Source: Cetorhinus maximus (lineage: Eukaryota). Taken from it: a DNA stretch of 64,000 nucleotides. A program made the position numbers and the translations under genes. Under the pieces are notes generated by a model. It did no database searches. It was not told the DNA's origin and worked only from the letters and a program-made list of their open reading frames with translations. Below are positions 1 to 64,000 of the stretch, piece by piece; within the stretch, counting starts at the first letter, position 1, and each line of letters starts with the position of its first letter. The stretch lies in the NCBI RefSeq assembly GCF_964194155.1, contig NC_135893.1, positions 78,120,001-78,184,000 of the forward strand. The letters are read 5' to 3'.

Positions 1-267
1 TTAAAACCAGGCCAGCTCATTTCCAGGCTTGGAGAGATGGATGGAAACAAGTGCATGTCAAATTCAAACCCATTCCATGTTTGTACTCAAGTTACTTAAT
101 AATTTGGGACGTCCTGTTGACAGGACTCTAGGCTCAGCCTTTGACTCAGCCATGTACCTGCTGTGCAGTGTGTTTATTTTAGATGCAAGGTATTTAAAGA
201 TGCAGAAGATTAAACCCCCACATTTGAAGTGCAAAGCTGTTCACCCGACAGCTCAGCAAATAATTAA

Positions 268-582
268 TTTTTTTATATTCGTTCATGGCAAGGCCAGCAT
301 TTGTTGCCCATCCCTAATTGCCCTTGAACTGAGGCCAGTTTGCTCAGTCATTTCAGAGGGCAGTTAAGAGTCAACCACCTTGCTGTGGATCTGGAGTCAT
401 ATGTAGGCCAGACCAGGTAAGAATGGCAGATTTCCTTTCCTAAATGACATTAATGAACCAGATGGGTTTTTTTTATGTTTGTTGTCATGGTCACCATTAC
501 TGAGACTGCTTTTACATTCCAGATTTTTTATTCATTGAATTTAAATTCCACTAGCTAACGTGGTGGGATTTGAACCCAGGTC
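268..582 (-). mobile_element. SINE-like internal-deletion derivative of the tRNA-headed LINE at 6637-9491 (head truncated)
   Basis: Reverse complement carries a B box (GGTTCAAATCC), matches the LINE 5' region (about 6705-6925) and joins directly to the LINE 3' tail AAGGGCAATTAGGGATGGGCAA. Confidence 0.85.
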
Positions 583-588
583 ATCAAG

Positions 589-785
589 ATAAAAGCAAAA
601 TAATGCGGATGCTGGAAATCTGAAATAAAAACAGAAAATGCTGGAAAAACTCAGCAGGTCTGGCAGCATCTGTGAAGAGAGGAACAGAGTTAACGTTTCG
701 AGCCCGTATGACCTTTCTCCAGAGCTAAAGAGAAGTAGAAATGTGATGAATGTTATACTGTTTAAGAAGGGGGTGGAGCAATGGA
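589..785 (-). mobile_element. Penelope-like element pseudo-LTR 3' fragment with degenerate hammerhead
   Basis: Reverse complement matches the end of the repeat at about 10540-10674; CTGGAGAAAGGTCATACGGGCTCGAAACGTTAACT at about 688-722. Confidence 0.8.
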
Positions 786-2304
786 AACTCAGAATCGTGT
801 CATGCAAGGTCAGCTCGTGTAAACTCAGACGGCACTCCATGGCTACAGATACCAGTGTTTAAGGGGCTTGAGGAAACAGACTGTCATGAGGTGCTGCCAC
901 AGGGGAGTAGCAGTGGCTCCATGGTGTACGAAGTGATTTGATGGCTCATTTGTGCTATTGTCTTGGAGAACCTTTCACTGGTTATTAAAAGTGATTGAAT
1001 GATGAGAGAAATCTGCTCTTTTAATAATTACTCTTCGTTACCCAAACCATAATTTTTACTGGAAGACGTTGCATAGACTATTGAGGCCTATACAAAGTCA
1101 GTCAGGCTTAGAAATTATTTTGAGTGGTCCTGGGTTTCTTTTTCATGCCCAGTTGTAACCATTCTCATTTCCAGTACATTTTGCTTTAGCTTGGGACGAT
1201 AACGAGAAACTCGCACTCCTGATTAGACGTCACCCTCGAACTGAGGGACAGCCGAGGACGAACGAGGTCTGCCCCAAAAATTTAGATTGGTAATTTATTG
1301 CTTCCTAATTTGTGCTCGTGGATTGTACAGAAAGTTTGCAGAATGCAGCATTAAGTGTATACTAAACTACAAAACTAGCAAAAGATTGCTGTTGCAAGTT
1401 TCAGGTCTGCCTTACTTTGGGGTACAGCAGTCCTGGCCACTCCTTTAAACAGTCTTGAGTGTCTTACATTTAGGAGTGCACCTGTTCTATCCAAAATAAA
1501 ATTATATGATAGCATAACCCAGGGACATAACAATAGGACTCTCTTATGATCTGAAATGGATTTTGTATCTCCCACATGCATCCTCATAGGCAGATCCACA
1601 GCCATTTTGAAGGAATGCCTGAGAAATGCTTGCTGAAGTGAATCCTAATATTAATAATTAGCTACTAATTTCACAGCCGGCAATTGGTATACTGAGTAAC
1701 AAGCAAAGCAAATTCCTCTTACTTAACTCAATCTCACTTCTAAAGAACGATAAAAATAACAACCCATACTATAAGACAATTTGACGAACCAAACATTGTT
1801 GCAACGTCATCCTTTTATTATGTTCAAGCAAGTCTAGACGCGGCAATATCTTTAAGCACTAGCTACACAGAAAAATAAATCTAATTACACCATTCTTTCC
1901 TGGGTGGAAACATAACCTTCATTGATCCTTTCGATCTAGACTCTGTTTACAAATTGTTAAGGAAAACTCAAAATCTTTATGGGCCACGGATGGTGTACAC
2001 TATCCTTGATGATTCATTATGACACGACATGTGTTATTGGGAACAAGACACACAGAAATTACAGAGTTCCTACAAAATACCAGATGCCAAGGTGTTTACC
2101 ATCCTGACCTATTATCCCATTTTCTACCTTAAAAGTATCTCAGTTACCTTGTTTCATAATGTGACAACAAAAAGAGGCCAACTGGTGAAAATCGTGCACC
2201 CTACGCTTTCAGTAGAAGCTAAACAGCACACTCGGCTAAATCATATACTGACACATTAAACCTAAAGTGTTCAGGGAATGAAAAACTGTAACCATTTCAT
2301 CCAA

Positions 2305-2988
2305 GGGCAGAATTTTTCCCTTGTTGGGTGGGCGCGCGTCCGACCGAACGGTGGTAATATAGTGCACGATGACGTCGGGCAAGCGTCCTGAAGTCATTGC
2401 GTACTCTTGCGATATTTTGCTCGGCAGGTACGCACGAGAGGTGGCCTGCCAACAATTAACAGGCCTATTAAGCCCTTAATCAATTAATTAAATGGAATTT
2501 TTCACTGCCCGTCCAACCATTCGGTTGGTGGACGGGTGAATAGACCATGTGGCCTTTGCATTTTTTGCGAAGCTTCATTATTGGGCGGGCTGAGGTTTCG
2601 ACCAGTGATTTAAAAACTCATTTTTAACATGTCCCTGCTCATGTGACTCTGTCAACTGAGGGGACGTGTTTCCCTTATTTTTCCATTCTTTATTTTTCAT
2701 GTTAAAAATCTTCAGCTCCCTGAGACAGCTCTGTGCCTTCAGGGATCTTTCACTGAGCGCACCCACACGCATGCGCTGACCTCCGCACCCCCCCCACCCC
2801 CCCACCCCCCCGACCCCCCTCCACCCCGGCAGCGCTGAGTGTTTCAGTGCGCGATTCACACTGGCGGCCCGTTAATTGGCCAGTCGGTGTGAAATCGGGG
2901 TCAGGGCCTGGTCACGGGCAGGGGACCGCTGCGCAGCCACTCCCAGGCTTGCCCGCTGGGCCCACCCAACGAGGGGAAAATCCTCCCC
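2305..2988 (+). mobile_element. Harbinger-type MITE (about 680 bp family)
   Basis: About 29-bp imperfect TIRs (GGGCAGAATTTTTCCCTTGTTGGGTGGGC / GCCCACCCAACGAGGGGAAAATCCTCCCC); flanks CAA/CGA; homologous to copies at 39386, 46221, 52652 and 55295. Confidence 0.85.
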
Positions 2989-5208
2989 CGAGCCATGTAT
3001 GAGCAAAAAGAAAGTAAAAGCCATAATCTTATGAGATTAAAGAAACTGCTATCCCTAAATGTATATGTCATGACTGGTGTATTTTACAGAACCCTCTTCT
3101 TATTGTGGGTTAACTTACCTTTGTTAGGATCTCCTCTCTACTAGGTTACTCATAATTGCTAAAGCCTCAAGCCTCAGGTCTACACCTCAGTATCTTGTTT
3201 AAAATTCTTCTGCCCATGTGTCCCTAAGCTTCCTTCTCTCTCTGTTCGCAGCCAGCTGAAGGGCTGTAATGATGGTCAGGATTCCCCGCTCCCGGTCACA
3301 GCGGGCACCATGGTGGGCGGGAGCAGAAAACATTGCGAGAAGGCCAAAAATCTGTTTTACAATGTCATAAAACCAGTTGAGGATTGTGGGCTGCAGCCTT
3401 CAATGGCAGGCCCTGTTTGCTGCCATCACACATCAGGAACAGAATTTCAATATATTTACATCTCGCTGTAGGAACTGCACTCCGGGAGTATCCCTCCACG
3501 CTGGAGCGCCCGGGCATGTCGGTGTGCAATTACAACAACGTGTTTCACAACAGCAAGCGACCTGCACCCGGCAACCTGCACTTCGCTTGTGACATTGAGG
3601 TTCATTAGCCTATCTTTCATTGCACAGCGCTCACACAAATCAGCACCAGGCTTCGCAGGCAGCACCACATCGCCTTTCAGGGAGGGTGCCAGACGCAAGT
3701 CTCTACCTATCAGACCAGCAGTAAGGAAGGCTTTTAATGGGCTGCAGGGTTAGGGCTGCACTGGGGGGGTAAGAGTGGGGACGTTTGCACTCAGACACAT
3801 GACTGGGGGGGTAGTGCAGAGAGTTAATGCCCTCAGTGCCAGGATGGGGAGAGAGTGTGTTACCGAATGACATAAGCCACTTGGGGCCAGAATGGGAGGA
3901 TCACTGAGTGAAGAAATGCTTCAATGTTGAGCTTACAAAGACTGTCCTTGTCCTAGTCCAGGGAGGGGGAGGGAATGTCAGTCCAGTCTCGGTCGTGCCC
4001 ATCATGTTGTGCGCAGGGTGTTTTTGTAACATATGCACCTCAGCCCGTGGGGTTTCTTGTATCACACCGGGCCACAGATGGCACACTCAGTCAGGGGAGG
4101 CATCTGCAGCCAACAGATGGGGAAAAGGCATTGTGGGAGTATCCGAAGGTGTCGGGCGGGGGGCGGTATATGTTTAACTGTGCAAGTGGCCTCAAGATGG
4201 GGAGGGGTGAGGTCCACATGGGACATAGACACATCCACCTCAAAATGTTTATGGGCTAACAAACGGATATCCACCACAATCATGATGGGATGAAGGAATG
4301 CAGGGGGAGGATTGAGAGGTCCTGGAGAGTGGGAAACCTGAGCATGGAGCTGCTCTGGGGTGATGGGAGAGGTTCCTACACTCACACAGGGAGGGTCCAA
4401 GCTGGTCTGGCAGTGAGAGCTCAGCACCACCATCTTCCAACCTGCAGTGATGGCGCAGTGCAAAATTAAAATGTGGAGAAGCTCTCCCAGTGAGGGCTCT
4501 GAGGGCCGATTGGAGTGCAGGGCCTTGCACTTGGGGGCCAATTAAAGGGGCACCCAACTGAACTGCGCATTCCCGAGCGAGGGGAGAGGCAGAGCTGAGT
4601 CACATTAGGAGCCTTTCAATGACAATGCAGGGAATCAGGAAAGTGAAGCAATGATGTGCGTTCATGTGAGACTAATCCCCCAGAGTGGCACTAATTGATC
4701 TCCTTGTATTAACCCCTTGTTTGCAACATGGAAATTCCCCGGAGTGATAATGAAACCCAGAGCAATTGGGTGACTGGACGAGTTTCAAACACATGTTATA
4801 ATTGTGGTGTTGGCAGCTTCACTGAAGAGAAGCCTCAGGCTGCCCTCAAATAATCTCAGTTCCCGACTAAACATTTACCCTCATGCTTATTCCAAAGAGT
4901 GCAGCATTAGAGGGCAGTGAGTGAGGCTCCCAGCACCTGGGCTGAAAGCAGCACATCCAAGCACCTGGCCAAAGCAATGTCCTAGCAGTCAGTCATGTAA
5001 AGGGGGGTATTGGGAGTGTGTGGGGAGATGCACCTTGAAATGCAACCCATGCTGGCCAGGATTTCAGGAGCGAGTAGTTGCCAACACTGGAAAAAAGCCC
5101 TTGGGCCCACACTCACTGATGAGTCCTTGACAGAAATAGGACCTTTGGAGGCTGATGCTGGCTCATGTCTGTTTTTCATTGATCTGCAGAGAGGAGACCA
5201 TCAGGAAG

Positions 5209-6337
5209 ATGGAGGCTGGATTTATCGCTGCTGCATAATTGCTTACAGGCAGGAGAGAAGAAGGAGAAGATTGCAGCAGAGGTGCCTGGATCGTCCAAGG
5301 GAGGAGCAAAACCCTCAAGGCCAAGGAGTAGCAGGACCCCCTCTGGACACAAGGATGAGACTCACAAAAATGTCATATGTAGTCGGTTCACGAGGCCAAG
5401 AGTGTACACAACTCGCATGTCTTATCTGCAGGTGAGCGAGAACCAGTACCGCTGATGTCTCTGCATGTCCGGGGATCTGATCACTCACATTCACCACATT
5501 CTCCAGAAATTGGCGCCATGAGGACTGCAGGTGGGGGGCATCCATTGCTAGTGGCTCTGAAAGTAACAGCCACACTCAACTTCTACGCTAGTGGCTCCTC
5601 CCAGAGCTCCACAGGGGATCTCTGCGGATCTCCCAAGGGTCCACGCACAAACGCATTCATGAGGTCACAGACGTCCTTTTTGCCAAGGCCCACAATTACA
5701 CCAACCCGACAGTGATCAAGAGAGCCAGGACGCCAGAGCACTGGGCTTTGCTGAGTTTTCCAGATTCCCACAGCTGCAGAGAGCCATCGACTGCACTCAT
5801 GTGACTATAAAAGCTCCAAAGCTCCCTGGAAACAGGCACTGCAAAACATGTACAGGAAAGGCTACCACTCACTCAATCTACAGCTGGTCTGTGACCACAA
5901 GAAACTGATCATGCAGGTTTGTGCCAGATACCCAGGAAGCTGATGATGCCCGTGTAGCAGCCTCAAACTCCTGCAGAGAGAAGGTACAACGAGGCTCATG
6001 GTGCTACCCGAGCATTGGTGAAGCACACCATAGGGATCCTAAAGATGCAATTCCGATGCTTGGGCAGATCTGGAAAGCACTCCAGAGAATCTCACAGATC
6101 AGTGTGTTTTGCTGCGCGCTGCACAACCTGGCGCTGCAGAAGGGGGAGGACCTGCCAGATGCCAACATGGGGGAGCTGCACATCTCCTCCATTGAGGAGG
6201 ACGTCAAAGGGGATGAAGGCGTTGAGTTGGAGGAACCTGAGACTGCAGGGGGAGAGGCGATAGCATGGGCCAGATAATGCAGGCATTGCGAGGCCGTCAT
6301 AGCCACCAGATTCCTCCAGGAGGACGAGTTGCAGTGA
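5209..6337 (+). pseudogene. Harbinger (HARBI1-like) DDE transposase, frameshifted and internally deleted
   Basis: Motifs GGHPLLVALKVTATLNFYASGS, IDCTHV, RKGYHSLNLQLVCDH, HTIGILKMQFRCL and CCALHNL spread over several frames with stops. Confidence 0.9.
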
Positions 6338-6636
6338 GTACCCTCTTGGACAAGTGCCCTCTACCATGGGCCCACATGAACACCAGTGTTGGTATTCCTC
6401 TCATTTCACCCAGGCACTTCAATGTGAGAGTGAATAGTTACACATCAGCCTCACATTGTCCTGATCCTTTGAAGGATGATGACGCCTTGGGAGCCTGTGT
6501 CCTCACTGAGATGAGGTGTTAACTGGAGGAGGGAGTCCCGGCATCAGATGTCAGAAGGTGCTGCCTCCTCAAGCGTCTCTCCAGCATCCCAGTTGCAGCT
6601 GCAGCCAAGAGCCAGGAGCTGTTCCACTATCCTCAG

Positions 6637-9491
6637 GGGGAGGGAGCGGCACAGTGGTATTGCTGCTTGTCTAGTAATCCAGAGATCCAGGGTAATGCTT
6701 TGGGGACCCGGGTTTGAATCCCTCCAGGGCAGATGGTGAAATATGAATTCAATAAAAATCTGGAATTGAAAGTCTGATGATGACCATGAAACCATTGTCA
6801 TAAAAACCCATCTGGTTCACTAATGCCCTTTAGGTAAGGAAATCTGCCATCCTGGCCTACATGTGACACTAGACTCACAGATGCGTGGTTGACTTTTAAC
6901 TGCCCTCTGAAATGACCTAACAAACCGATGTGTCAAACCACTAGAAAGCATATAAGGAATAAAACCAGGCTGACCATCCAGCATCAACCTAGGCAATGGA
7001 AACGACAACGGCAAACTCAGCCCTGTCGACCCTGCAAAATCCTCCTTACTAACATCTGGGGGCTAGTTCCAAAACTGGGAGAGCTGGCTCACAGACTAGT
7101 CAAGCAACAGCCTGACATAGTCATCCTCACAGAATCATACCTTACAGATAATATCCCAGGGACCACCATCACCATCCTTGGGTATGTCCTCTCCCACTGA
7201 CAGGACAGACCCAGCAGAGGTGGTGGCACAGTGGTATACAGTCAGGAGGGAGTTGCCCTGGGAGTCCTTAACTTCGACTCTGAACCCCATGAAGTTTCAT
7301 GGCATCAGGTCAAAGATGGACAACTATTACATACCACACCCCACCCCTCAGCTGATGAATCAGTGCCCCTCCATGTTGAACACCACTTGGAGGAAGCACT
7401 GAGGGTGGCCAGGGCGCAGAATGTACTCTGGGTGGGGGACTTCAATGTCCATCACCAAGAATGGCTCAGTAGCACCAGTACAGACCGAGCTGGCCGAGTC
7501 CTAAAGGACATAGCTGCTAGACTGGGTCTGCAGCAGGTGGTGAAGGAACCAACAAGAGGGAAAAATATACTTGACCTCATCCTCACCAACCTGCCTGCCG
7601 CAGATGCATCTGTCCATGACAGCATTGGTAGGAGTGACCACCGCACAGTAGTTGTGGAGGTAAAGCCCCGCCTTCACATTGAGGATACCCTCCATCATGT
7701 CGTGTGGCACTACCACCATGCCAAATGGGACAGATTTCGAACACATCTAGCAACTCAAGACTGGGCACCCATGAGGCACTGTGGGCCATCAGCAGCAGCA
7801 GAATTGTACTTGAACACAATCTGTACCTCATGGCCCAGCATATCCCCCACTCTACCATTACCATCAAGCCAGACAATCAACCCTGGTTCAATGAAGAGTG
7901 CAGGAGGGGATGCCAGCAGCAGCACCAGGCATACCTAAAAATGAGGTGTCAACCTGGTGAAGCTACAACACAGGACTACCTGTGTGCCAAACAGCATAAG
8001 CAGCAAGTGACAGACAGCTAAGCGATCCCACAACCAACGGATCAGATCTAAGCCCTCTGCAGTCCTGCCACATCCAGTTGTGAATGGTGGTGGACAATTA
8101 AAGAACTCACTGGAGGAGGAGGCTCCACAAATATTCACAACCTCAATGATGGAGGAGCCCAGCGCATCTGTGCAAAAGATAAGGCTGAAGCATTCACATA
8201 ATTTTTAGCCAGAAGTACCAAGTGAATAATCCACCTCGGCTTCCTCCAGAGGTCCCCAGCATCACAGATGCCAGTCTTCAGACAATTCAATTCACTCCAT
8301 GTGATATCAAGAAACAGCTGAAGGCACTGGATACTGCAAAGCCTATGGGCTCTGACAATATTCTGGCAATAGTACTGAAGACTTGTGCTCCAGAACTTTC
8401 TGCACCCCTAGCCAAGCTGTTCCAGTACAGCTACAACACTGGCATCTACCCAGGAATGTGGAAAATTGGCCAGGTATGTCCTGTACACAAAAAGCAGGAC
8501 AAATCCAACCCAGCCAATTACTGCTCCGTCAGTCTACTCTCGAATCTGTAAAGTAATGGAAGGGGTCATCAACAGTGCTATCAAATGGCACTTGCTTAGC
8601 AATAACCTGCTCACTGATGCTCAGTTTGGGTTCCGCCAGGGTCACTCAGCTCCTGACCTCAGTACAGCCTTGGTTCAAATATGGACAAAAGAGCTGAACT
8701 CCCGAGGTAAGGTGAGAGTGACTGCCCTTGACATGAAGGCCGCACTTGACCGAGTGTGGCATCAAGGAGGCCTCGCAAAACTGGAGTCAATGGGAATGAG
8801 GGGGAAAACTCTCCGCTGGTTAAACCTAGCACAAAGGAAGATGGTTGTGGTTGTTGGAGGCCAATCATCTCAGTCCCAGGACATCACTGCAGGAGTTCCT
8901 CAGGGTAGGAATCCTGCAGCGAGTAACTCACCGCGTGACTCCCCAAAGCCTGTCCACCATCTCCAAGACACAAGTCAAGTGTGTGTTGGAATGCTCTCCA
9001 CTTGCCTGGATGAGTGCAACTCCAGCAACACTCAAAAAGCTTAACACCAATTAGGACAAGGCAGCTTGTTTGATTGGCACCTAATCCACAAATATTCACT
9101 CCCTCCACCACCGACAGTAGCAGCAGTGTGTTCCACCTACAAGATGCACTGCAGGAACTCACCAAGCCTCCATAAACAGCACCCTCCAAACCCATGACCA
9201 CTACCATCTAGAAGGACAAGGGCAGCAGACATATGGAAACATCACCATCTGAAAGTTCCTCTCCAAGCCAGTCACCATCCTGACTTGGAAATATATCACC
9301 GTTCCTTCGCTGTCGTGGGTCAAAATCCTGGAACTCCCTCCCTAACAGCACTGTGGGTGTACTTACACCTCAGGGACTACAGCAGTTCAAGAAGGCAGCT
9401 CACCACCACCTTCTCAAGGGCAATTAGGGATGGGCAATAAATGCTGTTCTAGCCAGCGACGCCCACATCCCATGAATGAATTGAAAAAAAA
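6637..9491 (+). mobile_element. Non-LTR retrotransposon (CR1 group, single APE-RT ORF) with tRNA-derived 5' head; degenerate, RT core deleted
   Basis: APE motifs (TNIWGL, PDIVILTES, GDFNVH, LDLILTN, SDH); RT motifs (QFGFR, ALDMKAALDRVWH, GVPQG); tail ATGAATGAA plus oligo-A; TSD ATCCTCAG (6629-6636) / ATCTTCAG (9492-9499). Confidence 0.9.
6647..6721 (+). promoter_or_regulatory. tRNA-like internal Pol III promoter (A box and B box) at the LINE 5' end
   Basis: A box CGGCACAGTGG at 6647-6657; anticodon-like loop CTAGTAA at 6671-6677; B box GGTTTGAATCC at 6711-6721; sister copies have TGGCATAGTGG and GTTCGAATCC. Confidence 0.75.
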
Positions 9492-10230
9492 ATCTTCAGT
9501 GGGCTCATAGCTGCATGCCTTCAATCTGGCAAACGCTCCTCAAGAGATCCATCTCCAGCAATGGGACAATGCAATCTGTATAACATCGATGGTGAAACTG
9601 ATTGTACCTAAGAACATAAGAAATAGGAGCAGGAGTAGACCATTCGGCCCCTCGAGCCTGCTCCGCCATTCAATTAGATCATGGCTGATCCTCTTGTGTT
9701 TCGATTTCCACATTCCCATCTAACCCCGATAACCTATGATTCCTTTGCCTAACAAGAATCTATCTACCTGTGCCTTAAAAATATTTAATGACACCTCTTC
9801 CACCACCTACTGAGACAGAGAGTTCCAAAGTCACACAACACTCTGAGGAAAAAAATTCTCCTCATCTCTGTCCTAAAAGGGCGACACTTAATTTTAAAAC
9901 AGTGCCCCTAGTTCTGGACTCACCCACAAGAGGAAACGTCCCTTCTACATCCACCTTGTCAAGGCCGTTCAGGATCTTGTATACTTCAATCAAATCACCC
10001 CTCACTCTTCTAAACTCCAGTGGAAACAAGCCCAGTCTGTCCAACCTTTCCTCATAAGACAACACACTCATTCCAGATATCAATCTAGTAAACCTCCTCT
10101 GAACCACCTATAATGCATTTACATCCTTCCTTAAATAAGTAAACCAAAACTGCACATAGTATTCAAGGTGTGGTCTCACCAGTGCCCTGTATAACTGAAG
10201 CATAACATCCTTACTCTTCATTATTTCATT

Positions 10231-10674
10231 ATTTCCATTTTTTAAAAGTGTATTTCCATCCATTGTTTTATCTCTACCTTTTAGCCTATTTCGATCCCTT
10301 CCTCCCACCCCACCCTTGCTAGGGCTATCTGTCACTTGCTTGTCCTGCTTTCTACCCTTAATGTCATCATAGTACATCCCTCAGCTAATATCACCACCGT
10401 CAACACCCCTTTGTCCTTTTGTCTATGACATCTTTGGCAATCTCTTCTTTGCCTCCACCTATCACTGGCCCTCTATCCAGCTCTACCTGTCTCACCCCCC
10501 TCAACTAGCTTATATTTCACCTCATTTCTATATTTCTTAGTTCTGATGAAGAGTCATACGGACTCGAAATGTTAACTGTGTTCCTCTCTGCAGATGCTGT
10601 CAGACCTGCTGAGTTTTTCCAGCTACTTTTGTTTTTGTTTCAGATTTCCAGCATCAGCAGTATTTTGCTTTTAT
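10231..10674 (+). repeat. Penelope upstream pseudo-LTR
   Basis: Near-identical direct repeat of 13543-13987. Confidence 0.92.
10539..10577 (+). ncRNA. Minimal type I hammerhead ribozyme motif
   Basis: AGTT-CTGATGA-A-GAGTC-ATACG-GACTC-GAAA-TGTT-AACT: catalytic core, 5-bp stem II and stem I AGTT/AACT. Confidence 0.8.
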
Positions 10675-11319
10675 CTTAGTGTCTAATTGACTGCCACTTC
10701 TCATCCAGGAATGCCTACCTTGAAGGCATACTGGTCTTCTCTCCGACAGGATTTCTGCTTGTCTCTTTTGCCCTGTACACCTTCATTGCTTTCCACTTCT
10801 CTCCTGGTGTTTGACAAGCTGTTTACTAAAACTCACTTTCACAGCCATACTTCCTTCCTCAGTGACTGTCTCTGTCTCTGACTTACCCCACGTGGATTCC
10901 AACTGAAGTTCCATCCCTCATGTTTCGAACCCACCCAGGATTACAGGTATCTCCGGGACATACAATGCTCTTCGGACTGCTGTTCTCGTCGCATCCTGAG
11001 TTCCACACTCAGTGCCATGCACCGCCAAATGAACACATTCGACCTCTCCCTCCAGCAGCACCAACGCACCCTTTTTTTAAGCTGTCCCTGCCCCTAGTTT
11101 CATTTTATTCTTCGTCTCATCTGACGCCTCAACAAAAAACTTTGTCTCTTTCTTTCAGGTGCAAAGAAATGCAATCTGCAACAACTCATCGACACCAACA
11201 TCCATCCAGGACCCTCCACCCCTGCCCATCCCTCTGACCCCACCCCGTCTTCCAATCACAGCCCCGGCCGCGTATTCACTATACCCCCTGACCTTTCCCT
11301 CTCTGATGCTGAACATTCA

Positions 11320-13451
11320 GTGCTCAGCAAAGGACACAGTTTCATATCCTTACACCCTCATCTCAATGAATTTTGGGCTCGGCACGATGCTGAATTCTTC
11401 TTCTGTTGCCTTCGTCTTAATGCTCACTTCTTTGGGCAGGAGTCCTCTCCCTGTTCAACGGATCCTTTTACCCGCCTCCAATATTCTCCCTCCACCTGGA
11501 CCCCTCCCTCTGGATTCTTACCTGCTTTTGATCTTTTCATTGAGAACTGTCGGCATGACATTAGTCGTCTCAATTTCTCTGCTCCTCTCACCCATTCTAA
11601 CCTGTCTCTTTCTGAACTTGCTGCACTCCGTTCTCTCAGGTCCAACACTGGCTTTGTCAAAAAACCTGCTGACAAGGGTGGTGCTGTTATTGTCTGGCGC
11701 ATTGACCTCTACCTCACAGGGGCTGAGCGTCAACTCGCAGACACTTCCTCCTACCTCCCCCTAGACCATGACTCCACCACTGAACATCAAGCCATTGTTT
11801 CCAGGACTGTTACTGACATCATCTCCTCTGGAGATCTTCCCTCCACAGCTTCCAACCTGATAGTCTCCCAACCTCGGACGGCCCGCTTCTACCTCCTACC
11901 CAAAATCCACAAACAGGACTGTCCCGGCAGACCGATTGTGTCAGCCTGTTCCTGCCCCACGAAACTCATTTCTTGCTATCTTGACTCCATTCTATCTCCC
12001 CTTGTCCAGTCCCTTCCCACCTACATCCGTGATTCCTCTGACACCCTACATCATATCAACAATTTCCAGTTCCCTGGCCCCAACTGCCTCCTCTTCACCA
12101 TAGACGTCCAATCCCTCTACACCTCCATCCCCCACCGCGACGGTTTGAGGGCTCTCTGCTTCTTTCTTGAACAGAGGCCTGAACAATCCCCATCCACCAC
12201 CACTCTCCTCCGTCTGGCTGAACTTGTTCTCACACTGAACAATTTCTCCTTAAACTCCTCTCACTTCCTCCAAATAAAAGGTGTGGCTATGGGTACCCGC
12301 ATGGGCCCCAGATATGCCTGTCTCTTTATGGGGTATGTGGAACATTCCTTGTTCCAGTCCTACTCATGCCCCCTCCCACAACTCTTTCTCCGGTACATCG
12401 ATGACTGTTTCGGTGCTGCTTCATGTTCTTGTCTGGAGCTGGAAAAATTTTTTAAGTTTGCTTCCAATTTCCAACCCTCCATCATTTTCAAATGGTCCAT
12501 CACTGACTCTTCCCTTCCCTTCCTTGACCTCTCTGTCTCCATTTCTGGTGATAGACTGTCCACCAATATTCATTACAAGCCTACCAACCCCCACAGCTAC
12601 CTTGACCACAGCTCCTCACACCCTGCTTCCTGTAAGGACTCCATCCCATTCTCTCAGTTCCTTCACCTCCGTCGCAACTGTTCTGATGATGCCACTTTCA
12701 AAAATAGTTCCTCTGACATGTCCTCCTTCTTCCTTAACCGAGGCTTTCCGCTCACGGTGGTTGACAGGGCCCTCAACTGTGTTCGGCCCATCTCCTGCGC
12801 ATCCACCCTCACACCTTCCTCTCCCTCCCAGAACCATGATAGGACCCCCCTTGTCCTCACTTATCATCCCACCAGCCTCCGCATTCAAAGGATCATCCTC
12901 CACCATTTCCGCCAATTCCAGCATGATGCCACCACCAAACACATCTTCCCTTCACCCCCCCGGCGGAATTTCATGGGGATCGTTCCATCCAGGACACCCT
13001 GGTCCACTCCTCCATCACCCCCTACACCTCAACCCCCTCCCACAGCACCTTCCCATGCAACCACAGAAGGTGCAACACCTGCCCCTTTACTTCCCCCCTC
13101 CTCACTGTCCAAGGGCCCAAACACTCCTTTCAAGTGAAGCAGCATTTCACTTGCACTTCCCTCAATTGAGTCTACTGCATTCATTGCTCCCAATGCGGTC
13201 TCCTCTACATTGGAGAGACCAAACGCAGACTGGGTGACCACTTTGCGGAACACCTTCGGTCTGTCCGCAAGCATGACCCAGACCTCCCTGTCGCTTGCCA
13301 TTTCAACACACCACCCTGCTCTCATGCCCTTGGCCTGCTGCAATGTTCCAGTGAAGCTCAACGTAAACTGGAGGAGCAGCACCTCATCTTCCGACTATGC
13401 ACTTTACAGCCTTCCAGACTTAATACTGAGTTCAACAACTTCAGGTCATGA
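11320..13451 (+). pseudogene. Penelope RT + GIY-YIG endonuclease ORF (frameshift near 12960, stop near 13168; N-terminal part also broken)
   Basis: KPADKGGA, FYLLPKIHK, PGRPIVS, DVQSLYT, GVAMGT, RYIDD; then CNHRRCNTC linker, VYCIHC, LYIGETKRRL, EH and LNTEF in the shifted frame. Confidence 0.93.
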
Positions 13452-13542
13452 ACTGTCTCGTCCATCCCCACCCCCTTTCCGATCCCCCCTTTTCCAATAA
13501 TTTATTATTTTTTATTTTATATATATTTTTCTTTTCCCACCT

Positions 13543-13987
13543 ATTTCCATTATTTTTAAATGTATTTCCATCCATTGTTTTATCTCTACCTTTTAGCCTA
13601 TTTCGATCCCTTCCTCCCACCCCACTCCCACTAGGGCTATCTGTCACTTGCTTGTCCTGCTTTCTACCCTTAATGTCACCATTAGCACATTCCTCAGCTA
13701 ATATCACCACCGTCAACACCCCTTTGTCCTTTTGTCTATGACATCTTTGGCAATCTCTTCTTTGTCTCCACCTATCACTGGCCCTCTATCCAGCTCTACC
13801 TGTCCCACCCGCCTCAACCAGCTTATAGTCCACCTCATTTCTATATTTCTTAGTTCTGATGCAGAGTCTTATGGACTCGAAATATTAACTGTGTTCTTCT
13901 CCGCAGATGCTGTCAGACCTGCTGAGTTTTTCCAGCTACTTTTGTTTTTGTTTCAGATTTCCAGCATCCGCAGTATTTTGCTTTTAT
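13543..13987 (+). repeat. Penelope downstream pseudo-LTR
   Basis: Direct repeat of 10231-10674; contains a mutated hammerhead (CTGATGC...GAAATATT) at 13852-13890. Confidence 0.92.
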
Positions 13988-16280
13988 CCTTACTTTTATG
14001 TTCAATCCCTACTCATAATAAAGGATAATATTTCATTAGCAGCCTTAATTACATGCTGTACCTGCATGCTAACTTTTTGTGACGCATGTTCCAGAACACC
14101 TAGATCCCTCTGCACCTCAGAATTATGCAGCCGTTCTCCATTTAAGTAATACTCTGCTTTTCTGTTCTTCCTGCCAAAGTGAACAACTTCACATTTTCCC
14201 ACATTAAACTCCATTTGCCAGATCTTTACCCACTAACTCAACCTGTCTATATCCATCTGCGACCTCTTCATGTCCTCTTCACAACATACTTTCCTACCTA
14301 TCTTTGCGTTATCTGCAAATTTAGCTACCATGTCTTCACTCCCCTCATCTAAGTCATTGATGTAAATTATAAAAAGTTGAGGCTCCAGCACAGACTCCTG
14401 TGGGACTCCACTCATCACATCCTGCCAATCATAAAAAGACCCATTTATGCATACTCTCTGCTTTCTGCCAGCCAGCCAATCTTCTTTGCATACTAATATG
14501 TTACCCCCTACACCATGCGCTTTTATTTTTCGTAATAACCTTTGATGTGGCACCTTATCAAATGCCTTCTGGAACTCCAAGTACAGTACGTCTACAGACT
14601 CCCCTTTATCCACTGTGCATGTTACTCCTTCAAAAAACTCCAATAAATTGGTTAAACATGATTCTCCTTTCACAAAACCATGCTGATTCTTTCCGATTGC
14701 CTTGAGCTCTTCTAAGTGCCCAGCTATAACCTCCTTAATGATCGATTCTAACAACTTCCCCATGGCAGACGTCAAGCTAACTGGTCTATAGTTTCCTGTT
14801 TTCTGCCTCCCTCCCTTCTTGAATAGAGGGGTTATATTTGCTACTTTCCAACCTGATGGAACCTTTCCAGAAACTAGCGAATTTTGGAAAATTAACACCA
14901 GCGACTACCTCATTGGCCACCTCTTTTAAGACCCTAGGATGTAGTCCATTGGGACCCGGATTTGTGCCAGCCTGCAGCTCCATCAATTTGCTCAGTACCA
15001 TTTCCCTAGTGACTTCAATTTCACCAAGTTCCTCTCTCCCTTTCACCTCCTGATTTGCAACTATTACTTTTTATTTTTTGTATCCTCTATAGTGAACACA
15101 AAAGCAAAACATTTGTTCATTTCTTCCACCATTTCCTTATTAACTCCCCACTGTCACTCGATAGAGGACCAACACTCACTTTACTCACTTTTTTCCTTTT
15201 TAAATACCTGTAGAAACTCTTGCTCTCCATTTTAACATTTCTGGCTACCTTCCTCCCGTACTCGAATTTCTTGCTCCTGATTAACCTTTTCTCTGCCGTT
15301 CTTTATATTCTGTCCAATCATCTGTCCTGCCACTCATCTTTGCAGATTTATATGCTTTTTCCTTAAGTTTGACGCTTTCCTTAACATCTCTAGTTAACCA
15401 CAGATGGTGGGTCCTCCCTTTAGAAGTTTTCTTTATAATAAGAATGTACTTATTCTGAATACTCTGAAATATACTCTTAAATGTCTGCCACTGCTTCTCT
15501 ATTGATCTATCCCCTAGCCTAGTTTCCCAGTTCACTTCAGCTAGCTCAGCTTTCATCCCCACGTAGTTGCCCTTATTTAAGTTTAAGATACTAGTCTTAG
15601 CCCAACTCTCCCCCCTTTCAAACTGGATGTAAAATTCACCAATGCCCTCTTTGATTAACAGTGCTACCCCTTCACCTTTACATGGCTTCCTATTCTTCTT
15701 GAATGTCATGGACCCTTCAATATTAAGGACCCAATCATTGTCATCCTGCAGCCACGTCTCCGTAATTGCTATCAGATCATATTTATTTATTTCAATGTGG
15801 GCCATCAATTCATTTACTTTGTTATGAATGCTATGTGCATTCAGATAGAGAGCCTTCAGTTTTGTCTTTTTGTTACCTTTGTAATATCTAGTCTTGACTG
15901 TTGATGTATTCTTAGGTATTTTTCTTTCTGTCCCTTTCTGCCATTCTCTGACCCTGATTTCTCATATTACTATTTTGCTCTCCTGTCTTGACTCTACACC
16001 TTGAATTGCTACCTCTACCCAAACTTGATCCTTCACCCCTCTTGTTTAGTTTTAGATTGCTGACACTTGGGCCAAGTCAGCTGTGGGTGTGCATCTATTC
16101 TGAGATGACTCAATCCTCTGTGCCGCCTTCTTCTCTATCACATTAACGTCTGACACTCTCAGTTAGGGATGTTGGCCTGCTTTTATCCTCACCTTACAGT
16201 GCATGTGGACCATCTGTGGATGACGACGTTCAACCACTTGCGTGACAGACATTAAAATGCCTCCTCTTTAAGACACACAT

Positions 16281-17815
16281 TAGAACCATAGAACCATAGA
16301 GCACTACAGCACAGAAAACAGGCCATTCAGCCCTTCTAGTCTGTGCTGAAATATTATTCCGCTAATCCCATTGACCTGCACCCAGTCCATAACCCTCTAG
16401 ACCTGTCCTATCCATGTATCTATCCAACTTATTCTTAAAACTTAAGAGTGAGCCCGCATTTACCACGTCAGATGGTAGCTCGTTCCACACTCTCACCACT
16501 CTCTGAGTGAAGAAGTTCCCCCTAATTTTTCCCCTAAACCTTTCCCCTTTCACCTTAAAGCCATGTCCTCTCGTGTTTATCTCTCCTAATCTAAGTGGAA
16601 AGAGCCTACTCGCATTTACTCTGTCTATACCCCTCATAATTTTGTAAACTTCCATCAAATCTCCCCTCATCCTTCTACGCTCCAAGGAATAAAGTCCTAA
16701 CCTGTTTAATCTTTCCCTGTAACTCAACTCCTTAAGACCCGGCAACGTCCTAGTAAATCTTCTCTGCACTCTTTCAATCTTACTGATATCCTTCCTGTAG
16801 TTAGGTGACCAGAACTGCACACAATACTCCAAATTTGGCCTCACCAATGTCTTATACAACCTCACCATAACATCCCAACTCCTATACTCAATACTTTGAT
16901 TTATGAAGGCCAGTATGCCAAAAGCTTTCTTTACAACCCTGTCTACCTGTGACGCCACTTTCAGGGAATTATGTATCTGAACTCCCAGATCCCTTTGTTC
17001 CTCCGCACTCCTCAGTGCCCTACCATTTACTGTGTATGTCCTACCTTGGTTTGTCCTTCCAAAATGCAACACCTCACACTTTTCTGCATTAAATTCCATC
17101 TGCCATTTTCTGGCCCATTTTTCCAGTTGGTCCAGATCCCTCTGCAAGCTTTGAAAGCCTTCCTCGCTGTCCACAACGCCTCCAATCTTAGTGTCATCAG
17201 CAAACTTGCTGATCCAATTTACCACTTTATCATCCAAATCATTGATATAGACAACAAACAACAATGGTCCCAGCACAGATCCCTGAGGCACACCACTAGT
17301 CACAGACCTCCAGTCTGAGAAGCAATCAACCACTACCACTCTCTGTCTTCTCCCACACTGCCAATTTCGAATCCAGTTTACAACCTCTCCATGGATACCA
17401 AGTGTCTGAGCCTTCTGAACTAACCTCCCATGTGGGACCTTGTCAAAGGCCTTACTAAAGTCCATGTAGACAACATCCACAGCCTTTCCTTCATCTACTT
17501 TCTTGGTAATCTCCTCGAAAAACTCTACAAGGTTCGTTAAACACGACCTACCACGCACAAAGCCATGCTGACTATCCTTAATCAGCCCTTGGCTGTCCAA
17601 ATAATTATATATCCAATCTCTCAGAACACCTTCCAATAATTTACCTACTACTGATATTAGGTTCACTGGCCTGTAATTACCTGGTTTATTTTTGGAGCCT
17701 TTTTTAAACAACGGAACAACATGAGCTACCCTCCAATCCTCCGGCACCTCACCCGTGGCGAAGGACATTTTAAATATTTCTGCCATGGCCCCTGCAATTT
17801 CTACACTAGTCTCCT
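16281..17815 (-). mobile_element. Young CR1 LINE, 5'-truncated
   Basis: (TGGTTCTA)n 3' tail at 16281-16300; uninterrupted RT reading frame; short ACATT at both flanks. Confidence 0.95.
16362..17786 (-). CDS. CR1 ORF2 C-terminal half (reverse transcriptase), 474 codons open, 5'-truncated retrocopy
   Basis: [55 protein letters not shown]. Confidence 0.85.
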   Translation of the reverse strand: MAEIFKMSFATGEVPEDWRVAHVVPLFKKGSKNKPGNYRPVNLISVVGKLLEGVLRDWIYNYLDSQGLIKDSQHGFVRGRSCLTNLVEFFEEITKKVDEGKAVDVVYMDFSKAFDKVPHGRLVQKAQTLGIHGEVVNWIRNWQCGRRQRVVVVDCFSDWRSVTSGVPQGSVLGPLLFVVYINDLDDKVVNWISKFADDTKIGGVVDSEEGFQSLQRDLDQLEKWARKWQMEFNAEKCEVLHFGRTNQGRTYTVNGRALRSAEEQRDLGVQIHNSLKVASQVDRVVKKAFGILAFINQSIEYRSWDVMVRLYKTLVRPNLEYCVQFWSPNYRKDISKIERVQRRFTRTLPGLKELSYRERLNRLGLYSLERRRMRGDLMEVYKIMRGIDRVNASRLFPLRLGEINTRGHGFKVKGERFRGKIRGNFFTQRVVRVWNELPSDVVNAGSLLSFKNKLDRYMDRTGLEGYGLGAGQWD

Positions 17816-18807
17816 CCTACATTGTTCCCTCATGGCCAAACCCGGCCCTTGCGAACTCCAAAATTCACAAACGCCATGAAGCCCTCAAGGTCACGAGTCA
17901 TTGCTAATAAAGAGCACACTTCAGCATCATTACATCCTCGTTCTTATCCCATTGTCCCCATCGCCATTGTTTAACGCTACGATGTGCACTTCCAGAGAAT
18001 GCTCAAAGGCTCTACTGAAGGCCAAAAATCACCATTTGCAACGAGCAACACTCATCTGGGCGAGTGTTTAGGTGATGGGACGGAGAGCACTGCATCCCAA
18101 CATTGTGACGAGAGCCTTGTGGCTGCAACCCAGACAATTACAGGTTGAGAAACACTCATGGTTGTAGGTTTGTAGGGAAATGATGTGGCTGAGGGGGACA
18201 GAGCTTCAGGACCTTGAGGTGGCAAATTGCTCCCACTCATTGGGAGCTTAGCAGATGTACACTCGGAAAGTCGGAAATGCGGTCGGCTGACAGGAGCGTA
18301 CACGAGCTCTGAGCATGGGTCATAGCATGAAAGCCCTGCAGGATGCTGGGAGCACATGGAGTTGCACGACTTATAACCCTTCCCCATGCGTTAACACATC
18401 TCTCCTTGTACACTGCACCTTCACCTTTCAAGAGTGCAGACGAGATAGGAGAACACCTCTGCCTCAATCTTACACAGCCAAGAATAAAGATGACATGACC
18501 CTGCAAAGCAACTGTACGAGGTTCATTCCACAAGCACACTTAACATTAAAGTCGTGGCATCACTGATGTTGAGAATGATGTGCAAAAGGGACACACACTG
18601 TGGTGATATGGAAGCACACAACATAGACAAGAGGCCCATGATTGTGATACCTGCGATAAGTGGGGAGGGACCATGGGTATCTCACCTGATAGACAGCAAC
18701 ACATCTCATCATAAAAAAGAGGCTTACACAAGAGGGAGTGTGAAATGGGTGTGATTCTATTTACATTTGTGTACATTATATACATGTTGTGAACACCCAT
18801 GCCACCA

Positions 18808-19910
18808 AAACTTTTTTAACTTTCCTAACCCTGCTGCTACATCTTGGTGATTCCCTGACATCCACAGTGGACGTGGAGGCAGCCAGCTGACTACGACACC
18901 CTAGTATCTGTGATGACTTTGGTGGGTGTCCTCTGGAGCGCTGAGACCTGGAGGGCCCCGGCCTGCTTTGGGTGTCCTGCTGTGGGACAGGTGCACCCTC
19001 CTCGGTGGAGCTGGAGGTGATGGGGTCACAGGAAGAGGAGATTGGGATCAGCCGAGCAGTCCCGGAGTCACCTGGGTGAATGGCCCCAGGGTGTCCAGCT
19101 GCTGGTCTCCTCTCTATGGGTACCTGAGGGCCCCTGGCTGACTCCTTGAGGAGGAGGGGCAGCTGGAGTGAGATCTCGATGTCACCAACGACTACAGCAA
19201 TGAAGTGTCACAGCAGGCCGATGTCCTGAACCAAGGTCTCCATGGCGGCCACCATCCTACCAGTGTTGACCTCAGTGCGTTGGCATGCCGACATTGTTAC
19301 CTCAGAATGAACACAGACCGACTCCTCCATCATCCGTCACAATCTGAGGGATGCAGCTTCCTGATGTTTCCGTGATTGTCGCTGCAGCTCCACCAACTGA
19401 TTTAGGACCGAGTCCAGAGGCTCGTCTTCTGAACTCAGACTCAGGATCCTGGCCTCCAGCAGTCCTCCGAGTGCTGGTGACCTCGGATATCCCTGCCTCC
19501 GCCTGCTGTGGAACAGATTGTGCGCTGTGCTCACCAGATTGTGACCCTGAAGCTGCTCTAGAACTCGGTCCCACCGAGGTGTGTGTCTCTGTGCTGGTGG
19601 AGGGTGTGAGTGAGCGCTGTAATGGGTCTTCTATGGTACTCTCCTCTGGTTCCTCATTCGAGGTGTCCTCGGGGCTGGAGCTGAGGCTTGTGGGTGCCAT
19701 CGGGTGCTTTCCAGAGGTGCCTATGAAAGGAGAGATAATTAGTGTATGGCAGGCGACTCTAAAACAGAGCAAAGCACTCACGGCATGGTACTCTGAGGGA
19801 TGAGCTGGTACAGGAACCCCACTTGGGTGTGCACTGCCCACCTCACCGTCACCACAGGCACGGCCCACATCCTCACCAACCAGCTTGATTGCTCGATGCT
19901 CCTCAATTTC
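18808..19910 (-). pseudogene. Harbinger second gene (Myb/SANT-like partner), C-terminal exons only
   Basis: EEHRAIKLVGEDVGRACGDGEVG, S/T/P-rich linker, coiled-coil EPLDSVLNQLVELQRQ, basic end PRCSSRVRKVKK; acceptor CTTTCATAG near 19721; the Myb domain itself is not seen. Confidence 0.6.
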
Positions 19911-21545
19911 CTGTTCATGCATGATTACTGAGGCAGGTAGCGGACAAAACGGCATGAAAACCCACCAATGCAACCGGCAGGTAAAACGCTGATTTTCACA
20001 CCCGCCACCACACTTAGTGTACTGAGGGGAAAATCCCACCCATTGACTTACTTCCTAGTCAATGATTTTCCAGATGGCCTAAAGCCAGCTGCTGTTCCTT
20101 CTCCTTTGGGATGTGGGTTATCTCAAACTGAGTGGGAGCTATCCAAGCTAACAGACCCAGGGTGAGCCAGTAAATCCGTCCTGTTCGTTTGGTATGCACT
20201 TTGACATTCCATAAACTCACCTATCTGACTTCAATACACATTGTCAATGCTTTCAGTCAGTGGCTTTTTTAAACTAATCTGAATTCACCTTGCTTTGTTC
20301 CGGATTTAAACAGGGCGCAATCGCCAAATCTTTTGCATGGCCTGTTCACTGATTGTGAAATGTGGCATTGAGCAACAGCTGCAGAAAAGACGATGCAGTC
20401 ACTCAACATGTTGAATCCTCAAGAATAATTCTGATTAATCATGTGATGGGTGAAATTTGCTTTGTAACTTAAGGCTCTAAGTAAACACAATTTTCTAAAG
20501 GAAGAAATCCAACTAGTGAAGATATGAAATGGCTGCTCTGTTTTGAGGGCTATCAGGGATCTCACGTTATCTCTGCATGCTCTCTGTTAGTTGATGCTGG
20601 CATTCTCCTTCTTCTCCCAACCTAAAGCGCTGCCTCCAACTCCTGTCCTTTTCCTCTTTACCTTTGCTTAACCTTTCCCTCTCCGCTTTATCACCATCCA
20701 TTTCTCCCATCAACTCCATCCATTTTACCCCCTTATTACTATCCATTGCCCCCCATGCTGCTCTGAAATGGTTCTGGCTTCTAATGGGTTTGACCAAGGC
20801 CTGTCTCTCCACAGCACTATTCCTGCAGTGAGTCTGGCTGCTGCACACGCTAAGCTGGAGCTCCTGTTTTCAAAAGAGTTCCCTGCTAAGTATACAGTGG
20901 CCAGGATAACTCTGACCGTAGCAGCTTTGAGGAGAGAAGGATTGTGAACTGGTCCATGAACAACCGGACGTGTGCAGGAGTTGGAGAGAGGGGGATTGGG
21001 AGGGTCATCAGAGGAGGGGTAGTGCAGTTTGTGCTGAATAGTTCCCAAGAATAGTGACTTATCAAAGTACAGCACTAACAATTAGTATGTAAGTAACTAC
21101 AATATTATTAGATAAAAAGAACCTATAGATGAAAGGATGTAATATGCTAAATGTGTGTGGGTCAGCAGTGAGTTTTTAAATTACGAAATAAGCTAAGCAA
21201 CTGAAAATTTTGCATTTCTAGAAAGTGTACCATAAGTTTAGCAATTGGGTAGATGTGTATGTATTATGTATATATTATATACATAATGGGTTAGTCTTGT
21301 TCAGTTCGAGTTGGTGATTGTCCTCAAAGTCTGTGCTTCCAGCTGTTGCATTGTTTTAGTTATTGTAGTTTTCTAATCCCAGATAAAAGGCTCAGCTGAA
21401 CAAGTATTAGACTGACTTGGGCAGGGAGAAACTCACCAAGACTTTGCAGTGTTATATGTGGTGCCTCTATCTGTGGCTGGATTGTTCTTGGCTAGATTTC
21501 TGCCGTTTGGTCTCTAGTTTCTATTTTTGGGCTATTCTTTGCCAA

Positions 21546-21624
21546 TCTCAAGGGCAATTAGGGACGGGCAATAAATGTTGGCCTTGCCAGTGATGCCCAC
21601 ATCCCGTGAATGAATAAACAAAAA
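21546..21624 (+). mobile_element. Isolated 3' tail of the tRNA-headed LINE/SINE family
   Basis: Matches 9413-9491. Confidence 0.85.
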
Positions 21625-22062
21625 TGTTCAGAAACACATTTGCTTGAACTTGCAAAAAGGAGGAAGCAAATGAGAAACTAAATTTCAATGCATTTGGTAA
21701 GTAAGATGAGACAGAACCTAGAGAGCCAACTCGTCACAGTTCAAACAGAGAATTAACCATGAAATAAAAATAAGCTGTTACAAGCTGACAAACTACCATG
21801 GAATTAAAAGCAAATGTATTACAATGTAAGAACCACAAGCTCTTGTCGATCTATAACTTAGAAGAGGTAATCACAGCATCACAGAACAGTGCAGACGGAG
21901 GCCATTTGGCCCATTATGTCTGTGCTGGCTCTCTGAAAGAGCAATTTACCTGATGCCACTCCCCCACCTTCTCCCCATAGTGCTGCACATTCTCCCTTTC
22001 CAGTTAATAATTATTTCCCTCTTGAATGTCTCGATTTAACCTGTCTCCACCACATTCTCAGA

Positions 22063-22245
22063 CCCCGAGTTTCCAGTGGCCTGTCATTTCAACTCTCTAC
22101 CTTGCTCTCACGCTGACATCTCTGACCTTGGCCTGCTGCACTGTTCCAGTGAAGCTCAACGTAAGCTTGAGGAACAGCACCTTATCTTTCAATTAGGCTC
22201 GTTACAGCCTTCTGGACTCAACATGGAGTTCAACAATTTAGATCA
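22063..22245 (+). mobile_element. Penelope GIY-YIG C-terminal fragment (adjacent to a minus-strand CR1 3' fragment at about 21870-22062)
   Basis: VACHFN...SEAQRKLEEQHLIFQLGSLQPSGLNMEFNN, homologous to about 13280-13445. Confidence 0.88.
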
Positions 22246-23973
22246 AGGAAGTAAGAATTACCTTCTGTAAGATGTGTATAAAATAACCAGGGCCAGTAAA
22301 AGACCAGGTGGAAAGGAATTCATTGCAGCACATATTGTGCAGTAGGGTAAAGAGGAGACTGACTTGCCTGAGGAGGGATTGGAATGTCTATGGCATTTTG
22401 GCTAACACCTCAGCTTGAGGGGATATATAGACTGAACAATGTAGGAGACAAAAGAAATTCCTGCTCCAGTGGTATTTACATTTAGTGAAAAAGCTAGGGG
22501 CTGTGTATAAGGGACTATAAAAAGTGCACCACCGCTGACTAATTGCTTTCTGCAAATTGGCTGTTGTGTTTCCAACATTACAATACCCCAAAAGTATTTC
22601 ATTGGCTGTGAAGTACTTTATATTCCCTCCCCTGCTTCACAGTCATTGATGTCAGAAAGAACTGAAAATGTTGAACCTAAGAGAAGGCTTCAGGGAAGAC
22701 ATTTGGGACTGGATGAGAATACAGGATTCAGTGGAAAGAAGTAAAAATAATGGTGAAAGGGGCTTTTGTCAATGCTGATATTTTCTCAGTATTTGAGTAA
22801 ACACTGCTGTCAGTGTCATGACTATTACTAAGTCACAGCCTTTGAAGCCTTGTGTTTGATGGAAATTTCACAGAACAATGTCATGTCATGGATGATGCAA
22901 AACAGATACTTTGACAGAGGGAAATGTTTGGCCAGGAGTTCTGGGAGATCTTTCCCCTGGTGTCTAATGTAACTGGGATGCTGTATTACATCAGGCAGCT
23001 ACTGAGTAACATGAGTCAAAAGGCTAAATGGACTTTTGGCTGCTTCAAAAATGATGTTTTCTTCATGCAACAATGATATAATACTGTGTCTGTATTTCCA
23101 TAAGGATCAAGCTTTATGTTTATTGTCACATCCTTGCCTTTGGAGATGAGAGGTATATAGCTGGCATATTGCTGATTTAGATGTAGAAGGTTAAATACCA
23201 TCATCTCGGCGTATGAGCTTGAGGAAGGAGAAAGGTTTGCATTTATATAGCACCTTTCAACACCTTAGGACATCCTAAGGTACTTCACAGCCAATGAAAT
23301 ACTTTTGGGGTGTTGTAATGTCGGAAACACAACAGCCAATTTGCAGAAAGCAATGTCCAACAAATAACAATGAGATAATGGCCACATTTTTTTTAGCGAT
23401 GTTGGCTGAGAACACACATATGAACATACAAATTAGGAGCAGGCCATTTGGCCCCTCGAGCCTACTCCGCTATTCCGCACGATCATGGCTGATCTGATTG
23501 TGGCCTCAACTCGACATTCCGCCTACCCCTGATAACCTTTGACTCCCTTGTTAGTCAAGAATCTATCTACCTCTGCTTTAAAAATATTCATTGACCCTGC
23601 CCCCACCCCTCTCTAGAGAAGAGAATTCCAAAGGTTCACGACCCCCTGAGAGAAAAAAAATTCTCCTCATCTCCATCTTAAATGGAGAACACCTTATCTT
23701 TAAACTGTGCCCCCTAGTTCTAGTCTCTCCCACAAGTAGGGGTGTAGTGCCAAATTTTGAGATGCTGGAGCTCTACGAAAATGTGTTGGCCATATCATTT
23801 CTAAATCTACTACTACATTGTTTTCTTATGTATTAATCATTGGAGTCCCCAAAAGTCAGTAAAACTGTGCTTTTTAAGTGAAAAATCTTAGTGCCCCAAC
23901 TGCCACCAGCCTCTTTCTCACTCCCCACCAACAACCTGCCCCGCCCCCAAACCCCCCCAACATCCCAAAACCC

Positions 23974-24071
23974 TCTGATGAAGAGTCATACAGACTCGGA
24001 ACGTTAACTCTGTTTCTGTCTCCACAGATGCTGCCAGACCTGCAGGGCTTTTCCAGCATTTTCTGTTTTTA
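23974..24071 (+). mobile_element. Penelope pseudo-LTR fragment beginning at the hammerhead core
   Basis: CTGATGAAGAGTCATACAGACTCGGAACGTTAACT followed by CCACAGATGCTGCCAGACCTG. Confidence 0.85.
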
Positions 24072-24300
24072 CTCCCCAACGCCTCACTCCCCTCCCCCAG
24101 CACCCCCTCTCTCTCCCCACCCCGCAACCTTTCCCTCCAACCCCACCCCCTCCACCCTCCTCCCATCCCTCCCCTCAACCGGCCCAACACCCCCTTCCCC
24201 ACCCCAACCTCCCCTCTCCAGCCCCCTCCACAACCCCATCCCTTTGAATTCCCCTTTCTCCCCCCCCGGCCCAGTCACTCCCCGAACCCCAACCTCCCCA
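24072..24300. repeat. C-rich low-complexity tract (G-quadruplex-prone on minus strand)
   Basis: More than 20 runs of three or more C. Confidence 0.85.
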
Positions 24301-24834
24301 GCAGCAGTGCAGCACTGAGTGGCTTTGACCTGACCCCAGCTTCAAAACATCGGGATTCTTGGCCTGAAAGCTCTGATTTTTTTAAGCTGGTCTGTCAGGT
24401 CCGAAGTTCTGGCTGCTCAGCGTGGATTATGAGAACTCAGTTTAAAACAGGCTTGTCCAACCTGTTTGCTTGGGTCGGGGGGTGGACACATTTCCACTTT
24501 TTTCTCCCTCAAGTGTCCAATGAGCAAATATCAGGAAGATAAGATTCGGCACAACATTAAACTGAATTTCAAAATAAAAAATTGAGGTATTAAGAAAATG
24601 AATAATTGCTGAGCGAAAATAAAGCGATGTCACAGTGATAAGTTGTTAAGTTAAAAAAAGAGTAGCTAATAAAAAATGCCCAGAGGGTGAGAGGGTCAGT
24701 GTGTGCCAGGCTCACTCCCGGTCTCAGGGTGCTTACTCACGCACCCTCACTCACTGGGTGTGTCGATGTGTTGGTGTGTGGTGGTGAGGGTAAGTGGAAA
24801 CCTGAGACTGGGAGTAAGGCAGACACACAATCAA

Positions 24835-25355
24835 CTCTCACTCTCTTTCATTCCCCCCCCCTCCTCCACATGCACACACACACACACTCACTCACTCACC
24901 CTCTTACACACACACACATTCCCTCTCTCACTCACCATTCGCACATACACATACTCTCTCACTCACATGAACACTCACTTTCTCTCACTCCCACATGCAA
25001 ACTCACTCTCTCTCACTCACACACACACACACACACACACATTCTTGCTCACACACAAATGCACACACTCACTCCCTCACTCACTCTCTCAAATACACAA
25101 ACCCACGCTCTCATTCACACACACAGACACTCACTCTCACTCACACACACACTCACACACTCTCTCACTTCCACACAGATGCACTCTCTCAAACACACAA
25201 ACTCACTCACTCACACACACTCTGTCATTCACACACACACTCTCACTCACACATAAACTCACTCTCTCACTCACACATGCGCATTCTCTCTCACTCCCAC
25301 AAACACACACTCACTCTCTCATTCCCACACATAAGCTCACACACACTCACACTCA
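24835..25355. repeat. Compound (CA)n/(CT)n/CACT microsatellite
   Basis: Directly visible; produces spurious His/Thr/Ser/Leu-rich ORFs. Confidence 0.95.
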
Positions 25356-26624
25356 ATCTCCCACCTCTCTTTTACGCAGCTGTCAGCTTCTTTCCCTCTC
25401 CTCCCCACCCCACTCCCTGACCTGGGGCTCTGCAGTGTCTCATTCCCAGACCTCATAGCCAGCCTCTCCTCCCTGGGATCCTGGCACTCCGCAACCTGAG
25501 CCCTGGTTGGAGGTGCCGGAGTGGCATTCTGGTGCGCTCTGGCAGCACTATATCTCTGCCCACAAGTTAAAACATCCTTTCAGCATTCACCCTGTCAAGT
25601 CCCCTCAGGATCTTATATGTTTCAATAAGATCACTTCTCAGTCTTCTAAACTCCAATGGATACAGGTCCAGCCCATGTCCAACCTTTTCTCATAAGATAA
25701 CCCCCCCCACCCCAGCCCATCCCAGGTATCAGTCGAGTAAACATTCTGTGAACTGCTTCTAATGCATTTATATCCTTTCTTAAATAAGGAGGCCAAAACT
25801 GTACACAGTACTCTAGTTGTGGTCTCACCAACTGTCCAACTGTAGCAAAATATCCCAACTTTTATATTCCATTGCCCGTTCAATAAGCAACAACATTCCA
25901 TTTGCCTTCCTAATCACTTGCTGTACCTGCATACTAACCTTTTCCTGATTCACGTACCAGGACACAGAGATCCCTCTGTACCTCAGGGTTCTGCAATCTC
26001 TCCATTTAAATAATATACTGCTTTCCTGTTCTGGACAAGTTCACATTTTCCACATTATACTCCACCTGCCAAATCTTTGCCCACTCACCTAACCTATCCA
26101 CGTCCCTTTGCAGACTCCTTAAGTCCTCTTCACAACTTACTTTCCAACCTATCTTTGTGTCAGAGGGATATATGTTGGCCAGGACACCAGGGGGCACTCC
26201 CTTCCTCTTCCTCAAAACAGTGTCATGGGATCTCTTACATTCACCTGAGGGCGGAGGAGTTTTAAATATTCATCTGAAAACAGCATCTCCAACAATGCAG
26301 CACACCCTCAGTACTGCACTGGAGTGTCAACCTAGACTGGAAACTGTGTAAAACCCCTGGGGCTGTGTGTTTGCATGAAGTGAGTAATGTAAATATAACC
26401 TGTAGCTGTAAGTGCAGTAAGGCACCTCAGAGTGCCACATACTGTATTGAACTGTTTTGCACTTTATGTAATGTCCAATTTGAACTGTTTTGTAATGGAA
26501 TTTTACAAATCTTATGAATAAAGCATATTTTTGGAAAATTAAGTCAGTCTAGATCTTGTGCTTTGTGTATCAAGTCTGTGACCACTTCATGCATATATGT
26601 ATTTCTATTTTATTGAGATTCTAT

Positions 26625-26905
26625 CCTCCATAAATTTGAGGTCATCCAAAATTCTGTTTCCCATGTCCCAACTCACAGCAAGTCCAGTTCCCCTATAACC
26701 CTGTACTCGCTGACCCACTGGCTTCTGGTCAAGCAACCTGATTTTAAAATTTTCATCCTTGTTTTCAAATCTCGCCATGGCCTCGCCCCCCTCCCTATTT
26801 CTGAAACCCCCTCCAGTCCCACAACTCTCCAGGATATCTGTGCTCCACTAATTCTGGTCTCTTGTGCATTCCCGGATTCCAATTGCTCCGCCATTGGTGG
26901 CATTG
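26625..26905 (+). mobile_element. L2 LINE 3' fragment
   Basis: Degenerate IQNS...SPITPVLAD..HWL...DFKIFILVFKS.HGLAP. Confidence 0.75.
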
Positions 26906-27212
26906 GTTTTGAGAGGTGACAGGACTCCAGAATCTCCTTTCCCTTATGAGCAGATTGGAGTCTCACACCAATATCAGAGTAAAACCTAAAAGTAACAATA
27001 TCTAAATTCCTACTTTTAACATATTGACATCTGGAGTGAAAGTTAAGAGACGATTCTATAATATTTGTACTGACATCAATATTACCACTTCTTCATCACA
27101 AGGGTACATATAGGTGAATCCCCTGACATCCAACCCATCGAGGTGATTCTCCCTAGCAACCACAGTTCCCTATCACAGTGTTGTCCAACAGAAATGATTG
27201 ACTAGAAACACT

Positions 27213-27289
27213 GGCCGGAATTTTCCCGATGTGAATGGAGATTTCAAAGGCTTCTCGGCTCTAACCCGCCGTGGGGGAGAATTCTGGCC
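27213..27289. mobile_element. 77-bp Harbinger-type mini-MITE
   Basis: TIRs GGCCGGAATT / AATTCTGGCC; perfect 3-bp TSD ACT. Confidence 0.8.
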
Positions 27290-27921
27290 ACTGTGTTAGA
27301 CACATACACTAATCTTAGTCGAAATTTTTTCACACACAATACCAGCAAACGCACTTCGCATGCATATTCACTTAATTAACCACGGTGGTTCAGTGCAACT
27401 CTTTCACCAAGCATGCACTTACCAAACAAAAGACATCTTATTGCAGCAATGAGGCGGTATTTGACCTCAGACTGATTGCTGAGAATGTTGACTCACACAA
27501 GATGAGTCAGTCCACACCCTGCTCTCCATCCAGATAGAACATGGTTCAATGCTGTTTGCCTTTTACCATGACATACACTGTTCGAAGTGCTCATTATTAG
27601 CTTGCAGTCCTCCACTGGCCTGCAGCAGTTATTCTGATGGATGGAGCTGAGCTGGGTGACAGTTCCCCTTTCCGTTTCCATGGTGCTGAAATCCACCCGC
27701 GTGATGCATCACTTTCAAAGTCCCACCTCACGACTTCCCCCCCCACTGCCCCTCCAGAAGAATAACTACAAGAGTCAAAGAGGCACAAAAAAGATGGGGC
27801 CAGGCAAGAGAAAGTATGTGAGAGACCTTAAGCGGAGGCATAAGAGGGGCCAAAGCAGATGGAGGGAAATCGATAGAATCAGAATGTGGAACAAATAGGC
27901 AGTTACAAGAGAGACACTGAA

Positions 27922-27927
27922 TTTATT
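27922..27927 (-). terminator. Candidate distal polyadenylation signal of METRN
   Basis: AATAAA on minus at the end of the AT-rich TE-free block, followed by pyrimidine/GT-rich sequence. Confidence 0.5.
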
Positions 27928-29193
27928 ATTTGTCCGCGAACTCCTCAAGCAATCAACTACCCCTGTAGTCCAGTTTAATATTTAGCATGTGTCCCACAAT
28001 ATTCCTTTCATATTTTACATTAAAAATGATGTTTCACACGTTAACCGTGAATCTGTTAATATTCTCTATACAATGTGGTTAAAAACATTGGCATTTACAT
28101 GAACTACTTCATAAGGATTAATGTCTTCTTTTATACCAAAATGTCCTCTTATTTGAGTCACTATCATTTTTTATTCCCAGCCAGAATCTTAGAACAGAAA
28201 GTGGCCATTCTGTCCGCCGTAGTGTGACACAAATAATTCAAATAGACACTATTGCAAATGACAATTTGTTGCAGATTTTAATAAACTTTTCAGATGTAAA
28301 ATCAAAACAATTTTTTTTAAACAGATACATTCTTAAGAACAAAACTACAGCCCATATTTATACATAGAGACACAGAAAGTCTCAATTTTTCCAGCCATTG
28401 AATTTAGGAGTTTCTTTTAGCATAAATATTTACACTATGTACACTCAAGCTAGCTGCAGACACACAAACATAACTAAGGCCACTGAGAATGGCAATATAG
28501 TAAATATTTTACATGAGTAGAGTTGGCAGCACCATGTTTCTACAATACAATGGTATGGTAAGCCAAGGAAAGTACTAAGAAATAACAAAAGCACAGTAAA
28601 GATATTGGTCCATTTTCATCACTCTTTCCATGTTTAGTTCATAATAGTGTTTTGACAAATATGACACCTTAAATCCCTTTCAAATTAAATAGTCAGATTT
28701 TAAGTATGGTGGTATTTGTATTTTAACATTACAGGTTGGTTGTGGTGGCCATCTTGTAAACTCCAGAAATTTACACAATCCCCTAGTCTGTTCATATTTT
28801 TTACTTCAAATACTGAATACAGAGCTCAGTCTTTCCCTGTTTCCACAATAAAGAAGTGCATTCCCCCCCTTCCCTCCATTGCCAAACACTCTTCGTTTTC
28901 CACAAGAAGTGCCCTGGTGTCCGGTTTACTAAGGGCACATTTTTATCAATGTTGAAAGTGGCTGATGCTACAATTACTATTCTGATCACAAAGAGAATGT
29001 GCAGACAAGAGTACAGCTTTCTGATCATAAAGAAGGCAATAAACTCCAGAGCCTTGAATGGGATGAATGGTGAACCTATGGTTCAAGAGTTGAGGTTACA
29101 TGGTGCTAAGGGAGCATGTGAATAGATTTCTGGGGTTAACGGGAACATTAAATGGAAAGAGATAAAACTACCAATGCTACACACAATGTTATT

Positions 29194-29199
29194 TTTATT
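29194..29199 (-). terminator. Candidate proximal polyadenylation signal of METRN
   Basis: AATAAA followed by TTGTGTGT and GTTTT on minus, about 840 nt after the stop codon. Confidence 0.45.
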
Positions 29200-30039
29200 A
29201 CCAATACTGATGCTTTCAGTATTTAAACTGATATGTTTAACTGACTGAGACTCCAATTTTGTAGACTGTGGTCCCCTCCTTCTAAAGTTGCACCAAATAA
29301 AATTATAAATATAACAAAAATATACAAAGTAAACATTCTCTTATTAAAACAGGGAACATTTATCTGGTTTTGAGTTTCACCTCAGCCGGATGATCAGAAA
29401 TATTCGTTTGCACTGGTCATGTGCTAAAACTTCAGTCATTAATCCTGCAGGTCAATAACCCCTCTGTTACCAGTTGTTAGTTTTGGTTAAAGATCTTCAT
29501 AAGCACCTATGTAATCATGCAGCCTGTACACTTTACATTATGTGTGGAATGTCCCATCAGGATGCTGAATCAGTCGCACAAATTTGTTTTTAAAACTAAT
29601 TTTACTCTGGAGTACTCCATTGTCCCCTTGTTAAAAGGGAATTGTTCAGATATGACATTTTTTACAAATTTATTCATCAACTAAAATGGTCCTTCACAAA
29701 GTGTAACTGAGTGCACGTTCTCAATTGTTCATGTTGTACAATAAATCAGTCCCCATCCTCTCTAAGGGGCCTTCACATATGAGGCTGCCTGTGCAATAAC
29801 AATTGTTCTCATTGGGCAATAAATCAATCCCACAGTTCCTTTCTCAATGTCCTCTGCACAGTGAGGTTACCAGCACAGCCACAGTTGTTCCCACTGGACA
29901 AAGAATCAACCCTGCCCAAAACCTTTTCTTCAGGGATTCTTTCACAATGTGATTCCGAATGTACCGTGGCAGCGGAGCGGCATATGTTTTACAGTCCTTT
30001 TCTGCCAATTAAAAAAGCAGCAAAGTTTGTTAAGCAGCA

Positions 30040-30356
30040 TCAATCTGACTCAATCTCGCACTGATTCTCATGTGCTTCTTTGGCCACTTCATAGATCCTC
30101 TTAAAGTCTTTGTAGCGAGGCGCGCACCCGAGCCATGCCTCTCCAAAGTGGACATGGCCAGTGAAAATGAAGCTCCCGACTCCTTGCTTCACACCACACT
30201 TTAAGAATGTCCTGACTTCCCCGAAAGATTTTCCGTATTTTCCTATCGGGTGAAAGAGGGTGTACTTCTGTCTATAAATTTTGGTGGTGCTCACACTAAC
30301 AATGGACTCCTGCCGCTCTGCATCATGGACCACGGTTCGAATGTGACCTCGCACAA
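30040..30356 (-). CDS. METRN: Meteorin, last coding exon
   Basis: Acceptor TTTTTCTCTTTGCTTTTCCAG; phase-1 junction; VVRGHI...RQKYTLF...CGVKQGVGSFIFTGHVHFGEAWLGCAPRYKDF...CEIESD then TGA. Family assignment is firm; METRN rather than METRNL rests on recalled diagnostic residues. Confidence 0.88.
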
Positions 30357-31221
30357 CTGGAAAAGCAAAGAGAAAAACATCTTAGCATCTTGTGAGCAAC
30401 ACTGAATAGCGAGACAGACCTGCAAACCATTCCTTTAAAGGGAGACTGAACGGGGTAGATCTTGGGCTTTGTGGGATTGTAAAATAGTCAAGTGAGTCAG
30501 CAGTCTGTTTAACATCTCTTCCAATTAATCCCAAGGGAAATAAAAACCGCTTGAATCTATTGCACAAAGTCAAGATCTACCCCGATCATTTTTGGTTACA
30601 AAAGGACACCATTTTAAAAAAAATCTCCCTCTTAAAAATGAAGAACACCAATGTGTTTATGATCTCAACTTTTTTGTACCATGTCATTCATGTCACACCT
30701 AAATGCCGAAGCCAGCATCTGACTTGCAAAATGAGTGTAAAAATCTTGTGCATGTTTTAAGATACAATATTTTGACGTGAATCAGTACTTTAGGCAGTGA
30801 ATCCAGGAAAATTTGACAGAACCATAAGCTCCCCAGATATCTCATACCTCCTGGCTGTGAACACAATAGTTAAACTGCTTTGAAATAAGCCAGAGTGCCA
30901 TTAGTATATTTAAGGACTGAGCCTTCAGGAGATGCTTCGAAAGATTGTATTTCTTCCTCCCTTTGTACATTCATTTTTTTACTCTCTTCCCCAGCTCCTG
31001 GAGCACCGTCACTTTGCTGACACATGAAGGTTAAGTCCAGAATCTGGCACTCCCAGACTCATAGGGTTTTGTCCCTGAATCCTTGGCTATCAATCTCTCT
31101 CTCTCTGGTAACTAATCTAAGTGGCCATTACTCAAATCTCAATTTGGACTGAGATGGGGAGACAGCAGTTGAACTCAATCCTGTCGTCTTATTCCAACAG
31201 AAGTCAAAGAAAAGCAGGATC

Positions 31222-32356
31222 CCTCCTGGCGGCTTGATGGCCACATGTGGGCAGTCGATTGCACTCTGGACACGGGGGAACCCAGCAATCGTTGCAAAGC
31301 CTCTGGCTCGCTCAGCCTGGCTGGCCTCGTCTGTGTGGTAGTGAATGAAAGTTAATACCCACCTGAACAGAGCTTCTGTCACCAGCTTGATGCAACTGTG
31401 GACAGCTGATTGGGAGACTCCACAGAGATCCCCCACTGAGCCCTGGAAAGAGCCGGAGGCATAGAAGTTGAGGGCCACTGTGACCTTCAGAGCCACTGGC
31501 ATGGGCTGTCCACCCACACCATCAGAGCTGATCACAGGGCCGATCCTCTGACAAATGGAGGTCACTTTCCCCCTAGAGAGGTGGAAGCTCCTTTGGCATT
31601 GCTCCTCGGACATAGAGGTAGCTGCATTGCCGCCTGTAAACACTGGCAGCAGCATAGTGGCGTCTTCTGCGGCCCCTTCCGCCATGGACTTCCTGTTGGC
31701 CCTGTGCCCCTTTGTGTCTGTGCCTCTCCTCCCAAAGGTCCCTCCCCTGGAGGCTGAATAGGGACACCTGGACTCCTCTCCCTTCTGCCCCTCTCTTCCT
31801 CCTCAGGGGAGGTGCCTCCATTGGAGACCACAATCCCCATAACCAGGGTAAGGGAAGGTTACCTGATACCTGGAAGGCCCTAAGTGGTATGAATCCTCCG
31901 GAGGTCTGGAAAACAACACTGAGTCCTGAACTGAAGCCTCTTATTTCTGTCAATGCAGCTCTGAAGTGAAATGAAGATGTCCTGTTCACACAAGCAACCA
32001 GCAGCAAGTTATATCCTAAACTACAAACTACTCGCATTTACAAACCCCTTGACCCCTCTTATCCCACCTGTGGATGAGGTTTTTGAAATTGTGGCCTGCC
32101 CGTCTGTCCATTTAGCCCATGCGATGGCCTGAATATCACACGGTCTACGTAAAGTCAGAGACAATTGGTGTCTCAAGGGCCTTAACTGGCCTCTTAATTA
32201 GTGGCGGGCGCGCCTCCATCTTCATCGCACACCCACCGACCGAAATATCGCAAGAGTGCGCGCTGACGTTGGCATGCTTGGCCAACATCAATGTGTTTTA
32301 TTTCACACTCAGGCATGCTGGGCACGCGGCTGCACACCAAGTTAAAAATTCTGGCC
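31222..32356 (-). mobile_element. Harbinger element 5' portion: TIR, MITE-like subterminal region and N-terminal transposase pseudogene (31222-31840)
   Basis: TIR GGCCAGAATTTT ending at 32356; PVALKVTVALNFYASGSFQGSVGDLCGVSQ...AGFPRVQSAIDCPHVAIK. Confidence 0.9.
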
Positions 32357-33155
32357 AAGATGTACAATCAGGGTTCAGATGGTTTAAGCGCCATTGTTAA
32401 ATGTGATTTTATCTGGCGAGGGTCCTATTCTGTATGGTATAGTGGAGAAACGTCATTCCTTTCAGTTTCCAAACACTGAAAAGTCAACTGTACAATATAG
32501 AAAGGATCAATGGGTGCCATCCCAACCAATGACAGGAAGATACCCCCAAAACGTGCCTGTTTCAGTGGGTCCCTGCTGTAACTGCAGGCAAAAACTGCGA
32601 GAACAGTCAGAATCAGAATCAATTACATGGGAGTCTCCAGTGGCCTTGTTATTTGGGGGGAAATGTCTTTGCCTACCACAAACAAGGCCACCAATGTAGA
32701 GGGGATGCTTCCTCAACTCAATGGAACTCGCTATATGGTTAGAGGCCAGTATACCAACAGACAACACACCAAGCGGTCCAGGCTACCAACGAGGCTGGCA
32801 ATCAAGAGAAAGATTATTTTAATTTTTCCTAGTCCAACCCCTGACAAAAGAGGCAGCTTCAGCCATGATCTACTACTTTCTGGGAGGAAACATGACATGC
32901 ATTCCCATCTAGTCAGGCGCACACCTAGTCCCCTCCCCATGACTCAGTTGGTAAATGAATGTTACATTTGCGATTGCAGCCAGATTATGAAATTATGCAA
33001 CAGCTCAGAGCATTATCATGAGGCATCATATATCTTGTTTACATTTAATCCTTGGAATGGGAAATGTTTTAACATGTACGCTTGTGAACCAAGACATTTG
33101 GAAACTGAGTTCAATTCTATCAATTGGCGTAGCAACCAAGTCCTTAAAAACATTA

Positions 33156-33284
33156 GAAGAGTCATACGGACTCGAAACGTTAACTCTGTTTCTCTCTCCA
33201 CAGATGCCGCCAGATCTGCTGAGTTTTTCCAGCATTTTCTGTTTTTATTTCAGATTCCCGGCATCTGCAGTATTTTGCTTTTAT
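33156..33284 (+). mobile_element. Penelope pseudo-LTR 3' fragment starting inside the hammerhead core
   Basis: GAAGAGTCATACGGACTCGAAACGTTAACT...GTATTTTGCTTTTAT matches 10548-10674. Confidence 0.9.
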
Positions 33285-35859
33285 CTTGGAAAACAGGAGT
33301 TCCTGTCATTTAGTCACTTAGTAAATGCCTGACTGGTTTAGGTAATTAGCCATCAACTTTTTTTTGCTTTGAGAGAATGTACCGTTAAATAAAAGCAATA
33401 AGAAAAATGGTAGGAAATGCCATTAAACTCTGGTAAAAGCTGTCTTGAGGAGTTTATTCTGTTTATGGGGAGTTTATGGGGTGAAATGGTTATTATGGTC
33501 TGTGCCAAGTCTTCTACTCGAACTGAACACTTTTATCAGTCAGGTTGACACTGGACCACACAGCCTCAGATTAATGATAATCTTCTGCACTGCTAATATA
33601 TTTAAACAGGATATTTATTCTAGATAAAGATGGATTTGCACTATGTGCATGTCTACTATGAAAACTGAAGAAATCATTACTCATTATGCAAGCTACAATA
33701 ATCTATACTTAAAAACTAGCATTAAAATGAATGGAAAATCATTCACTTAAATGGTACAGCAATGATTCCTTGCAATTCTCCACAGCAGTCTTCCCTAGAG
33801 ATTTAATGGCTTTCCCCCGCTGCCCAATTTTTCTTCCCTCTTTGTTCACCCCTTTTTCAATGAAAGAGCTGGCATCATGCTGGTCCCATTGGCACCAATG
33901 GCCTTTCTGTACATCTCTATAAAGTGTGAACCTGGCCAATGAACATCAGTTGCCTATGTGATCATATAGGGTATCACAGCATAACCCATGCCTGACCTTG
34001 TTCAATGCACAGACACATGCATTATAATCATTAGCAGGAACACTGATTAATTTCTTTCCTTGCTCTCTAGCCTGGGATATTGAGGCCAACTGTACTACCT
34101 CCGCACTATCACCATCCAAAGTGAAAGCATTCTAGCACAGAGCAGGAATCAAACCTGGGACTTTGCTGATCTGTGCAGCTCAGTTAGACAATATCAGTGA
34201 GTTCATGAACTCACTGAATAAGTAGGAGAACCCATATCGCTTTAATAATTTCAAATAAAAACACTAACAGAATTTGGCAAAGCATTTGGCAAAGCCTACG
34301 ACAATCAGATTTATAATATTGGGACAGTAGCTGTTAGATATGGATGTACATCACAAAGTTATGATCAACAAATGGAGCAGGACGCGTATAATTGGGAGGT
34401 AAAGGCTAGAGACGCCTTTTCATCAGCATACTAATGTTACAATTTCAACAAATCTAACGTAGATTTGTGCATCTTCCAGCAAATTTGTAAACACATCCAA
34501 ATCTTTGGATGTATAATTATGTAATTATGATAATGAAATAGCTCAACTTATGAATCTGATAAAATAAAATGGCTGCCAGTTAGCACAACATAACAGCCAT
34601 TGCTTTCATCAACTTATTTTAGAATATGACGCTGTAATCATACCAACATAATCTTGATTTTTGATGCTTTTAAGATTCATAACAAAGAGGGTTTGCAGAT
34701 TTGATCTTTGTACACCATTGTGTTGCCATGGTAATCAATCTGAATCCTATCAAAGTCCAAACTGGCAAAAGGTCAGGAAAATTAGCTAACCAATCCAAAT
34801 GTTATTCCGCTAAACCCTACAGTAGCATTTTTCCATTAAATCCATATTATGACTAAGTGATATTGGACATAACCTCTATTTCTCCTCATAGGTCACATAG
34901 GATTAATTATGTTTCCCAATCACAAACTCCACAACAGACTGTCATGGCTTAAGCTAGTGTGCAGAAACCATGGTGACAAGCCCCTTCATTTTCTTTTACA
35001 AAATTGCTTAAGGCATGGTGCAATTGAGGAGCAGGCATGTCAGCTTTTAAAAAAAAATACATAGCTCTGCAAAGAATTGGCTTCTATTTTCTACCATGCT
35101 TTTTAAAATTACAATTAAATTACTGTCAAAATGATGTAATATGCTTTTGTTTCTTCTCTTATGGGCACATAACACCAGCGAACTACCACATGCATTGCTA
35201 CTGCAGAACAAAAGTAGAGTGGGACGGGGTGGGGGTGGTGGAATGGCAACCATATGCCCTTTAACCTGACATACATTTAAAGCCTGCAAATCATGGTATT
35301 ATCCAACCGTGCAAGGATAAATTGCTCACTGGCCATTTACTTTCAGTAGACCATGAGTGCTTAAAGCAGAGCAGCAGAAGTTTGAGCTCACTAATTACAC
35401 TTAGCGCTGAATGTTTAGGCCACTAATTTACTAGGGTGTAGCTCACAGTGCAAGCTATCATTAACCCATCCACAGCCAGCAGCTGACTTTTCACTAATAC
35501 ACCTATGTTGTACAGAGTTTTTAAGTATTTAGTATTAGTAATGCAAGTGTTTCTGTTGCATTTAACAACTTTCGATCTCAACCACTGCTCTCACTTTCTC
35601 GGACAACAGATGCTGTTAATGGAGGCTGGCTGCACCAGAGCCACTGGTAGTGGAGATGGTGTGGGATGGGATCCTCTATCCATACAGAGCTTTCCATCAT
35701 CCCCAGGCACTCTGTCCACCATATTCCAAGGCCACTGGAGCCTTATGCTTTTTGCCAGATTTTCCATGCTTTGCTGTCCCTCTGCTTGAACCATTTACAG
35801 CTCCTCCAAGTCCATCTTTGTTACTTTGCTTGTCCCATTGCCACCATCTGCTTGTTCTC

Positions 35860-36080
35860 AAAATAGCACCTTGGGATCTTTTACTTCCACTGAAGAGGGC
35901 AGACGGGGGCCTTGATTTGCCTTCGCATCAGATTGACAGCACCTCCAACAGTGCAGCACTCCTTCAGCACTGCATGGGGATGTCAGCCTAGCTTTGTGCT
36001 CAAGTCTTTGGAATGTAATTTGAATTCACAACTATCTGACTCAGGAGAGGGAGTACTATCAACTGAACCACTAAAAGCTG
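35860..36080 (-). mobile_element. Deu-domain-type SINE 5' part
   Basis: Similar to 26210-26337 and 44558-44710; degenerate tRNA-like head at the right end. Confidence 0.65.
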
Positions 36081-36352
36081 GCATTGCAACAAATGCCTAC
36101 AGTGTAAAACTTTAACAATACATTTTATTGTAATGTTACTTTAGACTTGAACTTTTAAAATTTGTAACAGGAAACAAGATTAGTGACACAATTATGTAAT
36201 TGAGCCACATGATCATGTCATTTTACACTCCTTTGTTTGTAAACCCAGGTGTCAATGACCCCTCTTAAAGATTGGCATTGTGCTGCCCCAGTGATTTGTT
36301 CATAATACAATTGTACTCTTCATAAAAATAATCCGATTGAAAGTTTTTGCTG

Positions 36353-36830
36353 TTTTTATTCATTCTTGGGATGTGAGCATCATTGGCTAGGCCAGCATTT
36401 ATTGTCCATCCCTAATTGCCCTTGAGAAGGGGGTGGTGAGCTGCCTTTTTGAACCGCTGTAGTCTATGTGGCATAGTTACACCCACAGTGCTATTAGGGA
36501 GGCCGTCCAGTTTGAAACAACTGAGTGGCTTGCTAGGCCATTTCAGAGGGCATTTAAGAGTCAACCACATTGCTGTGGGTCTGGAGTCACATGTAGACCA
36601 GGCCAGGCCAGGCCAGGTAAGGATGTCAGATTTCCTTCCCTAAAGAGCATGAGTGAACCAGATGGGTTTTTATGGCGATTGATTCATGGTCATCATTAGA
36701 CTTTTAATTCCAGGTTTTTTATTCAATAATAATGCCACCATCTGCTGTGGTGCGATTTGAACCTGGGTTCCCAGAGTATTACGCTGGATCTCTGGTCCAG
36801 TGAAAAATGCCACTATGCCACCCCCTCCCC
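36353..36830 (-). mobile_element. Complete SINE-like deletion derivative of the tRNA-headed LINE
   Basis: 5' end GGGGAGGGGGTGGCATAGTGG aligns with 6637; B box GGTTCAAATC; joins to the last about 155 nt of the LINE. Confidence 0.9.
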
Positions 36831-37887
36831 TTGAAGAACAATCTAACTCAACCAAACAATCTATGGCAGTCGTACAATGTAAAATGGCATTAGCTGGCTG
36901 GCAAATATCCATGAGGTGCTCTTCCTGTCAGCTCCTTCAGTAGGAAGATTTCCCATGAAAGATAAGCAATGAAGCTGTGCCAGTGAAAACAATGGCCTGC
37001 TCATAGGCAAACACTGTTTCATTAATAAATGGAGTTGTCAGCACAAGGATGCAGTATGAAAGGGAATTTTAAGTGGAACAGACAGACCAGAAGCGGCCCA
37101 GTGTTTTTAAGGGAATGCACCAACGTGAATAAAAGTGGCTATGCTGGGATCCAGATGGATCAAACTGCAACTCTAAAGGTCCTGAAAATATACTGTGGGG
37201 TGCTGGCTGCAAAAGCTTAATGCTTTCTCAAATTCCTCTCAAATTTACAGGGGTGCAATATTATTTATCCCACTTCAAGCCATATAATTTTTCTTTTAAA
37301 ATATTAATCATAGGGAATTTATGTAACACATTCAGAGAGCTAGTCAGAAGCAATTATTCATACAACATGAGTGTCAAATCTTCTACCAAACTGTGTCGAG
37401 GTTCAAAGTTCCAAAGATGCCGCCTGGAGGATAGTTTGTCAGTTCCTCCCTGGGATACACTTGCAGGGGGCACCAAAAAGCCTCTGGGCTTCATCCAAAT
37501 TTTTCTACATGAGCCTCGGCAGGGAGTGCCAACATGCTATTCTACCATGTTGGGCCTCTCAGCAGAGTCGAATCCTGTCCTCACCCAAATTTCCAGACAC
37601 AGTCACTCAACCACAACCAAAAATGGGAACCTTGACTGATTTTCTCCTCTGTAATCCAGAGTCAATAAGACCAATTCTATAATTATTGATCAGAGATCAG
37701 CCAAGCAGAGACACAAAAATCAGACCTAGGGACAACTGAACCTTCAGGTTGCAGTCAGGTCTCTCAAGGTGCAAACTGATTTAAAAACAGTTTATTTGCA
37801 TACACAGGCACAGAAACAGGCCATGCGACCCAACTAATCTATGCCAATGTTCATGTCCCACACAAGCCTCCTTCCACCTTACTTCAT

Positions 37888-40606
37888 AGATAGCAGTGAT
37901 CATAATATGGTTGAATTTTACATTCAGTTTGAGGGAGAGAAGAGTGGGTGGGTCCAGGGCTACTATTTTAAACTTAAGGGGGTAATTATAGGGGCATGAA
38001 AGCAAAGCTAGCTAGAGTGAACTGGAAAATTAGGTGAAGGGATCGGTCCATAGAGATGCAGTGGCAGGCTTTTAAAGGGATATTTCAGGATACACAGAAT
38101 AGATATATTCCAATGAGAAAGAAAACTTCCAAGGGGAGAATCCATAGTTAGCCACATGAGGTTAACTAAAAAAGTTAAAGACAGTTTGAAACTTAAAGAA
38201 AAAGCATATAATTGCGCAAATACAGGTGGCAGGTCAAAAGATTGGACAGAATATAAAGAACAGAAAAGAATGACAAAAAGATTCATAAGTAGGGAAATAT
38301 TCCCTAGCTGAAATATAAAAGACAGGTAGGAAGAGTTTCTGTAGATATTTGAATAAGAGTTAACAAAGTGAGCGTTGGTCCTATAGAAAGTGAATCTGGG
38401 GAGTTAATAATGGAAAGTAAGGAGAATGCGGATGAATTGAACAAGTATTTTGCATCAGTCTTCAGTGTAGGGAACACAAGTAACACCCCAGAAATAGCTG
38501 TAAATCAGAAAATGGAAGGGAGTGATGAACTCAGGAAAATTACAATCACCAGAGAAGTGGTATTGAGCAAATTGTTGGAGCTGCGGGCTGACAAGTACCC
38601 AGGTCCTGATGAACTTCATCCGAGGGTCTTGAAAGAAGTGGCTAGGGAGGTAGTTAATGGACTGGTTTTAATTTTCCAAAATTCCCTAGATTCAGGGAAG
38701 GTTCCATTTGATTGAAAAATAGCAAATGTAGCCCCTTTATTCAAAAAGGGAGGGAGACAGAAAGCAGGAAACTACAGGCCAGTTAGTTTAACATCTAGTC
38801 ATAGGAAAAATGTTAGAAGCTATTATTAAAGATGTTGAATGTTTAACCAATTTATTGGAGTTCTTTGAAGGAGTCACATGTATTGTAAATGAAGGGGAAC
38901 TGGTGGATGTACTGTAATTAGATTTCCAGAAGGCATTTGATGGTTGGCAGCGGTGTGCCACAGGGATCAGTGCTGGGGTCTCAACGTTTTACAATTTATA
39001 TAAATGACTTGGATGAAGGGCCAAGTGGTATGCTTGCTAAATTTGCTGACAAGACAAATATAGGTAGGAAATAAGTTGTGAAGAGGACGCAAGGAAGCTA
39101 TAAAGTGACATAGATAGGTTAAGTGAGTGGGCAAAGATCTGGGAAATGGAGTATAATGTGGGCATTATATTTTCGCAGGAAGAATAAAAAAGAAGCTTAT
39201 CATCTAAATGATGAGAGATTGCAGAGCTCTGAGATGCAGGGGAATCTGGGTGAATCACAAAAGGCTAGTATGCAGGGACAGCAGATAATTAGGCAAGCTA
39301 ATAGAATGTTATCATTTATTGCAAGGGGAATTGAATACAAAAGTAAAGAGGTTATGCTTCAGTTGTACTGGTCAAATCACATCTGGGGCAGAACCTTTCC
39401 CCCGTCGGTGTGGGGGGGGAAGTTGATGGGCGGGCACGCTTCAGATTGGCGCTCCCGATCGGAGACGCAGCGCCATTTTACGTGGGTGGGCCAATTAAGG
39501 CCTGTCCAGCGTGATGTCTAGATGGAAGCGCTATGTGCTCCCTGTGTGGGTGGGCCGGGGGGGAGAAATGCCTAAAATCGAGAGTGCACTCTTTCACACA
39601 TGCGCACGAAAGAGCACACCCATCTCCCTGAGGCTAAGTGCAGCCTCAGGGAGATCGCCTCTACTTTCAGAAATATTAAAAATAGAAAAAAAAAATTCCC
39701 TTACATGTCCCCTCATGTGACACTATCACATGAGTTGGGGCATGTTCATAATTTCCAAAAAAATTTTATTAAAATTTTTAAAACCCTACATGAAACCTCA
39801 TCCCACCGGTGGATGAGGTTTCATGGTTTTTCTATTAAGGTTGAACAGGCAGGTCCACTAATTACTTTAATTGATCTGTCAATGGTCTCAATTGGCTATT
39901 GACAGGTCGGCGGGCACGCAGCTGATTTTGATTTTCAGCCTTCCTGAAAATCTTAATGGGGCGCGGTGATGTCGGGAGATCCGCCCGACATCACCGCGCA
40001 TCATTTTAGGCATCGGCGAGCAGGCCCCACACCCACTCGCCGTCAGTAAAATCCTGCCCCTGGAGTATTGTGTACAATACTGGTCTCCTTATTTAAGGAA
40101 AGATGTAAATGCATTAGAAGCAGTTCAGAAAAGGTTTACTGGCTAATACAGGGATGGGCGGGTTGTCTTATGAGGACAGGTTAGACAGGTTAGGCTTGTA
40201 TCCACTTGAGTTTAGAAGAGTAAGAGGTGACTTGATTGAAACCTTTAAGATCCTGAGGGGTCTTGACAGAGTGGATGTGGAGAGGATGTTTCCTGTTGTG
40301 GGAGAATCTAGAATTAGGGGTCACGGTTTAAAAATAAGGGGTCGCTTATTTAAGACAGAGATGAGGAGAATTTTTTTTCTGAGGATCGTGAGTCTTTGGA
40401 ACTCTTCCTCAAAAGGCAGTGGAAACAGGGTCTTCGAATATTTTAAAGGCAGAGTTAGATAGACTTTTGATTAATAAGGGGGTGAAAGGTTATCGGGGGT
40501 GGCGGGAGGTTACAATCAGATCAACCACGGTCTTTTTGTATGGTGGAACAGGCTTGAAGGGCAAGTAGCCTACCTCTGCTCCAAGTTCATATGTTTGTAT
40601 GTTCAT
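37888..40606 (+). mobile_element. Degenerate CR1 LINE with internal deletions, inserted in an older minus-strand CR1 tail (about 37803-37887 and 40607-40745)
   Basis: [42 protein letters not shown]; TTCAT at both junctions. Confidence 0.88.
39386..40059 (-). mobile_element. Harbinger-type MITE inserted in CR1
   Basis: TIRs GGGCAGAA / ATCCTGCCC; perfect CTG TSD (39383-39385 and 40060-40062) splitting the CR1 HLEYC codons. Confidence 0.93.
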
Positions 40607-43102
40607 CGTACCCGATCAATACATTCTTCCATTCCTTTCTACCTAATGCATTTATCTAGCCTCCCCTTGAGCACATCTCATGCCATTCACCTCAACTATT
40701 TCATGTGGCAACCAGTTCCACATTCCTACCACTGAGTAAACCTGAATTCACCTTGTGGCGTTCGCACGCTTATCAACCTGGAGCACAAACCATGGGCAAT
40801 TTTTTCCTTCCTAACCTGTAAGCAGAGGTCAATCACAGTCCTCCTATCACAGCCCCACAATTGACTCATCACAGGCTGGGTATCAAATACAGGGACTTTC
40901 TGAACAAGTGCTATAGGCCCTCTGGCCTCCCTCTCCGCTGCAACATTCTATGATTGCCTGGCGCAGCTACTCACTTGCAGAATTAAATTTGTAATAGTGA
41001 TTAAATTTAAAAGCTGTTTGAACCAAGTGTGATTAATTAGTGAAGTTTGCCTTGACCTAAATCAACACCTTACTGAAATCCAGAATCAAAATGTTGTAGA
41101 TTATACTCAAAACACAACATTGCAGGGCATCTGCCCAAGCGTCCTGGACAGCTCCTACTGCACATACAACTTACTGAGGAATGTTTGCATTCATAGGTTC
41201 AGAACGCTTCCAAAAGAACAACAACAATGCACATTTATAAAGCATCTTTAAAATTGTACAACATTTATACAGCATTTGATGCAGGTCAATGCCTGGTATC
41301 CTGAGCAGCAGCAGTGATGGTGCCTTCAATTTGCAGCAGTCGCTGTGCCAGCTGCATCTGAGCCACCATTTTACCACCACATGGCAAACCAAAGAGCAGC
41401 TACTGGAGTGGGTTATTCTTTGCTAGCATGGCTCATGACTCTGCACATTCATACAATGAAAGCCATGCTAACATAAGAAATGTGAAAACAAACTATTGAA
41501 TGCTAAAACACTTTTGCTGCCTGGACCACTCTGAAGGAACCCTGCAGTGATCTGCAGCGCAGGTCTCAAGGTTCATGGTGGCCTGCTGTAAGCTGTACAA
41601 CCTCACCATCATGAAGCCATCGCCCTTGCCACCACCCGATGGCATTCCGCTGAGGAGCAGAAGGAGGAGAAAGGTGAAGGCAATAGAGAGTCAGTGAAAG
41701 TTTAATTAATTTTGTGGTTGGCTTTTATTTTTGCATTGTTGCCAAGTAGACACTTCAATGCCTAGTGGATGGTAAGATGTTGAACTGTTGGTCAATGAGG
41801 AATTGGCATCGTGTGAATTCCTGAGGGTTTGTCCTGGGGAGTGGCAGTGGCTCCATGGAGCACAAACCTGTTTCTCTCACGATGACAGCATTCGACCCCC
41901 ATTACCAATTTGTCAGTGCCTTTCCTGTTGTTAGTCAGCCAACCAACCCAGACAGCTGCAGCCCATGCTGAGATGGTGCATTCATAGGCATTCCCCTTGG
42001 AATGCAGCATCACAGGAAGAATGTGTAGAGGCGACATAGAGCAGGAAAAGCTGCTGGAAGAGGGAGGAGGAGGAGGAAGTGGCAATTAGGAGCTCTCAGC
42101 GGGAAGAGTTTAACGTTCAGAGTGTAGCCAACCACAAAATAAGCATTTCAAACCAAATTTATCTTGCAAAGCATGCCAACTGCATACAAACATAAACATT
42201 TCCTTATTGCTTGTTTACGGTGTGCTTTTGCTTGTCCCAATGCTGCTACACAAGTAGCTGCAGCATGGCTGTAGGAAGGCTGCTGAAATTCATTGGAGAA
42301 GACTGAAGGTGGCACTGGAGGACACCTTAGAATAACTCTGAGGCTAAGATGCCCAGCCTCAGAATGGGCTGCAACAGTCGGAGGTGGCTGGCTGACCAGC
42401 AACAGCAAGGACACTGGCAAAGCGACAATGGGAGGAGGCAGGGGGATGCGGAGAGGGCAAATGTCCTCATCTCGAGAGAGGACAGCAAGTTCATGCTCCC
42501 CACTACCACTGCCACTCCCCAGGACAAACCTTCAGCAGTCCTAGCAGTCTGTTGGAGGACACATCTGCTGCGGATCCCTGCAAGCCCCTTTCAACACTGG
42601 TATTCACAGCCATGACAGCAGAAGTGTGAGCTTGTGTGGCAGCCAGTGGGGCTTGTATTTCAGAAGTCTGAGTTTCCACTGCAGCCCTCAGACATTGGGT
42701 GGTTTCTGCCTGTGCTGCAATGGAAACTGAGACATCAGCCATCAGACAGCACACCATGTTCAGGTCTGCAAGTGTTCGCGTGGAGTCGGCCACCACTTCT
42801 ACACTGTAAAACATGGGCTCCGAGCTCTACGCAAAGTCCTGTGTCAAGTTGGTGCTGGTCTCCTCTGTGCTCCTTGACATTCTGGCAGGTCTGCCAACGC
42901 ACCAAGCATTTCAAAATGCTGAAAAATTAGACTTCTTCTGTAGCTCTTCGGAATCCTCAGGAGCAGAGCTCGTGTGGAACCTCATCCACCGACAATCTGA
43001 CCTTGGTGCAACCGGGTCTCCTGCCCTGGCTGCAGATCCTTCATGCCCAATGTTAATCATATGCAAACTCCTTTTCTGAGTTATCCTTTTAAGGTACACA
43101 CA

Positions 43103-43746
43103 GGGTGATATTTAATGGAGAAGACGAGGATCGTGCCCATCAGTTGGAGGGCCAGTGAGAGCTCTGTGTCGCCAATTTTAGGGAAGGCACTTCACAGGCC
43201 AGCTGCAGGCCCTCCTCCAGGATCTAGGACCCCAGAGGAGAGAGGGGGGGGGGGAAAGAAGTCTTGTCCGCCAAGAGCTGCCAACCAATCAGAGGCCAGC
43301 AGCTCTATTGAATGCAGTGCCATTGGGGGAGACAGTGGCTGTTGTTGGTAGGATATCCTCCAAGGCCTAGGGTTGTGGACAGACCCAGGCCTCAGGTAAG
43401 TGATGGCTCTCAGCGGGTGCCCTAACTTTCTGATGCCAGGATCAAGCCTTTGAACAAGAGACCCGCCTTTGCTCTCCCCAGATGCCCGCAAGCAGCCCAC
43501 ATGGGTTTGCTTGTCGTGCTCCCTGCATGGCAAACCCCTGCCTACTGCTGGTTTAATATAAGCAGTGGTGGGATGAAGCCCTTAAGTGGGCATTAATGGC
43601 CCATTCAAAGACCTCAATTGGCGGCGGGGCGAGAAAGCTACCCATGGGCCTTCCTGCCACAGACTTAATTGGGGTGGAGGCAGGAAGGTAGCAGGGTTCC
43701 CACCCGCCGCCAAACTCCTCACTGAGGAGGGCATTAAATTCCGTCC
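43103..43746. mobile_element. Non-autonomous Harbinger-type element (second family)
   Basis: Ends GGGTGATATTTAATG / CATTAAATTCCGTCC; flanks ACA/ATA. Confidence 0.6.
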
Positions 43747-43793
43747 ATAATGTCAAGTGTTTGAGCTGGTGGCTTGTGAAAGCAAGAGACAGT

Positions 43794-43921
43794 GGCCGGG
43801 ATTTTCTGATCCTGTCGTGGTTGGACCCGACACGGGAGATTCGGTGGACCATCCAAAAGTCCACTGACTTTCGGCAGGACCAGACGATCCTGGCGATGGG
43901 CGGGGTTAGAAAATCCTGCCC
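43794..43921. mobile_element. 128-bp Harbinger-type MITE
   Basis: TIRs GGCCGGGATTTTCT / AGAAAATCCTGCCC; inverted homolog at 62453-62555; TSD not clear. Confidence 0.7.
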
Positions 43922-44557
43922 CACGTTTCTTGTTCATAGTGTCTTTATGTTCTTCCACCTCTTGTTCTTCCATTACTGCCTGGCCAGATGGTAATTCTCG
44001 AGTATTTGGAAGGGGAAAGATGCAAGGGTAGGGTTGGCGCTCGGGGACAGCGGAGGGAGGTGGAATTGAAAGGAGCAACTTTACTCCATCTGCAGCTTTA
44101 AAATCAGGAGAGGTTGTGCGATGAGGGGGAAGTTGGATTTGAGAAGCACGATTTGGTATGTCATCGCCATTGATTTTTTCAGCTCCACTGCTGGCCACTG
44201 CTTCAGTCATGCACACTCCAAAGGTGGCAAGAGCCATCTCCATGATGATAAGGATACGCCTGTCCCCCCGCAGCAGTTAGCTCCTGGTGCCTGTGGTTAT
44301 ATTCCAACTTGTTCGACAAGAGAGAGGGAAGTGTGTCAATGAGTGTGGTGCAATGTGTTTGGCTGTCATGATATGACTGTCATGGTCAAATAGCTGGCAA
44401 CGTGTGTCAGCTGCAAGATGTGAGTGTGAGGCTTGCAGCAGAAGCTATGAATTTTCAGGACAGCTTGAGATTGTTGGCTGATGAGTGGCACTTGGAGTGG
44501 GTAGTGGTGCAATTGGTAGAGTATGGCAGTTGCAGATGTATTCGCAGACTTTGATCA

Positions 44558-44710
44558 TTGTCATGGGATCTTTTATGTCCACCTAAGAGCAGATGGAGTC
44601 TCGATTTAACCCACCTGAAAGACAGCACGTCTGACATTTCCGCACTCCCTCAGTACTGCACCAAAGTGTCAGCCTGGGTATGTGCTCCAGTCTCTGCACT
44701 GGGACTTCAA
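44558..44710 (-). mobile_element. Deu-domain-type SINE fragment
   Basis: CATGGGATCTTTTATGTCCACCT...CACTCCCTCAGTACTGCAC shared with other copies. Confidence 0.7.
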
Positions 44711-45184
44711 TATTTTAATATTTAATAGTACCACCTCTTTCTCTCTGATTGTTAAATACAAAGATTTTCAGAATCAATATAAAATCATTTGTTATAGCTG
44801 TTATGGAAAATGTCAAATAAACTATGTTGAGACATTAATAAATAATTCACATCATCTTAGGTGCCTTTTAACATGTATCAATACATGCTTTAACAGTAAA
44901 CTAATGAATATATTTACCATCCTATAAATAGCATCAGAAGCCAAATTCTCTCTCATTCCTGATGGAGCATCAATGATTATTCATGGAAAGCATAATTCAT
45001 CAGTTAATTTCATTCCTCTTCCATACATCCATTCAGAACTCCCAACTTCACAGTCAGGTACTCTACCCTTTTAATATGTGCCCAATGTTCTACAGTATTA
45101 TCAGTTACATGTGAAGAAAACTAGAAGAATGAAGGGAAAGGGGAACAATACAGAGTCATTGTGAAAATATTTCAAAGTACTTAC

Positions 45185-45244
45185 CAAAATCACTTGTGCA
45201 CACAGCCATAAGGACTTCTGTGTCGTTGCATGGTCTACACGCTC
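45185..45244 (-). CDS. METRN: Meteorin, penultimate 60-bp exon
   Basis: Acceptor TTGTTTGTGTTGACTGTAG, donor GTAAGT; encodes (G)ACRPCNDTEVLMAVCTSDF; final G plus TT of the next exon gives Val in frame. Confidence 0.92.
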
Positions 45245-46220
45245 CTACAGTCAACACAAACAAGCATATTTAGTCTTTCTGTAGGTTTTTGGTTATCATG
45301 CAGAAAAAAAAACATGCCTACTGAGTAGGTGAATTCAAATTATTTTAAACTTAACAGAAATCAATTGACTGCCACGAAAATTGCAAACATTCTCTAATGT
45401 GGTCACAGAAGTGCAAAATTAGAATACTTTAGAAATCACTTGTTCATTAGTTCTGGTGTGAAATAATTTCTAGCTCCCGTCTGTTTTCTTTTGCTTCCTT
45501 GAAGGTGCTGATTCTTGCTGGGGTGTGGATCCATTGGTGCCTTGTCCGATTGGCCTATCTTAATTTTAAACCCCGGAAAGCTGACGTGATACATACGCAC
45601 GCACGCGCACACACAAACACAAACACTTTACTGTTCGATACGAGAGCCCTGAGTTAGGCTTTTCCCCAAACTAGAAATGCTGACATATGGACCTAGAGCA
45701 ATTGTACCCGTGAACTTCTGAACCATGGAAATTGTTGGTTTTCAGAAATTCCAGAGTCAGCCAACTTAAGCAGTCCCACCAGCAAAGGGTGGGGAGGTAG
45801 GGGCAGTGTTCAACATATTGAGGGTGGGGCAAGCACACTGAAAAAGCTGATAAGGGGTAAGGCAAGGTCATAACTTACTTACCTAATGGCGGGTGTAAGA
45901 GAGTGAGGTCCTTAGGTTGGAAGACTTTAATGTGCCAGCATACAGTTCAGAATGTGAGGTACTTTATACTTATGGCCATTGCGGGATCTTAAAACTTTCA
46001 GCTTTATCAGCATAGTTCCCTGGGCCAACAAGCGATGTGTTGCTATAATTGTGGAACTAGTGACATAATTACACGCTTGCCAGGCCAATAAGAAAGGTTA
46101 AGACATTGAACCAGCTGACAATGCTATTTTTTTCACCAAGGCAACATATATATTCCACACCTGTACTGTAGATTTTGGTAGGAGGAGGATAATTTGTTTC
46201 TGAAATCAAAAATAAATTAT

Positions 46221-46895
46221 GAGCTGAATTTTTAAGCTCGGCAGACGGGTGTGCGCCTGACCTGATCGGACGCAAATTCGCACGAGATGACATTGGGCGC
46301 GCATCCCAATGTCATCCCATGCTCGCGTAATATTTTGGTCGGCGGGCGTGCGCAAAAGTCGGAAGCGTACCCGCCGACAATTAAGAGGCCCATTAAGGTT
46401 ATTAAAGGTGCAATTGTTTCAAATTTTTCATGGTTCGTCCATGGTTAGCAGATGGGCGAATTGGCCATCATTTTTCATCAAACCTCATTGAAGGGCGGGA
46501 TGAGATTTCCATTATTAAACGAAAGAAAAGGAAAAATCTATGGACAGCATTTTTATCACGCATGTGTTCAGGTGACTGATTGTGATGCTTGCACATTTTT
46601 CTCCTGATTTTACAAATTTTATTTAATGCTTTTCATGCCTTCAGCTCACTGAGGAGCCTTCAGGGAGCTTTCTCTCAGCGCTCACCCACGCCTGCGCAGA
46701 TGTCAGCGCCCGCCCTCCTCCCTCCCCCACCACCCCAGCAGCATTGAGCTTCTTAGCACGTTACACGCTAACTAGCCGTTAATTGACCAGTCAGCGTGAA
46801 ATTGTGGTTGGGGGCCAATTGCGGTTGGCAGTCCGTTCCCCGGCTGATCCCAGACCCACCGATCCCGCCCGCCCGCCAACCTAAAAATTCCGCCC
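46221..46895 (+). mobile_element. Harbinger-type MITE
   Basis: Ends GAGCTGAATTTTTA / TAAAAATTCCGCCC; flanks TAT/TGT; colinear with 2305-2988. Confidence 0.88.
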
Positions 46896-48104
46896 TGTAT
46901 CTTTCTTGAAGCTTATAGATGTTATCCTGTAATGAACACTAATATAATAACAAATCTCAGTTAATACAGAAATTAGAAGTTACTGCAAGCTCCTAGCAAC
47001 CACAATTAAAGAAATGATTTTTTTTTTCCAGTTTTACAAATAAATCAGGGATTGCTTGGAAGCAGAATCTCCCTGATGAAGATTTGCAAACATTTGGAAG
47101 CTTTTTTAATGCATTAGTTGGAGCTTGGAGGTTAAATACAATTTTTTTTTCTTAAATCACTGGCTGTAAAACAGGAGAGGTTGGACCATTGACCAGTTTT
47201 AGACCAGCTTTTTTTGACAAAAAGAGAAAAAAAATCAGGCGCCAATTATCTATTTTTCACCCAATGCTAAAGTTAAATTATCTGCAAAGGCTTCAATTCA
47301 GTTTTGTGAAACTGAAATAACCAAAGCTTTAATTTGTCAAGTTTTCGGTTTCTGGAAAGTATTTTATTGAAAACATGTAATCTAGTTGTCAACTGGTGGG
47401 TTTTCTTTAATCATCTTTGGGAACAAAACATCCCAGGCCCACAAAGGCCTATTCAAAACCACCGTAATTTCAACAATCGTGTTTAGCCTAAATGGTATTT
47501 CTGGTCAATAAAGCCTCTCTTATTCTCAAATCAGTAAACCACAGCCAGAAGCTGTTCAATAACAGGAGTTTCTGTGTGATGCTTGATGCAAAAATAGTTC
47601 AAACCCTGTTCGATTACACTAAGCTACATTGTTGCATGTCCACCGGTGAAGGCAATCCCACTGGGACAATAACTAGGGAATACTTTCTGGGTAAACCCAG
47701 AATGTTGAAATACACTATAATGAGCAAACCACATAACCCTCAAAATGACTGGTAATGTCAAATCTAGGTCATACTGGAATATTTTCTGTGAACACTCAGT
47801 GTGTATTCTCGATCGATAGTATCACGTCCCTGAGAAACTAGGAACGCATTCAGGTTTTTAAAAAAAAAAATATATATATATAGCGATGGCCATCGGGTAC
47901 TCGTTTCGATCAAGATGGAGCACAAATCAACACTGGGTGGGATGGCTACACATGTCCAATTGCTGTGGAGCAATATTTCATCCTCAAGTAAACTTACCCC
48001 ACATACCACTGCATTTAGGTGATAAAGTTGTCATTTTTAACACATGCACAAGTGGAAAGATGCTCCCCAGTAGTAACAGCACGTTAAAATTACTGTTGTA
48101 GGTA

Positions 48105-48655
48105 TGTTATTGTCTACCATATGTACAAGAACTTCCAAATCTCCCTGAATACCAACATTTACTAATCTATCATCTAAAAAAATATGCTTTACTATTCATC
48201 CTACAAAAGCAGACAGTTTCACATTCTCCCTCATTATAACCGCATCAGCCATGTTCTTGCCCAATCATTTCACCTGTCTATATCCCTTTTCAACCCCTTT
48301 GTATCCTCCTCGCAACTCACTTTCCCAAGTAGCTTTATATTGTCAACAAACCTGGATATATTGCACTCTGTCCCTTCAACTAAGTCATTAATATAGATTG
48401 TAAGTAGCTGAGGCCGAAGCACTAATCCTTATTTGCCCCATTAGTTACCCCCTGCCACCTCGAAAATGATCAATTCATTCCTACTCTTTTCTCACCATTA
48501 ACCAATCCTAAATCCTTGCTAATACATTACTGCCCATCCCACGAGCCATAATCTTGTGTAACAACCTCTTGCCAATGTCCTCTGAAAATCCAAATATGCT
48601 GTATCCACTGGCTTCTCCCTTATCCGCCCGACTGATTAAAACCTCAAAAAAAAAA
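48105..48655 (-). mobile_element. Old CR1 RT fragment
   Basis: Nucleotide similarity to about 14050-14640. Confidence 0.7.
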
Positions 48656-49889
48656 ATCTTGCCTTTAATGTCTCCTTTCTTTGGCAAATAGTGACACAAG
48701 AGCCTTCGAGCTTGCAACAGGTCTTTGACTGAGAGTAATAATCATTATTGTGGAAAATTCAAAGATGTTCTCCACTAGCACCCAGGTAATACGGAGTGAT
48801 TATTGTAAGCAGTTCTGTTGAAATTGCCTACCATATGTGCGCTTAGATAATCACAAAACAGGCCCAGTCACACTCAACAACACCTTAAGTTTTTGTCTGT
48901 TTTATAAGGCAGAGGTGTATTGTCATTCTGGTCAAGATTGAAACCTTATGATGCTTGAAACTCCAATTTTTTGCTCTCGGTTTGGCATACCCGCCTTGGG
49001 GGAAAGTGCCCCAAAAGGCACGATTTATGCACTGGGGTGAGGGGGTTGGGTCCACCCTCAGATGCAGATCAGAGGCGGCCAGAGGGTCTGTTGAGTGCTG
49101 AGGCGGACTGTTTAAATGTCCCATCTCAGTTTTCTGGGACTTTATCTCGGTTCTTTAGTTAAATATTAGGCACTATAGCCCTCACCCTTCACATCCCACC
49201 ACCCCCCACCTACTCTCCATGCCCCATGCATGCCAACTCATGCCCATCCACTTCCATGGCCCTTTATAGCCTCCATGCCAACTTAATTCCAACTCATGCT
49301 GACCATAGACCCCAGCAACCACCCTTTGCCCTTACACCATCCATGCCAATTCACCCAGTATCCACTATGGGCAGACCTCAGGAGCCATGTTGAGATGAAA
49401 TAAAATAAAGATTTAAATATCTATTACAGCTTTCACTAAAAATAAAAAAACACTCCCAATCAAAACTTCAAAAAGCCCCTCAAGTACTTAATACCTCATC
49501 AAAACAAACAGACATGTACTCATAACCCCACAACTAATTATTTAATAACTTCTTTGAGCTGTCAATCAAACTGTCAAATTACAATCCCCTCTGCTGGGAT
49601 AATTGTTGGTTGTGGAAAGCAGCCAGACATTAATAATGATACAACGATAGCCCTTGGGGTCACATCAACAAACAACTATTGTAACTACCAGAACGGATAG
49701 TTTTCAACTCTCACTGATGCGGGCAGGCTGTTTTTTCAAAATTTTAAAAGACTGCGGTTTAAATAACTTGATAGCTTGACAGTTCTACATACCTTATCCA
49801 CCATTCATGAGCATTTACCATAAATTCTGAACACCCACACTGTGGATTAACGTCTATGCTACAGCAAAAATTGGGTCCTTTTGAACTCA

Positions 49890-50889
49890 TGTTATGGAAG
49901 TAAGTGTGTTGATGTTCAATATTAAATTTCATTTTCATCTGCTGAACTCATATCGGAACTTCTTTAAAAAGGCAGTCTCGACTGTTAAAACAAAGACACT
50001 GGTTTAATATGGCTGCCACAGGTCATCTGACATTTTGGGACTGCAAGCTGGCTAAGCATCTGGAAGCTTCTAAAAGTGGACTACAATGAATATGCTTGAA
50101 CATATCCTTGTGGAATGTTGCATCTGACCTTGTCAGGACTAACCCCAAAACAGCAAGGGCAATAAGGCCTCAGACTTTCTACCTCCAGGCCCACCAAGTA
50201 ACAAAGGAGAGCTCAAGAAAATGATTATGCACAAGGGAAGCGCTAAGGACCTCTATCTGCCTCTATTGTATGTCAATGGTTTTTGACTATGAGGGCAAAC
50301 TACTTCATTAACATGAATATACAATTGTTTTCCTTGCATATCAATGCCTGAAACCCTCTGATTTGAGAGTCTTTTATTGTAAAATCCTGTTGATTTTGAG
50401 ACAGGAACATCTGAAAGCAGCAACAAAGCTGCTTGCCTCGCTCTCTTTCCACTAAGCTAGACCCTGCCTGCTTATATCGTCCGGTAGACAGCAGAGAAAT
50501 CCTAAAGAGGACTTCAAATTCCAAAACTATTTCCAGGAAAAAACCAAGGGCTACCACTTTAAGAATGGCCTGAGACACAAACAACAGCAAAGGACTCAGT
50601 GAACTTTTTATATCTGAGCTCTGAAGAAGTCAAAAGGGCTCAAAACTCTCCACAGCTGCTAATATCTTTACCTGGATGGGTTTTTAACACAATAAAAACT
50701 AAACCCTTATGTGTTTAAACTCAAGAAAGCCTACCTGTAGGAGTACTTTGCAATCTGCAGATAAGCAAGTAAATGCGTACACTGAATTGACACATTCGCT
50801 CTTATAAATTTCAAAAAATGCTGTTATGTTCAACCGAGGAGTGGGGAAGAGAGGAGAGTCCTTGCACCCTTCCTCATCTGCTTCTAAAA
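49890..50889 (+). mobile_element. Probable solo LTR (about 1 kb)
   Basis: Starts TGTTATG and ends CTTCTAAAA (degenerate TAACA); flanks CTCA/CTTA (4-bp TSD, one mismatch); AATAAA near 50690; no coding capacity. Confidence 0.45.
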
Positions 50890-52143
50890 CTTAGCACTGA
50901 GTTCAAATGGCCCCATTGTGTCTGGGTTTCCCACCTGTGAGATTCATGCCCCACCCGACTTCCCCTATTGAAGAAAATGGGATCTATTGAAAATGGGGGT
51001 GGGACTTCTGGGTCCAGGTCCCGTCCACCATTTTTAAAGGTCTGCAGAGTCTCCACAACTTCATGAAAATCCAGTCCTTAGTCCCTGAGCCAGGTGTTGG
51101 TCATAACTGTCAATTTAACTGACTAGTAACATTGCTATCTGTAAGGCATATATTCAAAATGCTTCAGACTTCACCTCCAGTGAACAAGAACCTTGACCTT
51201 GAATACATCTGTAACATCATGAAGCTATTCAGACAGCTGATTGATTACGCCAATCTAAAACTGTTAATTAAACTGGGCGTTCAGTGCTCAGGTCGTATCC
51301 CTAATGCACTAAATGGTATCCTGTAAAATATAATCCATCTTGGATGATCCATGCACACTCAACCAGTGTCAGCACAAACAACATCCACCTAAGAGTGGGT
51401 TTTGAGTTAGTTACAATTCACCTACTTACCAATATGATGTGGCGGGGGGGTTGCAACAGAATCATCCATTTTGTCTTTCATATTCCATCATACCATGTGT
51501 CACATAACTCGTTCCCTTCTAACCATTGTTTAATTCTGCCCTCCTATGTTTCCAAATGGAGTATCCATGGGAAAGCCCACAAAGATGCCTGCCATGCAGC
51601 AATAAAAGGTCACACAGGACAAGTGAACTAATTACGTTCAATCCATCATCATTGGGTTTGAATGTGGAGTTCAAATTATGCCACTGCGTCGCAATACAGC
51701 CTTATATATATATTTTAAATGTCAAAAAGTAACGGCTCGTACTATTTCAAAGAGACAGGTGTTCATTCAGAAAAAGGTTTATTTTTTTATATCTTGAACA
51801 GGGTGTCCTTGCCTATGCTGAAAGGAACAGTAATTTTAACCTGTTTAATTGTACACTTGACTTCTCAATAACCTGAACGGAGAGAGGGCTTCGTTTCCAC
51901 CACATGAAGGGAACTTTAAGCTTCTTGCTGCAGCATGACACCCACATTTAGTTCCAGCAGTGCAAGATTTAAGAGAATCCGCAGGTGATTTTTCCAAGTT
52001 CCTTTAGACACTAAAGAGCCTCCAACGAAGCCAAGATGGGACCCCAAGCTGAAACACTGTTTTAGCCCATGATTCACACTAAATGGCAAGTGGGTAAAGG
52101 AGTTGACATGTGCGCTAGGAATGGCCGCCAAAAGGATTATTAA

Positions 52144-52502
52144 TAGGGTTGCCAGTCCTCCAGGATTGGCCTGGAGTCTCCAGGAATTAGGGATCAATCT
52201 CCACAATGCTGATGTGTGCAAGTCTGGAGAAAAATCATTGGGACGTTCAAACAATTGGCTTTTATATTGTCTTTTTCTTTGAAAATTTTTCTTCACCAGA
52301 TATAAAAATATTGAAATGGAGGAAAATGCCTGTTTGACTGACAGTCAAGCACCATCCAATTGGGAAATGAGTCATTTTGCTTTCCAATTGGAGTAGGAAG
52401 GCAGTGTGTCACAAGGATGGATGTGTTGGCCCGGTGGGAGCGTGGGGGCAAGTCATGTGATAAAACCTCCAGGAATACAGTTAATCATAGTTGGCAGCCC
52501 TA
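52144..52502. mobile_element. hAT MITE (359 bp)
   Basis: TIRs TAGGGTTGCCA / TGGCAGCCCTA; perfect 8-bp TSD ATTATTAA (52136-52143 and 52503-52510). Confidence 0.93.
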
Positions 52503-52651
52503 ATTATTAAGGATCCGAATTGCCTGCTAGCACTTATTAAAGAGACTGCGTGACATTTTGGTAGTTAACACTCAGCCCTCTTTTAAAACAGAACAGTTGA
52601 ACAGGAGTAAACAAGTCATTGCTGAGGATTGTGAAAGCTATCACTTTTTTT

Positions 52652-53290
52652 GGGGAGAGTTTTCTCCCCATCGGGATAACTGAGTGGGTGCGGGTCCACG
52701 CTGCCATTTTAAGTGGGCAGGCCAGTTAAGGTCCGCCCAGTGTGATGCGCACCCGGAAGCGCTGAGCACTCCCTACGCGGGCAGGGGGCAGTGGGGGTTG
52801 GGGCGGGGGGGGGGGGGGGGGGGGTGGAGAAGGAGGAGGAGGGAGAGTCAGGGCCTGCGCTCTTTCGTGCATGTGCACGAAAGAGCGCAGAAATCTCCCT
52901 GAGGCACAGAGCTGCCTCAGGGAGGTCACTTTGGGTATAAAAAATTGAAATAAAAGGAAAACAAAATTATTCAGACACGTCCCCCCACGTGACAATGTCC
53001 CGCCCATGGGTGAGGTTTCATGATCAATGTGAAGGCCACCTGGGCTCTTCGCCTGCCCACCAACCTTAAGGTTAGACGAGCAGCTCTGTTAATTCTTTTA
53101 ATTGGTTGTTAAATGGCCTTAATAGGCCTTTGACAGTTCGGCGGGCACGCAGCTGACTCCAGTGCACACCCGAACTGAAGATCGGAATGACGTGTGGTGA
53201 TGTCAGGACACACGCCCGATGTCACCGCGTGTCATTTTATGCATTGGCGAGCAGGGCCCACCCTCACACACTGACCAGAAGATTCAGGCC
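52652..53290 (-). mobile_element. Harbinger-type MITE with expanded poly-G tract
   Basis: Colinear with 39386-40059; ends GGGGAGAGTTTT / AAGATTCAGGCC; G run at about 52805-52824. Confidence 0.85.
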
Positions 53291-53534
53291 ATTGTTTACT
53301 TACCACTGGAGGTCTAAAGAGAACTTTTGAAACATATGGGGGAACTTTGTCAAGTCTTCATTAACACTCAGTAGCATTTTGTTTCCTGGAAATTCACCGA
53401 GGACTTCACCTTAAAAGAGTAAGTGCTGTGATATCCCACCTTAAAGGAGTAACCAGGAGAAAGGCAGTGCTTGGATCATTGACATCTTGCTAGGGGTCCC
53501 CTTTGGCCTAGAGAAGGAAAGGGAGAGGGGCACG

Positions 53535-54402
53535 GGAACATAGGGCTTAGGAGCAGGAGGTGGCCATTTGGTCCTCCTGTCTGCTCCATCATTCAATAAG
53601 ATCATGGCTGATCTGAATGTGGTCTCAGGGCCATTTTCCTGTCTGCACCTAACCTGCGCCCCTCCCCCCAAATAACCCTCGACTCCCTTGTTTAAAGGGC
53701 ATTTAAGAATCAACCACATTGCTGTGGGTCAGGAGTCACATGTAAGCCAGACCAGGTAAGGAAGGCAGATTTCCTTCCCTAAAGGACATTAGTGAACCAG
53801 ATGGGTTTTTATGACAATTGGCAATGGTTTCATGGTCATCAGCAGCCTTTTAATTCCAGAATTTAAAAAAAATTGAATTCAAACCCCACCATCTGCCGTG
53901 GTGGGATTCGAACAGTCCCCAGAGCATTACCCTGGGTCTCTGCATTACTAATCCAGTGACAAAACCACTGTGCCCCTAGTTCCAGTGTCCCCGGCAAGTG
54001 GAAACATCCTCTCGGTATCTACCCTATCAAGTCCCCTCAGGATCTTATATGTTTCAGTAAGATCATCTCTGATTCTTCTAAACTCCGATGGGTACAGGCC
54101 CAACCTGTTCAACCTTTCTTCATAAGATAAACCCCTCATCCCAGGAATGAGTCGAGTGAACCTTCTCTGAACTGCTTCTAACACAATTATATCTTTTTTC
54201 AAATAAGGAGACCAAAACCGTACACAGTATTCCAGATGTGGTCTCACCAAGGCTCCGTACAGCTGCAGTAAAATTTCCCTACGTTTATGTTCCATTCCCC
54301 TTGCAATAAACACCAACATTCAACTTCCCTTTCTAACCACTTGCTGCACCTGCATACTAACATTTTGTGATTCATGTAGCAGGACACCCAGATCCCTCTG
54401 TA
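53535..54402 (-). mobile_element. CR1 3' fragment interrupted by a SINE piece
   Basis: ORF 53948-54319 LVRPHLEYCVRFWSPY...VQRRFTRLIPG; tail at about 53535-53692. Confidence 0.88.
53693..53975 (-). mobile_element. tRNA head plus 5' region of the tRNA-headed LINE/SINE family (tail missing)
   Basis: GGCACAGTGG...CTGGATTAGTAATGCAG-AGA-CCCAGGGTAATGCTCTGGG...GTTCGAATCCC, colinear with about 6648-6910. Confidence 0.88.
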
Positions 54403-55294
54403 TCACAAAGGACGTGAAGCCAGGCAGAACAGCACCAGTTACCTCAGTAGACAGGAATGGGAGAGCGAGGTGTATTCCTTGTCCCCCAACCCACCCTTGG
54501 GTACAAAACATCTCTCTTTCTCTGGCACTCATCCACCAGCACCTCCATGTGCCACATCAGGGAACCTCTCATTCGGTCCCTGAGCCATCCTGAGTGTCAG
54601 CCAGCACGCTTCATGCCTTTCAGTGGAATTAGGTGCTTGAGGCCCAATTATACTGCCCCACAAAAATTGCTTCTATCAGCACTTGGAATGTTAAACCTGA
54701 AGGTGTCTATTTTAGCATTTTCACACAAGTTTAAATTATTGTAATCAACAATTAGGTTACAAATTGCATGCCAGACCCAGACTTCCAAACAGGCGTGTCT
54801 TATTAGCACAGCGCCTATTTTCGCCAAAATAACCCCCAGTGTGTTTAAAGAAGCAAAGTCTTAGTTAATGGATATTAACTGCTTGCTCCAAATCCTATCC
54901 TTTGACCACTGGGAGTAGGTATCTTTGACATTTAAGAGAATTTTCAACTTAGCTGAACACTGTCAGTGCCAAATACAATCAAGAACTGGCTGCACTCCAC
55001 TGCAAGGCACAAAGCTAAGCATCATTGTCCCATATGGTACCTCAGACAAACCAAACACCCACATTACGGAAAAATATACATGCACTGATATGAAACAAAT
55101 TGGCCTACACTTAATCTCTAATGCACTAATCCTACACAGGCAGTCTGATTTTGGTGACAATGCTGTAAGGAAAATAATGCGTAGTTATTGCCCCCACGGA
55201 CTGCAAGACTTACCTTGTCTACTTCTTTTAAATTCCCAGAGGCCACAATGCCACTTCAGTCTTTTAGACTCAGAACTCATCCAAGCCCAACAGT

Positions 55295-55872
55295 GGCCAG
55301 GATTTCCAGCTCGGCGTGTGCCCAACCTGCACGAGCGTGAAATAGCGTCCGATGACATCAAGCGAGCGCCCAATGTCATCGCGCACTCACGCGATATTTT
55401 GATTGGCAGGCGCACGCGGGACTTGGCAGTGCACCCACCAACAATTAAGAGGGCTGCTACGGTTGGCAGGCGGGCGAATAGGCCAAGCAGCCATTGCATT
55501 TTTTGCAAAACCTCATCCACGGGCGGGATGAGGTTTCAACCAGTGATTTAAAAAATTAAAACTCATTTTTAACATGTCCCTGCTCACGCGACAGAATCAC
55601 CTGAGGGGACATGTTTTCCTTATTTTTCCATTCTTTATTTGTAATGTTGAAAATCTTCAGCGCCCTGAGGCAGCTCTGTGCCTTCAGGGAGCTTTCACTA
55701 AGCGCACCCTCGCACATGCGCACACTTCAGCGCACGCCCTCTTCCTGCCCCCACCCCTACAGCGCTGAGGCTCTGAGCATGCCTTTCATGCTAGCTGGCT
55801 GTTAATTGGTCATTTTCGCAACCGCGAATGGACTGCTTGCCGCGCCCTAGCCGAGAGGTAAAAATCCTGCCC
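55295..55872 (+). mobile_element. Harbinger-type MITE (internally shortened)
   Basis: TIRs GGCCAGGATTT / AAATCCTGCCC; flanks AGT/AAT. Confidence 0.88.
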
Positions 55873-58509
55873 AATATGTATTTCCCCACCCCCATCATGT
55901 CCAGTGCAGTCTTTGCAGGCTCAAAGAACATTTTCCAATTAATAACAGCTCTGCAATGATGTGTCACAGTCCAGATAAAGATAGAATGAGGTATGGTGCC
56001 ACAATCTTCCGACTCAGAGGCCATTACGATAGTATGAAACCACACTGACGCTTCAGTACAGTGGTGAGGGAATGCTGCCCAGTCGGAGGTGCTGAATCAA
56101 CAAAACAGATGTATGCAGGGGTAGAATTTATTTTACTCCTAATGATAATGTATAGAAAAGCCTTTTGATTTATACTTCAGTCTCAGAAAATACAGAAGAA
56201 AATTCGGGTGTGTGAAGAGCAAATAGTCTTTAAAAATAAAACACGTTTTTGGGATGTCTACTTTACATTTAGAATTTTCCAGAAAATCCAGTTAAAACTG
56301 GACTGTCCAGTCCAAAACCAGGTGAGTAATAACACTAGGTGCAGCTATACTTCAAAGATAAGTCACACAATGAGAAAAGCAAAAGAAATCAATGACAAGC
56401 ACATTCTTTTAGTTCAGTTAGTTTTGCCATCTTTTTATCCCAATTGACTGCCAGAAATCTGATCAAAGCACTTTTACACTGGCTGTGGGGCAAAGACATT
56501 TGGTACCGACTCACTGTACTTGCTCAGAACATCCTCTTTATCTTTAGGGCAGAACTGTATATCAATAAAAAACTGAGGCTGTGGCTGCTGTCAAGAAATG
56601 GAAAGCTGTCGTAGGGATGTAAAGGCAGGGCCATCATTCTGCCCAAATCCAACTAAACAAGCACCAGCATAAAACGTGACTTCAGAAGCTTACTAAATGA
56701 GTGTAATTAGTTCAAGGGCCTTCTTCAAATAAACAATCTTTGGTATGTTTGTTAACTTTTAGAAAATGTAACGTTGGGTGTGGGGTTAGGGGGAGAAATT
56801 CCAGCTGCAAAAAAATTTGCTCCATCACTGTATTAATGGTTAAATGCTTTTGGAATTAAACAACGACTCACGACCTAATAGCCTCAAACACTTTGTTGGA
56901 ATTAGAGAAGTGTAAACAGTTTCAGGCTGGAGCCCATCAGACACCTCCAGCTGTACTTTATGACCCCACCTTAACTCCTTTAGGCTTGTTTGATGGATGG
57001 CTTAAGTCAGGCTGTGTAGCCCCTATTGAATCTGATTGAACCTTCAGGAGTCACTTGATCTTCAGTCTGGGTATGCGTTTTCAGTATTATTCCTTCATAA
57101 GTTTCAACACATGAACATATTCACCTTACAAAAACTGTTGTATGGCATCAGGTAAACTTTCAAAAAAAAATAGACACCTCCATCAGACTGGAACTTCTCA
57201 TTAATCTGATTGAAGCCACTCAGATAATTCCTACCACAAAGTTAAAGGGAACAAGTTAAATTAAATTCCTAGCCTTTAAGTGCAGCCGTCAAGGGGGCAA
57301 CTTTACTGGCAGGAACGCCCGTTAAAAGAATTCTAAATGTCATCATTTACTGAACAGCTTCAAATTTACAATTAAAATTGAATGTAATAACTCCTTAAAA
57401 GTCCAAGTTTTTAGAATGTTTTCATCCTTACTTAATTTGTTTAAACTCTTAACTTAGCTTTTTATGATCTCACCACAAATTCCCCCTGAGCATTTTTCTT
57501 TCAGCAAGTTATTGTCGTGGGTGTTTTAAAATATAAGTTACACACATTTAAGGAAACATTAACAGGACACATTCTTTAACATAAAAATACAGTACAGCAG
57601 CATTACATTGAGCTGCAGTCAATAGTGCTGCAGAACAATGCCTGCAATTTGTCACCCGGCTGCATTCCCCATTTCAGCCATGCTACTACAGGGAAAAGTC
57701 AAGCAAAGTCACAGGGAGGGCTCAGCATTTACAAGTACCCATGTCTCTCACACAGCTCTAAATACATTGGAAGCATTGAGTACCACAATTCACCCACGCA
57801 ATCTCTTGCCACAATTTGTGGTGGAGGAGGCGGGATAAAGGGGTGTGGGTCAGGCAGTGGGAGGTAAGAGGGAAATGCATTTGCTCAGCTTTAAAAATTA
57901 ACATTTTGAGAATCAAAAGTACAATGGTGGTGTTCTGAAAGTATGTGCTTAAGTACAAACCTAAAGTTGGATTTTCTTATGAGCTTTTGCTTATAGGATG
58001 CAGTCCTTCTTGCTATCTAAAAAAATTGTCAATCAGTTTGTAACAAATTGTAAGCCCTCATATTTATAGGAAAGAATGTACCATGGCCCATTTCTAAGAG
58101 CCATGTAATTAAATATTGCAATGAATATGTTTTGTCTGATTATTGCATAGATTATTAAATACCTGATTGTCGAGTATTATTAGTCCAGTGAGGTCTATAT
58201 TAGTCAATATAGGATAATTGTGCAAGTGATTTGGTTTTGAGCAAGTTAAAATCTCACCCACACTCTTTAAAGACATGGATTAAAAGCATTGCTACCGTCT
58301 ATAACGCATTTACAACAGGTTAGATTTGGGCTGCTTAAATGGGTTTGAGTATAACACCTGCATTGGCTAAATCAACAGGTTAGGGAGCAATTAACAGATT
58401 AGTACAATGGGGCGAATTGGGAGGTGGCCAATAAAACCTTACACTGCAAAGAAAATTACTCATATTACTAGACTTATAACAGGCTTCTGCAGAAATAAAT
58501 GGAGACTTT

Positions 58510-59192
58510 AGCCCGAATCTTCAGAGAAGTGGCAATCATCATCAAAGTGTCGTCCCACCCCTACTTTTCTGTCCCACGCTGGAGCTCCGCATTTCTGGCC
58601 GGTTTTTCTGATCCCGGCTTCCATCCAACTACTTCCATTGGACTGTCAGGGGGAGAGAAGCCGCGCCCCATTTTTACAGCATTAGCTGCCGAATTCTGCT
58701 AAGTGTTGCGGCATTTAAACAGCTTTTCTGTGTGTTCATGAATGAGTAGGTGTGTAAGTCGGTAGGGTGGGTGAGGCAAGTGGGTAAATGGGTGGGGTGG
58801 CAGTTGAGTAGGTGGTGGTTGGGGGGGGCACTAGTCAGGCTGGGGGGGGGTTAGAGTCAGGTGGTGGGGGCTGGTCAGGTCAGGTTGGAGTCTGGGGGAT
58901 TGTAGTCAGGTCGGGGGTGTCAGTTGTATAGTTACACAGGAGTTAGACTAGGATTTTTCTGTCTAGCATTTCCTGGGTAACATTTCCTATCCAGGTAAGT
59001 AAGTCCGAACGTTCTGAAGTCTCCGACTCCAACTCAAAGTTGGAGACATTTTTCCAGAGGGTCCCAGAGAGCAGGGGATGGAATTCAAACTTCCCAGGCA
59101 ATTCCAAAGGAATCATTGTGGCAGAGTCCCGAACTGCATCTCAGGCCGTACATCTGATCTCTTGACGATCTGGAGACCGGATGATCAGGGCC
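58510..59192. mobile_element. Possible non-autonomous DNA element with internal G/T-rich tract
   Basis: GC-rich island with loosely inverted ends AGCCCGAATCTTC / GATGATCAGGGCC; no TSD recognised. Confidence 0.35.
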
Positions 59193-61871
59193 AATAAATT
59201 CCTATTCATTTAACAGAAGCTCACAGTGCAAAAGGTATGCAGTGTTAGCAAGAGGAGAACGCAAGAGTCCAAAACAGTTCCTGTAATGTCAAATATTTTA
59301 TTGAACTAACCTTTACGATCCCTAGTTAGAGAAGGGTTTCAATAAACCAAGATGTTAATTCAGCACTGAGGAGAAGTTCGCCTTATATTCCAGTAATACC
59401 TTGGCCTGAAATGACCTCAATCCCATTTATGCCAATATTTGCACTGGTTTCTAGGCTAATCTTGCTGATGGGAAGTTAAGCACAAATGCAAGCTCATTTG
59501 CCTACACCAGAATGTAAAAGCCAGTGTAAAACAAATGCAAGAGTTGCACTATTGATAAGTTAATAACACAAGTGTAAAAAGGTGCACGCTGTCTTTGGCC
59601 ACGTGCCTCAGAGATGTTTACCTCTGCTAATCCTCCAGCAGTGCTATACAGATCAGAGGCATACCCAACGGGAAGCCTATTCCAGCGATGTATTCATTCC
59701 AAACACGTGAAGGGGATGGCTGAAAACATTTGGGTACATTGCGATGGATTGCACTTTGGTGAAGCATAGTGCAGGTCCGCAGCGCAAGATACATTTAAAA
59801 ACTCTGTGAAGATTGCTATCAAAATCCACAAATCTCAGCTCTGCAGCTAAATCTCGGCTTAAATTTACGTAAAGAAACTGTGATGGGGAGCAGGGCTCCC
59901 GTGTAAAATCAGTCTTTGGAACTTACGTGAAAATTTTCTTGGGGCTTAAAAACGTGCAACGTAACTCTCTCACTGTTATTGCAGCAAACGTTAAGAAATT
60001 GCAGGCATTCCGATTTAGTGCTGATCTTTGCACTACACCAAAACCAACTTTTGTACTTTTTGACTGTAAACTTTTCAGAAGAGCTAGTCTCACTCCACTA
60101 GTTGGCTATAGTTTTATTATTATTGATTTGAGTCAATATGTTGAACTATATAGTTCCTAGTAACCATGCTGTTGCCTTTTCCCTAATATGAATATTATTA
60201 CTGATCATACACCAGTAAGCAGAACTCCAATGTGAGAATGTATGGATGCCAGCTAAACATTGACTGTTCTCCGAAAAGATTCCGATATTGAGGACAGTAT
60301 TTCTGGTGCACTTTATTTCACTATATAAGTGAAAAATGTGACATGCATGAAGAAATGAAATCATGTGTTTAAATGTTGTCCTCCATCCCACTTTTTTGAT
60401 ACCTTGAATACGCTCAAATCAGTAAACCTCGCCCACTACTTGGATTACTATCACCTCTAGGGACAACCTGGTACTTCTAGCCAGACAAGTTAGTTAAAAG
60501 AAACATTTGTGCTGAATTTCAACAATTCCAAAATCACTTATCTCCTGACCAATCTACACACTCCATGTGTTGTTAATTGTTGCAGTGTTCCACATACTCT
60601 GCATGTGACATGGGTCACATGTTAAAGGATGGTTTCCAGCTGTACTGAAACTCAACTCCGCCAAGTAACACAATACACAGGTGGTTTAAATTTAACTCTT
60701 TTGTCCTGTGCTTCAATACCACTTCTTTCAAAGTGTGCACCTCTGCCTTATAAATCCAGCGTCGGATTGTTTTTACAAAGACCTATAGTGAGTGTCCTTT
60801 CCTCACTGAATACAACACACTTAACCAACATGAAAGATACAATGAACAGTTTGTTAATCTTAAGGGTTTTTGTGAATGTTAATAAATGAACTTTGCTTAA
60901 AAAAAAGTTGGAGATCATGCTCTTCCAAAATTATGTCTGAATAAAAGATTATGGATCAACTGTTCCAAAAATTCTGGTTTCACTCAACTCCTAAACACGA
61001 CATGGCTTAAGTTAAAATGAGTGTTGGCTGTGTTTGACTTTTTTTTTCCTCCAATGTCTTAAATCCAGACTGCACCATATGGACTGCAAAAGGTCTATTC
61101 TTGTGATAACAATAGTGGCAAAACGAAAACTTATATCCAAAAAGGGGTTAGCTTCCCTTCTTAAAGAAAATGACATCTGTAAATCTGCATAACAGATTGT
61201 TCAGAAACAAACAACAAATTTTTTTTTTGCAGCCCTGTTATTTTTGCCAATTTACTGAAAATGGCACAAATGTCCTTAGAAATTGTTATTTCTCCTTTTC
61301 ACATTTAACAAGAATTTGCAACATGAATAGCATTAATGCAGCTCAGCTGTTTGGTTTTTTTTGAACAAGAGGAATTTGACTGGGGGAGCACATGCTCAGT
61401 ATTGTTAAAGATAAATGAACCATGCACTAAAGGTTAACCTTTTCCCCCACTACTTGAGTGAAATGGAGACTTTTTTTTCCATACAAAAAAAACCGAGGTG
61501 AAAAAAGAACCTATTGAAGAGCTGGGCTGAAGGATTCAGAGTTTTGCATTTGAAAACACAAAAAGAACCTTTCACTATTTGATAAATGTGGAGATTGGTT
61601 ATACAACTTAAATATAGAGGATACAGCAGTGGTGGAGGTGCATCATTTGAGTTTATTTTCACAATTCAGATAGGACTATAAATATATGAATTATGAAGCT
61701 TTTATTACTGGAATCAACTCTCAATCCATTCCATAGATAATAGCACTCCAAAGCAGCAAGAGCTAACATTTCTGTAAATTATTTTGTTACATCCTATTAG
61801 GAGATATGGCAATAATTTCCATGCATCTTGGTCTGGGAACCTGTGCTTCTGATCAGGAATAGCTAATAACT

Positions 61872-61980
61872 ACAGGCAGAATGGGGAGTTGAGGCCACAA
61901 TCAGATCACCCACGATCTTATTGAATGGCAGAGCAAGCGCGAGGGGCTGAATGGCCTACACCTAATTTTATTTTCGTATG
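61872..61980 (+). mobile_element. CR1 3' tail
   Basis: GAGGCCACAATCAGATCA...GAGGGGCTGAATGGCCTAC, the reverse complement of about 23435-23510. Confidence 0.8.
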
Positions 61981-62452
61981 GGTGGGTGTGTTCCTTTCAC
62001 ATGTATAATGGTCATTTTTATTGGTGAGAGTCACGAATATGAAAATGAAATAAATGCTTCATTAACTTTGTTTATCCATAAATATAACCCAGTCAGTAAC
62101 TTGATGAAATGCATCATGTCATGTGTGACTTACATGTCAGAGCTTTCTTTTCAAGTGCAGGCAGAAAAACAAAAGATTTGTCAAACAATTTTTAAAAAAT
62201 ATATATACACAGACCTTTTAGACCTTGAACATATGCTGTTAAAACATCATATGTTCAAACTGGGGTCCTCGCTCAATGAGGAGATCCTGGACTTCCATCC
62301 GATTCCTACCCACCGATCATCAGATGATTAAATTTGTTCATAGTTGTTGACTAACCAGCATATCATTTATATTGCTCTTTGCAAATTGAGCAAAAGAACC
62401 CCCCAATATTTTCTGTAACGTTAACACCATTTTTCTCTGGGGGGTTGACATT

Positions 62453-62555
62453 GGGCAGAATTTTATGGCCCCTCCCATCGGCGGGATTTTCTGGTCCCGC
62501 TGAAGTCAGTGGATTTTCGAACGGCTTGGCCCATTTTACAGTTTCGCCCCCACCG
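62453..62555. mobile_element. Truncated copy of the 128-bp MITE
   Basis: GGGCAGAATTTT start; inverted homology to 43794-43921. Confidence 0.65.
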
Positions 62556-63774
62556 TCGCTCATTGTCTTTTGGTCACTAACACAGGGATTCCCCATGTGT
62601 GTCAATAGCTATAGGGGATTCCCAAATATGGGAAAGATTAAAAAACACCATAATGCAAAGAGTTCTCAGGTACTGCCTATGAATATACCAAAAAGTGACA
62701 TATCATTGCAAAACCCTCATTAGAAAAGACTACAAATCTGTCTGGTAACAATGACAGTACCCTGTGTTTTCTTTTATTAAATTGTGACTCGTGAAAATTA
62801 GTTAAAATAATTGAATTTATGCATTAAAGACATTAAAATAACTACTGTAGTTTTAGGATTGTTGGTCATGCTTTCTCGTAGCTATTCCTTGTTTTTTTCC
62901 CACAAAGTATAACTCACTGAACATGCTCTCTCCCTCTGTAATAAAACAGTCAGATGATAATATGCTTCATGATGCATGAAGCCAGCCTTCTAGTTTTACC
63001 ACAAAATGACTTGGGAAAAAAACGAGCAGAAGTATGATAATGAAGGGAGTTATATTGCCTCTGACGACAGGTCTCTTTTGTTGAGTTAATTGACCGAATT
63101 TGACCTGAAAATGTGAACCGATGTGTAACACTTAGTCAAGTCAAATAAATTCATCCTTAATCCAGACAAATATCCAATTGGAGCATGGCATTTACTCATT
63201 ATGCAGAAGACTGAAATCAAATCAGAAATGTTTGACAAACAGTTACAGATAGATCTCTATTCAAATGTCCTTCAGGTGCAGTGGATTATCACATTGTCCT
63301 TTAACTTCTGGATCCTGGTTTAATGTCAGTTCAAATCAATAGAATAAAAAAATCTCCTTTCTTTGCTGCCTGAATAGCAGAATTACACAAAATGCGGCAT
63401 TTACAGGAAGCATGCAGGATGCAACATTACATTTCTCTGTGTGTATTCTATTTTATGCATATACATGTGTGTGTGTGGTCATAGTCATACCAACACAGAA
63501 GGAAGCCATTCAGCCCATCAAGTCCACTAGTTGTGTTTTACCCTCTTCCTCTCGCCCACATCATTATTCTTTAAAGTTTCTGTGCCGGTTAAGCGAAAGC
63601 TGTCAGTGCTGGGAAAGAGCAATTTTTTAATATTTTCTACTCAGCCTTAACATTAAAACACAAGACTGACTAGAATAAAGCTCTCCCTATTCTTCCTTAA
63701 GAAGGAATCCTAAGTATCAGAAAAGAATGGCTACAGCGTCAATGTGACATTTGTTTCTAAATACCAGCCAAGCA

Positions 63775-63940
63775 ACTGCAACCACAAATTTTATTTATAT
63801 AGTGTTTTTTGCCCCAAGGTGCTTCACAGGAGAGTTATGGAACAAAATCTGTTATCAATATACACAAGGAGATGTTAGCCCAGGTGACCAAAGAGGTAGG
63901 ATTTAAGAAGACCCTTAAAAGAGGAAAGAGAGGCAGAGAA
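63775..63940 (-). mobile_element. L2 3' end fragment
   Basis: Degenerate L2-type tail similar to 23235-23295. Confidence 0.5.
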
Positions 63941-63945
63941 ACATA

Positions 63946-64000
63946 GGGCAGAATTTTACATTCCCATGCTGGCAGCTTTGCAGGCGGGCGGAGCAGGTGA
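63946..64000 (+). mobile_element. Start of another Harbinger-type element (runs off the window)
   Basis: GGGCAGAATTTT TIR motif followed by GC-rich sequence. Confidence 0.6.

Follow-up and report, generated by a model that had tools for sequence, protein, structure and literature searches.

The 64-kb stretch of the 4.0-Gb genome of Cetorhinus maximus that was analysed here (G000:C15:78120001-78184000), referred to as the window, carries a dead copy of the retrotransposon Zenon, a LINE whose full-length form opens with a head containing A and B boxes, probably has RNA polymerase III (Pol III) as the enzyme that transcribes its whole length, and is likely translated without an ordinary AUG. Textbooks divide such elements into coding LINEs, transcribed by Pol II, and non-coding SINEs, transcribed by Pol III. 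If the proposed reading is true, a very abundant vertebrate LINE retained its tRNA promoter in both sharks and rays and purged its coding sequence of Pol III terminators, which would break this division. It would also be a long mRNA made naturally by Pol III and translated from a cap-independent, AUG-less start, and would open a path of a single step from LINE to SINE in which the body of the SINE is the leader of its parent. The Zenon family itself is known; the undescribed part is its tRNA-headed architecture, no description of the shark head having been found in the literature searched (outside Repbase, Dfam and subscription journals). Should Pol III transcription and AUG-less translation be shown, Zenon would come near a new category.

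The element and its parts are located in the window as follows.

6637..9492, + strand: decayed, near-full-length copy of the Zenon LINE; identity to the family majority is 90.6% over positions 1-2319 and 89.4% over 2699-3289.
6637..6732, + strand: tRNA-derived head, in which the A box (6647-6657) is followed by an anticodon-like arm (6666-6682), an inserted hairpin (6686-6704) and the B box (6711-6721).
6733..6912, + strand: conserved leader or body, common to the SINEs; not a Deu domain and without a match in Rfam.
6913..6943, + strand: candidate translation-start element, decayed in the window copy; AUG-GCC-UAG overlaps a hairpin of anticodon-like form whose loop is CUAGCAA, and a GCU complementary to that loop follows in frame.
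6940..9427, + strand: single ORF, broken, that comprises a basic N-terminal extension, the APE endonuclease (beginning at about 7045) and an RT lacking about 380 nt at 8902/8908, with its stop at 9425-9427.
9428..9492, + strand: stem-loop of the 3' UTR; AATAAA lies at 9436-9441 and the A tail at 9484-9492.

The element is real; it is a decayed copy, with an internal deletion, of a single-ORF APE-RT LINE of 3.3 kb. In the broken frames of the window copy, the Pfam domains APE (PF14529, E 8e-13) and RT (PF00078, E 8e-10) are found downstream of the head; at about 90% identity to the family majority and without about 380 nt of its RT, this copy is therefore dead. The features first noticed in the letters, namely an A-box-like motif, an anticodon-like arm (loop CTAGTAA), an extra hairpin and a B-box-like motif, are all present at 6647-6721, and the expected APE-RT frame without an ORF1 was recovered as well. 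The description of the element as protein-coding fails for the window copy, which carries stops, frameshifts and the deletion at 8902/8908, and holds for the family majority, in which a single frame of 975 codons is open.

An endonuclease-start query returned 9770 candidates in the genome, 40 of which were scored, and the family majority (3289 nt) was built from 20 long copies and the window copy, 21 sequences in all, chosen by score. Copies differ from this majority by 4-8%, and the first in-frame Met of its ORF is codon 290. The 110 best RT matches, 79-100% identical, include no intact copy, and the longest open frame in them is 777 aa. For the 5' end, 60 loci from two queries were reduced to 57 by removal of two duplicates and one non-match, all of them selected for reaching the ORF start, and 35 of the 57 come within 45 nt of the first base of the head. 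No adjacent upstream flank is shared in the 595 pairs formed by these 35 copies, and the three flank pairs that do share sequence (of 1596 among all 57 copies) represent one other repeat, joined at different positions of the element. Copies that reach the head and have unrelated flanks indicate that the head is the 5' end and that no ORF1 lies upstream of it.

The placement of the head within the transposing unit is thus borne out by these copies, by their flanks and by published consensuses, and not by the target-site duplication (TSD) on which the original prediction had relied. The 8-nt repeat ATCCTCAG/ATCTTCAG is present around the window copy, but at chance level, as 12.8% of mismatched flank pairs reach its score. 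In a set of 28 elements that retain both ends, the true pairs of flanks have a mean score of 3.64 versus 3.70 for 756 mismatched pairs, and with these elements at the null level the TSD was dropped as evidence for the unit; short TSDs could have been lost because the copies are 4-8% diverged. Some loci (L033, L035 and L036, also L007, L009 and L011) combine a head and body 11-22% from the majority with an ORF 5-7% from it and show dogfish-type head features. Heads so much more diverged than the ORF suggest head exchange between subfamilies or with SINEs.

Zenon has been reported in elasmobranchs as an element without ORF1 and with a poly-A tail (Stuart et al., 2026, PMC13343379), and the supplement of that paper holds seven elasmobranch consensuses from five species (CarCar, ScyCan, RhiTyp and HypSab Zenon-1; SquAca Zenon-1 to -3). 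All seven, from sharks and a ray, open with A box, arm, B box and body, as judged by eye over their first 400 characters; in the hagfish and coelacanth Zenon entries, also by eye, the head is absent from the first 400 characters. CarCar_Zenon-1, with 3288 characters against the 3289 nt of our majority, is near-identical to it by eye over the first 400 nt. This 5' match to published consensuses means that the family is already known, and on its sequence the window family is elasmobranch Zenon, catalogued in 2026 (PMC13343379), which answers a question that the original prediction was unable to decide. The two agree in their single APE-RT ORF, in the absence of ORF1, which is a known and ordinary trait of Zenon (PMC13343379), and in the poly-A tail, an A5 run being found in 39 of 50 tails of the window family. 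Within the parts of that source available, the main text mentions no tRNA, promoter or pol III and the supplement no tRNA, and the head, the T-run avoidance and the missing AUG are new relative to it, as it describes none of them; the available part of the whale shark preprint likewise mentions no tRNA. Protein homologues of the family are single-ORF APE-RT proteins (best 46% identical). In a quick tree of 52 rows (the 50 best of 81 matches, the query and the CR1 of the window), the family falls into a clade of support 98 with lepidopteran LINEs, apart from CR1, no row being labelled Zenon.

The tRNA-like character of the head emerges from comparison with the genome's own tRNAs, of which seven anticodon types were aligned to it. 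The best colinear match is tRNA-Thr(AGT), with 48/74 positions identical and one 20-nt insert (z 6.4), and in this alignment the A and B boxes stand in tRNA register; tRNA-Gln(CTG) equals it on score (z 6.7) through an identical anticodon stem. The alignments support a tRNA origin of the Zenon head. The notion of a tRNA-Thr-like head consequently stands for tRNA homology in register, with Thr(AGT) as one of two candidate isotypes, since Gln(CTG) ties with it. ARAGORN reported no tRNA in the 64-kb window, and the Rfam tRNA model matched one of 16 head loci, at 22.7 bits and below the 29-bit cut-off. In single copies the boxes are decayed, an exact A box being retained in 8 and a relaxed B box in 21 of 35. 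In the dogfish (SquAca) consensus the inserted hairpin, which corresponds to window positions 6686-6704, looks by eye like a second anticodon arm, and the insert may accordingly be a tandem duplication. A 9-bp pairing between the head and a loop of the body was discarded, as 18 of 200 shuffles gave an equally good one.

The window contains further copies of the family, which illustrate its deletion forms.

36353..36830, - strand: copy shortened by an internal deletion, so that family positions 1-324 run straight on into 3139-3288.
53696..53974, - strand: head-plus-body copy (family 12-287), no tail detected.
282..582, - strand: 5'-truncated SINE form, family 69-304 joined to the tail.
21546..21621, + strand: tail-only copy, from comparison with the family majority.

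Alignment to the family majority confirms the earlier claim that the copy at 36353-36830 begins at family position 1. Elsewhere in the genome, a head query yielded 29 other loci, comprising five long forms, 19 SINEs and five loci without a detected tail. The SINE form at these 19 loci is about 350 nt long and consists of head, body and the last ~75 nt of the LINE. At least three different junctions occur among SINE forms, the commonest directly before the AUG at family position 293. The local SINEs look like head-plus-tail deletion forms of the Zenon LINE. The proposal of a SINE-LINE hybrid is right in that the head sits on a coding LINE; the local SINEs look like products of the LINE, and the hybridization may have run in either direction.

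Vertebrate Pol III terminates at four or more T, and the sense strand of the 3289-nt majority is poor in such runs. It has 6 T3 runs where 21.4 are expected, no T4 run where 4.2 are expected (single copies carry 0-5), and 2 windows with four T in five positions where 22.4 are expected, none of 500 shuffles being as low; runs of A, C and G are at normal levels. Within the ORF, 4 T3 runs compare with 12.8 in synonymous shuffles that keep protein and codon usage fixed (0/600 as low), the absence of T4 alone being not significant on this measure (P 0.06-0.09). The ratio of observed to expected T3 runs is 0.23 in the Zenon ORF, against 0.55-1.51 in 46 related ORFs (those of 80 metagenome relatives with an ORF of at least 600 aa) and 1.03-1.22 in controls taken from the same genome (a young CR1 and a further RT ORF); here a majority of 21 score-selected copies is set against single-sequence controls, and of 6 CR1 loci only 2 provided an ORF that could be used. 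Phe makes up 1.8% of the Zenon ORF, below all 58 matches listed (2.3-7.4%). At the 3' end, 9 of 39 A tails follow a TTTT, as compared with 59 of 1759 background A runs (3.4%), and this T run could be the product of a palindrome-driven mutation hotspot. T-run depletion that is specific to strand and base is the mark that Pol III transcription would predict, and it lends indirect support to our view that Zenon is probably driven by Pol III from its tRNA-type head.

The Zenon ORF is without a usable in-frame AUG. Its basic N-terminal extension ahead of the endonuclease resembles that of Met-initiated relatives and carries no Met. A hairpin with a canonical anticodon loop occupies family positions 294-308, and a complementary GCU follows in frame at 326. 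This combination of hairpin and codon arose in 2 of 3000 shuffled windows, for a pattern that was defined after it had been seen. Loop and GCUA are invariant by eye in the main consensuses of the five species, as given in the supplement, and neighbouring bases vary. By eye, GCU and the conserved coding block lie 18, 18, 18, 15 and 17 nt apart, in frame in four of the five species, the SquAca-1 consensus being one base short after GCU. Length changes in multiples of three just after GCU make up 8/14, versus 4/21 in the leader (same genome). In 27 of 57 copies an A replaces the G of GCU, which may reflect CpG decay and a query that itself carries this A. Leader folding energy was rejected as support, as it is no better than that of shuffles (z -0.07 to -0.82), and no IRES family in Rfam matched any of 16 loci, five of them long forms, at E<=5. 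These patterns are compatible with a start by mimicry of tRNA and codon like that of the dicistrovirus PKI domain, to which we assign somewhat less than an even chance; readthrough of AUG-GCC-UAG is a weaker candidate, and so, taken together, are other routes.

The same bases can be read as AUG-GCC-UAG-CAA, with the AUG in strong context and in frame with the ORF, and readthrough is therefore a real rival. This alternative concerns the translation step only: the RNA would still be a Pol III product, and the ORF would be opened by readthrough of AUG-GCC-UAG-CAA, or from a +1-frame AUG at 348 with a frameshift, without a tRNA-mimic pseudoknot. It is a possible but rather doubtful account. The AUG at 293 lies in the ORF frame two codons ahead of the UAG, conservation among copies is 96-100% over positions 289-294, the spacer keeps the same length in 30 of 32 copies and in four of the five published species consensuses, and the main SINE junction immediately precedes this AUG. 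Yet in the whale shark consensus the spacer, by eye, is one base shorter, which breaks the readthrough frame and keeps the frame after GCU, and GCUA is invariant across the species consensuses while its neighbours vary; moreover, an uncapped RNA would still require ribosome recruitment. Mimicry has a weak point of its own, as the pairing of loop and GCU amounts to only 3-4 bases versus the 4-5 needed in the PKI of IAPV.

Transcription by Pol II from an element that has captured the 5' end of a SINE would account for the same architecture differently. The head would be a passenger, or would act through an effect of TFIIIC on Pol II or host read-through, and the poverty in T would reflect avoidance of U-rich processing or silencing signals. 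LINEs are generally taken as Pol II transcripts (PMC5786205, in the part available), and AATAAA in the 3' UTR, the poly-A tail, the strong-context AUG at family position 293 and the P of 0.06-0.09 for T4 absence alone all fit such a transcript. However, neither the other LINEs of this genome nor the 46 relatives show a comparable loss of T runs, the A and B boxes are retained by eye in the published consensuses of five species while the sequence between them varies, and nine upstream AUGs before position 293 make a poor fit to cap-dependent scanning; we consider this explanation unlikely. Far more improbable is that the head-bearing long copies are repeated template-switch chimeras of SINE RNA and a LINE with its real 5' end elsewhere. 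The excess of SINE over long forms (19 versus 5 of 29 head loci) and heads that are 13-22% diverged next to ORFs at 5-7%, which suggest head exchange, would suit it. It is already largely refuted, as the flanks revealed no other 5' end (of 1596 pairs, 3 are alike, all through one other repeat), the head opens the independent consensuses of five species in the published supplement, and T-run avoidance extends through the ORF itself.

On the preferred Pol III reading, TFIIIC and Pol III would start transcription from the head, and termination would occur at or beyond the tail, possibly with AAUAAA-dependent polyadenylation. Ribosomes would enter at the hairpin (family positions 290-330), target-primed reverse transcription, established LINE chemistry, would proceed from the 3' stem-loop or A tail, and a single internal deletion would be enough to make a complete SINE of such an element. 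The composite proposal, an elasmobranch autonomous retrotransposon that is a 3.3-kb protein-coding Pol III gene with uncapped RNA, an AUG-less start resembling that of an IGR IRES, and single deletions leading to SINEs, is put forward tentatively. As its simplest history, we infer that, before sharks diverged from rays, a Zenon LINE captured the 5' end of a tRNA or SINE, and that repeated internal deletions then gave rise to SINEs. Among the metagenome relatives, none of 80 loci has similarity to head or body, and ARAGORN found no head-type tRNA in the 60 of the 80 that were searched, its one hit being an unrelated tRNA-Ile. None of the 11 relatives with a full endonuclease start has a B box upstream, and 9 of the 11 have a Met before the endonuclease.

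Several described systems share parts of this architecture, as far as the available portions of their sources show. Abundant derivatives that join 5' and 3' parts by internal deletion are also known from Persaeus, a SIDE, and lepidopteran Zenon; Persaeus, which carries the 5' end of Zenon, lacks both tRNA homology and a Pol III promoter, whereas the shark deletion product has a tRNA head and is a SINE (PMC6740152). Bipartite SINEs from RTE and Vingi LINEs likewise consist of a head, a LINE 5' part and a LINE 3' part (Kojima, 2018, PMC5786205), but there the head was added to a deleted, non-coding form, and in shark Zenon it sits on a coding element. The chondrichthyan SacSINE1 (a Deu-SINE) and CmiSINE similarly combine a tRNA head with a LINE-derived tail (PMC5499810). 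Their bodies are of the Deu or CORE type and their tail is that of L2-2_CM, and the Zenon SINE is set apart from them by their descriptions and by the Deu alignment (PMC5499810, PMC7245038). Identity of the Zenon body with the Deu domain of SacSINE1 was rejected, as no likeness was visible by eye to that alignment (PMC7245038 supplement), and the 21-nt Deu motif has no match in the window at 3 mismatches. The IGR IRES of dicistroviruses also places an anticodon-like loop in pairing with an in-frame codon before an AUG-less ORF (PMC4132737, PMC3894237), and IRESs of this type in non-LTR elements have been raised as hypothetical (PMC3894237). Zenon differs from it in having only 3-4 pairs, in that PKII/PKIII, SLIV and SLV are not shown in it, and in the lack of an Rfam IRES match. 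Finally, the polyadenylated Pol III SINEs B2, Dip and Ves have AATAAA, a T run and an A tail, as do 9 of 39 Zenon tails; they are short and non-coding, and in Zenon the T run is found in a minority of copies (PMC8466645).

Other repeats and sequences were noted alongside this family. Pieces of a canonical CR1-like RT (PF00078) at window 14095-17816 on the - strand, about 30% identical to the Zenon ORF, served as a control for T runs; the stretch 16900-17400 has at least 39 other copies at 98-99% identity, which marks a young family. At window 11125-13137 (+ strand), an open frame of 670 aa, which matches RT weakly (E 1e-6), is flanked by repeats at 10230-10675 and 13542-13988 that are 94% identical; it resembles a Penelope-like element, no GIY-YIG match having been found in it. 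Another abundant repeat lies directly upstream of Zenon or SINE copies (L014, L023, L241, L054 and window 585-750) and meets them at varied truncation points through its T-rich end, possibly owing to a target preference. The Zenon body motif had no match in viral contigs. Contigs of sequencing runs assigned to several organisms, presumed RNA runs among them, do contain the family, as detected through a stretch outside the head. A stretch of a protein of Heptranchias perlo annotated as 'anoctamin-7-like' (P0070) is 67% identical to the RT over 34% of the query, so that the Zenon family is also present in a hexanchiform shark, the protein being hit probably through a mis-annotated exon. At G000:C35:9027627-9130055, a tandem array with a period of ~2.8 kb holds more than 70 matches to a tRNA-Gln motif.
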